61,505 nucleotides of DNA from the NCBI GenBank assembly GCA_020718225.1, contig DYSO01000003.1, positions 1 through 61,505 on the forward strand. The letters are read 5' to 3'. Made by a program: the position numbers and the translations under genes. Each line of letters begins with the position of its first letter. Within the stretch, counting starts at the first letter, position 1. This document shows positions 1 through 61,505 of this stretch, piece by piece. The DNA comes from Draconibacterium orientale. GTDB lineage: Bacteria; Bacteroidota; Bacteroidia; Bacteroidales; FEN-979. The notes under the pieces were generated by a model, which worked only from the letters and a program-made list of their open reading frames with translations, did no database searches and was not told the DNA's origin.

Positions 1-106
1 CCTTTCATGCTGCAATGTAATTATTTTTTACTTGCTTATTGTGGATAAGCAGTAAGAAAAAATCGGATATAGTCTGGGTGATACCGCCTCTCACTTCGTT
101 TGGGAT

Positions 107-1375
107 ATGGTTGGATTCTGGCTCTTGTTTTTTTATACCGATGTTTATGGGATTTCTGCTGCAGCAGCAGGAACTATTATGTTAATTGCCCGTTTTTGGG
201 ACATGGCAATCGACCCGGTTATCGGCGTACTATCTGACAGAACGAATACACGATGGGGAAAATTCAGACCGTACATTCTGTTTGGCGCCATTCCTTATGC
301 AGTATTGGCCATTCTCACTTTTACCACACCAAATCTTGGCCAAACTGGTAAGATTCTGTATGCCGGGGCAACCTACATTCTCTTAATGACTGCCTATGCA
401 GCTATAAACCTGCCTTATTCAGCTTTGGGAGCCGTAATGACCGACGATACCTATGAACGGGCCGGATTGAATACCTATCGCTTCATCGCCGGTTTCACCG
501 GGCAATTTGTTGTGACCGGGCTGGCGCTGACCTTAGCCGAATTTTTCGGTGGCGGCGATAAAGCCCGGGGATTCCAGTACACCGTTTTTTTGTTTGCAGG
601 CCTAAGCTTAATATTCTTTTTTATCACCTTTAAAACAACAAAGGAGCGCGTTCACCCTCCCAAAGAGCAGGTGAATTCACTGAAAGAAGATGTTGGAAAC
701 CTCTTCAAAAACAAAGCCTGGATCATACTGGCCCTCGTGGGCATCATTTCATTCATCATGTTCGCCATGCAAAATGCGGCCATTGCCTACTATTTTAAAT
801 ATTATCTGGGCCGTGAAAACAATGTACAGCTTTTCAATGTAATCGGCACCGTTGCCCTGATTGTTGCATTACCGCTGTCAAAACCATTGGCCAAACGTTT
901 TGGAAATAAAAATGTATTCATTGGCAGTTCGTTAATTTCAGGATTGTTTTTTATGCTCATATACCTGCCGGGAGTAACCGACCTGACCACCATCTATGTT
1001 TTCAACATCATTGCCAAGATGGCCTATGCCCCGGCTGTTCCGTTGCTCTGGACCATGATTGCCGATGCAGCCGATTATGGAGAATGGACAACAGGCCGTC
1101 GAGCTACAGGATTATATTTCTCGGCTGCTGTTTTTGCCCAAAAAGCGGGATGGGGAATTGGGGCAGCCATCGCAGGCTGGATATTGGCCGCTTCCAGTTT
1201 TGTACCCAATGTTATTCAAAACGATACCGCCATTACAGGCATAAAATTACTGGTTTCAGTTATCCCCGGTATTTTGTACATGTCGTGTGCTTTGTTCATG
1301 ATTTTTTATAAAATAGACGCCAAAACCACGTCATTGATGAAACAAGAATTGGCCACAAAAAGAGCCCAAAAATGA
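107..1375 (+). CDS. MFS glycoside-pentoside-hexuronide (GPH):cation symporter; family homology extends upstream to about 56 but is preceded by an in-frame TAA (53-55)
   Basis: Multiple hydrophobic TM segments; GPH motifs FFYTDVYGIS, DAIDP-like DMAIDPVIG..SDRT.TRWGKFRPY, and DYGEW..GRR..G; the in-frame upstream sequence reads EKIGYSLGDTASHFVWD. Confidence 0.9.
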   Translation: MVGFWLLFFYTDVYGISAAAAGTIMLIARFWDMAIDPVIGVLSDRTNTRWGKFRPYILFGAIPYAVLAILTFTTPNLGQTGKILYAGATYILLMTAYAAINLPYSALGAVMTDDTYERAGLNTYRFIAGFTGQFVVTGLALTLAEFFGGGDKARGFQYTVFLFAGLSLIFFFITFKTTKERVHPPKEQVNSLKEDVGNLFKNKAWIILALVGIISFIMFAMQNAAIAYYFKYYLGRENNVQLFNVIGTVALIVALPLSKPLAKRFGNKNVFIGSSLISGLFFMLIYLPGVTDLTTIYVFNIIAKMAYAPAVPLLWTMIADAADYGEWTTGRRATGLYFSAAVFAQKAGWGIGAAIAGWILAASSFVPNVIQNDTAITGIKLLVSVIPGILYMSCALFMIFYKIDAKTTSLMKQELATKRAQK

Positions 1376-2862
1376 AAAAATTCAGAATATATTTAGCCAT
1401 TCCACTGATGACCATTTTAATGAGTAGCCATGGACAGCATAACAGGCTGTTGGTCGATGTCTTTGAAACTTCTGCAAATGGAAATAAACTCAAACGAATA
1501 ACTGAATTTACTTCCGGTAGCAGATTTATATCTATTCAATTGTTACCCGACCTGAAATTTCAAACCATCACCGGATTTGGCGGATCGTTTACAGAAGCCT
1601 CTGCTTACTTGTTAAACCAACTAAGCAAGAAAAACCGTGATCTGATTTTAGATGCATATTTCGGACAAGAAGGTGCCAGGTACTCCTTAACACGTACGCA
1701 TATCAGTTCGTGCGATTTTTCATTGAGAAATTATTCATATGCACCCATAAAAGGGGACATTGAACTAAAACATTTTTCAATCGACGAGGACAGGGATGAC
1801 CTGATTCCGATGATCAGGGACGCAATGTCGCATTCCAAAGATGGATTTAAAATTGTCGCTTCACCCTGGACCGCCCCACCCTGGATGAAGGACAATAACG
1901 ATTGGCGCGGAGGTAAATTATTGCCCAAATATTATGATAGTTGGGCCTTGTTTTTCTCAAAGTATCTTGCCGAATACAAAAAAGCGGGTATCAATATTTG
2001 GGGATTAACTGTTGAGAATGAACCTCTCGGGTGTGGCAACAACTGGGAAAGTATGATCTATTCACCCGAAGAAATGGTGGATTTTGTTCAAAATCATCTC
2101 GGTCCCAGACTGGAAGCCGGCGGACACCATGTAAAAGTACTGGCTTATGACCAAAATCGCGGAGAAGAATTGGAAAAATGGGTAAAAGTGATTTACAAAG
2201 ATGAAGTATCATCAAAGTATTTCGATGGTTTTGCTGTTCACTGGTATGCAAGTACATTTGATTGGTTTCCTGAATCATTGAATTTTACACACAAAATGGC
2301 TCCCGGCAAGCATCTCATTCAATCTGAGGCATGTGTTGATGCGGAAGTGCCTCATTGGCAAGATGATCCATGGTATTGGTCGGAAGAAGCAACCGATTGG
2401 GGATGGGATTGGGCGCCAGCAGATCAGAAGAAGTTTCATCCAAAATATGTTCCTGTATATCGTTATGCCAGAGATATTATCGGTTGCATGAATAATTGGG
2501 TTGATGGTTGGGTTGACTGGAACATGGTTTTAGACCGACAAGGGGGTCCCAACTGGTTTCATAATTGGTGCGTTGCGCCGGTAATCATTGATCCGGAGAA
2601 GGATGAAGTCTATTTCACGCCTTTGTATTATACGCTGGCCCATTTTAGCAAATTTATCCGGCCCGGCGCTGTACGTATTGGATTTAAAAACCCTGACCCA
2701 TCGTTAATGCTGACTGCAGCTCAGAATCCTGACGGAACTATTGCTGTTGTAGTGTTAAATATGGATTCAGAATTGAAAAATATTAGACTTTCATTTGGTG
2801 ATCGTTCTGTTGAACTTCAAATAAGCCCCCGGGCAATACAAACCATTATCGTTTTGTCATGA
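1372..2862 (+). CDS. Glycoside hydrolase family 30 (glucosylceramidase / beta-1,6-glucanase-like), secreted
   Basis: FQTITGFGGSFT, ASPWTAPPWMK, acid/base ENEP, nucleophile region QSEAC, WVDWNM..D..GGPNW; ATGA overlap with the transporter. Confidence 0.9.
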   Translation: MKKFRIYLAIPLMTILMSSHGQHNRLLVDVFETSANGNKLKRITEFTSGSRFISIQLLPDLKFQTITGFGGSFTEASAYLLNQLSKKNRDLILDAYFGQEGARYSLTRTHISSCDFSLRNYSYAPIKGDIELKHFSIDEDRDDLIPMIRDAMSHSKDGFKIVASPWTAPPWMKDNNDWRGGKLLPKYYDSWALFFSKYLAEYKKAGINIWGLTVENEPLGCGNNWESMIYSPEEMVDFVQNHLGPRLEAGGHHVKVLAYDQNRGEELEKWVKVIYKDEVSSKYFDGFAVHWYASTFDWFPESLNFTHKMAPGKHLIQSEACVDAEVPHWQDDPWYWSEEATDWGWDWAPADQKKFHPKYVPVYRYARDIIGCMNNWVDGWVDWNMVLDRQGGPNWFHNWCVAPVIIDPEKDEVYFTPLYYTLAHFSKFIRPGAVRIGFKNPDPSLMLTAAQNPDGTIAVVVLNMDSELKNIRLSFGDRSVELQISPRAIQTIIVLS

Positions 2863-2930
2863 CTTTGGCGCCCCGAGCTTAAGTGAACTTTAATCCGCCG
2901 AAATAATCGGAATCCGCTCTCTGAAATTTG

Positions 2931-2952
2931 GCTGGTTGTATCAGAAACCAGC
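2931..2952 (+). terminator. Possible stem-loop downstream of GH30
   Basis: GCTGGTT (2931-2937) / AACCAGC (2946-2952), 8-nt loop; U-tract poor. Confidence 0.25.
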
Positions 2953-3315
2953 GCTGTTTGTCCGAAATAATCAGTTCGCTAAGATTTATTGAAGCAACAC
3001 AAAACCTAATATCCTGACCTGAGTTCCGGGTGGTTTTTTTGAGAATATAATTGCTATGTTGCTTGTTTTAAATCATATGTGAGTTCGACTTTACCCTGTT
3101 GATGTATTCATGATGTAACTATTACGGGGTCTTTGCTGCATAATAGATGTACATTATTATTTTGATACGGGTACGTTACCATCTTATTTTAGCTAACTCA
3201 TTCCAGGCTTTACCACCTTAAAAAGCAATCAGATCAAGTTAATTTGGGTTACAAATAAAAAATTATTTAACCAACCTTCATGATAAAAGTAAAACTAAAT
3301 TTAAAACAATCTGTG

Positions 3316-4983
3316 ATGAAAAAACAATTCCTATTTGCAATTCTAAGTATTTTTCTTTCAGCATTTTGCGTTGGTCAAACGCAGGTCGATTTACCCGTCA
3401 CCTTCGACGACCCCAACGTGAACTACAACCTGGTTGATTTTGGCGGTAACGTCAGCAGCATTGTAGCCGATCCGGTTGTCCCGACAAACCTGGTCTGCCA
3501 GGTCATCAAATCAAATACCGCTGAACTCTGGGCAGGCACCACCATTGGCGGATCGGCCGGTTTTGCAACTGCCATCCCGTTTGCTCCCGGTTCAACCACA
3601 ATGACCATGCGGGTCTATTCGCCCGATGCCGGGATCCCCATCCGTATGAAGGTCGAAGACCCGAACGATCCTACAAAAAGCGTGGAAACCGAAGATGTAA
3701 CAACCACTGCCAATGACTGGGAAACCCTTGTTTTTAACTTTGCAAACCAGGCTCCCGGAACAGCCGGCATTAATTTCGGCTATACCTATCAAAAACTCTC
3801 GGTATTCTTCAACTTCGGGGTTACCGGCGCCGTTGCAGGTGAAAAAACCTATTTCTGCGATGATATTGAATTCGGCGGATCATCCCCGGTTAACATCAAT
3901 GTGACTTTCCAGGTGCAAAATCCCGATTCAAGCCCGGTTTATGTATTCGGAAGCTGGGGCAACTGGGCCAACTGGCCCGGTGATCCAATGACCGATGCTG
4001 GAAATGGATTATTTACGGCTACCCTTTCCCTGGCTCCGAACGCTGCATACGAATACCTGTTCGTGAATGGAATCGATCCGGTGAAGGAAGTACTCGATCC
4101 TGCCTGGTCCTGCACCAATGGCAATGGAGAATACACCAACCGGCTGTCAATGCTGGGCAGCGCCGATACAACAATCTGTTATGTATGGGATTCTTGTACA
4201 TTTTGCAATATACAAATATTGGAGCAGGTCGATTTACCCGTCACCTTCGACGACCCCAACGTGAACTACAACCTGGTTGATTTTGGCGGTAACGTCAGCA
4301 GCATTGTAGCCGATCCGGTTGTCCCGACAAACCTGGTCTGCCAGGTCATCAAATCAAATACCGCTGAACTCTGGGCAGGCACCACCATTGGCGGATCGGC
4401 CGGTTTTGCAACTGCCATCCCGTTTGCTCCCGGTTCAACCACAATGACCATGCGGGTCTATTCGCCCGATGCCGGGATCCCCATCCGTATGAAGGTCGAA
4501 GACCCGAACGATCCTACAAAAAGCGTGGAAACCGAAGATGTAACAACCACTGCCAATGACTGGGAAACCCTTGTTTTTAACTTTGCAAACCAGGCTCCCG
4601 GAACAGCCGGCATTAATTTCGGCTATACCTATCAAAAACTCTCGGTATTCTTCAACTTCGGGGTTACCGGCGCCGTTGCAGGTGAAAAAACCTATTTCTG
4701 CGATGATATTATTTTCGGATATCAAGTGTCAGTCAACTCCATCTTAAGTGATGAAATGAAACTTAGCTTGACAAAAGAAGGTATTTGTATCATGTCAAAT
4801 ACAATAACAGAGGTTGATCAAGTGGGCGTATATGATATCATGGGAAGAAACCTTCATTTCTCCGAAAAGAGACAGGCTGTCAATAACCTGATACCATTAT
4901 CCCTTCATCCCGGATCTTTTTATCTCGTCAAGATAAAAGCCAACAACCAAATCATAACATTTAAAAAGCTCTTGATGAATTAA
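3316..4983 (+). CDS. Secreted, apparently non-catalytic multi-module protein: signal peptide, CBM-like domain A, CBM20/48-like Ig domain, identical domain A', T9SS-like C-terminal sorting domain (ORF track starts at 3280)
   Basis: MKKQFLFAILSIFLSAFCVGQ signal peptide; duplicated 162-aa module QVDLPVTFDD...TYFCDDI; middle domain VYVFGSWGNW...YEYLFVNG; C-terminal YDIMGR...YLVKI...KKL. Confidence 0.7.
   Translation: MKKQFLFAILSIFLSAFCVGQTQVDLPVTFDDPNVNYNLVDFGGNVSSIVADPVVPTNLVCQVIKSNTAELWAGTTIGGSAGFATAIPFAPGSTTMTMRVYSPDAGIPIRMKVEDPNDPTKSVETEDVTTTANDWETLVFNFANQAPGTAGINFGYTYQKLSVFFNFGVTGAVAGEKTYFCDDIEFGGSSPVNINVTFQVQNPDSSPVYVFGSWGNWANWPGDPMTDAGNGLFTATLSLAPNAAYEYLFVNGIDPVKEVLDPAWSCTNGNGEYTNRLSMLGSADTTICYVWDSCTFCNIQILEQVDLPVTFDDPNVNYNLVDFGGNVSSIVADPVVPTNLVCQVIKSNTAELWAGTTIGGSAGFATAIPFAPGSTTMTMRVYSPDAGIPIRMKVEDPNDPTKSVETEDVTTTANDWETLVFNFANQAPGTAGINFGYTYQKLSVFFNFGVTGAVAGEKTYFCDDIIFGYQVSVNSILSDEMKLSLTKEGICIMSNTITEVDQVGVYDIMGRNLHFSEKRQAVNNLIPLSLHPGSFYLVKIKANNQIITFKKLLMN
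3381..3867 (+). repeat. 487-bp direct repeat, copy 1 (intragenic)
   Basis: Read base by base against 4224-4710 (offset 843) with no mismatch seen; mismatches begin immediately outside both ends. Confidence 0.95.
4224..4710 (+). repeat. 487-bp direct repeat, copy 2 (intragenic)
   Basis: Identical to 3381-3867; duplicated shadow ORFs in the track show the same 843 offset. Confidence 0.95.
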
Positions 4984-5039
4984 ATAAAATGGTTCCGGTC
5001 GGTATTTAATGGCATGGATCGGTAATCGGTTTTCCGGCA

Positions 5040-6194
5040 TCAATAAAGTGTCAACCTTTTCACATCATCTTCCGTGATGATGTTGTCACAAAGGATAACC
5101 AGGCGTTCTACCACATTTTTCAATTCGCGTACGTTTCCGCTCCAACGAATGGTTTTCAATTCATTGATGGCTTCCGGCGTTAATTCTTTGGGCGCTTTAC
5201 CCATCCCGGCGCAAAAATCAACAATAAAATGCTGCACAAGCATCGGTATATCATCAATACGCTTTGACAATGAAGGGACGTCGATGATGATCACACTTAA
5301 TCGGTGGTAGAGATCTTCCCTGAATGTTTTATGAAGGATCTCTTCACGGATATTTTTATTGGTAGCAGCAATGACCCTGACATCGACCATGATCTCTTTT
5401 TCGCCCCCCACCCGTGTGATCTTCTTTTCCTGAAGGGCACGCAACACCTTCGACTGGGCAGAAAGGCTCATATCGCCAATCTCGTCCAAAAACAAAGTCC
5501 CTCCGTTTGCCTGCTCAAAATCACCTTTGTGCTGTTTAATGGCTGAGGTAAAAGAGCCCTTTTCGTGTCCGAATAAATTACTTTCAATTAATTCAGCCGG
5601 GATTGCCGCACAGTTAACCTCCACGAAAGGACCATTGGCACGTTGGCTCAATGCGTGAAGATGACGGGCAACCAGTTCTTTCCCCGTACCGCTCTCACCG
5701 GTTATCAGTACCCGGGCTTCAGTTGGCGCCACTTTATCAATTATCTGCCGGATCTGTTGTATGGCTTCAGATTCGCCAATCATGGCATAGCTGTTGCCAA
5801 TTTTCTGACGCAACTTGCGGGTTTCATCAAGCAAATCCTTTCGGACAAGGGCATTGCGTAACGTTACCAGTAACCTGTTCAGGTCAAGGGGCTTTGCGAT
5901 ATAATCATAGGCCCCTGTTTTGATGGCTTCAACCGCGGTCTCAATGGTACCATGACCGGAAATCATAATAACCGGTGTATCCGTGATTTTCATGACCTGG
6001 GACAACACCTCCATCCCATCCATTCTCGGCATTTTGATGTCACAAAGAATAACATCATACTTGTCCTCATTAACCCGTTTTATCCCTTCCACCCCATCGG
6101 AAGCTTCATCAACCTGATACTTCTCATACTCCAATATCTCCCTGAGGGTATTGCGTATGCTTTTTTCATCGTCGATAATAAGGATCCGGTTCAT
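5040..6194 (-). CDS. NtrC/NtrX-family response regulator (REC + AAA+), no evident C-terminal HTH
   Basis: REC ILIIDDE..LCDIKMP..DG; Walker A GESGTGKE; VNCAAIP; GGTLFLDEIG; FREDLYHRL; WSGNVREL. Confidence 0.9.
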   Translation of the reverse strand: MNRILIIDDEKSIRNTLREILEYEKYQVDEASDGVEGIKRVNEDKYDVILCDIKMPRMDGMEVLSQVMKITDTPVIMISGHGTIETAVEAIKTGAYDYIAKPLDLNRLLVTLRNALVRKDLLDETRKLRQKIGNSYAMIGESEAIQQIRQIIDKVAPTEARVLITGESGTGKELVARHLHALSQRANGPFVEVNCAAIPAELIESNLFGHEKGSFTSAIKQHKGDFEQANGGTLFLDEIGDMSLSAQSKVLRALQEKKITRVGGEKEIMVDVRVIAATNKNIREEILHKTFREDLYHRLSVIIIDVPSLSKRIDDIPMLVQHFIVDFCAGMGKAPKELTPEAINELKTIRWSGNVRELKNVVERLVILCDNIITEDDVKRLTLY

Positions 6195-6204
6195 AGAAGA
6201 AAAT

Positions 6205-6231
6205 AATTACCAATTACCAATTACGAATGAC
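6205..6231. repeat. Heptamer tandem repeat (AATTACC)2 AATTACG AATGAC, just upstream of the regulator start
   Basis: Direct reading of 6205-6231. Confidence 0.8.
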
Positions 6232-6290
6232 AATTCAAGAATAGGGAATAAGAATACATGATTGAAGATCAAAGGTAGTTAAAGTTTTGA

Positions 6291-6298
6291 TACTTTTG
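6291..6298 (+). promoter_or_regulatory. Bacteroidota sigma-A -7 element TACTTTTG
   Basis: Matches TAnnTTTG, 7 nt before the ATG at 6306. Confidence 0.5.
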
Positions 6299-6305
6299 TG
6301 TTGTC

Positions 6306-8651
6306 ATGAAAAGTTGTGCGACCTATATCCTCCTGTTGATCCTGGTAATTTTATTAATTGCAAATTTTTCAACACCTTCCTTTTCCAATATAAACAACCA
6401 TTTTTCCTCCCCTCCCGTCCAACCTGTCCAACCCGTCTCCCGCTCCAATCTCCTTTTCCCCTGGGCTGGAGGGTTAAATTCCTGCCAGTTTTGTGCACTT
6501 GACCTGAACCTCGATGGCATTGAAGATCTCCTTATTTTCGACCGTCATGGCAACCGGAAACTTACTTTTATAAATGGTGGCACACCCAATTCCACAGACT
6601 TTACCCATGCCCCGGAATATGCAGGTAAACTTCCAGAACTCCATGATTGGGTAATCAGTGCAGACTATAACTGCGACGGGAAAAAAGATCTTTTTACCTA
6701 TGGTTTTGGCGGGGTCAGGGTTTTTCAAAACATTTCGGACTCTATATTAAAATTCAAACTCATCACCGATTTACTCGAATCTTATTATTACACCGGAAAA
6801 GTAGGAATCCTTGTTACCAGTGTTGATTATCCGGCCCTGGCCGATATTGACAACGATGGGGACCTTGATTTATTGACTTTTTTCGGTCTCGGTTCTTTTG
6901 TCGAATATCATAAAAATCTCTCCATGGAAAAATACGGGACCTGCGATAGTCTCGATTACCGACTTACCGATCATTGCTGGGGGAAGTTCAAGGAGAGTGA
7001 AGGGGGTAACCACATTGAACTTAACACTGTCTGTCCCTATATGGATTGTTTACCACATACTCCTGAGGATGAACAACAAGCTGCCGGGATGATGGGCCCG
7101 GGAGCGCCAAAACACACCGGCTCCACCATGATTGCAACCGATCTGAACAACGACGGATTAAAAGATCTTCTGCTCGGAGATGTTGATTTTCCGGGTTTAA
7201 TCATGCTTACCAACGGAGGTACAATCGACACGGCACAGATGATAGCGCAGGATTCAACCTTTCCCTCCAATTCGCAGACTGTCAAACTGTTTTCTTTTCC
7301 TGTGGCCTCCTGGCTGGATATGGATAACGACGGTTTGAACGACCTGGTCATCTCCCCTTTTGACCCGAATTTAGTGATTGCCGAAAATTTCAATTGTACC
7401 TGGTTTTATAAAAACAGAGGAAGTAACACACAACCGGTTTTTGAATTTCAGACCTCGCGGTTTTTTCGCAGTGAGATGATGGACTTTGGTTCAAATGCCT
7501 TCCCGGTATTGTATGATTTTGATGGCGACGGACTCACCGATCTGTTTGTCGGTAACTGGGGTTATTACAATTCATCTTATTATTCGCAGGGGGTACTTCA
7601 TTCATTGTACACATCATCCATCGCTTATTTTAAAAACATCGGTAGCAGTAAAGTTCCTGTTTTTGAATATGTTACCAACGATCTTGCCGGTATTTCCAAC
7701 CTTCAACTGTTAGGGGCTTATCCTTCCTTTGGTGATCTGAACGGAGACAGCTTCACCGACCTGCTGATCGGAAATGCAGACGGAACCCTGATCTTTTTTC
7801 CCAATTCGGGAACAAAGGGGAATGTTCCTGTTTTCGGGAAACCCCAGCCCAATTATCAGCAAATTAATGTGGGCGCTTATAGTACACCGCAACTTTTTGA
7901 TCTTGACAGGGATGGTTTCCCGGAACTAATCATCGGGGAACGTCAGGGTAACCTGAATTATTACCACAACCAGGCCTCCCTGAACGATCCGGTTTTTACG
8001 TTGGTGACCGACAGTTTGGGGAAGATCAATGTTACCAATTATCACATTTCCTGGAATGGTTACAGTACCCCCTGCTTTTTTCGTTTGCCGGATACAGGTA
8101 CAAGGCTTCTGGTAGGATCTGAAGAAGGAAAGTTATATCTGTTTGATTCAATTGACGGGAACCTCGAAGGAAAATTTTCTCCTGCTACCGACCTTTATCT
8201 CCTGACAGGTGCAGCGCCCAGGGATAGTACTTATGGGTGGCGCACTTCCGGCGCTATTGCCCTGCTAAGCGACCCCGAAAAATTTGACCTTATTGTGGGA
8301 AATTTTTCCGGCGGGCTGAATTACATCAGCTCAAAATCTCCTGCCCTGATCATTCCCGGAATCAACCAGACTGAACCTCCGGAAAAAACCAGACTTCTCG
8401 TTTTTCCAAATCCGGCAGATGACCATGTTTATGTTGAATTCAACAACGCATCTCTTCCTTCTATGGTAAACACTGACCTCCATGGTCCGGTTCCCATTCA
8501 AACCCTCGGCGTTTTCGACATCTTTGGACAAAAATTACGGGATTATACATGGAAAGGGCAACTGCGATTAGATACTTCCATTTTTCCTGATGGCATATAC
8601 CTGCTCAGAACTGGTTCTATGACCCTTAAACTGATCATCCAACATCCCTGA
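6306..8651 (+). CDS. FG-GAP repeat (beta-propeller, Ca-binding) protein with T9SS C-terminal sorting domain
   Basis: About 8 DxDxDGxxDL motifs (DLNLDGIEDL, DYNCDGKKDL, DIDNDGDLDL, DLNNDGLKDL, DMDNDGLNDL, DFDGDGLTDL, DLNGDSFTDL, DLDRDGFPEL); signal peptide; VFPNPA...FDIFGQ...GIYLL. Confidence 0.85.
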   Translation: MKSCATYILLLILVILLIANFSTPSFSNINNHFSSPPVQPVQPVSRSNLLFPWAGGLNSCQFCALDLNLDGIEDLLIFDRHGNRKLTFINGGTPNSTDFTHAPEYAGKLPELHDWVISADYNCDGKKDLFTYGFGGVRVFQNISDSILKFKLITDLLESYYYTGKVGILVTSVDYPALADIDNDGDLDLLTFFGLGSFVEYHKNLSMEKYGTCDSLDYRLTDHCWGKFKESEGGNHIELNTVCPYMDCLPHTPEDEQQAAGMMGPGAPKHTGSTMIATDLNNDGLKDLLLGDVDFPGLIMLTNGGTIDTAQMIAQDSTFPSNSQTVKLFSFPVASWLDMDNDGLNDLVISPFDPNLVIAENFNCTWFYKNRGSNTQPVFEFQTSRFFRSEMMDFGSNAFPVLYDFDGDGLTDLFVGNWGYYNSSYYSQGVLHSLYTSSIAYFKNIGSSKVPVFEYVTNDLAGISNLQLLGAYPSFGDLNGDSFTDLLIGNADGTLIFFPNSGTKGNVPVFGKPQPNYQQINVGAYSTPQLFDLDRDGFPELIIGERQGNLNYYHNQASLNDPVFTLVTDSLGKINVTNYHISWNGYSTPCFFRLPDTGTRLLVGSEEGKLYLFDSIDGNLEGKFSPATDLYLLTGAAPRDSTYGWRTSGAIALLSDPEKFDLIVGNFSGGLNYISSKSPALIIPGINQTEPPEKTRLLVFPNPADDHVYVEFNNASLPSMVNTDLHGPVPIQTLGVFDIFGQKLRDYTWKGQLRLDTSIFPDGIYLLRTGSMTLKLIIQHP
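6414..6440 (-). repeat. 9-bp unit repeat inside the CDS (encodes PVQ-PVQ-PVS); 6414-6432 is the exact reverse complement of 50911-50929
   Basis: CCCGTCCAA CCTGTCCAA CCCGTCTCC. Confidence 0.75.
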
Positions 8652-8817
8652 TTCTTTTCATTTGTCTTAATTTTCATCAGGCATACCCGATTCCGGATTA
8701 CTGATGTCACCGTCTCCCCATTTCCCTGAAACAACAAGGATTGATAATCCAATGCCATTGTTTTTTAGGTATGATTTAAACGAAAAAAGAAGAATGATAT
8801 AAAAAAGTTATTAACAA

Positions 8818-8843
8818 GTGGAGGTTTGTGGAGGAAAGTGGAG
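8818..8843 (+). promoter_or_regulatory. MraZ operator: three GTGGAG direct repeats at 10-bp period
   Basis: GTGGAG-gttt-GTGGAG-gaaa-GTGGAG directly upstream of mraZ; same architecture as characterised MraZ-binding repeats; followed by the -7-like TATATTTA (8853-8860). Confidence 0.85.
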
Positions 8844-8880
8844 TTTTTTATCTATATTTACACTCGAAAAAAAAAGAGCG

Positions 8881-9363
8881 GTGCCAACAACGAACCTGAT
8901 TGGTGAATTTGAATGTCGGATTGATGACAAGAGTCGCATCATCTTGCCTTCTGCCCTGAAAAAACAGATCAGTCAGGAAGCGCAGGAAAAGTTTGTGATC
9001 AATCGTGGATTTGAAGGGTGCCTTGTTCTTTATCCCTACAATGTATGGAAGGAGACTACCGAAAACATCAATAAGTTGAACCTTTTTGTGCATGATAACC
9101 GTCGGTTTGTACGCTTTTTTTATAATGGCGCAACGGAGTTGACACTCGACAGCCAGAACCGGTTATTGTTACCAAAGACTTTGCTTGGTTTTGCATCCAT
9201 TGAAAAAGAGGTCATTTTATTTGCCTATTCTGACAGGATTGAAGTTTGGGATAAACACACCTATCAGCAGTTGTTGTCGAAAGAGCCTGAAGATTTTGCC
9301 CAGTTGGCTGAAAAAGTCATGGGAAAACAAGAGAGAAGTAGCGCTATTGATGATGTACCATAA
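8881..9363 (+). CDS. mraZ: Division/cell-wall cluster transcriptional repressor MraZ (GTG start at 8881 preferred over 8818)
   Basis: LIGEFECRIDDKSRIILP, FVINRGFEGCLVLYP, LDSQNRLLLP, RIEVWD; first gene of dcw. Confidence 0.95.
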   Translation: MPTTNLIGEFECRIDDKSRIILPSALKKQISQEAQEKFVINRGFEGCLVLYPYNVWKETTENINKLNLFVHDNRRFVRFFYNGATELTLDSQNRLLLPKTLLGFASIEKEVILFAYSDRIEVWDKHTYQQLLSKEPEDFAQLAEKVMGKQERSSAIDDVP

Positions 9364-10273
9364 CAGTGTTTTGCTCAACGAGAGCGTGGAATTTTTGGCC
9401 ATTCGGCCGGATGGTATTTATGTGGATGCCACTTACGGGGGCGGGGGGCACACCAAGGCCATCCTGGATCAACTTACCAATGGTAAAGTGATTGCTTTTG
9501 ATCAGGATGAGGAGGCTATAGATAACCGGATTAATGACCCCAGGCTCATTATGGTAAACAGCAATTTCAGGTTCCTCCGTAATTTTCTGATGCTGCACCG
9601 GGTATTACCGGTTGACGGGGTGCTGGCGGACCTTGGTATCTCTTCACATCAGATTGATCAGCCGGAACGTGGTTTTTCGACTCGTTTTGAGGGGATCCTT
9701 GATATGCGTATGGACAGGAGGAAGGGACAGACTGCAAGAGATATTGTAAACCAATACGGTGAAGAAAAATTATCCGATTTATTCCGGATTTATGGTGAGA
9801 TTCGAAATGCGCGCAGACTGGCTTCCCACATCGTAGTAAATCGGAAAAACAAATCCATAGAGACCACCTCAGAACTGAAGGAGATAGCTCAAACCTGTGC
9901 CGAGCGGGGAAAAGAGAACAAATACCTGGCCCAGGTTTTTCAAGCCCTCCGCATCGAAGTCAACCAGGAAATGGACGCGTTAAAAGCGTTTTTAACCCAG
10001 TCAACAGGTTGTCTGAAACCTGGGGGCAGATTGGTGGTGATCGCATATCATTCGCTGGAAGACAAACTGGTTAAGAATTACTTCCGGTCGGGCAATTTTG
10101 AAGGCAGGATTGAAAAGGATTTTTTTGGGAACATCCTGGCCCCGCTCAACCTTGTTACACGAAAAGCAATTGTTGCCCAGGCTTCAGAAATTGAAAAAAA
10201 CAACCGTTCACGGAGCGCCCGTTTGCGGGTTGCTGAAAAAAATAAAGATGCAGGACCATTGGAAATATGTTGA
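9350..10273 (+). CDS. rsmH: 16S rRNA m4C1402 methyltransferase RsmH (MraW); start at ATG 9350/9353
   Basis: YHNSVLLNE, VDATYGGGGHT, DLGISSHQID...RGFS, LDMRMD, FQALRIEVNQE, RSRSARLR. Confidence 0.97.
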   Translation: MMYHNSVLLNESVEFLAIRPDGIYVDATYGGGGHTKAILDQLTNGKVIAFDQDEEAIDNRINDPRLIMVNSNFRFLRNFLMLHRVLPVDGVLADLGISSHQIDQPERGFSTRFEGILDMRMDRRKGQTARDIVNQYGEEKLSDLFRIYGEIRNARRLASHIVVNRKNKSIETTSELKEIAQTCAERGKENKYLAQVFQALRIEVNQEMDALKAFLTQSTGCLKPGGRLVVIAYHSLEDKLVKNYFRSGNFEGRIEKDFFGNILAPLNLVTRKAIVAQASEIEKNNRSRSARLRVAEKNKDAGPLEIC

Positions 10274-10733
10274 TCAACCACAGCATGGTAAAACCAATAC
10301 CTGGTCGGAACCCGGTTTGAGTGAAGAAAACAGTGAACCCGGTTCAAATCAACCCCAGCGTGGAGAGCAGGTAAGATCTGTAAAAAAAAACAGAAAAAGC
10401 CGTAAGGCGGTCAAAGACTTTTTGGGAGGTGATTACCTGACACGGGAATGGGTCACCGGCAACATACCATTTCTTTTCTATGTTGCAGTACTCACAATGA
10501 TTTATATCGGAAACACCTATTACACGGAAAAGAAATACAAAGATATAGAGCGAACAAAAAATGAGTTGAAAGAATTGCGTTACCGGTATATCACGACCAA
10601 GTCGACCCTGATGTTCCAGTGCCGGCAATCGGAAATTTCGAAGCATGCAATTGAATATGGGCTAAAAGAAACCATCTTCCCACCCTATAAGATCCTCTAT
10701 TCGGGAAACACCCTGAGCGCCAAACAAGAATAA
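10248..10733 (+). CDS. ftsL: FtsL-like cell division protein (start uncertain)
   Basis: Between rsmH and ftsI; single TM segment followed by a coiled coil (KNELKELRYRYITTKSTLM). Confidence 0.7.
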   Translation: MQDHWKYVDQPQHGKTNTWSEPGLSEENSEPGSNQPQRGEQVRSVKKNRKSRKAVKDFLGGDYLTREWVTGNIPFLFYVAVLTMIYIGNTYYTEKKYKDIERTKNELKELRYRYITTKSTLMFQCRQSEISKHAIEYGLKETIFPPYKILYSGNTLSAKQE

Positions 10734-10737
10734 CAGG

Positions 10738-12885
10738 ATGAAAGAGATAAAAAAAGACATATTGGTCCGAGTCTATATTGTTTATTTCGGTATTCTGCTT
10801 TTTGGCCTGATTATCATTGCACGTGTTGTCATGATCCAGCAGCTGGACAAAAAAAAATATTCATCCATGGCTTTAAAGCAGGAGATCCATCTTGAAGAAG
10901 TTGAAGCTATCCGTGGCAATATTTGTGCCGACGATGGAACCCTGCTGGCAGTAAGCGTTCCCATTTTTGAAGTCCGGATGGATGTCATTACCGATTCTAT
11001 TTCCGATGTTGTTTTCAGAAACAATGTCGATTCCCTGTCGATCTGCCTTTCGAACCTCTTTCATGATCGTAAGCCGTCGGAATACAAAGATATGTTGTGG
11101 GAAGCCCGGCGTAACAACTCCCGGTTTCTTTTAATTCAACGCGATGTCACCTATCCGGATTTGAACAAAATGCGGAAATTTCCCATTTTCCGACGGGGTA
11201 AATACAAAGGGGGGTTAATTGTAATCCCCCGTTACGAGCGGGAATTACCTTATAAATCACTGGCCAGAAGGATCATTGGTTATGAAAGCGGCGAGGGAAA
11301 GAACAAAGTATATGTCGGGCTTGAAGGATCATTCAGTGAAAATCTTCAGGGTACCAACGGGCAACGCCTAATGCGACGTGTAGGCGGTCAGGCCTGGATG
11401 CCGGTAGATACCGAAAGCGAGATCGAACCCCGGAATGGCGATGATCTCATTACAACCATCGACGTAAACATTCAGGATCTGGCAGAAACAGCCCTCCGGA
11501 AGGAGTTGATTGCCGACAGCGCCGATCATGGTTGTGTCATCCTGATGGAGGTCAAAACCGGTTATATCCGGGCAATGGCAAACCTGGGACTAACAAAGAA
11601 CGGCACCTATGAAGAAATTCTGAATTATGCTATTGGAGAGAGTCAGGAAACCGGATCTACCTTCAAGCTGGCATCGTTTCTTGTCGCGTTGAACGATGGT
11701 AAAATCACTCCCGAAACCCCGGTCAATTGTAATGGAGGGATAACGACCTATTCCGGAAGAAAAATGGAGGATTCACATCACGGTCTTTATGTAGTCCCTG
11801 CCCGTGAAGTATTTGAAAAATCGTCGAATGTGGGAACCTCTCGGATGATATATACGGCTTACTCGGCAAATCCCCAGAAGTTTATCGACGGACTTTACCG
11901 GATCGGGATCAACCGTCCGTTAAACCTGCAGATTGCCGGCGAAGGCCGTCCTTATATCAAGACAACAAAAAGTAAATTCTGGTCGGCATTATCACTTCCA
12001 TGGATGTCGATCGGATATGAGATTTACCTGGCTCCCATTCACCTGTTGACCCTATACAATGCCGTTGCCAACAATGGGACCATGGTAAAACCTCTTTTTG
12101 TCAGGGAGATACGCAGAAACGGGAAACCACTTCAACGATTTGATCCAATAATCATCAATCCGCAGATCGTTTCACCCGCAGCCATCAGAAGCGCACAAAA
12201 CCTTCTTTTAGGGGTAGTGGAAGAGGGCACTGGTCAGGGGATCAGGACACCCCACTACAAAATTGCAGGAAAAACAGGAACCGTGCAGATTGCAGCCAAC
12301 AATAAAGGCTACCGTCAGGGAACCCGACAGGTACAGTACAAAGGTTCTTTTGTGGGGTATTTCCCGGCCAATAATCCGAAATATTCCTGTATCGTTGTGA
12401 TTGTCAATCCAAAAAAAGGAAAATATTATGGGGGTTCTGTAGCAGCGCCTGTTTTCAGGGAATTATCTGATAAACTGTATGCAATTCGTCCCGACATCAT
12501 CATTCCACTGCCTGAAGATACCAGTTCGAATTTCTTACCCAATGGCCATCCGGGTTTCGTGTCCGACCTGTCCGAAGCAGTTATATCACTCGGTATTAAA
12601 TCAATACGAACCAACAGTATCGCTCCCTGGGGGAATCCGGAAACTACATCGGATCAAATTATTATTACACCACAAGGATTTAGCAAAGGGATTATGCCCG
12701 ATGTAAAAGGCATGGTTCTAAAAGATGCTTTATTTCTGCTGGAACAACAGGGATTGCATGTCCTGGTCAACGGAAAAGGCAACGTGGTCAATCAATCCCT
12801 TTTGCCCGGGGCCATGATCACAAAAGGGATGCCGGTTGTGATTGAACTTCGTTTAAAACAGGACAAACCCAAACCTGAAGCCTGA
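10738..12885 (+). CDS. ftsI: Class B penicillin-binding protein FtsI/PBP3 with C-terminal PASTA domain
   Basis: N-terminal TM; RGNI..DG; SxxK (GSTFK), SxN (SSN), KTG (KTGT); MPDVKGM PASTA. Confidence 0.95.
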   Translation: MKEIKKDILVRVYIVYFGILLFGLIIIARVVMIQQLDKKKYSSMALKQEIHLEEVEAIRGNICADDGTLLAVSVPIFEVRMDVITDSISDVVFRNNVDSLSICLSNLFHDRKPSEYKDMLWEARRNNSRFLLIQRDVTYPDLNKMRKFPIFRRGKYKGGLIVIPRYERELPYKSLARRIIGYESGEGKNKVYVGLEGSFSENLQGTNGQRLMRRVGGQAWMPVDTESEIEPRNGDDLITTIDVNIQDLAETALRKELIADSADHGCVILMEVKTGYIRAMANLGLTKNGTYEEILNYAIGESQETGSTFKLASFLVALNDGKITPETPVNCNGGITTYSGRKMEDSHHGLYVVPAREVFEKSSNVGTSRMIYTAYSANPQKFIDGLYRIGINRPLNLQIAGEGRPYIKTTKSKFWSALSLPWMSIGYEIYLAPIHLLTLYNAVANNGTMVKPLFVREIRRNGKPLQRFDPIIINPQIVSPAAIRSAQNLLLGVVEEGTGQGIRTPHYKIAGKTGTVQIAANNKGYRQGTRQVQYKGSFVGYFPANNPKYSCIVVIVNPKKGKYYGGSVAAPVFRELSDKLYAIRPDIIIPLPEDTSSNFLPNGHPGFVSDLSEAVISLGIKSIRTNSIAPWGNPETTSDQIIITPQGFSKGIMPDVKGMVLKDALFLLEQQGLHVLVNGKGNVVNQSLLPGAMITKGMPVVIELRLKQDKPKPEA

Positions 12886-14354
12886 TGGAATTAAAGGAAA
12901 TCATCGGTGATATCATCATTCGCGAAAGCACGGGAGATACCCATATTCTGGTAACCGGTCTAAGTTTTGATTCACGGAGCATGGTTGCGGGCAACCTTTT
13001 TATTGCCATCCGGGGAACGGCTTCCGACGGACATGATTTTATTGAGGCGGCCCTTTTCCGCGGCGCAGTTGGTGTGGTTTGCGAGGTTGTTCCCGTCAAC
13101 AAAAAAGAGGGCATCTGCTATATTGTTGTGGAAAACAGCAGCATTGCACTGGGTAAAATGGCATCCACATTTTACGGAAACCCTTCTGGAAAGTTGCATT
13201 TGATTGGTGTTACCGGAACCAATGGTAAAACGACAACAGTCACTTTATTGCACCGGCTATTTCTCAGTCTTGGATACGGTTGTGGCCTGATTTCAACCAT
13301 TGTAAACAAGATAAACACCACTGAATTTCCAGCAACACATACAACCCCTGATCCCATCCGGCTAAACGAATTGATGGCCCGGATGGTGGATGCCGGATGT
13401 GAATATTGCTTTATGGAGGTTTCATCGCATGCTGTGGACCAGCATAGAATTTCAGGGTTAACCTTTTCAGGGGGTATTTTTACCAATCTCACGCACGATC
13501 ATCTCGATTATCATAAAACCTTTGAAGCTTATCTTAAAGCAAAAAAGCGTTTTTTCGACCTGCTTCCTTGCGGTTCCTTCGCATTGATTAACAAGGACGA
13601 CAAAACCGGCCCTGTTATGTTGCAGAATACAGAGGCAACGAAATACACTTACAGCCTTCGCGGAATGGCTGATTTTCGGTGCAATATTATTGAAAATCAG
13701 TTTGATGGTCTTCTACTTAACATAGATGGAACAGAGGTTTGGTTCAAACTGATCGGGACTTTTAATGCCTACAATTTACTCTCGGTATATGCAGCGGCGA
13801 TTTTGCTGGGCCAGGAAAAAACCGGTGTCCTCACCACTTTAAGCCGGTTGGATCCGGTCGACGGAAGATTTAATTATGTCAGATCCCCTGAAAATGTCAC
13901 TGCAATTGTGGATTATGCCCACACCCCCGATGCTTTGCAAAACGTGCTGGAAACAATAAACAGCATCCGGGGGCATCATGAACAGTTGATTACCGTGGTT
14001 GGCGCCGGAGGTAACCGGGATATTTCGAAACGCCCCATCATGGCTGCCATTGCATGTAAATTCAGCGACCGGGTGATTTTCACCTCCGACAACCCCCGTT
14101 TTGAAGACCCGGAGGCTATCCTGGCAGACATGAAACGGGGAGTTGAACTTCACCAGGTTGGGAAAATACTGACCATTGTGAACCGGGAGGAGGCAATTAA
14201 AACGGCATGTGCCCTGGCCCGACCGGGAGATATTCTGCTGGTTGCAGGGAAAGGACATGAAAACTACCAGGAGGTACAGGGTGTTAAGCGCCATTTTAAC
14301 GATAAAGAAATACTACAGGCTATTTTCGGAAATACAAACCTGATCAATCCGTAA
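12885..14354 (+). CDS. murE: UDP-MurNAc-L-Ala-D-Glu--meso-DAP ligase
   Basis: [44 protein letters not shown] (DAP-type), AGKGHENYQ. Confidence 0.97.
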
Positions 14355-14358
14355 GAGG

Positions 14359-15621
14359 ATGTTATACTATTTTTTTTCATGGTTGGACACAACCTTCAAC
14401 TTCCCCGGGGCAGGGGTTTTTCAATATATCTCTTTCAGGGCGGCGGCGGCGCTTATAACCTCGCTGTTCATCACCATGATCATCGGGAAAAGACTGATCC
14501 ATTTCCTGCATAAAAAACAGGTGGGTGAAACCGTACGTGATCTTGGGCTTGCAGGGCAAAATCAAAAACAAGGTACCCCAACCATGGGAGGGTTGATTAT
14601 TCTTTCGGCCATTTTGGTCCCGTCACTTTTGTTTGCAAAACTGCACAATATATATATCATCCTCGTAATGATAGCGACCTTATGGCTGGGATTGATCGGA
14701 TTTCTGGATGATTATATTAAAGTATTTAAAAAAGATAAAAAGGGGCTGTCTGGTAAGTTGAAAATCCTCGGACAGATCGGACTAGGACTGATTGTAGGAT
14801 TTACGATGTATTTCAGCGATCGTATTGTGATCCGGGAACGGATCCAACAATCAGCCTATGTTCCTACAACGGATGTTTTCAATGTTGAAGGAGGTGTTGC
14901 CACACACGATAAGGCACGGATATTTTCGAAGGATGCAGTGAAGTCAACAAAAACAACCATTCCTTTTATAAAGAACAACGAATTTGATTACAGTCATTTT
15001 GTTTCATGGTTGGGAAAAGGCGCCAAACAGTGGACCTGGCTGATTTTTATACCCATTGTGATCTTCATCATCATTGCCGTATCCAATGGAGCCAATCTCA
15101 CCGATGGCCTGGACGGGCTTGCAACCGGAACTTCGGCCATCATTGGGTTAACCCTTGGGGTATTTGCCTATGTTTCGGGGAACATTGTATTTGCCAATTA
15201 CTTAAATATCATGTATATACCAAATACCGGAGAGCTAACAATTTATATTTCAGCATTTGTGGGCGCGTGTATAGGTTTCTTATGGTACAATTCTTATCCG
15301 GCTCAGGTCTTTATGGGAGATACCGGAAGTCTTGCTTTGGGGGGGATCATTGCCGTGTTTGCCATAATGATCCGGAAAGAGATACTGATCCCTATTTTTT
15401 GCGGGGTTTTTTTAGCAGAAAACCTTTCGGTAGTGATGCAGGTTGGATGGTTCAAGTACACCCGGAGGAAATTCGGGACAGGGCGGAGAATATTCAAAAT
15501 GGCGCCCCTTCATCATCATTTCCAGATGTTGGGATACCATGAATCGAAAATTGTCCTGCGCTTTTTTATTGTCAGCATCATGCTGGCTGTTTTATCCATT
15601 GTAACACTCAAACTCAGATAA
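14359..15621 (+). CDS. mraY: Phospho-MurNAc-pentapeptide transferase
   Basis: [40 protein letters not shown]. Confidence 0.97.
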
Positions 15622-15626
15622 CAACC

Positions 15627-16175
15627 ATGACATTAGAAGCCTTAGCAAAACAAGGGCACACCACGGTGTACGACTCATTGGCTGCCTCCATTGGGCCAAA
15701 AATCAGGGACATCAGAAAAGAGTTCATCAAAGAGAGTTTCTCGGGGTTTCAACAACCGGAACATCGGCTCGAAACAGTTGCCAATATTCACGGAATGGAG
15801 TTTATCAACGATTCGCGTTCATCCAATATCAATGCTACCTGGTATGCCATTGAGAGTATTTCCAGGCCGATTATATGGATTGTTGGCGGTGTTGAAAACG
15901 GCAATGATTATTCGGTTGTATATCCCTTGGTGAAACGTTTTGTACAGGGCATAATATGCCTGGGACTCGATAACCGTCGTATCCACGAGGCATTTGATGA
16001 TCTGTGTAAACCCATGGCTGACGTTATCACTATGGGGGCGGCGGTGCAGGCTGCCTATTCCATGGGAATCCGGAACGAGGTAATCTTACTTTCACCGGCA
16101 TGTGCCAGCTTCGATCTGTTTGAAAACTTCGAAGAACGGGGAAAAGCATTCCGGGAAGCGGTAAAAAAATTATAA
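15627..16175 (+). CDS. murD: MurD C-terminal-domain-only protein (182 aa), lacking the N-terminal and ATP-binding domains; putatively non-catalytic
   Basis: EHRLE, FINDS, WIVGG, ICLG.DN, LLSPACASFDLF..FEERG..F match the MurD C-terminus; no P-loop; occupies the murD slot with only 5 bp after the mraY stop. Confidence 0.8.
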   Translation: MTLEALAKQGHTTVYDSLAASIGPKIRDIRKEFIKESFSGFQQPEHRLETVANIHGMEFINDSRSSNINATWYAIESISRPIIWIVGGVENGNDYSVVYPLVKRFVQGIICLGLDNRRIHEAFDDLCKPMADVITMGAAVQAAYSMGIRNEVILLSPACASFDLFENFEERGKAFREAVKKL

Positions 16176-16186
16176 ACTGACAGACC

Positions 16187-17398
16187 ATGCCACACTTTCT
16201 AAGGGAGATAAAGGGAGATAAAGTAATCTGGATCGTTGTTGTGATTCTGTGCATTTTTTCTATACTGGCCGTTTACAGTAGTACCGGAACCCTTGCATAT
16301 AAAAAACAACATGGCAATACTGAATACTATCTTGTCAAACATTTTCTCATCCTGTGTTTTGGCCTCATTCTTATGTACATAACCCATTTGATAAAATATA
16401 CCTATTATTCGCGTATTTCGCAGATCGGATTATTTCTGACATTGCCATTGCTTCTGGTTACGCTGGTTTCGGGTACCAATTTGAACGAAGCGCCCCGTTG
16501 GCTGACGGTCCCGTTGGTTAACCTGACGTTTCAAAGTTCCGATATTGCCAAACTTTTTCTCTTCATGTACCTGGCCAGGATCCTGAGTAAAAAACAAGAG
16601 ATGGTACAGGATTTCCGTAAAGGGTTTCTTCCGGTGATAATCCCGGTAATCCTGGTCACCCTTCTTATTTTACCCGCGAATTTCTCAACTGCAGCCATAT
16701 TGTTTGTGACGAGCCTGATCATCATGTTTATCGGGAGGATCAGTATGAAGTATATGGTGTCGCTGATCGCACTGGGTTTTATCGGTATTATTATCATCTT
16801 TTCATTATCCAAATCTTTTCCTAAACTATTACCCCGCACCCCTACCTGGATTGCCCGGATTGACAATTTTATCAACAAGGACAAAGCCGATACAGACGCC
16901 ACATATCAAATTGATCAGGCGAAGATTGCCATTGTTTCGGGAGGGATTCTCGGAAAATCGCCGGGGAAGAGCACCCAGCGGAATTTTTTGCCCCATCCCT
17001 ACTCCGATTTCATTTTTGCCATTATCATTGAAGAATATGGACTGGCCGGAGGCGGTTTTTTATTGTTTCTTTATCTTATTCTCTTTTTCAGGGTTATCCG
17101 TGTTGCCAGTCGAAGTGAAGGGAATTTTGGTTCATTACTGGTTGTGGGTATCGGGTTTAGTTTGGTTTTCCAGGCGCTAATTAATATGGCCGTAGCGGTA
17201 GACCTGTTTCCGGTAACCGGTCAAACATTGCCATTAGTAAGCATGGGGGGCACCTCAATCTGGTTCACCAGCATATCGTTGGGTATAATCCTTAGTGTAA
17301 GCCGGAGGACAGAGATGGAGACCAAAGATGGGACGGAGGTTGAAGTTCTTCAGGAACCGGGGTTGGGTATTAATCCTCAAACAGCCATGGTACCATGA
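16187..17398 (+). CDS. ftsW: SEDS peptidoglycan polymerase FtsW
   Basis: RW......TFQSSDIAK, YQIDQAKIAI..GG..GK.PG.S.QRNFLPHPYSDFIFAII.EEYG, GQTLPLVSMGGTS. Confidence 0.95.
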   Translation: MPHFLREIKGDKVIWIVVVILCIFSILAVYSSTGTLAYKKQHGNTEYYLVKHFLILCFGLILMYITHLIKYTYYSRISQIGLFLTLPLLLVTLVSGTNLNEAPRWLTVPLVNLTFQSSDIAKLFLFMYLARILSKKQEMVQDFRKGFLPVIIPVILVTLLILPANFSTAAILFVTSLIIMFIGRISMKYMVSLIALGFIGIIIIFSLSKSFPKLLPRTPTWIARIDNFINKDKADTDATYQIDQAKIAIVSGGILGKSPGKSTQRNFLPHPYSDFIFAIIIEEYGLAGGGFLLFLYLILFFRVIRVASRSEGNFGSLLVVGIGFSLVFQALINMAVAVDLFPVTGQTLPLVSMGGTSIWFTSISLGIILSVSRRTEMETKDGTEVEVLQEPGLGINPQTAMVP

Positions 17399-18627
17399 CA
17401 AAGATAATAATCAGCGGCGGGGGAACCGGTGGACATGTTTATCCGGCCATTGCCATTGCCAATGCCCTGAAAGCAAAGGAAGAGGACATGGATATTTTGT
17501 TTATCGGGGCGCAGGGCCGGATGGAAATGGAAAAAGTACCGGCAGCAGGTTATCGAATTGAAGGTCTGAAAATAAGCGGATTTCAAAGAAAGTTTACCTG
17601 GAAAAATCTGACTTTCCCATTCAAACTGGCAGTAAGTTTGATGAAAGCAAGGAAAATAATTACCCATTTCAAACCCGATGCCGTTATCGGGGTTGGAGGT
17701 TATGCCAGCGGCCCGACCTTGCGGTTGGCGGCATCAAGAGGAATCCCATGCCTGATCCAGGAACAGAATTCATTTCCCGGGATGACAAATCGCTTATTGG
17801 CTGAAAAAGTCCGTACAATCTGCGTGGCTTATCCAGGGATGGAGAAATTTTTTCCGGTTGAAAAAATCAGACTGACCGGGAACCCCATTCGCCAGGACCT
17901 GGTAAACCTTACAGGTAAAGAAAAAGAAGCACGGGCCTATTTCGGGTTTAAGGATGATGAAAAGGTCGTTTTGGTGTTGGGTGGCAGTCTTGGCGCCGCA
18001 AACATAAACAAAGCCATGTTAAAATTTATTGGGGAAAACGTCACCTCTGAAATCCCCTTCCAGATCATCTGGCAAACCGGAAATTATTATTATGAAGCCG
18101 TATATAAAAATCTACAGAATGAAGGATGCAGGGTTCCAGGCTCTTCCCTCCTTCCGAATGAAGGTCCCGGTGGCTATGATTTCCGGCATCCGGCATCCGG
18201 TATCGGGAAAGTAGTTGTTGTCCCATTCATCAACCGGATGGACCTGGCTTATTCCATTGCCGATCTGATCGTTTCAAGGGCAGGGGCCATTGCCATTTCA
18301 GAGCTGAGTGTTATTGCACGGCCCATCATTCTCGTTCCATCGCCCAATGTGGCCGAAGACCATCAGACAAAAAATGCCGAGGCGTTTGTCAGACAAAAGG
18401 CAGCCCTGATGGTGCGTGATCAGGATGCATCAGAGATGCTGGGGAATACCATCGTCAAACTGATCAATGACTGCTCTCTTCAGCAAGAACTGACAAACCA
18501 TTTAAGACCCCTGGGGATAATGGATGGCGCGGAAAAAATAGCAGAAGAGACTCTCAAACTGCTTCCCGGAGCTATGAAAAAAGAAAACCGGCATTTGACA
18601 TTAACTCCATTGAAACAGACCAGATGA
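17395..18627 (+). CDS. murG: Undecaprenyl-PP-MurNAc-pentapeptide GlcNAc transferase MurG, with an apparent internal insertion
   Basis: SGGGTGGHVYP, GGYAS, EQNSFPG..N, GNPIR, GGSLGA, SRAGA, DHQTKNA. Confidence 0.97.
   Translation: MTKIIISGGGTGGHVYPAIAIANALKAKEEDMDILFIGAQGRMEMEKVPAAGYRIEGLKISGFQRKFTWKNLTFPFKLAVSLMKARKIITHFKPDAVIGVGGYASGPTLRLAASRGIPCLIQEQNSFPGMTNRLLAEKVRTICVAYPGMEKFFPVEKIRLTGNPIRQDLVNLTGKEKEARAYFGFKDDEKVVLVLGGSLGAANINKAMLKFIGENVTSEIPFQIIWQTGNYYYEAVYKNLQNEGCRVPGSSLLPNEGPGGYDFRHPASGIGKVVVVPFINRMDLAYSIADLIVSRAGAIAISELSVIARPIILVPSPNVAEDHQTKNAEAFVRQKAALMVRDQDASEMLGNTIVKLINDCSLQQELTNHLRPLGIMDGAEKIAEETLKLLPGAMKKENRHLTLTPLKQTR
18181..18208. repeat. Degenerate heptamer run TTCCGGC ATCCGGC ATCCGGT ATCGGGA inside murG
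   Basis: Direct reading; a GAATGAAGG direct repeat also occurs at 18117 and 18156. Confidence 0.6.
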
Positions 18628-20027
18628 TGAAACCCGAAAAACTTAATTCGGTTTATTTTATTGGCATTGGAGGGATAGGCATGAGTGCGTTGGCACGTTA
18701 TTTTTCCAGGCTGGGAATTTCGGTCTCGGGTTATGACCGCACCCCAACACCTTTAACCAGTGAACTTATCCATGAGGGCATTCCGGTTCATTTTGAAGAA
18801 AACCTCGGTCTCATTCCGGAAAATCCTGACCTTGTAATTTATACACCTGCTGTTCCAAGCGATCATATCGAATTTCTCCATTACAAAAGGTTGGGTTTTC
18901 CCCTGAAAAAAAGGGCAGAGGTTCTGGGCTTGATTACGGCGCCCCTGAAAACCATTGCAGTAGCCGGTACTCATGGAAAAACAACCACTTCTGCCCTGAT
19001 AGCCCACATCCTATACAGCGCCGGTATTGATTTTCTGGCGTTTCTGGGAGGTATCGCAAAAAATTACGGAAACAATTTTATCGACTTCCCTTCCATCAAT
19101 AATCCGGCTTCTGCCCACACAAACCACAAACAGAACCGGTTTTGCGTGGTTGAGGCCGATGAATATGACCGTTCATTCCTTCAACTAACACCGCATATTG
19201 CCATTATCACCTCCGCCGATCCCGATCATCTGGATATTTATGGCCATGCGGACGATCTGAAAAGAACTTTCGAAGAATTTACCTCGCGTATTGACGAAGG
19301 AGGTAAACTGATACTCAAACAAGGGGTTTTGATAAAACCTTTTCATAAACAACGTTATACAGAATATTCCTATTCGGTTGCCGATCAAGCATCATTCTAT
19401 GCGACAAATATCCGGTTAGACGAAGATCTGTATCATTTCGATCTGATCACTCCGGAAAAGAGGTATGAACATTTCACCCTGGGCATTCCCGGTTTGTTTA
19501 ATCTTGAAAATGCAGTGGCAGCATTGTCGGTAGGCCATATCCTGGGCTTGGATGAGGCAACCATGAAAAGAGCGCTCCGAAGTTATCAGGGAGTTCAGCG
19601 ACGGTTTGATTTCCGGATCCGGCGCAATGATTTTATTTACATCGATGATTATGCGCACCATCCCGAAGAGCTTCGTGCATGTATCGGTTCCGTCAGGACC
19701 ATCTACCCCGGAAAAAAGATAACCGGAATTTTTCAGCCCCATCTTTTTACCAGGACCCGTGACATGGCTGCCGACTTTGCCCGTAGCCTCGAATTATTGG
19801 ATGCGCTCTACCTGCTTGATATTTATCCTGCACGCGAAAAGCCCATTGAGGGTGTTGATTCGTCCATGTTGTTGGATTTAATCAGGTTAGAGCATAAAAC
19901 CCAAACAACGAAGACGGAGGTGCTCCCCCTTTTATTAAAAAACAAGCCGGAAATCCTGATGACATTAGGCGCAGGTGATATTGATCAACTCGTAAAACCC
20001 ATAACGGAAGCTTTTGGTAAAGCGTAG
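18624..20027 (+). CDS. murC: UDP-MurNAc--L-alanine ligase
   Basis: FIGIGGIGMSALA, AGTHGKTTT, VEADEYD, RRF, DDYAHHP, FQPHLFTRT. Confidence 0.97.
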   Translation: MMKPEKLNSVYFIGIGGIGMSALARYFSRLGISVSGYDRTPTPLTSELIHEGIPVHFEENLGLIPENPDLVIYTPAVPSDHIEFLHYKRLGFPLKKRAEVLGLITAPLKTIAVAGTHGKTTTSALIAHILYSAGIDFLAFLGGIAKNYGNNFIDFPSINNPASAHTNHKQNRFCVVEADEYDRSFLQLTPHIAIITSADPDHLDIYGHADDLKRTFEEFTSRIDEGGKLILKQGVLIKPFHKQRYTEYSYSVADQASFYATNIRLDEDLYHFDLITPEKRYEHFTLGIPGLFNLENAVAALSVGHILGLDEATMKRALRSYQGVQRRFDFRIRRNDFIYIDDYAHHPEELRACIGSVRTIYPGKKITGIFQPHLFTRTRDMAADFARSLELLDALYLLDIYPAREKPIEGVDSSMLLDLIRLEHKTQTTKTEVLPLLLKNKPEILMTLGAGDIDQLVKPITEAFGKA

Positions 20028-20033
20028 CAAAGC

Positions 20034-20837
20034 ATGAAGAAGTTTTTAAAAATATTGAAAATAACCATCTGGATACTTCTCCTTGCTGGTGCATTTGTTT
20101 TAATTGGTTATGCAGAGGTCAGCTATTTTAACCGCAGGTGCAGTGCAGTTCGTATTTCAATCGATTATGGGGCGGCCGATATGCTTATCACCAAAGGGGA
20201 TATTGATTCCGTTGTAAGGAAAACTGCAGGGATACTCCATGGAAAGCCTTTGGGGCTGATCCATTCCGGGGCCATAGAAAAAGCTGTGAGGTCACAGCCT
20301 TATGTTTCAAGGGTATCGGTTTATGAAGACCATAAAGGAGATCTATTCATCGATGTTAAGCAGCGGGAACCGATCCTTCGGATTATAAATAACAAATATG
20401 AAAATTTTTATATCGATGATGCAGGCGCTTTTCTTCCTGTCAATCCCAATTATTCGGCAAACGTTCTGGTTGCCAACGGATTTATTACGGATTCATACAT
20501 AAAAAATCCGGGTTACAGAGTCAATATCATGGTCATCTCCGATTCCATATATCACGATTCATTAATGACCAGCCTTTACCGACTGGCCAAGTACATATCG
20601 CATGATAAATTCCTGAAATCGCAAATTGGTCAGATTTATGTTAATGATTGTCAGGAATTTGAACTCATTCCACGGGTCGGCGATCATGTGGTACTACTCG
20701 GTAAAGCGCAGGAACTGGACCAGAAATTCCGTAAACTTTATGCTTTTTACCGATTGGGCCTTAACAAAATAGGTTGGAATAAATACAACATAATCAATAT
20801 TAAATATAAGAACCAGGTGGTTTGTTCTAAAATGTAA
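20034..20837 (+). CDS. ftsQ: Cell division protein FtsQ/DivIB
   Basis: N-terminal TM, POTRA-like segment, QREPILRI, ELIPRVGDH..LG; between murC and ftsA. Confidence 0.85.
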   Translation: MKKFLKILKITIWILLLAGAFVLIGYAEVSYFNRRCSAVRISIDYGAADMLITKGDIDSVVRKTAGILHGKPLGLIHSGAIEKAVRSQPYVSRVSVYEDHKGDLFIDVKQREPILRIINNKYENFYIDDAGAFLPVNPNYSANVLVANGFITDSYIKNPGYRVNIMVISDSIYHDSLMTSLYRLAKYISHDKFLKSQIGQIYVNDCQEFELIPRVGDHVVLLGKAQELDQKFRKLYAFYRLGLNKIGWNKYNIINIKYKNQVVCSKM

Positions 20838-20844
20838 TTTACTT

Positions 20845-22179
20845 ATGAAAAACTCAGGTATCATCGTCGGTCTCGACATTGGCACGACGAAAATTGCAGT
20901 TATTGTCGGCCGTAAAAACGAACATGGAAAAATAGAAATACTGGGATATGGCAAAGTTCCTTCCATTGGCGTAAAACGGGGTGTTGTTGCCAACATTGAC
21001 AACACGGTACAATCAATCAAAGAGGCGGTAGCGGAAGCGTCCGGTAAATCAGGGGTAGATATAAAATTTGTCAACGTCGGGATAGCCGGGTTACATATTA
21101 AAAGTTTGCAGCACAGGGGGAATATCATTCGTGAAAACAGTGAGGTTGAAATCAGCCAGGATGATATTGACAAGCTGTGCAACAGCATGTACAACCTGAA
21201 CATGAACCCGGGGGAAGAGATTCTGGATGTAATCCCACAGGAATTCACTATTGACGGGGAGCATGGCATAATGACCCCCAAAGGATATACGGGGAGCTCG
21301 CTTGAAGCAAATTTCCATATCATCATCGGGCAAACGGCAGCGGCAAAAAACATCTACAAATGTGTTCGAAAAGCCGGTCTCGAGGTCGTTGAACTTATTC
21401 TGGAGCCCATTGCATCGTCGGAAGCAGTATTAAACGAAGATGAAAAAGAGGCAGGGGTTGTATTGGTCGATATTGGCGGGGGAACCTCTGATATTGCCAT
21501 TTTTCATGCCGGGATCATCCGCCACACGGCCGTTATTCCTCTGGGTGGAGAGATTATCACAGAGGATATCAAAGAGGGATGTTCTATCATAAAAAAACAT
21601 GCTGAAGAGTTGAAAGTGAAATTCGGATCGGCCCTTGCACGCGAAAACAAGGAGGAAGAGATTGTCGCCATTCCGGGACTCAGGGGGCGTACCCCCAAGG
21701 AGATCAGCCTGAAAAACCTGGCAAACATCATTCAGGCAAGGATGGAAGAGATCATTGAGCATATTTATTATGAAATACGCAATTCAGGATACGAGAAAAA
21801 ACTGATAGGGGGCATCGTTATCACAGGTGGTGGCGCACATCTGAAACACATTGCGCAGCTGACGGAATTTATGACCGGCCTCGACACCCGTATCGGTTAC
21901 CCGAATGAACATCTTGCCAGCGAAATTCCGGCTGAAATGACAAGCCCTATGCACGCAACAGGGATCGGACTGGTAATTGAAGGGATCATCAGGTATGAAA
22001 AAGAGATGGAAAAGAACAAACCGGAAGAACCTGCATCCGACACGGAAACTCCCTCATCACCGGAGAAGAAAAAGAGATTCAAAGATAAAAAACCAAAGGC
22101 CCCTTCAAAATCAGGAAAAGGCTTCCCCGACCGGTTTCTCGATAAGATCAGAAGCATTTTTGATGAAGATGTGGAGTAG
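20845..22179 (+). CDS. ftsA: Cell division protein FtsA
   Basis: VGLDIGTTKI, LEPIASS, LVDIGGGTSD, GIVITGGGA, TRIGYP. Confidence 0.97.
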   Translation: MKNSGIIVGLDIGTTKIAVIVGRKNEHGKIEILGYGKVPSIGVKRGVVANIDNTVQSIKEAVAEASGKSGVDIKFVNVGIAGLHIKSLQHRGNIIRENSEVEISQDDIDKLCNSMYNLNMNPGEEILDVIPQEFTIDGEHGIMTPKGYTGSSLEANFHIIIGQTAAAKNIYKCVRKAGLEVVELILEPIASSEAVLNEDEKEAGVVLVDIGGGTSDIAIFHAGIIRHTAVIPLGGEIITEDIKEGCSIIKKHAEELKVKFGSALARENKEEEIVAIPGLRGRTPKEISLKNLANIIQARMEEIIEHIYYEIRNSGYEKKLIGGIVITGGGAHLKHIAQLTEFMTGLDTRIGYPNEHLASEIPAEMTSPMHATGIGLVIEGIIRYEKEMEKNKPEEPASDTETPSSPEKKKRFKDKKPKAPSKSGKGFPDRFLDKIRSIFDEDVE

Positions 22180-22266
22180 CCTGCTATTAACAATGAACCT
22201 GTTGATAAAAAAAATAAACTCCGGCATTTTCAAAATTCTTTATTAATATTTTTAATCACCCCAAAA

Positions 22267-23961
22267 ATGATCCCCATGTCTGAAATTTTAAAATTCGATT
22301 TACCTAAAAACCAATCCTCTATCATAAAAGTCATCGGGGTTGGTGGTGGTGGAAGCAACGCCGTTAACCACATGTTCCATCAGGGTATCAAAGGTGTCGA
22401 CTTCATCATTTGCAATACCGATGCACAGGCAATGGAATCAAGTCCGGTTCCGCTTAAAATCCAGCTTGGTGCGAACCTGACCGGGGGGTTGGGCGCCGGG
22501 GCAGCCCCTTCGGTTGGCCGGAATGCCGCACTTGAAAATTCAGAGGATATACGTTCGGTACTCGAAAAAGGGACCAAAATGCTCTTCATTACAGCCGGAC
22601 TTGGGGGTGGGACCGGTACCGGGGCAGCGCCGGTAATTGCACAAATTTCGAAAGAACTCGACATCCTGACCGTAGGGATTGTTACCATCCCATTTTCATT
22701 TGAAGGACGGAAGCGGCGGCAATCAGCCGAAGACGGTATCCGCCAGCTCAAACAAAATGTGGACGCCCTATTGATCATCAGCAACGATAAACTCCGTATG
22801 TTGTGTGGCGACCTTCCGCTCTCTGAAGCTTTTAAACGCGCCGATAATGTTCTCACCACAGCAGCCAAAGGCATCGCTGAAATCATTACAGTGGCCGGTT
22901 ATATCAATGTTGACTTTGAAGATGTAAAAACTGTGATGAAAAACAGCGGTGTTGCAATCATGGGTACCGGTATTGCCAATGGCCCCAACCGGGCCCAACT
23001 GGCAGTTGAAGATGCGCTTAATTCACCCCTGCTCGATAATAATGATATTGAAGGGGCCATGAACCTGCTTCTTTACATATCTTCGGGAAAAAATGAAATT
23101 ACCATGGATGAGGTTACCGAAGTAACCGATTACATCCAGAATAAAACGCAATCGACGGCTGAAGTTATCTGGGGCAATGGTTATGACGAAAAACTCGACG
23201 ACAATATCAGCGTTACAATCATTGCAACCGGTTTCGACGCTGAGCACAAGAAACCCGATCCCATGAAACCCGTCGATGTAAAAGTTCATAAACTCTATGG
23301 CGATGCCCCCGGGCCTTCGGTTGAAAAACGCATCTACATCCCGGAACCGGAAATTCCATTCATTATTGAGACCCATGAAGAGATAAGGAAGGAACCCATT
23401 CTTGCGGAATCGCCGGTAACCATAACGGAACTGGAAATAAAACAGGAGGTGAACCAGGAAGCGGAACCACAATCAGAACCGGAATTTGCAACAGATTACC
23501 AACCGGAATTTGCATCTCCGGAGAATATCCGCACCTTTGAATTTAACCTTGAAAAACCACAATCTGAAAAACAGGCGGAACCGGCAGAGGCCCTGGTGAG
23601 TGAATTTCAACAGCAGGATAGCGTCAATGAACCGGTCGCAGAAATGCATTATCCGTTGAAACCCGTCATTCCTCCGGGCTGGCCTGTTGAATCAGACCCT
23701 AGCGATCCAATGAATAAAAAGTCTTTTGAACGGGTATCCAAATTACGGTCGTTGAGTGAAAAACTGAAAAATCACACCCCCATCGAAAATAACCTTTATG
23801 AACTGGAAAGTGTCCCTGCATACAAACGCAGGAATATCGAATTGAATGAAGCAACTCCATCGTCGGAATCACAGGTAGCCAAATTTATAGTTACCGAAAA
23901 TCCGGATAAATCTGTTGAGATTCGCAGTGAAAATTCATTTCTTCATAACAATGTCGACTAA
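22267..23961 (+). CDS. ftsZ: Cell division protein FtsZ with long acidic C-terminal linker
   Basis: IKVIGVGGGGSNAV, GGGTGTG, INVDFEDV, C-terminal PAYKRR...FLHNNVD. Confidence 0.98.
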   Translation: MIPMSEILKFDLPKNQSSIIKVIGVGGGGSNAVNHMFHQGIKGVDFIICNTDAQAMESSPVPLKIQLGANLTGGLGAGAAPSVGRNAALENSEDIRSVLEKGTKMLFITAGLGGGTGTGAAPVIAQISKELDILTVGIVTIPFSFEGRKRRQSAEDGIRQLKQNVDALLIISNDKLRMLCGDLPLSEAFKRADNVLTTAAKGIAEIITVAGYINVDFEDVKTVMKNSGVAIMGTGIANGPNRAQLAVEDALNSPLLDNNDIEGAMNLLLYISSGKNEITMDEVTEVTDYIQNKTQSTAEVIWGNGYDEKLDDNISVTIIATGFDAEHKKPDPMKPVDVKVHKLYGDAPGPSVEKRIYIPEPEIPFIIETHEEIRKEPILAESPVTITELEIKQEVNQEAEPQSEPEFATDYQPEFASPENIRTFEFNLEKPQSEKQAEPAEALVSEFQQQDSVNEPVAEMHYPLKPVIPPGWPVESDPSDPMNKKSFERVSKLRSLSEKLKNHTPIENNLYELESVPAYKRRNIELNEATPSSESQVAKFIVTENPDKSVEIRSENSFLHNNVD

Positions 23962-24413
23962 TGGGACTCGAACAAAAAATCAACGATGAGATAAAAGCCA
24001 CGATGCTGGCTCGCAATCCGGAAAAGCTTGAAGCTTTACGCGCTATCAAGGCTGCTTTATTGCTCGAAAAAACCAAGGAAGGCGCCACCGGAGAAATTTC
24101 CGAAACCACGGAGTTGAAAATTCTCCAAAAATTGGTAAAACAACGTCGCGAATCGGCCGAAATTTATCATAATGCCAATCGGGACGACCTTTCGAAAAAA
24201 GAGTTATTCGAGGCTTCCATTATTGAGACCTTTCTTCCCCGGCAACTTTCCACCGAAGAAATTACCCAGGTGATAAAAACAGTGATTGAACAAACCGGAG
24301 CAAGCTCCATTAAAGATATGGGGAGGGTAATGGGGGCTTCTTCCAGAGAACTTGCCGGTAAAGCAGATAATAAAATGATCTCGGAAATTGTGAAAAAATT
24401 GTTGGGTGGATAA
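23961..24413 (+). CDS. yqeY: GatB/YqeY domain protein
   Basis: LRAIKAALL, KQRRES...Y, FLPRQLS.EE, KDMGRVMG; TAATG overlap with ftsZ. Confidence 0.92.
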   Translation: MGLEQKINDEIKATMLARNPEKLEALRAIKAALLLEKTKEGATGEISETTELKILQKLVKQRRESAEIYHNANRDDLSKKELFEASIIETFLPRQLSTEEITQVIKTVIEQTGASSIKDMGRVMGASSRELAGKADNKMISEIVKKLLGG

Positions 24414-24417
24414 AATA

Positions 24418-25659
24418 TCATCCCTCTTCAGTTGCCTCGTGTTTTTGATAATTTCTTTCCCGATGGTTTGATATCCATTTTGAAATCAGGCAGGATACGT
24501 TCCATAAAAATTTCCATCGTCCAAATCCGTTTTTCACATCGGCATACCAGCGCTCTCCGCGTAATATTTTTCCAAAAGCCATCCAAACACGGTTATGGTC
24601 CCTTACCAGGTGATGAATTTTTCGTGGAACCGTATTAAAGAGGTTTTTGATCCGGTTGGCTTCCAGCAATTCGGTCATCAACTCCTGGTTTACCGATTCC
24701 GAATATTTCCCCAACGAGCCCGATCGTCCCTGCAGATAATCAGCACAGGCCATCGCTGCCAGTTTACCACTCCGAACCGCATAATAGATCCCCTCGCCGG
24801 TCAAAGGGTCGGTTAGTCCGCCGGCATCGCCGGTAACCAGAATGCGTCCCTGATGGAAAACACTTTTTTGCATTCTTACCGGTATCGGCCATGCTTTCAG
24901 GGAGATGGTTTCCAAAACCCGAAGGGTTGGTCCTTGATCCGGTATCCCGTTTCCGGTTTCGAGATACTTTAGAAAGCGTTGATAATATGGAATCATATAT
25001 TTTGAAAGGGTAGCAGGCCCTCCCACCCCCATCGAAAAATGGTCATTTTTAGGGAAAACCCATCCATAACCACCTGGGAATGTGCCCCAATCGAGAAATA
25101 CGGTCTGCGAAAAATTCTTCAGGGATGCATGATCGGTTTTTATTTCCGCTTCCCATGCCATTCCCTGCATGATATTCCCGTGCAAACCCGCCTTACGGGA
25201 AATCCTGCTGGTAGCCCCATCCGCTCCGATGAGAAGGGCGCTCCGAAAAACCCCATTCCGGGTTTGGACTTCCACGAACCTGTTGGTCTGAAAAACGTCT
25301 GTCACCGGTTCCCCAAAAAGGACTTTCACCCCGGCCGATACTGCTTTTTCAAGCAGGAATGCGTCGAATTTTTCGCGCATGGTACAATAGATCATCGGGG
25401 TGGCAGAAGTGCGGTGAAAAACCTCTTTAAAATGGGTAGAAAACCGGATATCGTATATGGTTGTTTCAATAATCCCGGAGAGATCGAAAGGGATCTCCCG
25501 GAGAATTTTATGGGTAAGACCGGCGCCACAAACTTTGTACCTTGGGAAAACTGATTTTTCGAGGAGTAGTACGCGAATTCCCTGAACAGCCAGTTCATAG
25601 GCAGCAATTGCTCCGGCAGGGCCTGCTCCGGCAACAATAACATCTGCATTGATATCCAT
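24418..25659 (-). CDS. Geranylgeranyl reductase-family FAD oxidoreductase
   Basis: VAGAGPAG, EK..FPRYKVCG.G, IGADGA.S, GYGWVFPK, GDAGGLTDPLTGEGI. Confidence 0.9.
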   Translation of the reverse strand: MDINADVIVAGAGPAGAIAAYELAVQGIRVLLLEKSVFPRYKVCGAGLTHKILREIPFDLSGIIETTIYDIRFSTHFKEVFHRTSATPMIYCTMREKFDAFLLEKAVSAGVKVLFGEPVTDVFQTNRFVEVQTRNGVFRSALLIGADGATSRISRKAGLHGNIMQGMAWEAEIKTDHASLKNFSQTVFLDWGTFPGGYGWVFPKNDHFSMGVGGPATLSKYMIPYYQRFLKYLETGNGIPDQGPTLRVLETISLKAWPIPVRMQKSVFHQGRILVTGDAGGLTDPLTGEGIYYAVRSGKLAAMACADYLQGRSGSLGKYSESVNQELMTELLEANRIKNLFNTVPRKIHHLVRDHNRVWMAFGKILRGERWYADVKNGFGRWKFLWNVSCLISKWISNHRERNYQKHEATEEG

Positions 25660-25677
25660 ACAAAAGTTGTAAACCGT

Positions 25678-26688
25678 TTACCGGAGCAACGTCAAAACCT
25701 CTTTTAAAAGCTTATCCTTATTGACCGGTACCACACCGACCTCTTCGCAAACCAATCCTCCTGCAAGATTTGAAATAAAGGCCAGTTCATAGGGTGAACG
25801 TTTGGCAGCAAGGCACAGGGAAGCAACGCTGATCACGGTATCCCCTGCTCCGGATACATCGGAAATGATACGCATATGTGCCGGAACGAAGATACTTTTT
25901 TCTTCCTGTTTGTTCTTCATGCTGATGATCACCCCTTTTTCTGACAGGGTGGTGAGTACATATTCACAATTCAGATCGGCACGCAATTTTTGGGCAGCAT
26001 CCATAATCACCTGACGATTATTGAGATCCGTGATCAGGCTCATCCCATCTTTTAACTCTTTGAGGTTGGGTTTGAACAGGGTCACCTGTTGATAGGCCAT
26101 GAAATTTTTCTTCTTTGGATCAACTGTTACCGGTATTTTCAGCGGTTGTGCCATAGCTATTACTTCCCTGATGAGCCTTGGGGTAATAACGCCCTTATCG
26201 TAATCCTGGAAGATGATGCAATCAACTTTTTCCCTTGCCAAAACCTGTTCAATTACCCGGATCAGGGTGATATAGTCGCTTTCGACCAGATCGTGGTCAA
26301 CCTCTTCATCAACGCGCAACATCTGATAAGTATTTCCAAATATCCGGAACTTTGTGGTTGTAATCCGTCGTTTGCTGCGAATGATCCCGGTGGCCTCAAT
26401 CTTCTCCTTTTTTAGAAGTTTGAGAAACTGGGCCCCTTTTTCATCGGCCCCAATCACGGAGCAGAGGATCGGCCGGGCGCCCATGGAACGGATGTTCATT
26501 GCAACATTGGCAGCGCCACCCATCCGGTGCTCCTGTTTTCTCAATGCAACGATGGGAATGGGGGCCTCAGGAGAGATACGTTCCACTTTGCCCCAGAGAT
26601 AGGAATCCACCATAACATCCCCGATGACCATCACCGACAAGGAGTTAAACTCATCAAAAAGTTGTTTGTAATTCGTTTCTTTTTGCAT
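25678..26688 (-). CDS. rfaE1: D-glycero-beta-D-manno-heptose-7-phosphate kinase (stand-alone HldE/RfaE kinase domain, PfkB family)
   Basis: GDVMVDSY..G.V.RISPEAPIP, GGAANVA.N, TTTKFR, DYDKG, VDPK, DVSGAGDTV. Confidence 0.85.
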   Translation of the reverse strand: MQKETNYKQLFDEFNSLSVMVIGDVMVDSYLWGKVERISPEAPIPIVALRKQEHRMGGAANVAMNIRSMGARPILCSVIGADEKGAQFLKLLKKEKIEATGIIRSKRRITTTKFRIFGNTYQMLRVDEEVDHDLVESDYITLIRVIEQVLAREKVDCIIFQDYDKGVITPRLIREVIAMAQPLKIPVTVDPKKKNFMAYQQVTLFKPNLKELKDGMSLITDLNNRQVIMDAAQKLRADLNCEYVLTTLSEKGVIISMKNKQEEKSIFVPAHMRIISDVSGAGDTVISVASLCLAAKRSPYELAFISNLAGGLVCEEVGVVPVNKDKLLKEVLTLLR

Positions 26689-26731
26689 GCAACTGTTGAT
26701 TTACATACGAATATTCATGAAAAACCAGGCG

Positions 26732-27460
26732 TTAAACCCCGTTGAAATGATAATCGGCTATGGTTTTGATTTTTATATTGGGTTTGTCGCTGTGGATTTT
26801 TCCGTCCATCAACCGGATAATGCGATGGGCATGCTCGGCAATGTCTTCTTCATGGGTAACAATAATGACGGTATTTCCCATCTTATGAATATCTTCAAGA
26901 AGCCCTAAAATTTCGATGGAAGTTTTTGAGTCAAGGTTCCCGGTTGGTTCGTCAGCAAGAATGATGGCCGGATTGTTCACCAGTGCCCGGGCAATAGCGA
27001 CACGTTGACGTTGTCCTCCAGACAATTCGTTGGGCTTGTGTTCCATACGGTCGCTCAATTTAACCTCTTCCATCGTTCGGGTGGCCTTTTCCATACGCTT
27101 GGCCTTACCCATTCCTGCATAAATCAGGGGCAACATGACATTTTCGAGGGCAGTGGACCTCGGAAGTAAATTAAAGGTCTGAAAAACAAAACCAATCTGT
27201 CGGTTACGGATCTCTGCCAGGGAATTATCGTCCATTTTACTTACATCTTCACCATTGAGAAAGTAGCTCCCACTGGTAGGTGTATCAAGGCATCCCAGAA
27301 TATTCATCAGGGTTGATTTCCCTGACCCGGAAGGTCCCATCAAAGCGACAAATTCATTTTTCCCGATTACCAGTGAAATCGAACGCAAAGCTTCAACAAC
27401 AATGGTCCCGATTTTATAGTTCTTTACAATGCTATCGAGCCGAATTACTTCTTTTTCCAT
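26732..27460 (-). CDS. ABC transporter ATP-binding protein (LolD/MacB-like), no adjacent permease
   Basis: [39 protein letters not shown]. Confidence 0.93.
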
Positions 27461-27471
27461 AAAAAATAATT

Positions 27472-28266
27472 TTAAAATCGAAATCTGAAATTTTCTTTAC
27501 TTAATTCCTCCTTGAAAAAGACAATACCCAAATAGTATAAATCTATTGTGACTTTTACTAGTGGATGTCTCCGGATGGCATCCCATGCTTTCCCCATATC
27601 GGATGACCAATGAATATCATCAAAAATAAAAACGGAACCAGGATGGATATGTTGCAGGCACTGTTCAAAATACCGGAGCGTAGGTTCTTTTTTATGGTTT
27701 CCGTCGAAAAACACCATATCCACGGGATGGATCTGATTGAGAGCAAACGCCAGCTTTTCCTCAAATGTGCCAGGGATCAGGGTAATGTTTTTCATTCCGT
27801 AGTGGTCGAAATTACTGCGGGCAACATTAACCGAATCCAGACATGCTTCGATGGTGATGATTTTGCTTTCGGGGACTGCCTGCGAAAAATACATAGCACT
27901 TATTCCCAATGAAGTACCAAGTTCAAGTACATGTGCTGGCTGATATGCCTGGGCTATGCGGAACAACAGTTCGCCTTTTTTTGCCGAAACCGAGGAACGT
28001 TTTGCAATGTCCTTAACCCGCACAAACCGTTGATCGCAAATAAACTCCTTCGCACGCGATCCCATATCCTTGCGTTTGATATATTGTGCACGGGTGTTCA
28101 ATTCCCGTCGTACCTTGTGTAAAAACCGGTACTGATGGAAAGGCTCTTCATTTTGGAGAATATTATGGTAAAAATTATAGACAAAAGGGGAATGGATTGT
28201 GTACTCCGACCTGGCTTTAAAAGAGTGCTGAAGATAGGCGACGAAGGCTTCTACCTGTCTGTTCAT
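27472..28266 (-). CDS. Class I SAM-dependent methyltransferase
   Basis: [28 protein letters not shown]. Confidence 0.88.
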
Positions 28267-28283
28267 GATCTGAAAATAAATTG

Positions 28284-28291
28284 CAAAATTA
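28284..28291 (-). promoter_or_regulatory. -7 element TAATTTTG for the methyltransferase-led run
   Basis: Reverse complement of CAAAATTA, 17 nt before the start at 28266. Confidence 0.55.
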
Positions 28292-28433
28292 ACTGAAATC
28301 GCCAGATTAACAAGTTGGACGACAATTGCGATAAATAGTTACAATAAAAGGGGAACCGGTCGTTTTTCATATCGTTCCTCTATTAATCCGGATCAATTTG
28401 ATGCCATGGGGTGAAAAAATTAAGATTATTGCG

Positions 28434-28441
28434 TATGTTTG
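28434..28441 (+). promoter_or_regulatory. -7 element TATGTTTG for the prenyltransferase
   Basis: TAnnTTTG match 18 nt before the ATG at 28460. Confidence 0.55.
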
Positions 28442-28459
28442 ATAAAAAAATTTCAGTAG

Positions 28460-29335
28460 ATGCCGGCTTCAGGAAACACCCGTCTTTTAAATTATTTTTC
28501 ACTGGTAAAGATCAACCACACCATTTTTTCAATTCCTTTTGCATTGATTGGATTTGCCCTGGCTGTAAAAGCCCATGGTGAAAACCTGAATTTACGCCTG
28601 CTTATTTTAGTCCTTCTATCGGTTTTTTTTGCACGTAATTCCGCTATGGGTTTTAACCGGTATGTGGACCGTGAATTTGACCGCAAAAACCCCCGGACTG
28701 CTTTACGGGAAATCCCAAACGCCATCATCAGTCCACAATCCGCATTGATATTTGTAATTATCAATGCATTGCTGTTCATCCTGACCACCTGGTTCCTGAA
28801 CCCGCTTTGTTTTTTTCTTTCGCCTGTCGCCCTGCTGGTCATTCTGGGATACAGTGTGACCAAACGGTTTACAGCTTTATCACATATGTTTCTGGGGCTG
28901 GCTCTGGCCCTGGCGCCTATCGGTGCATACCTCGCCGTTGCCGCCCGATTTGACATCCTGCCACTGATATTCGCTATAATTGTGATTTTCTGGGTTGCAG
29001 GTTTTGATATTCTGTATGCTTTGCAGGATATTGATTTTGATAAATCTGAACAATTGAAATCCCTGCCTGTTTATTACGGTAGCCGCAATGCCCTTGTACT
29101 ATCTGCCTTATTCCATTTAATGGCTGTAATCCTTGTTGTTTTTGCCGGGTTTTCGGGACCGTTTCACCTTGTTTATTGGATCGGTGCGTTGATTTTCACC
29201 GTCGTGCTAACCTATGAGCACACCATTGTAAAACCCGATGATATTACACGGGTCAACTTAGCTTTTGCGACCCTGAACGGAATGGCATCCGTTATTTTTG
29301 CCTGTTTTGTCATTGCTGATCTCTATTTTTATTGA
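28460..29335 (+). CDS. UbiA-family polyprenyltransferase (MqnP-like / 4-hydroxybenzoate polyprenyltransferase-like)
   Basis: HTIFSIPFA, ARNSAMGFNR..DR..D..NPRT..REIP, YS.TKRFT..SH, WVAGFDILYALQD.DFD. Confidence 0.88.
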   Translation: MPASGNTRLLNYFSLVKINHTIFSIPFALIGFALAVKAHGENLNLRLLILVLLSVFFARNSAMGFNRYVDREFDRKNPRTALREIPNAIISPQSALIFVIINALLFILTTWFLNPLCFFLSPVALLVILGYSVTKRFTALSHMFLGLALALAPIGAYLAVAARFDILPLIFAIIVIFWVAGFDILYALQDIDFDKSEQLKSLPVYYGSRNALVLSALFHLMAVILVVFAGFSGPFHLVYWIGALIFTVVLTYEHTIVKPDDITRVNLAFATLNGMASVIFACFVIADLYFY

Positions 29336-29341
29336 CCGCTG

Positions 29342-30880
29342 CTATTTCCCCCAGTTTGCCCTGTCGAGCGACCGGTAATTAATGGCTTCTGCCAGATGTT
29401 CCAGGCCTATCTGATCGGCCTGGCCAAGGTCGGCAATGGTACGTGATACTTTTAAAATGCGGTTGTAAGCGCGTGCCGATAATCCCAGTTTTTCCATTGC
29501 TGTTTTCAGTAACATTTTTCCGGCATCGCTCAGGGAACAGACTTTCTGGAGCATTCGTGCCGGAATATGGGCATTTGAATATACACCGGGCATCCCTTCA
29601 AACCGCTTTTCCTGTATTTTCCGGGCAATGATTACACGGTTGCGAATGGTTTCGCTGTGTTCACCCTCCCGCCAACGGTTTAAGTCATTGATATCGACCG
29701 GGACAACTTCAATATGAATATCGATACGATCGAAGAGAGGGCCCGAAATCCGGTTAAGGTATTTCTGAACTTCACCACCCATACACTGACATGGACGGGT
29801 GGGATGGTTGTAATAACCACAGGGACAAGGGTTCATTGCAGCCACAAGCATAAAGCTGGAAGGATATTCAATGGCCACCCGGGCCCGTGAAATCGTAACA
29901 ACACGTTCTTCCATAGGCTGGCGTAATACCTCCAATACCGACCGTTTGAATTCCGGGAGTTCATCAAGAAATAAAACACCATTGTGGGCCAGGGAAATCT
30001 CCCCCGGTTGAGGGATACTTCCGCCACCTACAAGCGCCATATTTGATACTGTATGATGCGGGGAACGGAAGGGCCGTTTTAAAATCATAGAGCGGTTTAC
30101 GCCCAGCTTTCCGGCGATGGAATGAATGCGAGTGGTCTCTATCGCTTCGCGGAAGCTTAGCGGAGGTAAGATCGACGGGAGCCGCTTTGCCAACATCGTT
30201 TTCCCTGCCCCGGGTGGCCCGATCAAAATCACATTATGGCCTCCGGCAGCTGCAATTTCCATTGCCCGTTTAATGTTTTCCTGTCCCCGCACATCGGAAA
30301 AATCATATTCATATTCCGGGGTAACCGGGTCTGTCTCTCCTTCGGAATCGGGCAGTGTGCGCAATAATGGAGACAGATCGTTAAAAAAACCAATAACCTC
30401 CCTGATGTTTTGTACGCCATATACTTCAATTCCACTCACAATGGCAGCTTCCCTTGCATTTTGCAAGGGTAGTAAGATTCCTTTGAATCCTTTCTCCTGA
30501 GCTTCCAAAGCAATGGATAGGGCCCCTTTTATTGGCAACAAGCTCCCATCCAGGGAGAGTTCCCCCATCATCATATAATGCTCCAGTTTATCAACGCGAA
30601 TCACCTCGTTGGCTGCGAGAATCCCCATCGCAATGGTCAGATCGTAAGATGATCCCTCTTTACGAATATCGGCCGGTGCCATGTTGATGATGATTTTTTT
30701 TCCCGGGATCCGGTAACCATTGTTTCGTAATGCCGATTCAATGCGATGGTGACTTTCCCTGACTGCATTGTCTGGCAATCCCACCATGAAAAACTGAATT
30801 CCCTGTTCCATGTTAACCTCAACGGTCACAGTCATAGCTTTGATCCCGAATACGGCGCTGCCAAAGGTTTTTACCAACAT
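29342..30880 (-). CDS. comM: YifB/ComM Mg-chelatase-like AAA+ ATPase
   Basis: VGLPD.AVRES, INMAPADIRKEGSSYDL, GPPGAGKT, PFRSPHH, LFLDELPEF, CPCG..C, LSARAY. Confidence 0.93.
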   Translation of the reverse strand: MLVKTFGSAVFGIKAMTVTVEVNMEQGIQFFMVGLPDNAVRESHHRIESALRNNGYRIPGKKIIINMAPADIRKEGSSYDLTIAMGILAANEVIRVDKLEHYMMMGELSLDGSLLPIKGALSIALEAQEKGFKGILLPLQNAREAAIVSGIEVYGVQNIREVIGFFNDLSPLLRTLPDSEGETDPVTPEYEYDFSDVRGQENIKRAMEIAAAGGHNVILIGPPGAGKTMLAKRLPSILPPLSFREAIETTRIHSIAGKLGVNRSMILKRPFRSPHHTVSNMALVGGGSIPQPGEISLAHNGVLFLDELPEFKRSVLEVLRQPMEERVVTISRARVAIEYPSSFMLVAAMNPCPCGYYNHPTRPCQCMGGEVQKYLNRISGPLFDRIDIHIEVVPVDINDLNRWREGEHSETIRNRVIIARKIQEKRFEGMPGVYSNAHIPARMLQKVCSLSDAGKMLLKTAMEKLGLSARAYNRILKVSRTIADLGQADQIGLEHLAEAINYRSLDRANWGK

Positions 30881-30947
30881 AATAAAAATTTACCCCTTAA
30901 TCCGTTGGCAGAGGGGAAAGTAATACAGGAAAGTGGAAAAGTTATGA

Positions 30948-30997
30948 ACAGGTTGGACAGGTTGGACAAGTGGACAAGTGAACAGGTGGACAGGTTG
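30948..30997 (+). repeat. Six 8/9-bp units ACA(G/A)GT(T)G(G/A) between the gldB stop and the comM start
   Basis: ACAGGTTGG ACAGGTTGG ACAAGTGG ACAAGTGA ACAGGTGG ACAGGTTG. Confidence 0.85.
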
Positions 30998-30998
30998 A

Positions 30999-32015
30999 TT
31001 ATTTTTGTGGTTTGTATTTTGACCGGGTGAGGATTTTTTGATGGTCTTTTTCGTCCATCAGTTGGGAAAGGGTTACATCCGGTTGGTTTTCCATGAATTT
31101 CCTGACAATTTGCCAGCCGATAAAGGCTCCAAGCCGGGGTGGGGCTTCCTGCGAAAATCCGGGTGAAAAAGGGCCATCCGACATCCATGACCGGGTCATT
31201 TGTCCATCGGTGGAATAGAGCATCTGGTTATCGATGATAGCACTCCAAACAGGAGGTTCATGGTTGGTAATCCATTGATACTGATCCTTACTATAGCCCA
31301 GAATAAACCGAAGTTCGGTATTGGGTATCATGGCCTTAATAAAATAGATATCCTTGCCGCTTTCAACCATTTGTTCGAGTAATGAATTTCCTGGAAATTG
31401 CGCAGGATACATCTCTTCCCTTAAAGCCCCGGCAATTCCGGGCATGATATGTTGCGGGGTCATTCTCGCTATCCGATACCGGGAAATTCCATCGGCAACA
31501 TAAGGCTTGAAATCCGTGCCCAAAAAATTATCTAGCCCGATCAGCAGAACACTGTCGCTGAGTTGAACTGGAAAATCATAATCGCCTCCGGAAATATAAC
31601 TGTAAACACGCGGAATTTTTACATCCGGATAATAATACTTCAGGTGGCGAAAAAGATCAGTCAGTGAATTTTCCAGGTTGGCAACATCCTTGAACCGGGT
31701 GCGGACTTCAGCATAGAATTCCCGGGTGCGCCGGTTTTCAAGGTAGGCTTGCATCTGTTCCAGTTTTGTGGGATCTGACAGATCGGTTTCAAGAAAAAAC
31801 CGGTATTCAGGCTTTAATTTTTCCAGGTCCTGACTAAGATGATCATGCCTGACTTGAAACAGTTCCAAATCATAACGGTGAATTTTGACATGAGGCACAT
31901 GGATATCTGAAACATCAACCAACAACCTGTCATTTTGAGATCCGCATCCGGAAACCATTATCCATCCAATCAACCAGAGGACAAACAACAATTTTGATCT
32001 GTTCAGCATCATCAT
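30999..32015 (-). CDS. gldB: Gliding motility-associated lipoprotein GldB
   Basis: Lipobox-like SGC; YSYISG, LIGLDNFLG, LL..MV..GK, W..NE..VW, GPFS.......P.RLG.FIGWQIVR.FM, SKYKP. Confidence 0.85.
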   Translation of the reverse strand: MMMLNRSKLLFVLWLIGWIMVSGCGSQNDRLLVDVSDIHVPHVKIHRYDLELFQVRHDHLSQDLEKLKPEYRFFLETDLSDPTKLEQMQAYLENRRTREFYAEVRTRFKDVANLENSLTDLFRHLKYYYPDVKIPRVYSYISGGDYDFPVQLSDSVLLIGLDNFLGTDFKPYVADGISRYRIARMTPQHIMPGIAGALREEMYPAQFPGNSLLEQMVESGKDIYFIKAMIPNTELRFILGYSKDQYQWITNHEPPVWSAIIDNQMLYSTDGQMTRSWMSDGPFSPGFSQEAPPRLGAFIGWQIVRKFMENQPDVTLSQLMDEKDHQKILTRSKYKPQK

Positions 32016-32213
32016 TGGCTTTTAATATTAATTTTTACTGACAACGAGCTAAAAACATACAATAATCAATGGATTACTGATTTACAATGAACCCATCCAA
32101 CAAACGTCATCACCGGTTAATTATTTTTGGATAAAAATATGTTTAACAGGTTCCGGATCGGATTATTAATCCCTATTTTTGTTTTTCCTGTTATCCACTA
32201 AAAAATAAAAAAA

Positions 32214-32924
32214 ATGAAAAAAACATACCGAATAATTTCAATCGCCCTTGTACTATCTGTACTCTTTCCTTTTCCGGGGTTTTCGCAGAAAGATCTCCCG
32301 GTCAAACTCGGGTTAAAGGTAGCGCCAAATATATGCTGGATGAACCCGGGGACCAAAAATTACGAATACGATGGGGCCCGGTTAGGCGCCACCATCGGAT
32401 TTGTCAGTGATATTTATTTTGCTGAACGGTATGCTTTTTCGACCGGATTTAATTTTCAATTCCTGAATGGAAAATTGACCTATCCGGACAACCGCATGAA
32501 ACCCAATGATACGACAATTTTATCCGGACAGGTGGCACGAAAGTACAATTTCATATATCTGGAAATCCCCATCATGATCAAGATGCAATCGAAAGAATTC
32601 GGCCGTTTTTCATTTTATGGTCAGATTGGATTTGGCACCGGATTTCGGGTTAAGGCAACTGCTGATGAATCGTTTCAACCCGATCACGGGGAGGCGTTCG
32701 ATCAGCAATATGAGATCAATGAAGCAACCTCCCTGATAAGGGAATCGCTGCTGATCGGTTTGGGCTTTGAGTTCCATATCGACCTTTCATCGCGGATTAT
32801 TTTTGGCATTTCCTATTCGAATGCCCTTAATAATATCCTTAATGGAGGGATCAACGACAAAACAAAGATGAATGAAAAGAGTACGTTGAACTACATTGAA
32901 CTGAACCTGGGATTTCTTTTCTGA
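32214..32924 (+). CDS. Outer-membrane beta-barrel (PorT / OmpA-transmembrane-like 'porin family') protein
   Basis: Signal peptide; alternating beta-strand pattern; YLEIPIMIK; C-terminal Phe (LGFLF); -7 element TATTTTTG at 32174-32181. Confidence 0.75.
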   Translation: MKKTYRIISIALVLSVLFPFPGFSQKDLPVKLGLKVAPNICWMNPGTKNYEYDGARLGATIGFVSDIYFAERYAFSTGFNFQFLNGKLTYPDNRMKPNDTTILSGQVARKYNFIYLEIPIMIKMQSKEFGRFSFYGQIGFGTGFRVKATADESFQPDHGEAFDQQYEINEATSLIRESLLIGLGFEFHIDLSSRIIFGISYSNALNNILNGGINDKTKMNEKSTLNYIELNLGFLF

Positions 32925-34675
32925 TGGGGAAAATAAAAATTGCACTGGCTCAACTGAATTATCATATAGGGGATTTTGGGCATAATACTTCCCGTATCCT
33001 TGCTGCAATCGACAAAGCTAAATCCCGGGCTGCGGATATCGTTGTATTTGCTGAATTGTCGGTGTGCGGATACCCGCCGCGTGATTTTCTGGAATTTGAT
33101 GATTTTATCCGACAAGGGAAACACGCTGTTGAGACCATTGCTTCTGCTTGCCGGGGAATTGCAGCCATTGTCGGCGCCCCTTCGGTTAATCCTGCGTTTC
33201 GTGGTAAGCCGCTTTACAATACCGCATATTTTCTTTCCGATGGCGCCATACGGGCGATTGCCCACAAGACCTTGCTTCCCAATTACGATATTTTTGATGA
33301 ATACCGGTATTTTGAACCCAACCGGCTTCCCTATGGATTGGTTGAATATGGTGGTTTCCGTTTTGCCATGACCATATGTGAAGACCTTTGGAACCTGTCC
33401 GATGATCCCCTATACGTACGCAACCCCATGGATGAGCTGATCGGCCTCGGACCCGACCTGATCATCAACATTGCAGCTTCACCCTTTCATTATAATCAAC
33501 CTGCCGAACGTCGTGAAATATTAGCGAGAAATGCGATTGCCTACCAACGGCCCGTTGTCTATGTAAACCAGACCGGAGGACAGACAGAACTAATTTTTGA
33601 CGGCGATTCAATGGTTATCAATGCAATAGGGGAAGTTGTATCGTGTCTGAACCGGTTTGAGGAAGATCTCCAGGTGTTTGAGTTTACCCATGCTTCACCA
33701 TCAACCGTGGCCTCGTCCCCTTTCCTTTCCACGGAAGGAGATCGGGTTATCCGTACTGCATCTCCTGTCGCCGTGACCTTAATTCCTGATCCGGACTCTC
33801 CTTCAGACAGAAATATGAAAATTTGCCCTGAATCTGTGATACAACTGATCCATGGCGCATTGGTGCTGGGCATCCGTGATTATTTCGGGAAAATGGGATT
33901 TTCAAAAGCTGTACTTGGTTTATCCGGAGGTATTGATTCGGCGGTAACACTGGTTCTGGCGACAGAAGCGCTGGGTGCAAAAAACGTCAGGGCGATCCTG
34001 TTACCCTCCCGGTTTTCATCGGGTCACAGCATCGACGATGCTCGTAAGTTGGCTGAAAACCTGAATGTCCCTTACGATATCATTTCCATCGAAGAGGGAT
34101 TTGAAGCAATGCGCCATACACTGGAACCTGTATTTGGAGATCTTCCTTTTAACCTGACCGAGGAAAATATCCAGGCCCGTCTCAGGTCGGTCATTCTGAT
34201 GGCTTTATCGAATAAATTCGGGTATATCCTGCTCAATACCTCCAATAAAAGTGAAGCTGCCGTTGGATATGGGACCCTTTATGGTGATATGAGCGGAGGG
34301 TTATCGGTACTGGGTGATATTTATAAAACACAGGTGTACGAACTTGCCAGGCAAATCAATGCCGCCAAACCCGTGATTCCCCTGAATTCAATTTTAAAAC
34401 CCCCTTCTGCGGAATTGCGGCCAGACCAAAAAGATTCAGACTCCCTGCCCGACTATGAAATTTTGGATCAAATCCTTTTTAAATACATTGAACAACAGTT
34501 CGGACCTGAAGAATTGATCCGGGAAGGTTTCAACGCAGCCATCGTTAACCAAGTCCTGAAAATGGTCAATACTTCAGAATACAAACGGTACCAAACGCCT
34601 CCCATCCTTCGGGTTTCCCCAAAAGCATTCGGGATGGGACGTCGTATGCCCATTGTGGCTAAGTATCTTTCGTAA
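32924..34675 (+). CDS. nadE: Glutamine-dependent NAD+ synthetase
   Basis: Nitrilase triad (FAEL..GYPP, HKTLLPNYDIFDE.RYF, ICEDLW); LSGGIDS; ENIQARLR; NKSE.AVGY.TLYGD; PSAELRPDQKD. Confidence 0.96.
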   Translation: MGKIKIALAQLNYHIGDFGHNTSRILAAIDKAKSRAADIVVFAELSVCGYPPRDFLEFDDFIRQGKHAVETIASACRGIAAIVGAPSVNPAFRGKPLYNTAYFLSDGAIRAIAHKTLLPNYDIFDEYRYFEPNRLPYGLVEYGGFRFAMTICEDLWNLSDDPLYVRNPMDELIGLGPDLIINIAASPFHYNQPAERREILARNAIAYQRPVVYVNQTGGQTELIFDGDSMVINAIGEVVSCLNRFEEDLQVFEFTHASPSTVASSPFLSTEGDRVIRTASPVAVTLIPDPDSPSDRNMKICPESVIQLIHGALVLGIRDYFGKMGFSKAVLGLSGGIDSAVTLVLATEALGAKNVRAILLPSRFSSGHSIDDARKLAENLNVPYDIISIEEGFEAMRHTLEPVFGDLPFNLTEENIQARLRSVILMALSNKFGYILLNTSNKSEAAVGYGTLYGDMSGGLSVLGDIYKTQVYELARQINAAKPVIPLNSILKPPSAELRPDQKDSDSLPDYEILDQILFKYIEQQFGPEELIREGFNAAIVNQVLKMVNTSEYKRYQTPPILRVSPKAFGMGRRMPIVAKYLS

Positions 34676-34687
34676 TCTCTTCTGTAC

Positions 34688-34942
34688 CTATTCAGCCAGC
34701 GCCGATTCCACTCCTTTGATTTCCGGAATGGCTTTGATTACGGCAGCTTCAATCCCGTTTTTAAGCGTCATCTGACTGTAAGGACAATTCCCACACATTC
34801 CTAGCAAACGGACATTTACGATATTATCTTCGGTAAGGTTGATAAATTCAACATCGCCACCATCGGCCTGGAGATAAGGACGGATTTGTTCGATGACATT
34901 TTTTACTTTCGATATCAATTCTTCGTTTAAGGGCATATTCAA
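34688..34942 (-). CDS. NifU/NfuA-domain Fe-S scaffold or carrier
   Basis: IRPYLQADGGDVE, LLGMCGNCP, TLKNGIE. Confidence 0.92.
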   Translation of the reverse strand: MNMPLNEELISKVKNVIEQIRPYLQADGGDVEFINLTEDNIVNVRLLGMCGNCPYSQMTLKNGIEAAVIKAIPEIKGVESALAE

Positions 34943-35021
34943 TGATTTTTATCAATCCTGGTTATTAAATTGTGATCTATTTCAGAGAAACAACATTTGT
35001 TTATGATCGCTTTGTCACTTG

Positions 35022-36101
35022 TCACTGCTGCATAACATCCCTAATGGCATTGCTGATGGCAACCTGTTGGGCAACTTTTCCGGCCAAATCCCTGAATGCA
35101 ACAGTCATCTCCGATTCGGGACCGATTGCAACCGGAATACCGGTATCACCTGAATCGGCAATGGCAGCGACAATCGGAATTTGTCCCAAAACAGGGATAT
35201 TGAGTTCGGCTGCAAATTTGCGACACCCTCCCTGACCAAAAATAAAATATTTTTTCTCCGGCTGGTCGGGTGGTGCAAAGTACGACATATTTTCTACCAG
35301 CCCCAATAAAGGGATGTGAATTTTTTCATTATGGAACATATCGGCTGCTTTGCGAACATCAGCAATGGCAACCTCCTGTGGCGTACTTACGATGATGGCG
35401 CCTGTGACCGGAAAATCCTGTACCAGGGTCAATGGTATGTCACCGGTTCCAGGTGGCAGGTCAATGATCAGATAATCGAGGGCGCCCCACTCCGCATCTG
35501 TAAAAAGTTGGCGTAACGCATTGGAAGCCATTGGACCCCGCCAGATCAAAGCTTTTGACTGATCAACAAAAAATCCGATGGACAATATTTTAATTCCAAA
35601 TTTTTCAATCGGATAGATATAGGCTTTTCCCTCTTTTTCAAAGACCTGTGGGTGTTCTTTGACCAGCCCTAACATGATGGGAATGGATGGCCCATAGATA
35701 TCGGCATCAATCAAACCGACACGCGCCCCTGTTTGGGATAAGGCAACAGCAAGGTTCACCGCTACTGTCGATTTTCCGACACCCCCTTTACCCGATCCCA
35801 CTGCAATGATATTCCTGACATCTTTCAGAACATGGTCAACCGCTTTACGCCGGGAGGTGACCCGGGAAGTCATGTTTATAACAACTTCAATGTCCGGACT
35901 GATGTATTTATGAATGGCATCAATGCATGATTGACGTATCTGGTTTTTCAGCGGACAGGCCGGAGTTGTAAGAACAACATCAAACCCAACGGTTTTGCCA
36001 TCAACCCGGATATTTTCAATTATATTCAATGTCACCAGGTCCTTTTTAAGGTCCGGATCATCCACATGTTTTAGTGCATCGGTAACCAGGGAAATATTCA
36101 T
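35022..36101 (-). CDS. apbC: Mrp/NBP35 (ApbC) Fe-S carrier ATPase with N-terminal DUF59
   Basis: V.DPDL..DLV, LTTPACP, SGKGGVGKST, DADIYGPS, IWRGPM, DLPPGTGD, VENMS. Confidence 0.94.
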   Translation of the reverse strand: MNISLVTDALKHVDDPDLKKDLVTLNIIENIRVDGKTVGFDVVLTTPACPLKNQIRQSCIDAIHKYISPDIEVVINMTSRVTSRRKAVDHVLKDVRNIIAVGSGKGGVGKSTVAVNLAVALSQTGARVGLIDADIYGPSIPIMLGLVKEHPQVFEKEGKAYIYPIEKFGIKILSIGFFVDQSKALIWRGPMASNALRQLFTDAEWGALDYLIIDLPPGTGDIPLTLVQDFPVTGAIIVSTPQEVAIADVRKAADMFHNEKIHIPLLGLVENMSYFAPPDQPEKKYFIFGQGGCRKFAAELNIPVLGQIPIVAAIADSGDTGIPVAIGPESEMTVAFRDLAGKVAQQVAISNAIRDVMQQ

Positions 36102-36171
36102 AATACCATTTTGTTTACAATTTTAACTGTTCACAGGCACTGGGTAATGGGAAAAAATGCGGAAAATTTTA

Positions 36172-36519
36172 TCACTTTTCCCGGGGATCCCAGAATAATT
36201 GATTAAAATTTTTAACCTGGTCGTTTTCAATTTCAACTCCTTCATTTTCTAAAAGTTGCTGCATAATTGAGGATCCTCCGAAATGATGTTTTCCGGTAAG
36301 CACACCGTTGCGGTTAACCACTCGATGCGCAGGAATATCGTTGACGGCTGAATGGGCTGCATTCATTGCCCAGCCAACCATACGGGCCGATTTACAAAGG
36401 CCCAGATATTCGGAAATGGCGCCATAAGAGGTGATACGACCAGGAGGGATCCGGCGGACAACATCGTAAACATTCTCGAAAAAAGAGGTTGAATCCTTCA
36501 CTGGTAATTTATGCATCAT
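36172..36519 (-). CDS. MGMT-family alkyltransferase-like (ATL) DNA-binding protein
   Basis: IPPGRITSYG.I, SARMVGWAM, PAHRVVN (Ala in place of the catalytic Cys of PCHRV). Confidence 0.88.
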   Translation of the reverse strand: MMHKLPVKDSTSFFENVYDVVRRIPPGRITSYGAISEYLGLCKSARMVGWAMNAAHSAVNDIPAHRVVNRNGVLTGKHHFGGSSIMQQLLENEGVEIENDQVKNFNQLFWDPREK

Positions 36520-36869
36520 AGCTGACTCTTCAACTCAAGCAGAAACCCTTTGATTTGATTGAGAGAATCGACGACCTCCACCAGTCTTGACACTCCTTCT
36601 TTATTCTGCAACAATTTTTCTTTCGCCCCCTGAAGGGTATATCCCCGTTCCTTCACCAGATGATAAATAATTCGTAAGTTATCCAAATCCTGACGGGTAA
36701 AAAAGCGGTCCCCTTTTTTATTTTTTTGGGGTTTTAAAATATCAAATTCTTTTTCCCAATAGCGGATCAATGAAGCGTTGACCTCAAATAATGAGGCTAC
36801 CTCCCCAATGGAATAGTAAATTTTCTCGACCTTTCTATTGGTTTTAAGCATTAACAAAACTCCTTTCAA
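36516..36869 (-). CDS. MerR-family HTH regulator
   Basis: YYSIGEVA..F.VNASLIRYWEKEF, RGYTLQGAK. Confidence 0.92.
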   Translation of the reverse strand: MKGVLLMLKTNRKVEKIYYSIGEVASLFEVNASLIRYWEKEFDILKPQKNKKGDRFFTRQDLDNLRIIYHLVKERGYTLQGAKEKLLQNKEGVSRLVEVVDSLNQIKGFLLELKSQL

Positions 36870-37840
36870 TCCATTGTTTGTGAAGGCTGTGCAGAGAGCT
36901 CCAGCATCATCTGGAACTGATCGGGCGTTAAATCATTGAAAAAGAAATAGATCGGATTGAGAGGGACGCCATTTTTTCGCACTTCATAATGAAGGTGTGG
37001 TGAAGTTGACTTCCCTGTATTACCTACATATCCTATGATCTGGCCCCGAAGGATTTTTTGTCCCGGCCTGACAAAAATCCGGGAGAGATGGGCATAAACA
37101 GTTTTGTAATTATAACCATGATCAATTACGATCTTGTTCCCATATCCACCATGTTGGTCACGGCCGGTTTCCAAAATGGTACCATTTCCGGTTGCATATA
37201 TCTCAGTGCCGACCGGCGCAGAAAAATCCATCCCCTCATGAAATTTTCTTACTTTATAAAAAGGATCCATCCGGAACCCGAAATAGGAACCAATCCTACG
37301 TAAGTCCTTATTGTTCACCGGTTGAATGGCGGGTATGGAAACCAGCATTTTTTCTTTGTTCCGGGCCAGGTTGAAAACTTCATCAAATGACTTTGATTGA
37401 ACATAAAGCTGTCCTAATATCCTGTCCATTTTCTTGGTGGTTTCGATAACAAGATCGGAATTGGAGTAGCCTTTCAGCATTTCATAGCGGTCGATCCCTC
37501 CAATTCCCGCTTCGCGGATGGAACTCGGGATCGGTTCAGATTCAAAGATAACGCGGTAGATATTATCGTCCCGGTCCTGCAGATCGGTAACGATCCGGTT
37601 GGCCTTGTCAAGTTGCTCATTCAATAACTGATATTGCAGTTTTAGCTGGTCTATTTCCCGTTTCTGAGCTTTTTCCTGCGGGGAGTCGAGAAAATTATAT
37701 GCCAGAATCAAGACCACAGCCGCAAATACAACCCCTGTTGACAGGTGGGAAAAAAAATAGAGCAACCTCTTACGGAATGTTGTATGCACCCGGTCGAAGG
37801 TCAATGATTTTTTATTGAATTTATACTTTACCTTGCTCAT
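36866..37840 (-). CDS. M23-family peptidoglycan endopeptidase
   Basis: HEGMD (HxxxD), YAHL, STSPHLHYE (HxH); N-terminal TM and coiled coil. Confidence 0.93.
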   Translation of the reverse strand: MSKVKYKFNKKSLTFDRVHTTFRKRLLYFFSHLSTGVVFAAVVLILAYNFLDSPQEKAQKREIDQLKLQYQLLNEQLDKANRIVTDLQDRDDNIYRVIFESEPIPSSIREAGIGGIDRYEMLKGYSNSDLVIETTKKMDRILGQLYVQSKSFDEVFNLARNKEKMLVSIPAIQPVNNKDLRRIGSYFGFRMDPFYKVRKFHEGMDFSAPVGTEIYATGNGTILETGRDQHGGYGNKIVIDHGYNYKTVYAHLSRIFVRPGQKILRGQIIGYVGNTGKSTSPHLHYEVRKNGVPLNPIYFFFNDLTPDQFQMMLELSAQPSQTMD

Positions 37841-37886
37841 TAATAGCCTAATAAAGAATTAATCAAAAGAGGTAAGCCAACAGCTA

Positions 37887-37912
37887 CAAAATTAAGTAAA
37901 TAATTAACTTTG
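37887..37912. promoter_or_regulatory. Back-to-back -7 elements: TAATTTTG (minus, 37887-37894, M23 operon) and TAACTTTG (plus, 37905-37912, alaS)
   Basis: Both match TAnnTTTG; the plus copy is followed by the typical CAGC. Confidence 0.65.
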
Positions 37913-37936
37913 CAGCCACTTTGGATTTTTAAAAAA

Positions 37937-37963
37937 TGTTAAAGATTGTTAACACATTGTTAA
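37937..37963 (+). promoter_or_regulatory. Three TGTTAA direct repeats (37937, 37947, 37958) in the alaS leader; candidate operator
   Basis: 10/11-bp period; the middle copy is the palindrome TGTTAACA. Confidence 0.45.
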
Positions 37964-37975
37964 TCTAATAATTAT

Positions 37976-40603
37976 ATGGATTCAACCCACATCCGGCAAA
38001 CCTTTCTGGATTTTTTCAGGTCAAAGCAACATGACATCGTTCCTTCAGCCCCAATGGTTGTTAAAAATGATCCCACGCTGATGTTTACCAACGCCGGAAT
38101 GAACCAATTCAAAGATATTTTTTTAGGGAACCAGGCAGCCGTTTCCAGCCGGATAGCCGACACCCAGAAATGTCTGCGGGTATCCGGGAAACACAACGAC
38201 CTGGAAGAGGTTGGCCACGACACCTATCACCATACCATGTTTGAGATGTTGGGGAACTGGTCATTTGGTGATTATTTTAAGAAAGAGGCAATTGCCTGGG
38301 GGTGGGAGTTGCTGACTGAAGTATACAAGATTGATAAAAATCGATTATATGTCACTGTTTTTGAGGGAGATGAAAATGAAGGACTGGGAATGGACACCGA
38401 GTCTTTGGATTGCTGGAAAGATTTTATTCCGGAAGACCGGATTCTGCCCGGATCAAAAAAAGACAATTTCTGGGAGATGGGCGATTCCGGTCCCTGTGGC
38501 CCATGTTCAGAGATACATATTGACATCCGTGACGTCGCTGACAGGGAAAAAATATCCGGCGCCACACTGGTCAATAAAGGAAATCCTTTGGTAATTGAGA
38601 TCTGGAATTTGGTTTTTATTGAATTTAACCGGCAATCAAATGGAATATTGATACCGTTGCCAGCCCGTCATGTGGATACGGGAATGGGATTCGAGCGGTT
38701 GTGCATGGTATTGCAGGGCACCAAATCAAATTACGATACGGATGTATTTCAACCATTGATTCAGGCCATTGCGCAAAAAACATCGTTGGAATACGGTAAA
38801 CAGCCCAAATCGGATATAGCAATGCGGGTCGTGGCCGATCACCTTCGCGCCATTGCCTTTGCCATTGCCGACGGACAATTGCCATCGAATGTCAAGGCAG
38901 GATATGTAATCAGGCGTATCCTCCGGCGTGCCGTTCGTTACAGTTATACTTTTCTGGGCATGAAAGAGCCCTTCCTTTATGAATTGCTTCCCTTTCTGAT
39001 TGCTCAGATGGGACCCATTTTCCCTGAATTGATCAGGCAAAAAGAATTGATTACCAATGTTATCCGTGAAGAAGAAACGGCGTTCCTGAGAACGTTATCT
39101 GCGGGGATTCAACGGTTTAATGCCTATATTGGTCTACAGAAACCGAATGGAGAACCTGTCATTGACGGGTCATTTGCCTTTGAACTTTACGATACATTTG
39201 GTTTTCCGATCGACCTCACACAACTTATGGCCCGTGAAATCGGATGGAGTGTCGATATGGCAGGCTTCAACCACCGGCTGGAAGAACAGAAAGCACGATC
39301 GCGCCAGGATGCCACAGTTGAAACTTCCGACTGGATTGTTCTCATTAAAGATGCCGGGATGTCTGTGTTTATCGGGTATGATACCATGGAGACGATGACC
39401 CGGATCACCAAATACCGAAAGGTTACCTCTAAAAGTACCGGTTTTTATCACCTGGTTCTTGAAAAAACTCCGTTTTATGCTGAATCTGGTGGCCAGGTTG
39501 GCGATCAGGGATGGTTAACCGCCGGAGATGAAACGATCGAAGTTGTTGACACCCTGAAAGAAAACGAACTGTTCATCCACATTACCACTTCTGTTTTCAG
39601 CAATCCGACCTTACCGGTCCTTGCACGGGTAGATACTGTGAAACGAATTAATACGGCAAACAACCATTCGGCAACCCACCTTTTGCATGCTGCCCTAAGG
39701 AGCGTTTTGGGACCCCATGTTGAGCAAAAAGGATCGTTGGTTGATAATCGGCGCCTGCGGTTTGATTTCACTCATTTTTCCAAACTTACCAAAGAGGAAA
39801 TTGGAAAAGTGGAAGCGCTGGTCAATGAAAAAATCCGTGAGAATATTCCTCTTCAGGAGGAGCGTTCAGTACCCCTTGAGAAAGCCAGGGAAATGGGGGC
39901 CATGGCGCTTTTTGGCGAAAAGTACAGCGATCATGTGCGTATCATCACATTTGATCCAGATTATTCAATGGAGCTTTGCGGGGGAACACATATCCGTGCA
40001 ACCGGTCAAATCGGAATGTTTAAAATCACATCCGAAGGCGCAATAGCAGCCGGAATACGCAGAATTGAAGCCATTACAGCAAAACATGCAGAAGATTACT
40101 GGAATTCGAAAGAAATGCTGCTCGAAAACCTGGCAGAGCAATTGAAAAATCCAAAGGATTTGTTAAAGGGAGTAAAGAATATACTGGAAGAAAACCAGGA
40201 ACTTCGGCGTCAAATCACCTTACTTGGAAAAATAAAGCTTCAGCAAATGAAGGAGCGCCTCACTACTCAGGTGCAACCCATTAACGGGGTCAACTTTCTT
40301 GCAGTAAAAGTAGAACTTGACACAGAGTCGGTTAAAGAACTGGCCCATGAACTGAACCGCGTCATCCCTGATCTTTTTCTTGTGATGGCTGCCGAAAATG
40401 ACAACAAAGTATCTCTCACTGTAATGTTAGGGAACAAACTGATCACGGAACGAAAGCTCCATGCCGGGAATATCGTCCGTGAATTAGCCAAAGAGATCGG
40501 TGGTGGCGGTGGCGGACAACCCCACATCGCCACAGCGGGGGGTAAGAATCCGGCGGGAATACCTGCTGCATTGGAAAAAGCCCGGAGGTTCCTTCAAAGT
40601 TGA
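37976..40603 (+). CDS. alaS: Alanine--tRNA ligase
   Basis: FTNAGMNQFK, HHTMFEMLGNWSFGDYFK, DTGMGFER, NHSATHLLH, ELCGGTH, GGGGGQP. Confidence 0.99.
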   Translation: MDSTHIRQTFLDFFRSKQHDIVPSAPMVVKNDPTLMFTNAGMNQFKDIFLGNQAAVSSRIADTQKCLRVSGKHNDLEEVGHDTYHHTMFEMLGNWSFGDYFKKEAIAWGWELLTEVYKIDKNRLYVTVFEGDENEGLGMDTESLDCWKDFIPEDRILPGSKKDNFWEMGDSGPCGPCSEIHIDIRDVADREKISGATLVNKGNPLVIEIWNLVFIEFNRQSNGILIPLPARHVDTGMGFERLCMVLQGTKSNYDTDVFQPLIQAIAQKTSLEYGKQPKSDIAMRVVADHLRAIAFAIADGQLPSNVKAGYVIRRILRRAVRYSYTFLGMKEPFLYELLPFLIAQMGPIFPELIRQKELITNVIREEETAFLRTLSAGIQRFNAYIGLQKPNGEPVIDGSFAFELYDTFGFPIDLTQLMAREIGWSVDMAGFNHRLEEQKARSRQDATVETSDWIVLIKDAGMSVFIGYDTMETMTRITKYRKVTSKSTGFYHLVLEKTPFYAESGGQVGDQGWLTAGDETIEVVDTLKENELFIHITTSVFSNPTLPVLARVDTVKRINTANNHSATHLLHAALRSVLGPHVEQKGSLVDNRRLRFDFTHFSKLTKEEIGKVEALVNEKIRENIPLQEERSVPLEKAREMGAMALFGEKYSDHVRIITFDPDYSMELCGGTHIRATGQIGMFKITSEGAIAAGIRRIEAITAKHAEDYWNSKEMLLENLAEQLKNPKDLLKGVKNILEENQELRRQITLLGKIKLQQMKERLTTQVQPINGVNFLAVKVELDTESVKELAHELNRVIPDLFLVMAAENDNKVSLTVMLGNKLITERKLHAGNIVRELAKEIGGGGGGQPHIATAGGKNPAGIPAALEKARRFLQS

Positions 40604-40634
40604 TGCCATCCATTCGCAAACTTTTATAAACAAA

Positions 40635-42734
40635 ATGAAAACACGCCTGATGATATCCTTATTATTCAGCTTAACCTTTACGGGGATTCGCCAATCAGGG
40701 GCACAATTAAACGGAATTTTGCCAACCTCAGATTCTCCGGTCCTGAAAACAGAGCATACCCAACAACCCGATACCCAAATGGCCTGGTGGCGTGAGGCCC
40801 GTTTCGGCATGTTTATCCATTGGGGATTATATGCTGTTCCGGCAGGGGAATGGAATGGTAAAACAGGTTATGGCGAATGGATCAGGACTTCAGCTGAAAT
40901 TCCCCTCGACAGATACGATCTGTTTAAGCACAGTTTCAACCCTGTTCAATTTGAAGCGGAAACCTGGGTCAGGTTGGCACGCGATGCAGGCATGAAATAT
41001 ATTGTAATCACCGCAAAACATCACGATGGATTTTGTATGTTTGGTACAAAACAAACGGATTTTAACATTCTGACAACCCCTTTTAAGCACGATCCGATGC
41101 TGGAACTTGCCGCGGCATGTAAAAAGTTCGGGTTAAAATTCTGCTTTTACTATTCCATTATGGACTGGCATCATCCCGATTACCTGCCACGCCGTGATTG
41201 GGAAAAAAACCGTACAACAGAAGGGGCTGATTTCAATCGTTACTTTTCTTATATGAAAGCCCAGTTGAATGAATTGCTTTCAAACTATGGAGATATTGGC
41301 GTCCTTTGGTTTGACGGAGAATGGGAAAGCGCCTGGAATGAGAAATACGGCAGGGAAATTTACGATTATGTTCGGGCCCTTCAGCCCCTGATTCTTGTAA
41401 ATAACAGAGTAGGAGCAGGAAGAATCGGCAATGAGGGACCACCCATAGGAAGGGCTTTTGGTGGAGACTTCGGCACCCCTGAACAGCAGATACCGGATAC
41501 CGGGATCCCAGGGGTTGACTGGGAAACCTGCATGACCATGAACAACCATTGGGGGTATAACAAAACCGACAAGAATTACAAACCGGCCAGGGAAATCATA
41601 CGGATGCTTGCTGATATTGCTTCAAAAGGTGGCAACTACCTTCTGAATGTCGGCCCCACTGCACACGGGTTGATTCCGGAGGAAAGTATTGAACGGTTGG
41701 AAACCATTGGTTCCTGGATGAAAATTAATGGGCAAGCTATTTACGGAACTATGGCCAGTCCGTTCAGAGATTTAGCATGGGGCCGGTGTACCCAAAAAAA
41801 AACAACAAACGGAACCATTCTTTTCCTTCATGTTTTTAACTGGCCCTACGACGGCAAACTGGAGATACCCGGGATACTGAATACACCGGAAAAAGCACAT
41901 TTTCTATCGGATCATGATACAACGCGATTGAAAATAATGCGCACCCATGAGAACCTGGTCATTGTTCTACCCAAAACAGACCCTGATTCCCTCCTTAGCG
42001 TTATTGCCCTTTATTTGCGGGAAAAACCTGATCTCACCGATCCCCCGGAAATAATCAATGAATTCGACACTTTCACCGACTCCCTATCCATCATCCTTTA
42101 CAGCGGGCGCGACAGTGTTGAAATCCGCTATAATTTTGGAGATTCCGAACCTGTTTTCTCCTCTCCTCTCTACACCGGCCCAATTACTGTGACAACCTCT
42201 GCCACAATGAACGCCAGGTGCTTTCGCAACGGGAATCCGGTGAGCAGTGCCATCAGCAAAGAATTTAAAAAAATCTCACCCGTCCCTTCCATCAACCATC
42301 ATTATGATACCACGATGGAAAAAGGATTACTTTTCAGATATTATGAAGGTTCCTGGGACAGCCTGCCGGATTTCAGTCAAGATAAACCAATAAAAACAGG
42401 AACTATCCGGGATTTTCTTTTTATCCCACGCAATCAGGACGAAAATTTCGGTTTTGTCTATGAAGGTTATGTTTGGATCCCGGAAACCAATGTATATTCT
42501 TTCTCCACCATTTCTGATGACGGTAGTTGCCTTTGGATTGAAAACCAACTTGTTGTAAATAACGACGGCCTCCACGGTATGGTTGAAAAATCGGGAAACA
42601 TTGCATTGGCCAAAGGATATCACAAGATCCGGTTGGCATATTTTGAACGTACAGGCAGTGATAATCTGACAGTTACAATAAAAAGCCCCACCCTTTCGAA
42701 ACAACCGCTCCCTCAAGAAATACTCTGTCATTAA
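40635..42734 (+). CDS. GH29 alpha-L-fucosidase with C-terminal Fn3-associated and PA14 domains (start 40635 preferred over 40500)
   Basis: WWREARFGMFIHWG, AKHHDGF, nucleophile WFDGEW, WETCMT, GGNYLLNVGP; PA14 SDDGS..NDGLHG; signal peptide after MKTRL. Confidence 0.92.
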   Translation: MKTRLMISLLFSLTFTGIRQSGAQLNGILPTSDSPVLKTEHTQQPDTQMAWWREARFGMFIHWGLYAVPAGEWNGKTGYGEWIRTSAEIPLDRYDLFKHSFNPVQFEAETWVRLARDAGMKYIVITAKHHDGFCMFGTKQTDFNILTTPFKHDPMLELAAACKKFGLKFCFYYSIMDWHHPDYLPRRDWEKNRTTEGADFNRYFSYMKAQLNELLSNYGDIGVLWFDGEWESAWNEKYGREIYDYVRALQPLILVNNRVGAGRIGNEGPPIGRAFGGDFGTPEQQIPDTGIPGVDWETCMTMNNHWGYNKTDKNYKPAREIIRMLADIASKGGNYLLNVGPTAHGLIPEESIERLETIGSWMKINGQAIYGTMASPFRDLAWGRCTQKKTTNGTILFLHVFNWPYDGKLEIPGILNTPEKAHFLSDHDTTRLKIMRTHENLVIVLPKTDPDSLLSVIALYLREKPDLTDPPEIINEFDTFTDSLSIILYSGRDSVEIRYNFGDSEPVFSSPLYTGPITVTTSATMNARCFRNGNPVSSAISKEFKKISPVPSINHHYDTTMEKGLLFRYYEGSWDSLPDFSQDKPIKTGTIRDFLFIPRNQDENFGFVYEGYVWIPETNVYSFSTISDDGSCLWIENQLVVNNDGLHGMVEKSGNIALAKGYHKIRLAYFERTGSDNLTVTIKSPTLSKQPLPQEILCH

Positions 42735-42780
42735 TGTCTTTGGACCCGGAACAATAATCCCATCTGATAACCTTAACTCC

Positions 42781-45700
42781 ATGCAGAAATTATTTACGGT
42801 GGTTGCCATTCTTTTCCCATTCTTACTCCATGGTCAGGGTGATAACTGGCCTGGTACTTTTTTCAGAGGATACAGCAGTTCTATCAAAGGTGGTGATTTT
42901 CAATACCATTCGCCCCAGCCGGATGTTTCCTCTGCATTACTGTTACGTTCTGTTGATTCGGTACAGTATATCGAATGGGTTACTGATTCTGTTCCTTATG
43001 ATTGTGAAGGACCAAAGGTGAACTTTGTCTGGATGTTCGGTATCGATGCCAACATCGACAGTCACTCTTTCAAACTTTTTGTGAACGGAAAATATTGTCT
43101 CACTTTCCATAATCCTCTTGTTTCAAATCTCAAACCCTGGAGGGTCGATGGAACGGAAGGGCGCTCCCTCTATTTCAGGACCAATATGATTGACAAATAC
43201 GAAGACCTCATGGGATATGCTGTACTGAGCCTTCCTGTTACATTTATAGAAAAAGGAAAGCCACAACTTATCCGTATTGTGGGTGAGTCGAAACAAAGCC
43301 GATCATGGTACATGACCTTTGAATCAGGAGTAGAAGAAAAGCTTACCATTCGTCAGGTTCCTGCCGTTGTTCGTGAAGAAGGGAAAAATGCCATTCCGGT
43401 GTCGTTCCAGTTTATCCACCTTGGTGAGCCTGAAAAAGGCCATCTGAAAATTGATGACGCTGAGCAGGTTACATTCACCCTGGAAACCGGATTCAACGAA
43501 GTGAAAGTCCTTCTCCCTGAAACTTTCACTTTAAGTAAACACAAAGCACAGATTGCCATTCAGGGTAAAAAACCATTCAGCAGAAATTTCGACCTGTTGC
43601 CGCCCCGTCGTTTCACAATATATCTGGTTCAGCATACCCATACCGATATCGGTTATACCCGTCCTCAAACAGAAATTTTACCTGACCATCTTCGATATAT
43701 TGATTATGCACTTGATTTTTGCGATCTTACGGATTCATTTCCCGATGATGCCCGGTTCAGATGGAGTTGCGAGACTTCCTGGGCCGTGCGGGAGTTTATA
43801 AGGACCCGTCCGGCTCATCAGGTTGAACGCCTGTTGCGTCGTGTCAATGAAGGAAGGATTGAGATAACCGGTTTGTTTCTCAACAGTTCCGACCTGGCCG
43901 ATGAAACGATGATTGCAGCCACCTTGTTGCCTGTCAGGGAGCTTCGCGACAGTGGGTTTCCGGTCAGGGCGGCCATGCAAAGTGATATCAATGGCGTACC
44001 CTGGTGTTTGACTGATTACCTGTCGGGAGCCGGGATAGAATATCTCAACATGGCACAAAACACACACCGGGCCGACAAGCCATTTGACAAACCTACCACT
44101 TTCTGGTGGGAATCACCATCCGGGAACCGCATTCTGGTAAACCGTCCGGAACATTACATGTGGGGTAACAGCCTCGGAATTCTTGCAGGCAGTGAGACCT
44201 TCGGGAAGGGTTTGTTTCAACATCTTTTAGAGATCAGCGAAAAAGGATTTCCATTCGATCACTATGCCATTCAGTTCAGTGGATACCTTACCGATAATTC
44301 TCCTCCATCAACCATAGCCTGTAATATGGTCGAATCCTGGAATAAAACCTATGTCTGGCCAAAGTTAAGATTGGCTACAATATCCGAATATCCGGATTAT
44401 ATTATGAAAAACCATGCTTCGGAATTGCCTGTTATTCGCGGTGCATGGCCCGACTGGTGGATGGATGGCTTTGGATCGGCTGCCATACAAACCGCCTTCG
44501 CCCGGAAAACCCATGCAGAATACATCGCCAATCAGGGTCTTATGTCAATGGCGTCGCTTCTGGGAGCGCCTCAGAACCAAACCATCAGGGATCTGCATGC
44601 ACAAATCACAGACGATCTTGCATTCTATGATGAACACACCTTTGGGGCTGCCGAAAGTATCACCGACCCATTGTGTGAGAACAGTACCGTACAATTAGGA
44701 GAAAAAGAAGCCTACGTTTGGAGCGCTGTGAAGAAAAACCACATCCTTCGTGAAGAGGTAATGGGATTGGTTCAACCCTATCTTCCAAAATCGGATTTTC
44801 CCACCATTACGGTTTTTAACACCCTTAACTGGGTTCGGTCAGGAAACACACTGGTATATATTGACCATCAATTGCTTCCAAAAAATAAAAAGTTTCATGT
44901 CATGGATGCAGCGGGTCAGTCGGTTTCCCTTCAACAAATTTCGACCCGCGAAGAGGGAAGCTGGTGGATGTTACAGGTTAAAGATTTGTTGCCACTGGGT
45001 TTTTCAACCTATCGGATTGTGGTAGATGAATCCCCGCGGACCATCCCCACCGATATCCCTTTCGAAGGAATACTTGAAAATGATTTTTACCATATTACTA
45101 TTAATCCGGAAAATAAAAAAATAACCGGATTCCGTGATAAAGAGCAGAACATTGATTTGCTCGACCTTACCGGAAAATATAGCGCCGGAGAGGTGATTTA
45201 CGAGCGTCTCGGCAAGAACCGCGGGCAGTTGGAGCAACGGAAACTGGACGAATTCACACGTCAAAGCTGGAGTGATCTCCGTGTCAGTGACATTCATCGG
45301 GGAGCGGTTTTCCAAAGTATTGTTCTCCACGGCCAGATAAGTGAATGTGCCGATCCCTCGGGCATCCGTTGTGAAATCAGGCTTTATAACCATGAAAAAA
45401 AGGTATCGTTCTGCTATTCAATGAAAAAGCTTCCAGTTGCTGATCCGGAGGGTGTTTATGTTGCATTTCCTTTTAAAATAAATAATGGCCATCACGTTGT
45501 TGAAGTTGCTGGTGGAACCATGATACCTGGTAAGGAGCAAATCGAAGGGTCGGCCTCAGACTGGACCGGCATTCAGAATTTTACATCCCTTCGCAGCGAC
45601 AGCGGACAAATCGTCTTTGTTTCCCCTGAAATTCCTTTGGTTCAATTAGGCAATATCAATCTCGGAGAATTTTTTCGGGTTTCAAATCCGGGTACAATCT

Positions 45701-46263
45701 CAACGACTGAGGAGGCAGAGAGGGATAGGAAATATCCGGCTTCCGGGAGTATCTTTTCATGGATCCTGAATAATTATTGGACCACCAATTTTTTAGCCAG
45801 TCAGAAAGGAGAACTTAAATGGAGCTACCATATCACATCCATGGCTGATCCTTCCAACAACCCGGCCACCCGGTTTGGAATGGAGAACCGGATTCCAATT
45901 CTGACCCGTGTATTACCGTCATCGGGAATCTCCGATACGACGTTCATTCCACAATCCTTCTATACAAGCGTTTCCGGCAATGTGGCGTTGATCTCCATGC
46001 GGCCCGATATCAGCGGTCGGGGAATTCTTCTTCAAATGAGGGAAACAAACGGGGAAGCTGATTCCATCCCGATAGAAGATCAACTTCTTTCATCGGTTAC
46101 ACTGGTACGGGCAACCAGGGCAAAATCGGTATCAGAAGTAAATGTTCTGGAAGAACCCCTGAAAGTACTGTGGGAACAGATCCCTTCAGGATCGATGGAT
46201 AACCACAGGGTATGGGTTGCTTTCAAACCCTATGAAACCAAATTCATTCTGATCCGGATTTAA
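42781..46263 (+). CDS. Large secreted GH38-like glycoside hydrolase with an uncharacterised N-terminal extension
   Basis: IYLVQHTHTDIGYT metal motif; RWSCETSW, MQSDINGVPW, DWWMDG, FYDEHTFG, NNYWTTNF; signal peptide. Confidence 0.8.
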   Translation: MQKLFTVVAILFPFLLHGQGDNWPGTFFRGYSSSIKGGDFQYHSPQPDVSSALLLRSVDSVQYIEWVTDSVPYDCEGPKVNFVWMFGIDANIDSHSFKLFVNGKYCLTFHNPLVSNLKPWRVDGTEGRSLYFRTNMIDKYEDLMGYAVLSLPVTFIEKGKPQLIRIVGESKQSRSWYMTFESGVEEKLTIRQVPAVVREEGKNAIPVSFQFIHLGEPEKGHLKIDDAEQVTFTLETGFNEVKVLLPETFTLSKHKAQIAIQGKKPFSRNFDLLPPRRFTIYLVQHTHTDIGYTRPQTEILPDHLRYIDYALDFCDLTDSFPDDARFRWSCETSWAVREFIRTRPAHQVERLLRRVNEGRIEITGLFLNSSDLADETMIAATLLPVRELRDSGFPVRAAMQSDINGVPWCLTDYLSGAGIEYLNMAQNTHRADKPFDKPTTFWWESPSGNRILVNRPEHYMWGNSLGILAGSETFGKGLFQHLLEISEKGFPFDHYAIQFSGYLTDNSPPSTIACNMVESWNKTYVWPKLRLATISEYPDYIMKNHASELPVIRGAWPDWWMDGFGSAAIQTAFARKTHAEYIANQGLMSMASLLGAPQNQTIRDLHAQITDDLAFYDEHTFGAAESITDPLCENSTVQLGEKEAYVWSAVKKNHILREEVMGLVQPYLPKSDFPTITVFNTLNWVRSGNTLVYIDHQLLPKNKKFHVMDAAGQSVSLQQISTREEGSWWMLQVKDLLPLGFSTYRIVVDESPRTIPTDIPFEGILENDFYHITINPENKKITGFRDKEQNIDLLDLTGKYSAGEVIYERLGKNRGQLEQRKLDEFTRQSWSDLRVSDIHRGAVFQSIVLHGQISECADPSGIRCEIRLYNHEKKVSFCYSMKKLPVADPEGVYVAFPFKINNGHHVVEVAGGTMIPGKEQIEGSASDWTGIQNFTSLRSDSGQIVFVSPEIPLVQLGNINLGEFFRVSNPGTISTTEEAERDRKYPASGSIFSWILNNYWTTNFLASQKGELKWSYHITSMADPSNNPATRFGMENRIPILTRVLPSSGISDTTFIPQSFYTSVSGNVALISMRPDISGRGILLQMRETNGEADSIPIEDQLLSSVTLVRATRAKSVSEVNVLEEPLKVLWEQIPSGSMDNHRVWVAFKPYETKFILIRI

Positions 46264-46295
46264 AAAACAAAATAACCACTACTTCGCGATTTATC

Positions 46296-47156
46296 ATGAT
46301 ACGCCGTTTTGAAGAAATCAGTAACAACGCCTGGCCTGCCATTCACACCATTCAGTACGATGGTTGGCTGCTGCGTTTTGCCAATGGAGTAACAAAACGT
46401 TCCAACAGTGTAAGCCTGCTTTACCCTTCAGCCATTGATCCGGAGAAAAAAATTACGTTTTGCGAAAAAACATATAAGGCCCGTGCAATCACTCCTTGTT
46501 TTAAAATTACCTCCATTGCCGATCCAACCGATATAGATCAAAAACTTGAAAAACGCGGTTATTATATTCATTCCAGAATCTCGTTCCAAACCCGTGAACT
46601 TACGTTTACGAATGGTACCAGGCGCCTTGAAATGAACTCAAATTACGACTTTCATCAGGTAAAATCAGGTTTCGGAAAGTTCCGGCACTCCGAATTCATT
46701 TCAAGCCAAACAATACTTCCTGATGGTATGAGTGTGACTATCGATGCTGTTGTGAACCCCCGATGGATGGATGATTTTCTCCGTATGAACGGTTTTGATC
46801 CTGCGCGAAAGGAGACCTACATTAAAATCATGGCGTTGACCCTGACTCCCAAATGCCTGGTTTCTGTAATGAAGGGAGATCGTATTGTTGGGGTGGGATT
46901 AGGGGTATTGGAAGATGCTTTTATCGGATTGTTTGATATTGTAATCGATCCGGAATTCCGCAACCGTGGGCTGGGACAGCTGATTGTTGAAATCATCCTC
47001 CATTGGGGGAAAAATAAGGGGGCAAAAACAGGTTATCTCCAGGTGTTGAGCAATAATATTCCCGCTATCCATTTGTACCGAAAAACAGGGTTCTCGGAAA
47101 TTTATCAGTACCATTACCGGATGCCAGGTAACCGGGAAGATCAGAAATGTTTTTGA
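46296..47156 (+). CDS. GNAT-family N-acetyltransferase
   Basis: NAWPA..T..YDGWLLRFANG.TKRSNSV; FRNRGLG; YLQV...N.PA..LY.K.GF. Confidence 0.9.
   Translation: MIRRFEEISNNAWPAIHTIQYDGWLLRFANGVTKRSNSVSLLYPSAIDPEKKITFCEKTYKARAITPCFKITSIADPTDIDQKLEKRGYYIHSRISFQTRELTFTNGTRRLEMNSNYDFHQVKSGFGKFRHSEFISSQTILPDGMSVTIDAVVNPRWMDDFLRMNGFDPARKETYIKIMALTLTPKCLVSVMKGDRIVGVGLGVLEDAFIGLFDIVIDPEFRNRGLGQLIVEIILHWGKNKGAKTGYLQVLSNNIPAIHLYRKTGFSEIYQYHYRMPGNREDQKCF
46626..46705. repeat. 80-bp palindromic segment with perfect 11-bp terminal inverted repeats inside the GNAT CDS
   Basis: CTTGAAATGAA (46626-46636) / TTCATTTCAAG (46695-46705). Confidence 0.6.
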
Positions 47157-47731
47157 ATCTCCTTTCTGATCTCATCGAGAGCCAGTTCCGAAGGTAATTT
47201 CCCTTTTTCAACCACCATCTCAAAAATTGTTTTCACGAAATCGTCGGTCGATGCTTGCTCACCCGCTTTCAAGGAAGCTCTGTTGATCAGTGTTATCATC
47301 TCCTCTTTCGCGTTTTTGATCAGCTCCCATGCATGACCCGAAATATAAAGCTGTTGTGATAAATTATATTCAAATTCGTCACGGATTGTACGTACCAGCA
47401 TCGATTGCAACTGAGCCCGGGTCATTTCGGAATTGTTTAGCCGAAGGATCAGGTTGGAGGGGTGGATCCGTTCGAGGAAAAGTACAAACCGCTCGTATGC
47501 CTGCAACCTGAGTGGTAGGATGATTTTCTGATCACTGGATGACGCCGGATTTGAAACGGCATTTCCGGAGTGTTTCAGATAAAACCAGAGCAGAAAAAAA
47601 ACGCCGCCAAAAATAAAAAGATAACGTATTAAATCCATCAGGAAATGCGAGATGACTGGAATATCCATAAAAGGATGCGGGTACATATCGGAGAGATTTA
47701 GGGACAAAAATAAGAATTTATTAATGACCAT
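47141..47731 (-). CDS. Conserved Bacteroidota membrane-anchored hypothetical protein (start uncertain, possibly 47686)
   Basis: Single TM; LPLRLQAYER..LFLERI, IR.EFEYNLSQQLYIS..AW motif typical of a conserved Bacteroidota family. Confidence 0.75.
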   Translation of the reverse strand: MVINKFLFLSLNLSDMYPHPFMDIPVISHFLMDLIRYLFIFGGVFFLLWFYLKHSGNAVSNPASSSDQKIILPLRLQAYERFVLFLERIHPSNLILRLNNSEMTRAQLQSMLVRTIRDEFEYNLSQQLYISGHAWELIKNAKEEMITLINRASLKAGEQASTDDFVKTIFEMVVEKGKLPSELALDEIRKEIQKHF

Positions 47732-47758
47732 TTTGTATATCGGAAATCGAAAATTTCT

Positions 47759-47766
47759 TATCTTTG
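47759..47766 (+). promoter_or_regulatory. -7 element TATCTTTG for the aminotransferase
   Basis: TAnnTTTG match; TTTG at 47732-47735 upstream. Confidence 0.55.
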
Positions 47767-47800
47767 TTCTTTTTTACAAAAACCTCATTATCATTATCTT

Positions 47801-49003
47801 ATGACAACACTCGCAAACCGGATCCAATATCTGTCTGAAAGTGAAACCCTGGCCATGTCGCGCAAAAGCCGTGAATTAAAGGCAGAAGGCCACGATGTAA
47901 TCAATCTCAGTTTGGGGGAACCCGATTTCCACACCCCGGATTATATTAAACAGGCTGCCAAAGAAGCCATCGACCAAAATTTTACCTTTTATTCTCCGGT
48001 TGCCGGTTATGAAGATCTTCGAAAGGCAATTTGCATTAAATTGAAACGCGACAACAACCTTGATTACGATTGCAATCAGATTGTGGTATCTACCGGCGCC
48101 AAGCAATCAATAGCCAATGTTATGCTCAGCCTGGTCAATCCCGGCGATGAAGTACTGGTGCCTACCCCCTACTGGGTTTCTTACAAAGAGATTATCAAGG
48201 TTGCCGAAGGAAAATCGGTTTTTATTCCGGCCACCATCGAAAATAATTTTAAAGTTACCCCAAAACAACTCGAAGAGGCCATAACTCCAAAAACCCGGGT
48301 TATGATTTTCAGTTCGCCATGCAATCCTACCGGTTCGGTCTACACACGGGAAGAACTGCTGAGAATAGCCGAAGTCATGGTAAAATATCCTCAGGTCACC
48401 ATTATTGCTGACGAAATATACGAACATATCAATTTCATCGGGAAACACGAAAGTATCTGTCAGTTCGGATTCATAAAAGATCAGGTGGTTTTGGTAAACG
48501 GCGTTTCCAAGGGTTACGCAATGACCGGCTGGCGTATTGGTTTTATCGCTGCTCCCCTGTCCATTGCAAAAGCATGTGATAAACTTCAGGGGCAGTTTAC
48601 ATCGGGGGCTTCCTCCATTGCCCAACGGGCATCCCTGAAGGCGTTCATTACCGAACCAAATGCCACTCCCGACATGAAAACGATGCAACTCGCTTTCCGG
48701 GAACGTCGTGATCTGATGTTAAAACTTCTTTCTGAAATTCCCGGTATGAGATTGAACCATCCCGACGGGGCGTTCTATATTTTCCCAGACATATCCTGGT
48801 ATTTCGGAAAATCAGACGGTACAACTACCATCAATAACAGCAACGATTTATGTATGTATCTTTTAAATAAAGTCTTTGTGGCGCTTGTGCCCGGAGATGC
48901 TTTTGGCGACCCCCGTTGCATCCGCTTCAGCTACGCCACCAGTAAGGAAAAACTGACTGAAGCAGCCAAACGGATCAAGGAGGCGCTTTCCCAATTAAAC
49001 TAA
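47801..49003 (+). CDS. aspC: PLP-dependent class I aminotransferase (aspartate aminotransferase-like)
   Basis: LSLGEPDF, GAKQS, PCNPTG, DEIYE, NGVSKGYAMTGWRIG, IRFSYA. Confidence 0.93.
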   Translation: MTTLANRIQYLSESETLAMSRKSRELKAEGHDVINLSLGEPDFHTPDYIKQAAKEAIDQNFTFYSPVAGYEDLRKAICIKLKRDNNLDYDCNQIVVSTGAKQSIANVMLSLVNPGDEVLVPTPYWVSYKEIIKVAEGKSVFIPATIENNFKVTPKQLEEAITPKTRVMIFSSPCNPTGSVYTREELLRIAEVMVKYPQVTIIADEIYEHINFIGKHESICQFGFIKDQVVLVNGVSKGYAMTGWRIGFIAAPLSIAKACDKLQGQFTSGASSIAQRASLKAFITEPNATPDMKTMQLAFRERRDLMLKLLSEIPGMRLNHPDGAFYIFPDISWYFGKSDGTTTINNSNDLCMYLLNKVFVALVPGDAFGDPRCIRFSYATSKEKLTEAAKRIKEALSQLN

Positions 49004-49116
49004 ACATCCTGCATCCGGGGTTGGTTTGGTACATCGGATTTCATTAAAATGCATCATATCCCTGATAAAGAGACATCATTATACGTCATTACTTGAAAAA
49101 TTAAATAAAAAACCAT

Positions 49117-50907
49117 ATGAAAATCAGTAAAAAATTAGAAAAATGGGTAAATGACTGGGCTGCCATTTGCCAACCCGATGTCATTCACTGGTGTGACGGA
49201 TCAGAAGAGGAAAACCAACGGCTGCTTGACATTGCCGTGAAAACAGGCGCTGCCATCAAATTGGATGATTCCAAACGTCCGAACAGCTATTATTTTCAAA
49301 GCGATCCAAGTGATGTTGCCCGTGTCGAAAACCGTACCTTCATCTGCTCCGAAAAAGAGGAAGATGCCGGCCCCACCAACAACTGGATGGCCCCTGCGGA
49401 AATGAAAAGAATTCTCCTCGCAGAGTTCACCGGGAGTATGAAAGGAAGGACATTGTATGTAATCCCTTTCAGTATGGGCCCCCTTGGTTCCAACATTGCC
49501 AAAATCGGAATTCAGATAACCGATTCAATCTACGTTGTGACCAATATGCGAATCATGACCCGTATGGGGAAAGAGGTGCTTGATGTTTTGGGCGATGGTG
49601 ATTTTATCCCATGCATGCATTCTGTCGGCGCTCCTCTCGAATCAGGTCAACAAGATGCAAAATGGCCCTGTGCGCCCATTGAGAAGAAATTCATCTCCCA
49701 TTTTCCCGACACCAACGAAATTTGGTCATTTGGAAGTGGTTATGGAGGAAATGCCCTGCTTGGGAAAAAATGCCTTGCCCTCAGGATTGCCTCTGCCATG
49801 GCACACCGGGAAGGGTGGCTGGCAGAACATATGCTTATCATGGGAATTACCAACCCGCAGGGAAAAAAGCACTACATCGCTGCCGCATTTCCAAGCGCTT
49901 GTGGAAAAACCAACCTGGCCATGCTAATACCCAGCCTACCCGGGTGGAAAGTTGAAACCGTGGGTGATGATATCGCCTGGATGAAGTTCGGCAACGACGG
50001 TAAACTCTATGCCATCAACCCGGAAGCAGGCTTTTTTGGCGTAGCCCCTTATACCTCCATGGAGACCAATCCCAACGCCATGTTATCCTGTCGGGCCAAC
50101 ACCATCTTCACCAATACAGCCCTTACCCCCGACGGAGATATCTGGTGGGAAGGGATTGGACAGGATATTCCCGACGGGACCATTACCTGGACCAATGAGT
50201 TATACGATAAGGCAAATGGGAAACCCGCGGCCAACCCAAATGCCCGGTTTACGGCGCCCGCACGGGAATGCCCGGTGATTGACCCGGATTGGGAAAACCC
50301 CAAAGGGGTGCCCATCTCCGCTTTTCTCTTCGGAGGCCGTCGTCCGGGAACAGTACCCCTGGTTTATCAGGCTTTTAACTGGAACCACGGCGTTTTTCTG
50401 GGATCCATCGTAGGTTCGGAAGTCACAGCAGCTGCCATTGGCCTGAAAGCAGGAGTACGCCGCGATCCGTTTGCGATGCTCCCTTTCTGTGGATATCACA
50501 TGGGCGACTATTTTGGACATTGGGTGAACATCGGTGAAAAGGCTCCGGATAAATCAAAATTACCGCTGATTTTCAATGTCAACTGGTTCCGGAAAGGGCC
50601 CGATGGGAAATTCCTATGGCCCGGCTATGGCGATAACATCCGTGTTCTGCAATGGGTCATCGAAAGAGTGGAAGGAACGGCCTCCGCCGTTGAAACACCC
50701 ATCGGCTTTGTCCCCGAAAAATCATCCATTGACCTGACAGGGCTCCCCGACGTTATCGATCAAATGGAAGCCATCCTTAAAGTTGAAAAAGAGGATTGGT
50801 GCCATGAATGTGACTTGATTGCAGAACATCAGAAAATTTTTGGCGACCGACTGCCGGAAGAGATGAAAAACCAGTTTGAACTGTTGAAAAAAAGGTTTGG
50901 AGTTTAA
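49117..50907 (+). CDS. pckG: GTP-dependent phosphoenolpyruvate carboxykinase
   Basis: [80 protein letters not shown]. Confidence 0.96.
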
Positions 50908-50950
50908 CAAGTTGGACAGGTTGGACGGGTTAAAATTTTTGTGGTTTGTA
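50907..50950 (+). repeat. 9-bp unit repeat ACAAGTTGG ACAGGTTGG ACGGGTTA followed by ATTTTTGTGGTTTGTA
   Basis: Same unit and same 16-nt tail as at 30948-31016. Confidence 0.75.
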
Positions 50951-50951
50951 G

Positions 50952-51509
50952 ATGTCTGAGGAGTTTAAAATTTATACCAAAGGTGGCGACAAGGGGGAAA
51001 CCTCCCTGCTGGGGGGTACCCGTGTTGCCAAAAGCCATGATCGTGTTGAGGCTTATGGCAATCTCGACGAATTAAACAGTTTCATCGGGCTTATCCGGGA
51101 TCAGGATATCGATCCTCATTACCGCAGGATTCTTATCACCATCCAGGAACACCTTTTTATCGCCGAAGCATTGATAGCCCGCGACCCGGATGTAACGACA
51201 AAGGATTTACCACAGTTGAACGAGGAGATCGTGACACTTCTCGAACAGGAAATAGATTCCATGAATGAACCCCTTCCCCCCTTACGAAATTTTATTCTTC
51301 CGGGGGGGCATACCACGGTCTCGCATTGCCATGTTGCACGCACCGTTTGCCGTCGGGTCGAACGGTCCCTAATCCGCCTGAACATGACCAGCCCTGTGGA
51401 GGAAATAATAATTCGCTTTTTGAACCGTTTATCCGATTACCTTTTTGTGTTAGCGCGAAAAACGGGTCATGATCTCGGAGCAAAAGAAACACACTGGAGA
51501 CCATTGTAA
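50952..51509 (+). CDS. pduO: PduO-type cob(I)alamin adenosyltransferase
   Basis: KIYTKGGDKGETSL, EAYG.LDELNS, FILPGG, ARTVCRR.ER, LNRLSDYLF. Confidence 0.94.
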   Translation: MSEEFKIYTKGGDKGETSLLGGTRVAKSHDRVEAYGNLDELNSFIGLIRDQDIDPHYRRILITIQEHLFIAEALIARDPDVTTKDLPQLNEEIVTLLEQEIDSMNEPLPPLRNFILPGGHTTVSHCHVARTVCRRVERSLIRLNMTSPVEEIIIRFLNRLSDYLFVLARKTGHDLGAKETHWRPL

Positions 51510-51560
51510 TTTTGATTTCTTTTTTTATACTTTTGCAGGAATTAACCAAAACTCATAAAA

Positions 51561-51782
51561 ATGTACTGGACACTCGAATTGGCTTCAAAACTGGAAGACG
51601 CTCCCTGGCCTGCTACCAAGGATGAGTTGGTCGATTGGGCGATCCGGTCCGGGGCGCCACAGGAAGTAATTGAAAATTTAAAAGAGATCGAAGACGAAGG
51701 TGAATCTTATGAGCGAATAGAAGACATCTGGCCCGATTATCCAACCAAAGACGATTTCTTCTTTCACGAAGATGAATATTAA
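51561..51782 (+). CDS. DUF2795 small acidic protein
   Basis: MYWTLELASKLEDAPWPATKDEL...IEDIWPDYP..DDFFF.EDEY, a near-invariant Bacteroidota family; -7 element TACTTTTG at 51528-51535. Confidence 0.9.
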   Translation: MYWTLELASKLEDAPWPATKDELVDWAIRSGAPQEVIENLKEIEDEGESYERIEDIWPDYPTKDDFFFHEDEY

Positions 51783-51871
51783 AATCAACTCCTTTCTGCA
51801 AATGATTTTACAATAATCATCAGCAAACCAATCCGCTTTTCGGAATGGTCTCAAAATTCTCCATTTACGAT

Positions 51872-52402
51872 TTATTCAAAAAAGGAAAAATGTACACTCC
51901 CGTAATTACGCATTTGTGTAAAGTTCGGATGCTGGTTGAATTGATACCGGGAGGAGTGTTCGAATATAAATAACCCTTGAGGGGCCAGCAACCCAGAACC
52001 CAGAACAAGATCAGGGATATCTGATATCCTGTCAAGATCGTAGGGAGGATCAGCAAAAATCAGGTTATAGGAGGCTTCCATGTGTTTTAAAAAGACAAAC
52101 ACATTGGATTTGACAGCCTGCAAGTTGGTTATCCCAAAGGATGCGGCGCTTTTTTTCAAAAAACCAATACACCGGGGATTGGCATCTATCGACATAACAC
52201 TCATGGCGCCACGGGAAATAAACTCAAAAGAGATACTCCCGGTCCCTGTAAAAAGATCCAGTACAACCAGCGATTCAAAATCAACCAGGTTGCTGATCAC
52301 ATTAAATAATCCCTCCTTTGCAAAGTCGGTGGTTGGCCGTACCGGCAAATTGACCGGTGGCTGAAGCCTTCTTCCCCTGAATGTTCCGCTTATAATCCGC
52401 AT
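51872..52402 (-). CDS. rsmD: 16S rRNA m2G966 methyltransferase RsmD
   Basis: MRIISG.FRGR, RPTTD..KE.LFN, LDLFTGTG, FADPPY, EH, R.YG. Confidence 0.94.
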   Translation of the reverse strand: MRIISGTFRGRRLQPPVNLPVRPTTDFAKEGLFNVISNLVDFESLVVLDLFTGTGSISFEFISRGAMSVMSIDANPRCIGFLKKSAASFGITNLQAVKSNVFVFLKHMEASYNLIFADPPYDLDRISDIPDLVLGSGLLAPQGLFIFEHSSRYQFNQHPNFTQMRNYGSVHFSFFE

Positions 52403-53283
52403 GCCTGAAAATTTAACAATGGAAAATAAAATTGCGGCGGAACCTGGTTTAATATATGACTGTATTTAAAAGCGTCATTCCTGCGTGCAAATTCTACATG
52501 ACGGACATATTTGAAGAGTAAGTCAAAAAGAGGTGAATTCTTTTCAATATTCCCCAATAAAACCATAGGTATCGTTTCCGGGTTGTGGTTCAATTGTTCC
52601 ATTACAAAAATCAGATAATAGGCAATGTCATCCCGGTTCTGATAAGCAAAAGAATTAAAATAACTCATCTGCCGACCGTCAAATATCATCAGATCGATCA
52701 TGTTATCCCGAATATGGAGGAAAACCCTGTTGGTATTGATCCTGTTTTTATAATTAATCCAGATACTTTCGATAAGTACGCTGGAAAAATGGACCAATCC
52801 GACAGAAGGGTAATGCGATTTGATGGAATTTAAAACCGGGGCCGGCACAGAATAAACATGTTGGATATCCAATGGGATTAAATGGTCAGAAAAAGTTTTT
52901 TCATCCTGGCTGCCCGAAAAGCCAAACTGTAAATAATGGTCCCGTTCTTTGACATCAAAAAGCAGTGAAGGGATCAGCGTTGATTTTTTTCCCTCGTAAG
53001 CAATCCGGATGGTTTTATACTGATTTTTCAACCAGGGCATGGCGCTGAAAGCGCTTTTCAGAAAATCTTCAAAAGAAGGCTTTATGGCCTGGGCGCCATG
53101 GGAAGAGGTCAAATCATTCTTTTTAATCTGTTGGATACAAAGATATTTGTTCCGTATAAAATCGAGAACGGCATAGGAAAAACCACCCTCTCCGAAAACC
53201 AATGAAAGTCCGTAATTTCTGGTTTCCTGAATATTAAACGACTCATCCAGCTTATTGATAACAACAGTAAAAAGATCGGCCAT
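52390..53283 (-). CDS. DUF3822-family conserved protein
   Basis: TLIPS.LFD, N.F......D..YYL.FV..QL; conserved position upstream of rsmD in Bacteroidota. Confidence 0.75.
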   Translation of the reverse strand: MADLFTVVINKLDESFNIQETRNYGLSLVFGEGGFSYAVLDFIRNKYLCIQQIKKNDLTSSHGAQAIKPSFEDFLKSAFSAMPWLKNQYKTIRIAYEGKKSTLIPSLLFDVKERDHYLQFGFSGSQDEKTFSDHLIPLDIQHVYSVPAPVLNSIKSHYPSVGLVHFSSVLIESIWINYKNRINTNRVFLHIRDNMIDLMIFDGRQMSYFNSFAYQNRDDIAYYLIFVMEQLNHNPETIPMVLLGNIEKNSPLFDLLFKYVRHVEFARRNDAFKYSHILNQVPPQFYFPLLNFQACGL

Positions 53284-53292
53284 TTTTGGGAT

Positions 53293-54564
53293 TTAAACAA
53301 TTAACGCCATCACTATAGTCACTACAATGATAAGAAGAAAACCTGAAATAAGAAAAGGACGGCCATTCCCGGAGGTAAAAAAACAGCCGTAAACCATTTT
53401 GAGCGCATTGTTGCTAATGATGGCCTGTAGGGTGGCCAATGCTACTACATCCATGGGGACCCCGTATTTACCCTGAAATAAATTAATCAGGAAAGGATCA
53501 ATATCGGTCAGCCCGACAATGAACGACAAAACATTCAACCCCGGGGCCCCAAAGCGATCCAATACCTCAAAAGTGATAAAAGTGAAAACAATGTAGAGGG
53601 TTGTAAAAATCAGCGCTACCTTAAATTCCAACGGGTTTGTTCCCGACTTTAATCCCTCATCGTGCGTGGCAATCAGCTTGTTCCTGTAAAAAAGAACAAC
53701 CATTCCGGTGGCAACCGAAAACAGAAAAAGAATCAGAAAAAAGTGCCAGACTTGCAGAAATAAGGGCTGGCTGAAAATCAGGATCAGGATCAGGATCCGC
53801 AAATACATCATGGCTGTGGCAAAAATAATACCGGCCATATACTGGTTTATGTGATCGGGTTCAATCTTGCTTTTTCGAGCCAATATAATGGTAGTGGCAG
53901 TACTCGAATATAAACCACCCAAAATCCCTGAAAGAACAATGCTCGCATTGGTGAAAACAAATTTCTTCAATAAATAGCTGAAATAGGATATCGTGGAAAT
54001 CACAACAACGGCCAGCCAGATTTTATAGGGTGTCAGACTAAGTCCCCTGACAATGGGCGTGTCGGGCAAAACAGGAAGGATAACCCCTGCAATAATCAGG
54101 AATTTAGCCAGCGTAATAAATTCGTACCTGTCGAACTTCCTGGAAATTGTTGCAAATGTCTCTTTCAATTCCGAGAAAATAAGCAATGTAACAACAATAA
54201 GCAAAACCATCCATAAGGGCTGGGTCATAATAAGGGGCCCCAGGCAATAGGTGATCAGGGCAATAAAAATAGTAGTAGCGCCATATTCTTTATAATCGCG
54301 GATATGATAATAATACGAAATTCCCATAACCAGCGACAGGACGAGTCCACCTCCCATAAAAAGGAGCGCGTTTCTCGTGTCGAGCAGGAAAAGGATAAAA
54401 CCAAGGATACCAATAAAAGTAAAGGTCCGGTCGGTGCCAAAAGTCCGGCTGATCTCCTGTGTCTGGCTGTGAATTTGCCGTTGAGATAATCCAATCAGCA
54501 ACGAAAACAGAGTAACCAGTAACAAATTGATCAGATTGGAAGGAAGGGCGGTGATGAGTTCCAC
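53293..54564 (-). CDS. MgtC/SapB-family (DUF4010) polytopic membrane protein (GTG start)
   Basis: LIGL.....GTDRTF..IG.LG; ILPVLPD; IWL.VVVIS.ISY..Y; GGLYSSTATT; GLTDID. Confidence 0.85.
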   Translation of the reverse strand: MELITALPSNLINLLLVTLFSLLIGLSQRQIHSQTQEISRTFGTDRTFTFIGILGFILFLLDTRNALLFMGGGLVLSLVMGISYYYHIRDYKEYGATTIFIALITYCLGPLIMTQPLWMVLLIVVTLLIFSELKETFATISRKFDRYEFITLAKFLIIAGVILPVLPDTPIVRGLSLTPYKIWLAVVVISTISYFSYLLKKFVFTNASIVLSGILGGLYSSTATTIILARKSKIEPDHINQYMAGIIFATAMMYLRILILILIFSQPLFLQVWHFFLILFLFSVATGMVVLFYRNKLIATHDEGLKSGTNPLEFKVALIFTTLYIVFTFITFEVLDRFGAPGLNVLSFIVGLTDIDPFLINLFQGKYGVPMDVVALATLQAIISNNALKMVYGCFFTSGNGRPFLISGFLLIIVVTIVMALIV

Positions 54565-54574
54565 GGTATATAAT

Positions 54575-54630
54575 GATTTACGATTTACGATCTACGATCT
54601 ACGATTTACGATTTACGATTTACGATTTAG
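54575..54630. repeat. Eight-unit heptamer array GAT(T/C)TAC spanning the hsdR_N stop and the leader of the MgtC/DUF4010 gene
   Basis: GATTTAC x2, GATCTAC x2, GATTTAC x3, GATTTAG. Confidence 0.95.
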
Positions 54631-55080
54631 ACTGTCATACGTCGGGAGTTCTTTCAGAAAGGTGTATGTTCCCGATTGATGATCGATATGACAAACATAG
54701 TGGGTCATGCCGTTGGTCACTACCAGGTAGTTCACCAGAAGTTTCATATTGTACATTGCTACCTGATCGAAAACATCCTGGGTGATTTTTTTTGAAGGGG
54801 CTTTGCATTCAATTACCAGACAAGGTTTCCCATCGGAGGTATAAGCGAGGATGTCAAAACGCCTGGCCATCCGGTTCACGGTCAGAGATGCTTCGACCAC
54901 AATCAGCGAAGCAGGAAAACCCAATTGGGTAACCAATAGGTTACAAAAGTGCTGACGGACCCATTCTTCAGGTGTCAGCCGGACAAATTTCCTTCGAAAC
55001 GGATCGAAAATTTCCTTTTTCCCGTTGGCCATCTGTCGCACCTGAGGTGCAAATTCCGGTAAATTAAGTGGATGCATCAT
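54613..55080 (-). CDS. Stand-alone HsdR N-terminal-like (PD-(D/E)xK) domain protein
   Basis: IFD..RRKFV.LTPEEWVRQH, RFDIL, IECKAP, DQ.A.YN, TNG..H; conserved next to amn/holA in Bacteroidota. Confidence 0.88.
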   Translation of the reverse strand: MMHPLNLPEFAPQVRQMANGKKEIFDPFRRKFVRLTPEEWVRQHFCNLLVTQLGFPASLIVVEASLTVNRMARRFDILAYTSDGKPCLVIECKAPSKKITQDVFDQVAMYNMKLLVNYLVVTNGMTHYVCHIDHQSGTYTFLKELPTYDSLNRKS

Positions 55081-55090
55081 GGTTCAGGTA

Positions 55091-55141
55091 CAAACTTACG
55101 GAAAAAACAGGAAAATCGGATCGGATTATTGTGTATGTTTG
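55091..55141. promoter_or_regulatory. Divergent -7 elements: TAAGTTTG (minus, 55091-55098) and TATGTTTG (plus, 55134-55141)
   Basis: Both match TAnnTTTG and face their respective start codons. Confidence 0.6.
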
Positions 55142-55179
55142 TCTCAGAATTACACATCCGACAGGAAATAAAAATCGGC

Positions 55180-55953
55180 ATGAAGACAAAAAAGGAGATT
55201 GTTGACGACTGGTTGCCCCGATATACAGGGACAAATCTTGATGCGTTTGGGGATTTCATCCTGCTGACCAATTTTAACCGTTACCTTGAAATTTTTTCCA
55301 AATGGTACAATGTCCCGATTAATGGCCAGGATAAATCAATGCCCAGCGTAACCTATGGCCGCATTACCATGATTAATTTTGGCATGGGAAGTCCAAACGC
55401 AGCTACCATCATGGATCTGCTCAGCGCCATCAAGCCTAAAGCAGCGCTTTTTTTAGGCAAATGCGGAGGACTCAAAAAAAAATGCAAAGTTGGCGATATG
55501 ATCCTTCCGATTGCTTCTATCCGTGGAGATGGTATATCGGATGAGTATTTTCCCGAAAGAGTCCCTGCATTACCAGCGTTCAACCTTCAAAAAATTATAT
55601 CAGCGGTGATTTTAAACCACAGGAAAAATTACTGGACTGGTACGGTTTATACAACCAACCGCAGGGTATGGGAATACGACGAAAAATTTAAGGAATACCT
55701 TCGTATAACCAGAAGCATTGCCATTGACATGGAGACTGCAACTCTTTTTATGGTTGGTTTTTCGAATCACATTCCCACCGGTGCACTGCTCCTCGTATCC
55801 GATCAACCGATGATTTCCAGTGGGGTTAAAACACAGGTCAGTGATAAACGGGTTACGGAGAACTTTGCCGAAGAACACCTGAAAATCGGAGTAGATACCA
55901 TGAACGACCTGATCGAAAAAAAACTTCTGGTAAAACACCTGAGGTTCGATTAA
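55180..55953 (+). CDS. amn: AMP nucleosidase (start 55180 preferred over 55072)
   Basis: MKTKKEIVDDWLPRYTG, INFGMGSPNAA, FLGKCGG, YTTNRR.WE, DMETAT, LLVSD.P. Confidence 0.92.
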   Translation: MKTKKEIVDDWLPRYTGTNLDAFGDFILLTNFNRYLEIFSKWYNVPINGQDKSMPSVTYGRITMINFGMGSPNAATIMDLLSAIKPKAALFLGKCGGLKKKCKVGDMILPIASIRGDGISDEYFPERVPALPAFNLQKIISAVILNHRKNYWTGTVYTTNRRVWEYDEKFKEYLRITRSIAIDMETATLFMVGFSNHIPTGALLLVSDQPMISSGVKTQVSDKRVTENFAEEHLKIGVDTMNDLIEKKLLVKHLRFD

Positions 55954-55983
55954 TTCATAATTTGCCCATGCTGAATAGATCCT

Positions 55984-57006
55984 ATGGCAGGAAAAAGTGA
56001 AATCAGTTTTGATCATTTGATGAATAACCTGAAAAACAAGATATATCATCCGGTATATTTTTTTCATGGTGAAGAGCCCTATTTCATCGATATTCTGTCG
56101 GATTATATTGAAGACCATGTTTTAAACGATCTGGAAAAAGAGTTTAACCAGACCATCGTATATGGAAAAGACAGCAATGTTGCCACCATTGTGAGTTATG
56201 CCCGGCGCTACCCCATGATGGCCAATTACCAGGTGCTTATTGTTAAAGAAGCCCAGGACCTGGATAAGATCGAAGAGTTTCAGCCTTACATGGAAAACCC
56301 TCAAACTTCAACAATTCTGGTTTTATGTTACAAATACGTAAAATTCGATAAGCGAAAAGTACTCTGTAAAACAATTGAAAAAACAGGGATTATATTCGAA
56401 TCGCCCCGGTTTTATGAAAATAAAATCCCCGACTGGATCAATGAATACCTTCATCAGCGAAACTATACCATCCAGCCCAAAGCCGCTGCATTATTAACTG
56501 AATTTCTTGGGGCCGACCTGGGAAAAATTGTCAACGAAATTCAAAAATTACTGATCAGTTTAGCCCCGGGCGCTGAGGTCACCGAGGAAGTGGTTGAAAA
56601 AAATATTGGCATCAGCAAAGATTACAATGTGTTTGAACTGCAAAAAGCCCTTTCCCAACATGATATTGTTAAGGCAAACCGGATCATCCTCTATTTTGCT
56701 GCCAACCCCCGTGAAAATCCGTTGGTTAAAGTTGTACCCATTCTTTTTTCTTATTTTTCAAAGATATTGACCTTTCATTATCTCACCGATAAATCCCGAA
56801 ATTCGGTGGCATCAGCGCTGGGCATAAACCCATTTTTTGTTAACGATTTTCAGCTGGCAGCCCGGAATTTCCCAATCGGGCGCACGGTTCACACCATCTC
56901 CTTACTCCGGGAATACGACATGAAATCAAAAGGGGTTGAGAACAATGCTGCCTATGCCAGCGATGGAGAATTAATGAAAGAATTGATATTCAGGATATTG
57001 CATTAA
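55984..57006 (+). CDS. holA: DNA polymerase III subunit delta
   Basis: PVYFFHGEEPYFID, FNQT..YGKD, PMMA.YQV..VKEAQ, IGISKDYN.FEL, LREYD.KSKG. Confidence 0.94.
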   Translation: MAGKSEISFDHLMNNLKNKIYHPVYFFHGEEPYFIDILSDYIEDHVLNDLEKEFNQTIVYGKDSNVATIVSYARRYPMMANYQVLIVKEAQDLDKIEEFQPYMENPQTSTILVLCYKYVKFDKRKVLCKTIEKTGIIFESPRFYENKIPDWINEYLHQRNYTIQPKAAALLTEFLGADLGKIVNEIQKLLISLAPGAEVTEEVVEKNIGISKDYNVFELQKALSQHDIVKANRIILYFAANPRENPLVKVVPILFSYFSKILTFHYLTDKSRNSVASALGINPFFVNDFQLAARNFPIGRTVHTISLLREYDMKSKGVENNAAYASDGELMKELIFRILH

Positions 57007-57032
57007 TAATACCGTCTTGTTAAAGCGGTTTA

Positions 57033-58841
57033 TTAACCATCCATCCTGTAATTAAATTCCGACGACCGATAGGTTTCTTCGATGATCCGGCTGTATTTTT
57101 CCATGATAAATTTCCGGCGTAATTTCAAGGTCGGTGATATTTCCCCGGATTCGGTGGTCCATTCCGCATCGAGCAACCTTATTTTCTTAATTTTTTCTGT
57201 CTGGTCCAGGTCCTGGTTAAATCGTTCCACTTCCTGTTTGATCCGGCGGATAATTTTCGGGTTGGTTACGGCTTTTTTCTTTGAACCAAAAGCAATGTGT
57301 TTGACTTCACACCAGTTTTTAAGGTGTTCGAAATTCGGAATGATCAGCGCTGCCGGATAATTCCGGTTCTCTCCAACCACCATGATATGTTCGATAAAGG
57401 GGGACTCTTTGATTCTTTGTTCAATGGGTTGGGGTGCAATGGATTTTCCGCCTGAAGTTTTAAATATCTCTTTTTTCCGATCGGTGATTTTCAGAAATTT
57501 ACCATCTTCAATAACGCCGATATCTCCGGTATGGAACCATCCCTCAGAATCGATGACCTCCGCGGTTTTTTCAGGCCTGTTCAGGTATCCGATCATGATG
57601 TTGGGGCCTTTGCAAAGAACTTCCCCATCATCGGCTATTTTCATTTGATTACCGGTCAAAAGGGGGCCAACGGTACCAAATTTCACACCCCCGGGTTCAA
57701 AACGGTAACAGGTTACACCCGGCGAGGTTTCTGTAAGACCGTATGCTTCAAGAATCGGGATCTTTGCTGCCCAGAAAATACGCGCCAGCCGCGGGTGGAG
57801 GGAAGCGCTGCCCGAAACGATGAATTTAAGCTCCCCCCCCAAAGCTGCCCGCCATTTTCGAAAAACAAGGAGATTGGCAATAAAGAGTTTCACATCATAC
57901 ATCCAACCCCGCGTATGCCCCAATTCGTATTTGTGACCCTGCCGCAACGCCCAAAAAAACAAAACCTTCATGGGTAGTGGCAAATTACGCCCCTTGGCAA
58001 CGATTTTGTTATAAATTTTTTCGAAAACTCTCGGTACCGAAGCAAAACCATGAGGCTTGACCTCCCGGATATATTCTCCAAGTTCATCAATGTTCTGGAC
58101 ATAATACACAGAGATCCCAAAAGATTGATAAACATATCCGGCTGTCCGTTCATAAACGTGGCAAAGTGGTAAAAAACTGACAACCCGGTCATGCATTTTA
58201 AGCGGGGGAATTTCAGCCAAAGCTTTGTAGTTGGAAACGAAATTATGGTGCGACGACATCACTCCCTTGGGCCTGCCGGTTGTCCCGGAAGTATAAATAA
58301 TGGTCGCCATATCGCCGGGTTCTATGGATTGCTTGATGACATCCAGTTCCGACGGGTTAGGGTGGGTTTTACCCAATTCAAGAATCTCTTTCCAGCTCCG
58401 GATCCCTTTTACAGGTTCGATGGAAAAAACCGCCTTCAACCTTGTAATTTCAGGAAGTACCTTTTTTATCCGGTTAAAAATTTCTTCGTCGGAAAAGATC
58501 AGGTACTCAATGTCCGAATCTTTAAATATATAGCGGTAATTCTCTTCACTGATGGTAGGATAAACCGGGACCTGAATGGCCCCGGCCTGAAGAATGCCCA
58601 TATCAAAAAAGTTCCATTCCGGACAATTGTTCATCACCGTTGCAACCCGGGCGCCCTTGGTTACTCCAAGCGCCAGTAAGCCCAAACTGATCAGGTTGCT
58701 GTTACATACATAATCATCGGCAGAAAAATGCACCCAGGCGCCTTTCCTTTTGACATTAAAGACATCTTCAATAGAATGATATTCATCTTTGTATAATTCC
58801 AGAAGATCAAAAATCCGAGTGATGCTTTTCATCTTATCCAA
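57033..58841 (-). CDS. fadD: Long-chain fatty acid--CoA ligase (paralogue 2)
   Basis: IIYTSGTTGRPKGV, FLPLCHVYER, YGLTETSP, WFHTGDIG, DRKKEIFKTSGGK, TLKLRR. Confidence 0.92.
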   Translation of the reverse strand: MDKMKSITRIFDLLELYKDEYHSIEDVFNVKRKGAWVHFSADDYVCNSNLISLGLLALGVTKGARVATVMNNCPEWNFFDMGILQAGAIQVPVYPTISEENYRYIFKDSDIEYLIFSDEEIFNRIKKVLPEITRLKAVFSIEPVKGIRSWKEILELGKTHPNPSELDVIKQSIEPGDMATIIYTSGTTGRPKGVMSSHHNFVSNYKALAEIPPLKMHDRVVSFLPLCHVYERTAGYVYQSFGISVYYVQNIDELGEYIREVKPHGFASVPRVFEKIYNKIVAKGRNLPLPMKVLFFWALRQGHKYELGHTRGWMYDVKLFIANLLVFRKWRAALGGELKFIVSGSASLHPRLARIFWAAKIPILEAYGLTETSPGVTCYRFEPGGVKFGTVGPLLTGNQMKIADDGEVLCKGPNIMIGYLNRPEKTAEVIDSEGWFHTGDIGVIEDGKFLKITDRKKEIFKTSGGKSIAPQPIEQRIKESPFIEHIMVVGENRNYPAALIIPNFEHLKNWCEVKHIAFGSKKKAVTNPKIIRRIKQEVERFNQDLDQTEKIKKIRLLDAEWTTESGEISPTLKLRRKFIMEKYSRIIEETYRSSEFNYRMDG

Positions 58842-58859
58842 ACGAATTTAAGGTTGGTT

Positions 58860-60626
58860 TTATTCAAATAATGTTGAAATTTTATCTGCATATTTTTTTG
58901 CAATTGCATTGCGCTTTAGTTTCAGGGTCGGAGTGATTTCCCCGGTTTCAAAAGTCCATTCCTCCCCAAGGAGATCCCACGATTTGATCTTTTCAGTATC
59001 GCCGAAAAGTTTATTATAATGGTTGATCTCGGTCTGAAACCGTTTCCGTATCCTTGGCATACCAATCATTTCCAAATTGGTAGTATATTCAATTTCTTTG
59101 ACATTACACCATGATTTTAAAAAATCAAAATCGGGAACAATGAGTGCTCCGGCAAATTTCCGGTTTTCACCCACAACGATGATCTGCCCGATAAAAAGAG
59201 ACTCTTTAAACGTGTCTTCGATGGGTTGCGGACTGATATATTTTCCAAAAGATGTTTTAAACAGCTCTTTTTTTCTTCCGGTAATTTTTAGTTGACCTTC
59301 CGGTTCCAACTGGCCCAGGTCGCCGGTATGGAACCACCCTTCCGAATCAATTGCCTCTTTTGTCATTTCCGGTTCTTTATAATATCCTTTCATGATGTTG
59401 GGTCCCTTACAGAGAATTTCCCCGTCGCCGGCTATTTTCACCTGAACACCACGCAACACGGGGCCGACAGTTCCAAATTTAATTCCGTTTTTAGTGAAAT
59501 CACTGACCGCAATAACCGGAGAGGTCTCTGTTAACCCGTAACCTTCAATGACGTCAATACCTGCACAGGTAAAGAGCCGCGCAAGCCGGGGTTGAAGCGC
59601 GGCGCCCCCGGAAACAACCAACAGACGCTTTCCACCGAGCGCTTCGCGCCATTTTACATACACCAGTTTATCGTAAATCTTTCGTTTTAATTCATAAAAC
59701 CATCCATTAGTGCCATTGAGCTCATATCGCAGGGCCAAATGCAACGCCCAGAAAAATATCCATCGCCGGGCGCCTGTCAGCTTGTGCCCGGCTGAATGGA
59801 GTTTGTCGTAAATTTTCTCCAACAACCTGGGAACAGTACTTAGGATTTCTGGTTTTACATCTTTCATGTTATCGGTAATTGTACCAATACTCTCCGCATA
59901 ATAAACCGAAAAACCAAGATACTGATATAAATAGTTCAACATGCGTTCATAAACATGGCATAGCGGCAGATAGCTCAATGTTTTGGCGTTTTCATCAAAG
60001 GGTGGAATATAAGATACCGATTTAAAATTTGAGATGATGTTTTTATGGCTGAGCATGACCCCTTTGGGATTTCCTGTAGTTCCTGAAGTGTAGATGATGG
60101 TCGCAACATCGTCTTCCTGAATGGCCGCTTTCCGTTGTTCGAGAAGCGGCTGGTCTGGATTATTCCTCCCCATCAGGATCAGATCATTAAGATTTTTCAA
60201 TCCATCTTGCTCCTTATAAATATAAACCCCTTTGATGTGTGGTATCTCAGGAAGGATGTGCTGGATTTTCCGGAGTAGATCCATTCCTGAAATAAAAATA
60301 TAAGTGACTTCGGCATGGCCAAGGATGTACTTATAATCTGATTCACTGATGGTAGGATAGATGGGAACATGAATGGCGCCGATCTGCATGATGGCCATAT
60401 CAACAAAATTCCATTCCGCCCTGTTGGCGCTGATCTGGGCAATTTTATCGCCGGGCTGGACCCCGGATGCCAAAAGTCCGTAACTGATGGAATCTACAAT
60501 TTCACGGTACTGCTTTATGCTGTATTTAACCCAATGACCATTTTCCTTTGAGGCAAGGAGGTCATCCTTAGGTTTAAATTTTAATTCACAATATGGCAAC
60601 AGGTCAAAAATACGGGTTACTTCCAT
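58860..60626 (-). CDS. fadD: Long-chain fatty acid--CoA ligase (paralogue 1)
   Basis: IIYTSGTTGNPKGV, YLPLCHVYER, GYGLTETSP, WFHTGDLG, GRKKELFKTSFGK, TLKLKR. Confidence 0.92.
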   Translation of the reverse strand: MEVTRIFDLLPYCELKFKPKDDLLASKENGHWVKYSIKQYREIVDSISYGLLASGVQPGDKIAQISANRAEWNFVDMAIMQIGAIHVPIYPTISESDYKYILGHAEVTYIFISGMDLLRKIQHILPEIPHIKGVYIYKEQDGLKNLNDLILMGRNNPDQPLLEQRKAAIQEDDVATIIYTSGTTGNPKGVMLSHKNIISNFKSVSYIPPFDENAKTLSYLPLCHVYERMLNYLYQYLGFSVYYAESIGTITDNMKDVKPEILSTVPRLLEKIYDKLHSAGHKLTGARRWIFFWALHLALRYELNGTNGWFYELKRKIYDKLVYVKWREALGGKRLLVVSGGAALQPRLARLFTCAGIDVIEGYGLTETSPVIAVSDFTKNGIKFGTVGPVLRGVQVKIAGDGEILCKGPNIMKGYYKEPEMTKEAIDSEGWFHTGDLGQLEPEGQLKITGRKKELFKTSFGKYISPQPIEDTFKESLFIGQIIVVGENRKFAGALIVPDFDFLKSWCNVKEIEYTTNLEMIGMPRIRKRFQTEINHYNKLFGDTEKIKSWDLLGEEWTFETGEITPTLKLKRNAIAKKYADKISTLFE

Positions 60627-60649
60627 GTTAAATCAATTAGTAATGGTTA

Positions 60650-61408
60650 TCACTTTTTATGAATTATTGTTGCACAAGCCTGAGCTGTTGGCATCAGTAC
60701 CAAATCGTTGATATTTACATGTTGAGGTAAAGTGGTCACATAATAAACAACTTCGGCCACATCTTCGGCTTTCAGGGGTTGATATCCTTTATATACGTTC
60801 CCGGCCCGTTCTTTATCGCCATTGAAACGGACTAATGAAAACTCTGTTTCGGCTGCTCCCGGGGCAATCTGGGTGACTTTAATATTGTGTGAAACAAGAT
60901 CGATCCGGGTTCCTTTGGTGATGGCATCAACAGCAAATTTTGATCCGCAATAAACATTTCCCATGGGATATACCTCTTTGCCTGCAACGGAACCAATGTT
61001 GATAATATGGCCCTGATTGCGGGCAACCATCCATGGAGCAACCATCCGTGTCATGTAAAGCAGGCCTTTTACATTCGTGTCGATCATTCGTTCCCAATCA
61101 TCTATCAAACCTTCGTGAACCGGGTTTAACCCTGCCGCAAGGCCGGCATTGTTCACCAGCACATCAATACACCTCCATTTTTCAGATAAACCGGAGATGG
61201 CGCTTTCAACTTCCTGCCGTTCCCGGATATCAAAACTCAAAGGTATAACCTCTATAGAATAATTCAAAATCAACTCTTTAGCAAGGTCATCCAGGAGCGC
61301 TTTCCGCCTACCGGTAATGATGAGATTATCCCCATGCGCGGCAAATTTGAAGGCGATGGCCTTTCCAAATCCTGAAGTGGCGCCGGTAATACAAACTAAC
61401 TTTTTCAT
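60650..61408 (-). CDS. Short-chain dehydrogenase, YdfG-like (start 61408 or 61453)
   Basis: ITGATSGFG, NNAG, NIGSVAG...YPMGNVYCGSK (YxxxK), PGAAETEFS..RF; -7 element TAATTTTG at 61479-61486 (minus). Confidence 0.92.
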   Translation of the reverse strand: MKKLVCITGATSGFGKAIAFKFAAHGDNLIITGRRKALLDDLAKELILNYSIEVIPLSFDIRERQEVESAISGLSEKWRCIDVLVNNAGLAAGLNPVHEGLIDDWERMIDTNVKGLLYMTRMVAPWMVARNQGHIINIGSVAGKEVYPMGNVYCGSKFAVDAITKGTRIDLVSHNIKVTQIAPGAAETEFSLVRFNGDKERAGNVYKGYQPLKAEDVAEVVYYVTTLPQHVNINDLVLMPTAQACATIIHKK

Positions 61409-61505
61409 GTCTAAGATTAGAGTTGTGGCTTTTAAAAAAGAATTATAATCCATGAGTCGAGTCTAAAAAGGACAACCACAAAATTAGGGGATAAATTGGC
61501 AAAAT

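Follow-up and report, generated by a model that had tools for sequence, protein, structure and literature searches.

The window analysed here, a stretch of 61,505 nucleotides from Draconibacterium orientale taken at its full length, contains a dcw cluster in the order mraZ-rsmH-ftsL-ftsI-murE-mraY-ORF-ftsW-murG-murC-ftsQ-ftsA-ftsZ, in which the unnamed member is a 182-aa ORF. NCBIfam models confirm the identity of its neighbours, all on the + strand: murE, for the meso-DAP-adding ligase (12885–14354; NF001126, 603 bits, above cut-off), mraY directly 5' of the ORF (14359–15621; TIGR00445, 329 bits, above cut-off), ftsW, for a SEDS glycosyltransferase, directly 3' of it (16187–17398; TIGR02614, 279 bits, best match), murG (17395–18627; TIGR01133, 275 bits, above cut-off) and murC (18624–20027; TIGR01082, 360 bits, above cut-off). 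The ORF itself (15627–16175, + strand), here termed murD-C, is a stand-alone gene for the C-terminal domain of MurD. The first-pass annotation had described an intact frame with its own ATG, 5 bp after mraY and 11 bp before ftsW, and this is borne out by the ORF call: the ATG lies 5 nt past the mraY stop (15621), and the ftsW ATG (16187) lies 11 nt past the stop of the ORF. The spacer (CAACC, 15622–15626) is the deletion junction and, at only 5 nt, holds no N-terminal remnant, frameshifted or otherwise, as that annotation had also stated; it measures 4–8 nt throughout the genus. The encoded protein consists of an N-terminal extension (residues 1–45; 15627–15761), made up of what were the final strand and two helices of the central domain, and of domain 3 proper (residues 46–182; 15762–16172), which has a Rossmann-like alpha/beta fold.

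Profile searches place murD-C within the Mur ligase family but not among complete MurD enzymes. It matches Pfam Mur_ligase_C (PF02875) at 31.1 bits (gathering threshold 28.4), with the full model covered by residues 46–159, and the murD equivalog model TIGR01087 at 154.4 bits, which is below the curated cut-off of 211.95. The latter match is limited to HMM positions of about 261/271–441 of 441, in agreement with the earlier view that only the last 40% or so of MurD is represented. Compared with canonical dcw MurD, from which it descends directly and whose domain-3 fold and mraY/ftsW slot it shares (as found by Foldseek and synteny), murD-C lacks the UDP-binding domain 1 and almost all of the ATP-binding domain 2, including P-loop residue K115, H183 and the carbamylated K198. 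AlphaFold2 models residues 46–182 with pLDDT values of 83–96, whereas the extension (residues 1–45) is of low confidence (41–61). The first 33 Foldseek matches to this model are all MurD (TMq 0.70).

We then built a single alignment of the short forms, E. coli MurD, 84 canonical Bacteroidales MurDs and 14 MurD2s. The HRLE, FINDS and LLSPACASFDLFENFEERG motifs are kept, whereas H267/N268/N271 are changed to T/T/D, DSKATN to DSRSSN and GG.DK to GGVEN, exactly as had been read from the sequence at first pass. The HN..N ATP/Mg motif, which falls within the N-terminal extension, is thereby replaced (H T-T-V-Y-D). In all, the six C-terminal contact residues H267, N268, N271, K319, T321 and K348 are T, T, D, R, S and N in the window, despite being invariant in 84/84 canonical Bacteroidales MurDs (82/84 for N271); the R at position 319 is a minority variant among 37 orthologs (K in 25, R in 6). 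The sequence is 50–59% identical to the C-termini of canonical Bacteroidales MurDs, and the short forms of the genus keep 39 of the 54 positions in this region that are at least 95% conserved in canonical MurD. Nine of these positions are lost, eight of which sit in the active-site motifs H267/N268/N271, A320/T321/N322 and D347/K348. Equivalents of R302, N316-D317-S318, S415 and F422 are retained in domain 3, together with the GNDY and SPACASFD blocks. With domain 1 and most of domain 2 absent and the catalytic contacts gone, the residues present indicate that murD-C cannot be the ligase, as the first reading had concluded. Its combination of homology to an enzyme, loss of catalytic residues and domains, and purifying selection (below) is that expected of a pseudoenzyme.

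Two hydrophobic positions of the canonical protein (L in 78/84 in one case, L/I/M/V in the other) have become K/N/T/Q and R in the short forms. These newly polar positions would have faced the deleted central domain, and such changes would be expected of a newly exposed surface. A further five residues of the window protein (N69, W72, E76, N93 and F123) are conserved in dcw proteins of both the canonical and the short type, a conservation that does not extend to E. coli MurD or MurD2, and are candidates for a partner-binding surface. The start Met of murD-C corresponds to an internal Met conserved in 80/84 canonical Bacteroidales MurDs.

The junction between mraY and murD-C is well supported. 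Positions 15200–16600 are spanned by single contigs from two independent metagenomes (a biofilm, 2014, and an aquifer, 2022) with 0 differences, and the junction is also spanned in a strain of ~2.3% divergence from a lake metagenome; no joints or indels were seen. Assemblies of 36 further species in the genus arrived at the same junction independently. Misassembly, which the first-pass annotation had named as an outcome that would undo its reading, is ruled out by these independent contigs and assemblies. In a search of sequencing runs, the murD-C sequence occurred in DNA runs only.

All 37 same-genus genomes with the region assembled (that of the window and 36 relatives) carry the ORF, and in each it is 546 nt long with the same ATG, except in one where it is cut by a contig end. 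Three apparent absences within the genus proved not to be genuine: in G002 the gene is cut by a contig end, and the G006 and G034 assemblies are without the whole region. Likewise, in a set of 37 distinct fetched orthologs, four of them from other families, nearly all are 546 nt and the ATG is at a shared aligned position, a single lineage starting one codon earlier. In the protein database there are 1087 homologs of 100–318 aa, of which the best 120 have, with few exceptions, a length of precisely 182 aa; their database names are 'hypothetical protein', 'cyanophycin synthetase' or 'MurD'.

Nei-Gojobori dN/dS for murD-C is 0.07–0.085, compared with 0.04 when mraY and ftsW are taken from the same genome pairs, and dS is near saturation over the gene. 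By part, the ratio is 0.106 for the N-terminal extension and 0.099 for domain 3, with the extension being slightly better conserved. Synonymous divergence is lowered in codons 2–12 (dS 0.63 versus 1.37). At equal MraY+FtsW distance the short form evolves 2–3 times faster than canonical C-termini, and constraint on it is relaxed yet far from gone. The dN/dS values and the clade-wide conservation of length rule out a pseudogene, and also the unique young truncation that had been put forward as a refuting outcome: murD-C is evidently a translated sequence under selection rather than a decaying remnant. The patterns of substitution strongly support a loss of constraint that is specific to the ATP/Mg and D-Glu contact residues, with the fold, the N-terminal extension and those residues that mark Bacteroidales MurD of the dcw type remaining constrained. 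On this basis the idea that murD-C is a young pseudogene or an assembly artefact, with the real full-length murD hidden by a misjoin, has a negligible probability. It is refuted by the contigs across the junction, by the identical structure in the assemblies of 36 other species and by a dN/dS of ~0.08; moreover, a second canonical murD was not found in the organism's own genome.

What the genome (275 contigs, 94.6% complete) does contain, in answer to the search proposed at first pass for a full-length murD, murD2 or murL, is a single full-length MurD-family gene on another contig, C82, which scores 308 bits over HMM positions 2–440 and has all three domains. It shares an overlap with the 3' end of a PP-loop gene of 468 aa, for which the MurL model NF041275 gives a match (E 7.5e-72, 242 bits, positions 9–401), albeit below that model's Xanthomonadales-specific cut-off of 700, and a glucosaminidase-LysM gene follows the pair. 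In Xanthomonas oryzae (XOO_1320/XOO_1319; Feng et al. 2017; reviewed in PMC8788868), MurL epimerises the product of MurD2 with ATP, and residues E197 and R358 of MurD2, equivalent to D182 and K348 of E. coli MurD, set specificity for L-Glu; a K319T substitution allows E. coli MurD to accept L-Glu (PMC8788868). The C82 operon is of this kind. Its MurD2 has D182E, K348R and K319I but retains K115, N138, E157, H183, K198, H267, N268, N271, R302 and D317, and the same E/R/I residues with an intact catalytic set are found in 13/14 Bacteroidales homologs. No glutamate racemase was matched by TIGR00067 in the genome, the best match to the D-amino-acid aminotransferase model TIGR01121 scored 36 bits against a cut-off of 277, and neither enzyme (at 94.6% completeness) therefore offers another source of D-Glu. 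The genome's MurE is of the D-Glu-dipeptide, meso-DAP type. Given the E/R/I residues with an intact catalytic set, the missing racemase and aminotransferase and the type of MurE, we infer that MurD2 and MurL supply the D-Glu dipeptide in Draconibacterium orientale.

The gene content thus strongly supports DISPLACEMENT of the ligase, in that the stem-peptide glutamate step appears to have been taken over by an unlinked murL-murD2 operon. murD-C itself stands outside this pathway and is a leftover of the enzyme that the pathway displaced. Of the three options that had initially been offered, two have held together, namely a full MurD-family gene elsewhere with the ORF retained as a pseudo-enzyme, and an alternative route to the D-Glu dipeptide through MurD2 and MurL. 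The remaining one, a split MurD, is rejected by the presence of all three domains in MurD2 (HMM 2–440). murD-C is also not a duplicate of the MurD2 C-terminus, being 32% identical to MurD2 as against 50–59% to canonical dcw MurDs, and a tree of C-terminal sequences groups the short protein with canonical MurDs.

We next examined the distribution of these genes. MurL is present in 57/151 genomes sampled evenly from the order (54/146 genera), and across 61 relatives its presence is complementary to that of MurI; none of the MurI-positive genomes among these 61 has a short form. Every short-form genome carries MurL wherever the assembly permits the test. Outside the genus, 28 MurL-positive lineages have a full, high-scoring canonical dcw MurD beside MurD2 and 26 have only a short ORF of 176–192 aa between mraY and ftsW; the remainder comprise three that are not assessable and one apparent loss (G120), in which the dcw cluster is rearranged, a different gene follows mraY and no remnant was detected near ftsW. 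A class of genomes with MurD2 only and without a remnant did not survive inspection, since 6/9 carry a diverged short ORF below the HMM threshold. Because about half of the MurL-positive lineages retain a full, catalytically intact MurD, displacement of the ligase is not automatic once MurD2 and MurL are present, and because the MurL-positive G120 seems to be without the gene, murD-C is not indispensable everywhere. Where the short gene is kept it always occupies the dcw slot and is never adjacent to murL-murD2, which can themselves be fused (open frames of 949 and 885 aa).

Mapped onto a tree of MraY and FtsW from 88 loci, a two-gene proxy for the species tree with some long branches, the short and full states require 11 changes, at least six of which are forced by well-supported branches. 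The short protein of one lineage, G039, shows 72–73% identity to the C-termini of sister taxa that have a canonical MurD, as against 57% to other short forms, and the C-terminal tree places it with those sisters. The junctions also differ: the spacer from mraY to the ATG is 4–8 nt in the genus and 23, 87, 19, 20, 29, 108 or 95 nt in other lineages, with further values elsewhere. In some lineages the HMM alignment extends 5' of the ORF through 1–5 stop codons, a match which is decayed central domain ahead of an intact C-terminal ORF. The regain of 265 codons being implausible, these changes are best read as independent truncations. A single origin is ruled out by the two trees and the differing junctions, and the data strongly support at least six independent truncations in Bacteroidales. 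Most of them start at the same conserved internal Met, but this is only partly a general rule, as G068, G091, G111 and G078 have other N-termini. The distance to ftsW varies from −5 to ~300 nt, so there is no obligate translational coupling to, or fusion with, ftsW.

The most diverged short forms are found in seven lineages with reduced genomes, where the protein is 26–38% identical to that of the window. The ORF, its size and its position persist in these lineages, and the substrate-binding blocks GG.DKGNDY and SPACASFD.F.NFE.RG are largely eroded. For one of these proteins the domain-3 fold is still predicted, in a model whose alignment contained canonical sequences. Across 16 lineages, strict invariance is limited to D317, the W-I of strand beta2 and a single Phe in the last helix.

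Several known systems bear partial resemblance to murD-C. An isolated Mur ligase domain 3 can be stable, as in the crystal of the Mpl C-terminal domain (PDB 3MVN; Foldseek rank 38, TM 0.70 on the target), although that was made in the laboratory by excising the domain from a full-length enzyme and is not a natural gene. The closest functional analogy comes from Foldseek rank 50, a MurE-like protein of the plastid-encoded RNA polymerase (PDB 8R6S chain Q, 8r6s_Q), namely PAP11, a member of the Mur ligase family that serves as a structural subunit and not as a ligase. PAP11 is likewise a family member retained for a structural role, but it is a full three-domain protein of plant plastids, in an unrelated complex and with no cell-wall cluster. 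Closer to the dcw context are the natural MurD-FtsW fusions, in which the C-terminal end of MurD is tied to FtsW, and the complex of MurE-MurF, MurC and MurD, in which MurD binds MurE-MurF, whatever the cofactors, at a KD of ~0.8 uM (Shirakawa et al. 2023, PMC10214165). Those proteins are full-length active enzymes, and the contact surface of MurD was reported without domain mapping; no fusion of a short form to ftsW was seen among the lineages surveyed here. Our literature search found neither a natural stand-alone MurD C-domain nor MurD2/MurL in Bacteroidota, and the review of the pathway names no Bacteroidota with MurD2/MurL and no MurD remnant (PMC8788868). The one 'truncated MurD' encountered is an artificial two-hybrid construct of residues 55–354. 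Xanthomonas, which uses MurD2 and MurL, is not known to keep a remnant of MurD in its dcw cluster.

The explanation that we favour, with moderate confidence, is that murD-C is a MurD domain 3 without catalytic activity that has been preserved because it serves a second purpose, probably the binding of proteins in the machinery of precursor synthesis or of the divisome. MurD2 would ligate L-Glu and the ATP-dependent epimerase MurL would convert it to D-Glu on the nucleotide precursor. With the dcw MurD made redundant as a ligase, its first ~265 codons were deleted, repeatedly and in separate Bacteroidales lineages, with each deletion leaving the last ~180 codons as a putatively expressed ORF in the mraY-ftsW slot. 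The product is a catalytically dead domain 3 behind a 45-residue remnant of the central domain, and would continue a second, non-catalytic function that full-length MurD would also perform. Domain 3 may have a function of its own, independent of the ATP and D-Glu contacts. A scaffold role (SPECIFICALLY) would be its most likely form, with murD-C as an adaptor tying the soluble Mur ligase steps to the membrane machinery (MurE/MurF, MraY/MurG or FtsW) and its conserved, low-confidence N-terminal extension as the candidate partner-binding segment.

Protein binding is favoured on four grounds: MurD binds MurE-MurF independently of cofactors and MurD-FtsW chimeras exist; lineages that retain the gene have it in the mraY-ftsW slot without exception; the substrate-pocket residues erode over time as the fold persists; and a conserved N-terminal segment of low predicted confidence would be typical of one that folds on a partner. 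The initial suggestion of neofunctionalisation rather than decay stands as far as retention under purifying selection is concerned. Novelty of function does not follow from this, since most conserved positions are common to canonical MurD and an older function of domain 3 fits at least equally well.

The retained contact residues invite a different reading, in which a small molecule, be it an adenine nucleotide, D-Glu or UDP-MurNAc-dipeptide, is bound by the free domain 3, which as a sensor would regulate a neighbouring activity such as that of MraY, FtsW, MurD2 or MurL. Equivalents of R302 and D317, which in E. coli MurD contact the adenine and the ribose, persist in all or nearly all lineages, and those of S415 and F422 are invariant in the genus together with the SPACASFD block. 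Mur ligases bind both ATP and the amino acid at inter-domain clefts, however, and these clefts would be gone from murD-C; K348, T321 and the HN..N motif are lost, and the seven reduced-genome lineages keep the ORF despite the near erasure of GG.DKGNDY and SPACASFD.F.NFE.RG. We regard a ligand sensor as improbable on balance. The retention of R302, D317, S415 and F422 equivalents in most lineages is nevertheless a point against protein binding, in that it would also fit residual ligand binding.

Less probable again is a trans-acting subunit, a free C-domain that complements or activates MurD2, MurL or another Mur ligase as a split or accessory component. Its strict co-occurrence with MurD2/MurL wherever assemblies permit the test would be accounted for, and the MurL-MurD2 fusions of 949 and 885 aa show that proteins of this pathway work in physical proximity. 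MurD2 is, however, a complete three-domain ligase with a C-domain of its own, 28 MurL-positive lineages do without a free C-domain, and murD-C sits in the dcw slot in every case, never beside murL-murD2; moreover, reconstitutions with MurD2 and MurL worked without a third protein (PMC8788868). Least convincing of these is a constraint acting in cis, whereby the 3' third of murD would carry signals for ftsW expression (a promoter, mRNA stability or ribosome delivery) and the protein would be a by-product. The constant position of the ORF immediately 5' of ftsW and the lowered dS of codons 2–12 lend it something, but a cis-acting requirement is hard to reconcile with constraint at the amino-acid level (dN/dS ~0.08–0.10 over the whole length with dS near saturation), with preservation of length and fold down to 26–38% identity, or with an ftsW spacer that ranges from overlap to ~300 nt, and we consider it very improbable.

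A bolder version of the favoured protein-binding reading would hold that in Bacteroidota the dcw MurD uses its domain 3 for a conserved second task, as a component of the machinery of precursor synthesis or of the divisome, and that full-length murD may already give rise to this domain as a polypeptide of its own by internal initiation; we regard this as tentative and rather unlikely as it stands. In 57 canonical genes, the 21 nt 5' of the conserved internal ATG are 76% A+T as against 58% gene-wide, and this stretch falls among the top-decile windows for 28/57 genes, where ~6 would be expected. The A/T signal is confounded by local amino-acid composition and shared ancestry, and serves as a hypothesis only. 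Bacteroidota initiate translation on A-rich, unstructured leaders. Given this A/T-rich stretch and the A-rich leaders used in Bacteroidota, it is conceivable that internal initiation within full-length murD also yields domain 3 alone, and if it does so the repeated truncations would merely uncover a pre-existing product.

We conclude that murD-C is a pseudoenzyme remnant of a displaced enzyme with an unusually strong signal of convergent retention. The presence of MurD2/MurL, published as confined to a few genera, in about one third of the sampled families in this Bacteroidota order bears on ideas for narrow-spectrum inhibitors. There are also consequences for annotation, as metabolic reconstructions may score genomes as MurD-active on the strength of murD-C, or as being without a route to D-Glu. 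As an antibiotic target MurD is essential and has been studied intensively, and it is viewed purely as an enzyme. Cells for which its chemistry had become redundant have, at least six times, dropped two-thirds of the protein and kept the last domain. The MurD tail probably has a second, undescribed job; its repeated retention points to an unrecognised role for domain 3 and provides a clean genetic handle for finding it.

The 182-residue stand-alone MurD C-terminal domain gene (window 15627-16175, forward strand) lies between mraY and ftsW in a dcw cluster. Its codons 2–12 (window 15630-15662) show roughly half the synonymous divergence of the remaining codons (dS 0.63 vs 1.37), which suggests constraint on the translation-initiation region. 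Upstream, mraY follows directly 3' of murE (window 12885-15621), and neither murF nor ddl is present in the window's cluster; a probable murF is carried on another contig of the same genome, C62. Further downstream, murG (window 17395-18627) encodes a protein of 410 residues in which the best stretch of similarity to the MurG model is limited to residues 1–244 (model positions 5–236 of 353), a pattern that would fit an insertion beyond roughly residue 244.

Among the relatives, G120 (loci L166 and L172) represents the sole apparent loss of the MurD C-terminal remnant. Its dcw cluster is interrupted 3' of mraY, where the next gene encodes a lipoprotein, ApbE-like as judged by eye, and ftsW is found on a separate contig with no MurD C-terminal ORF upstream of it. 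In G050, an assembly of 2.1 Mb in 10 contigs and 98% complete, MurD, MurD2, MurL and MurI were all without a match at the thresholds used; the top match to the murD profile TIGR01087 (E = 7.8e-28) is comparable in strength to cross-hits of the MurC/MurE type in other genomes. G050 possibly represents a wall-less or very divergent lineage.

Canonical full-length dcw MurD is found together with MurD2 and MurL, the L-Glu-adding ligase and epimerase of the alternative D-Glu route, in G045, G047, G049, G059, G060 and 23 more MurL-positive genomes, and scores normally in them (382–419 bits). In the five named genomes, for which the invariant catalytic residues of the coexisting canonical MurD were checked, the glutamate racemase MurI is absent. 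Genus g12 is mixed, in that one of G047 and G189 has canonical full-length murD and the other only the short form, a difference which reflects either a very recent truncation or contamination or mis-binning in one of the two assemblies.

In the window's own genome, the alternative route is encoded outside the window (locus L009, contig C82:12188-15961, reverse strand) by murL (468 residues) and murD2 (492 residues), which share an operon with a gene for a peptidoglycan hydrolase (glucosaminidase/LysM, 325 residues) in the order murL-murD2-hydrolase; the genes overlap or abut. In G130 (contig C329) and G123 (contig C23), MurD2 and MurL matches fall within single open frames of 949 and 885 residues, respectively, which are apparent MurL-MurD2 fusion proteins. 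The published range of MurL comprises the Xanthomonadales, a few Alphaproteobacteria and rare actinomycetes. Of 151 genomes sampled evenly across the Bacteroidales, 57 carry a MurL homolog (54 of 146 genera), a range that far exceeds this published distribution.
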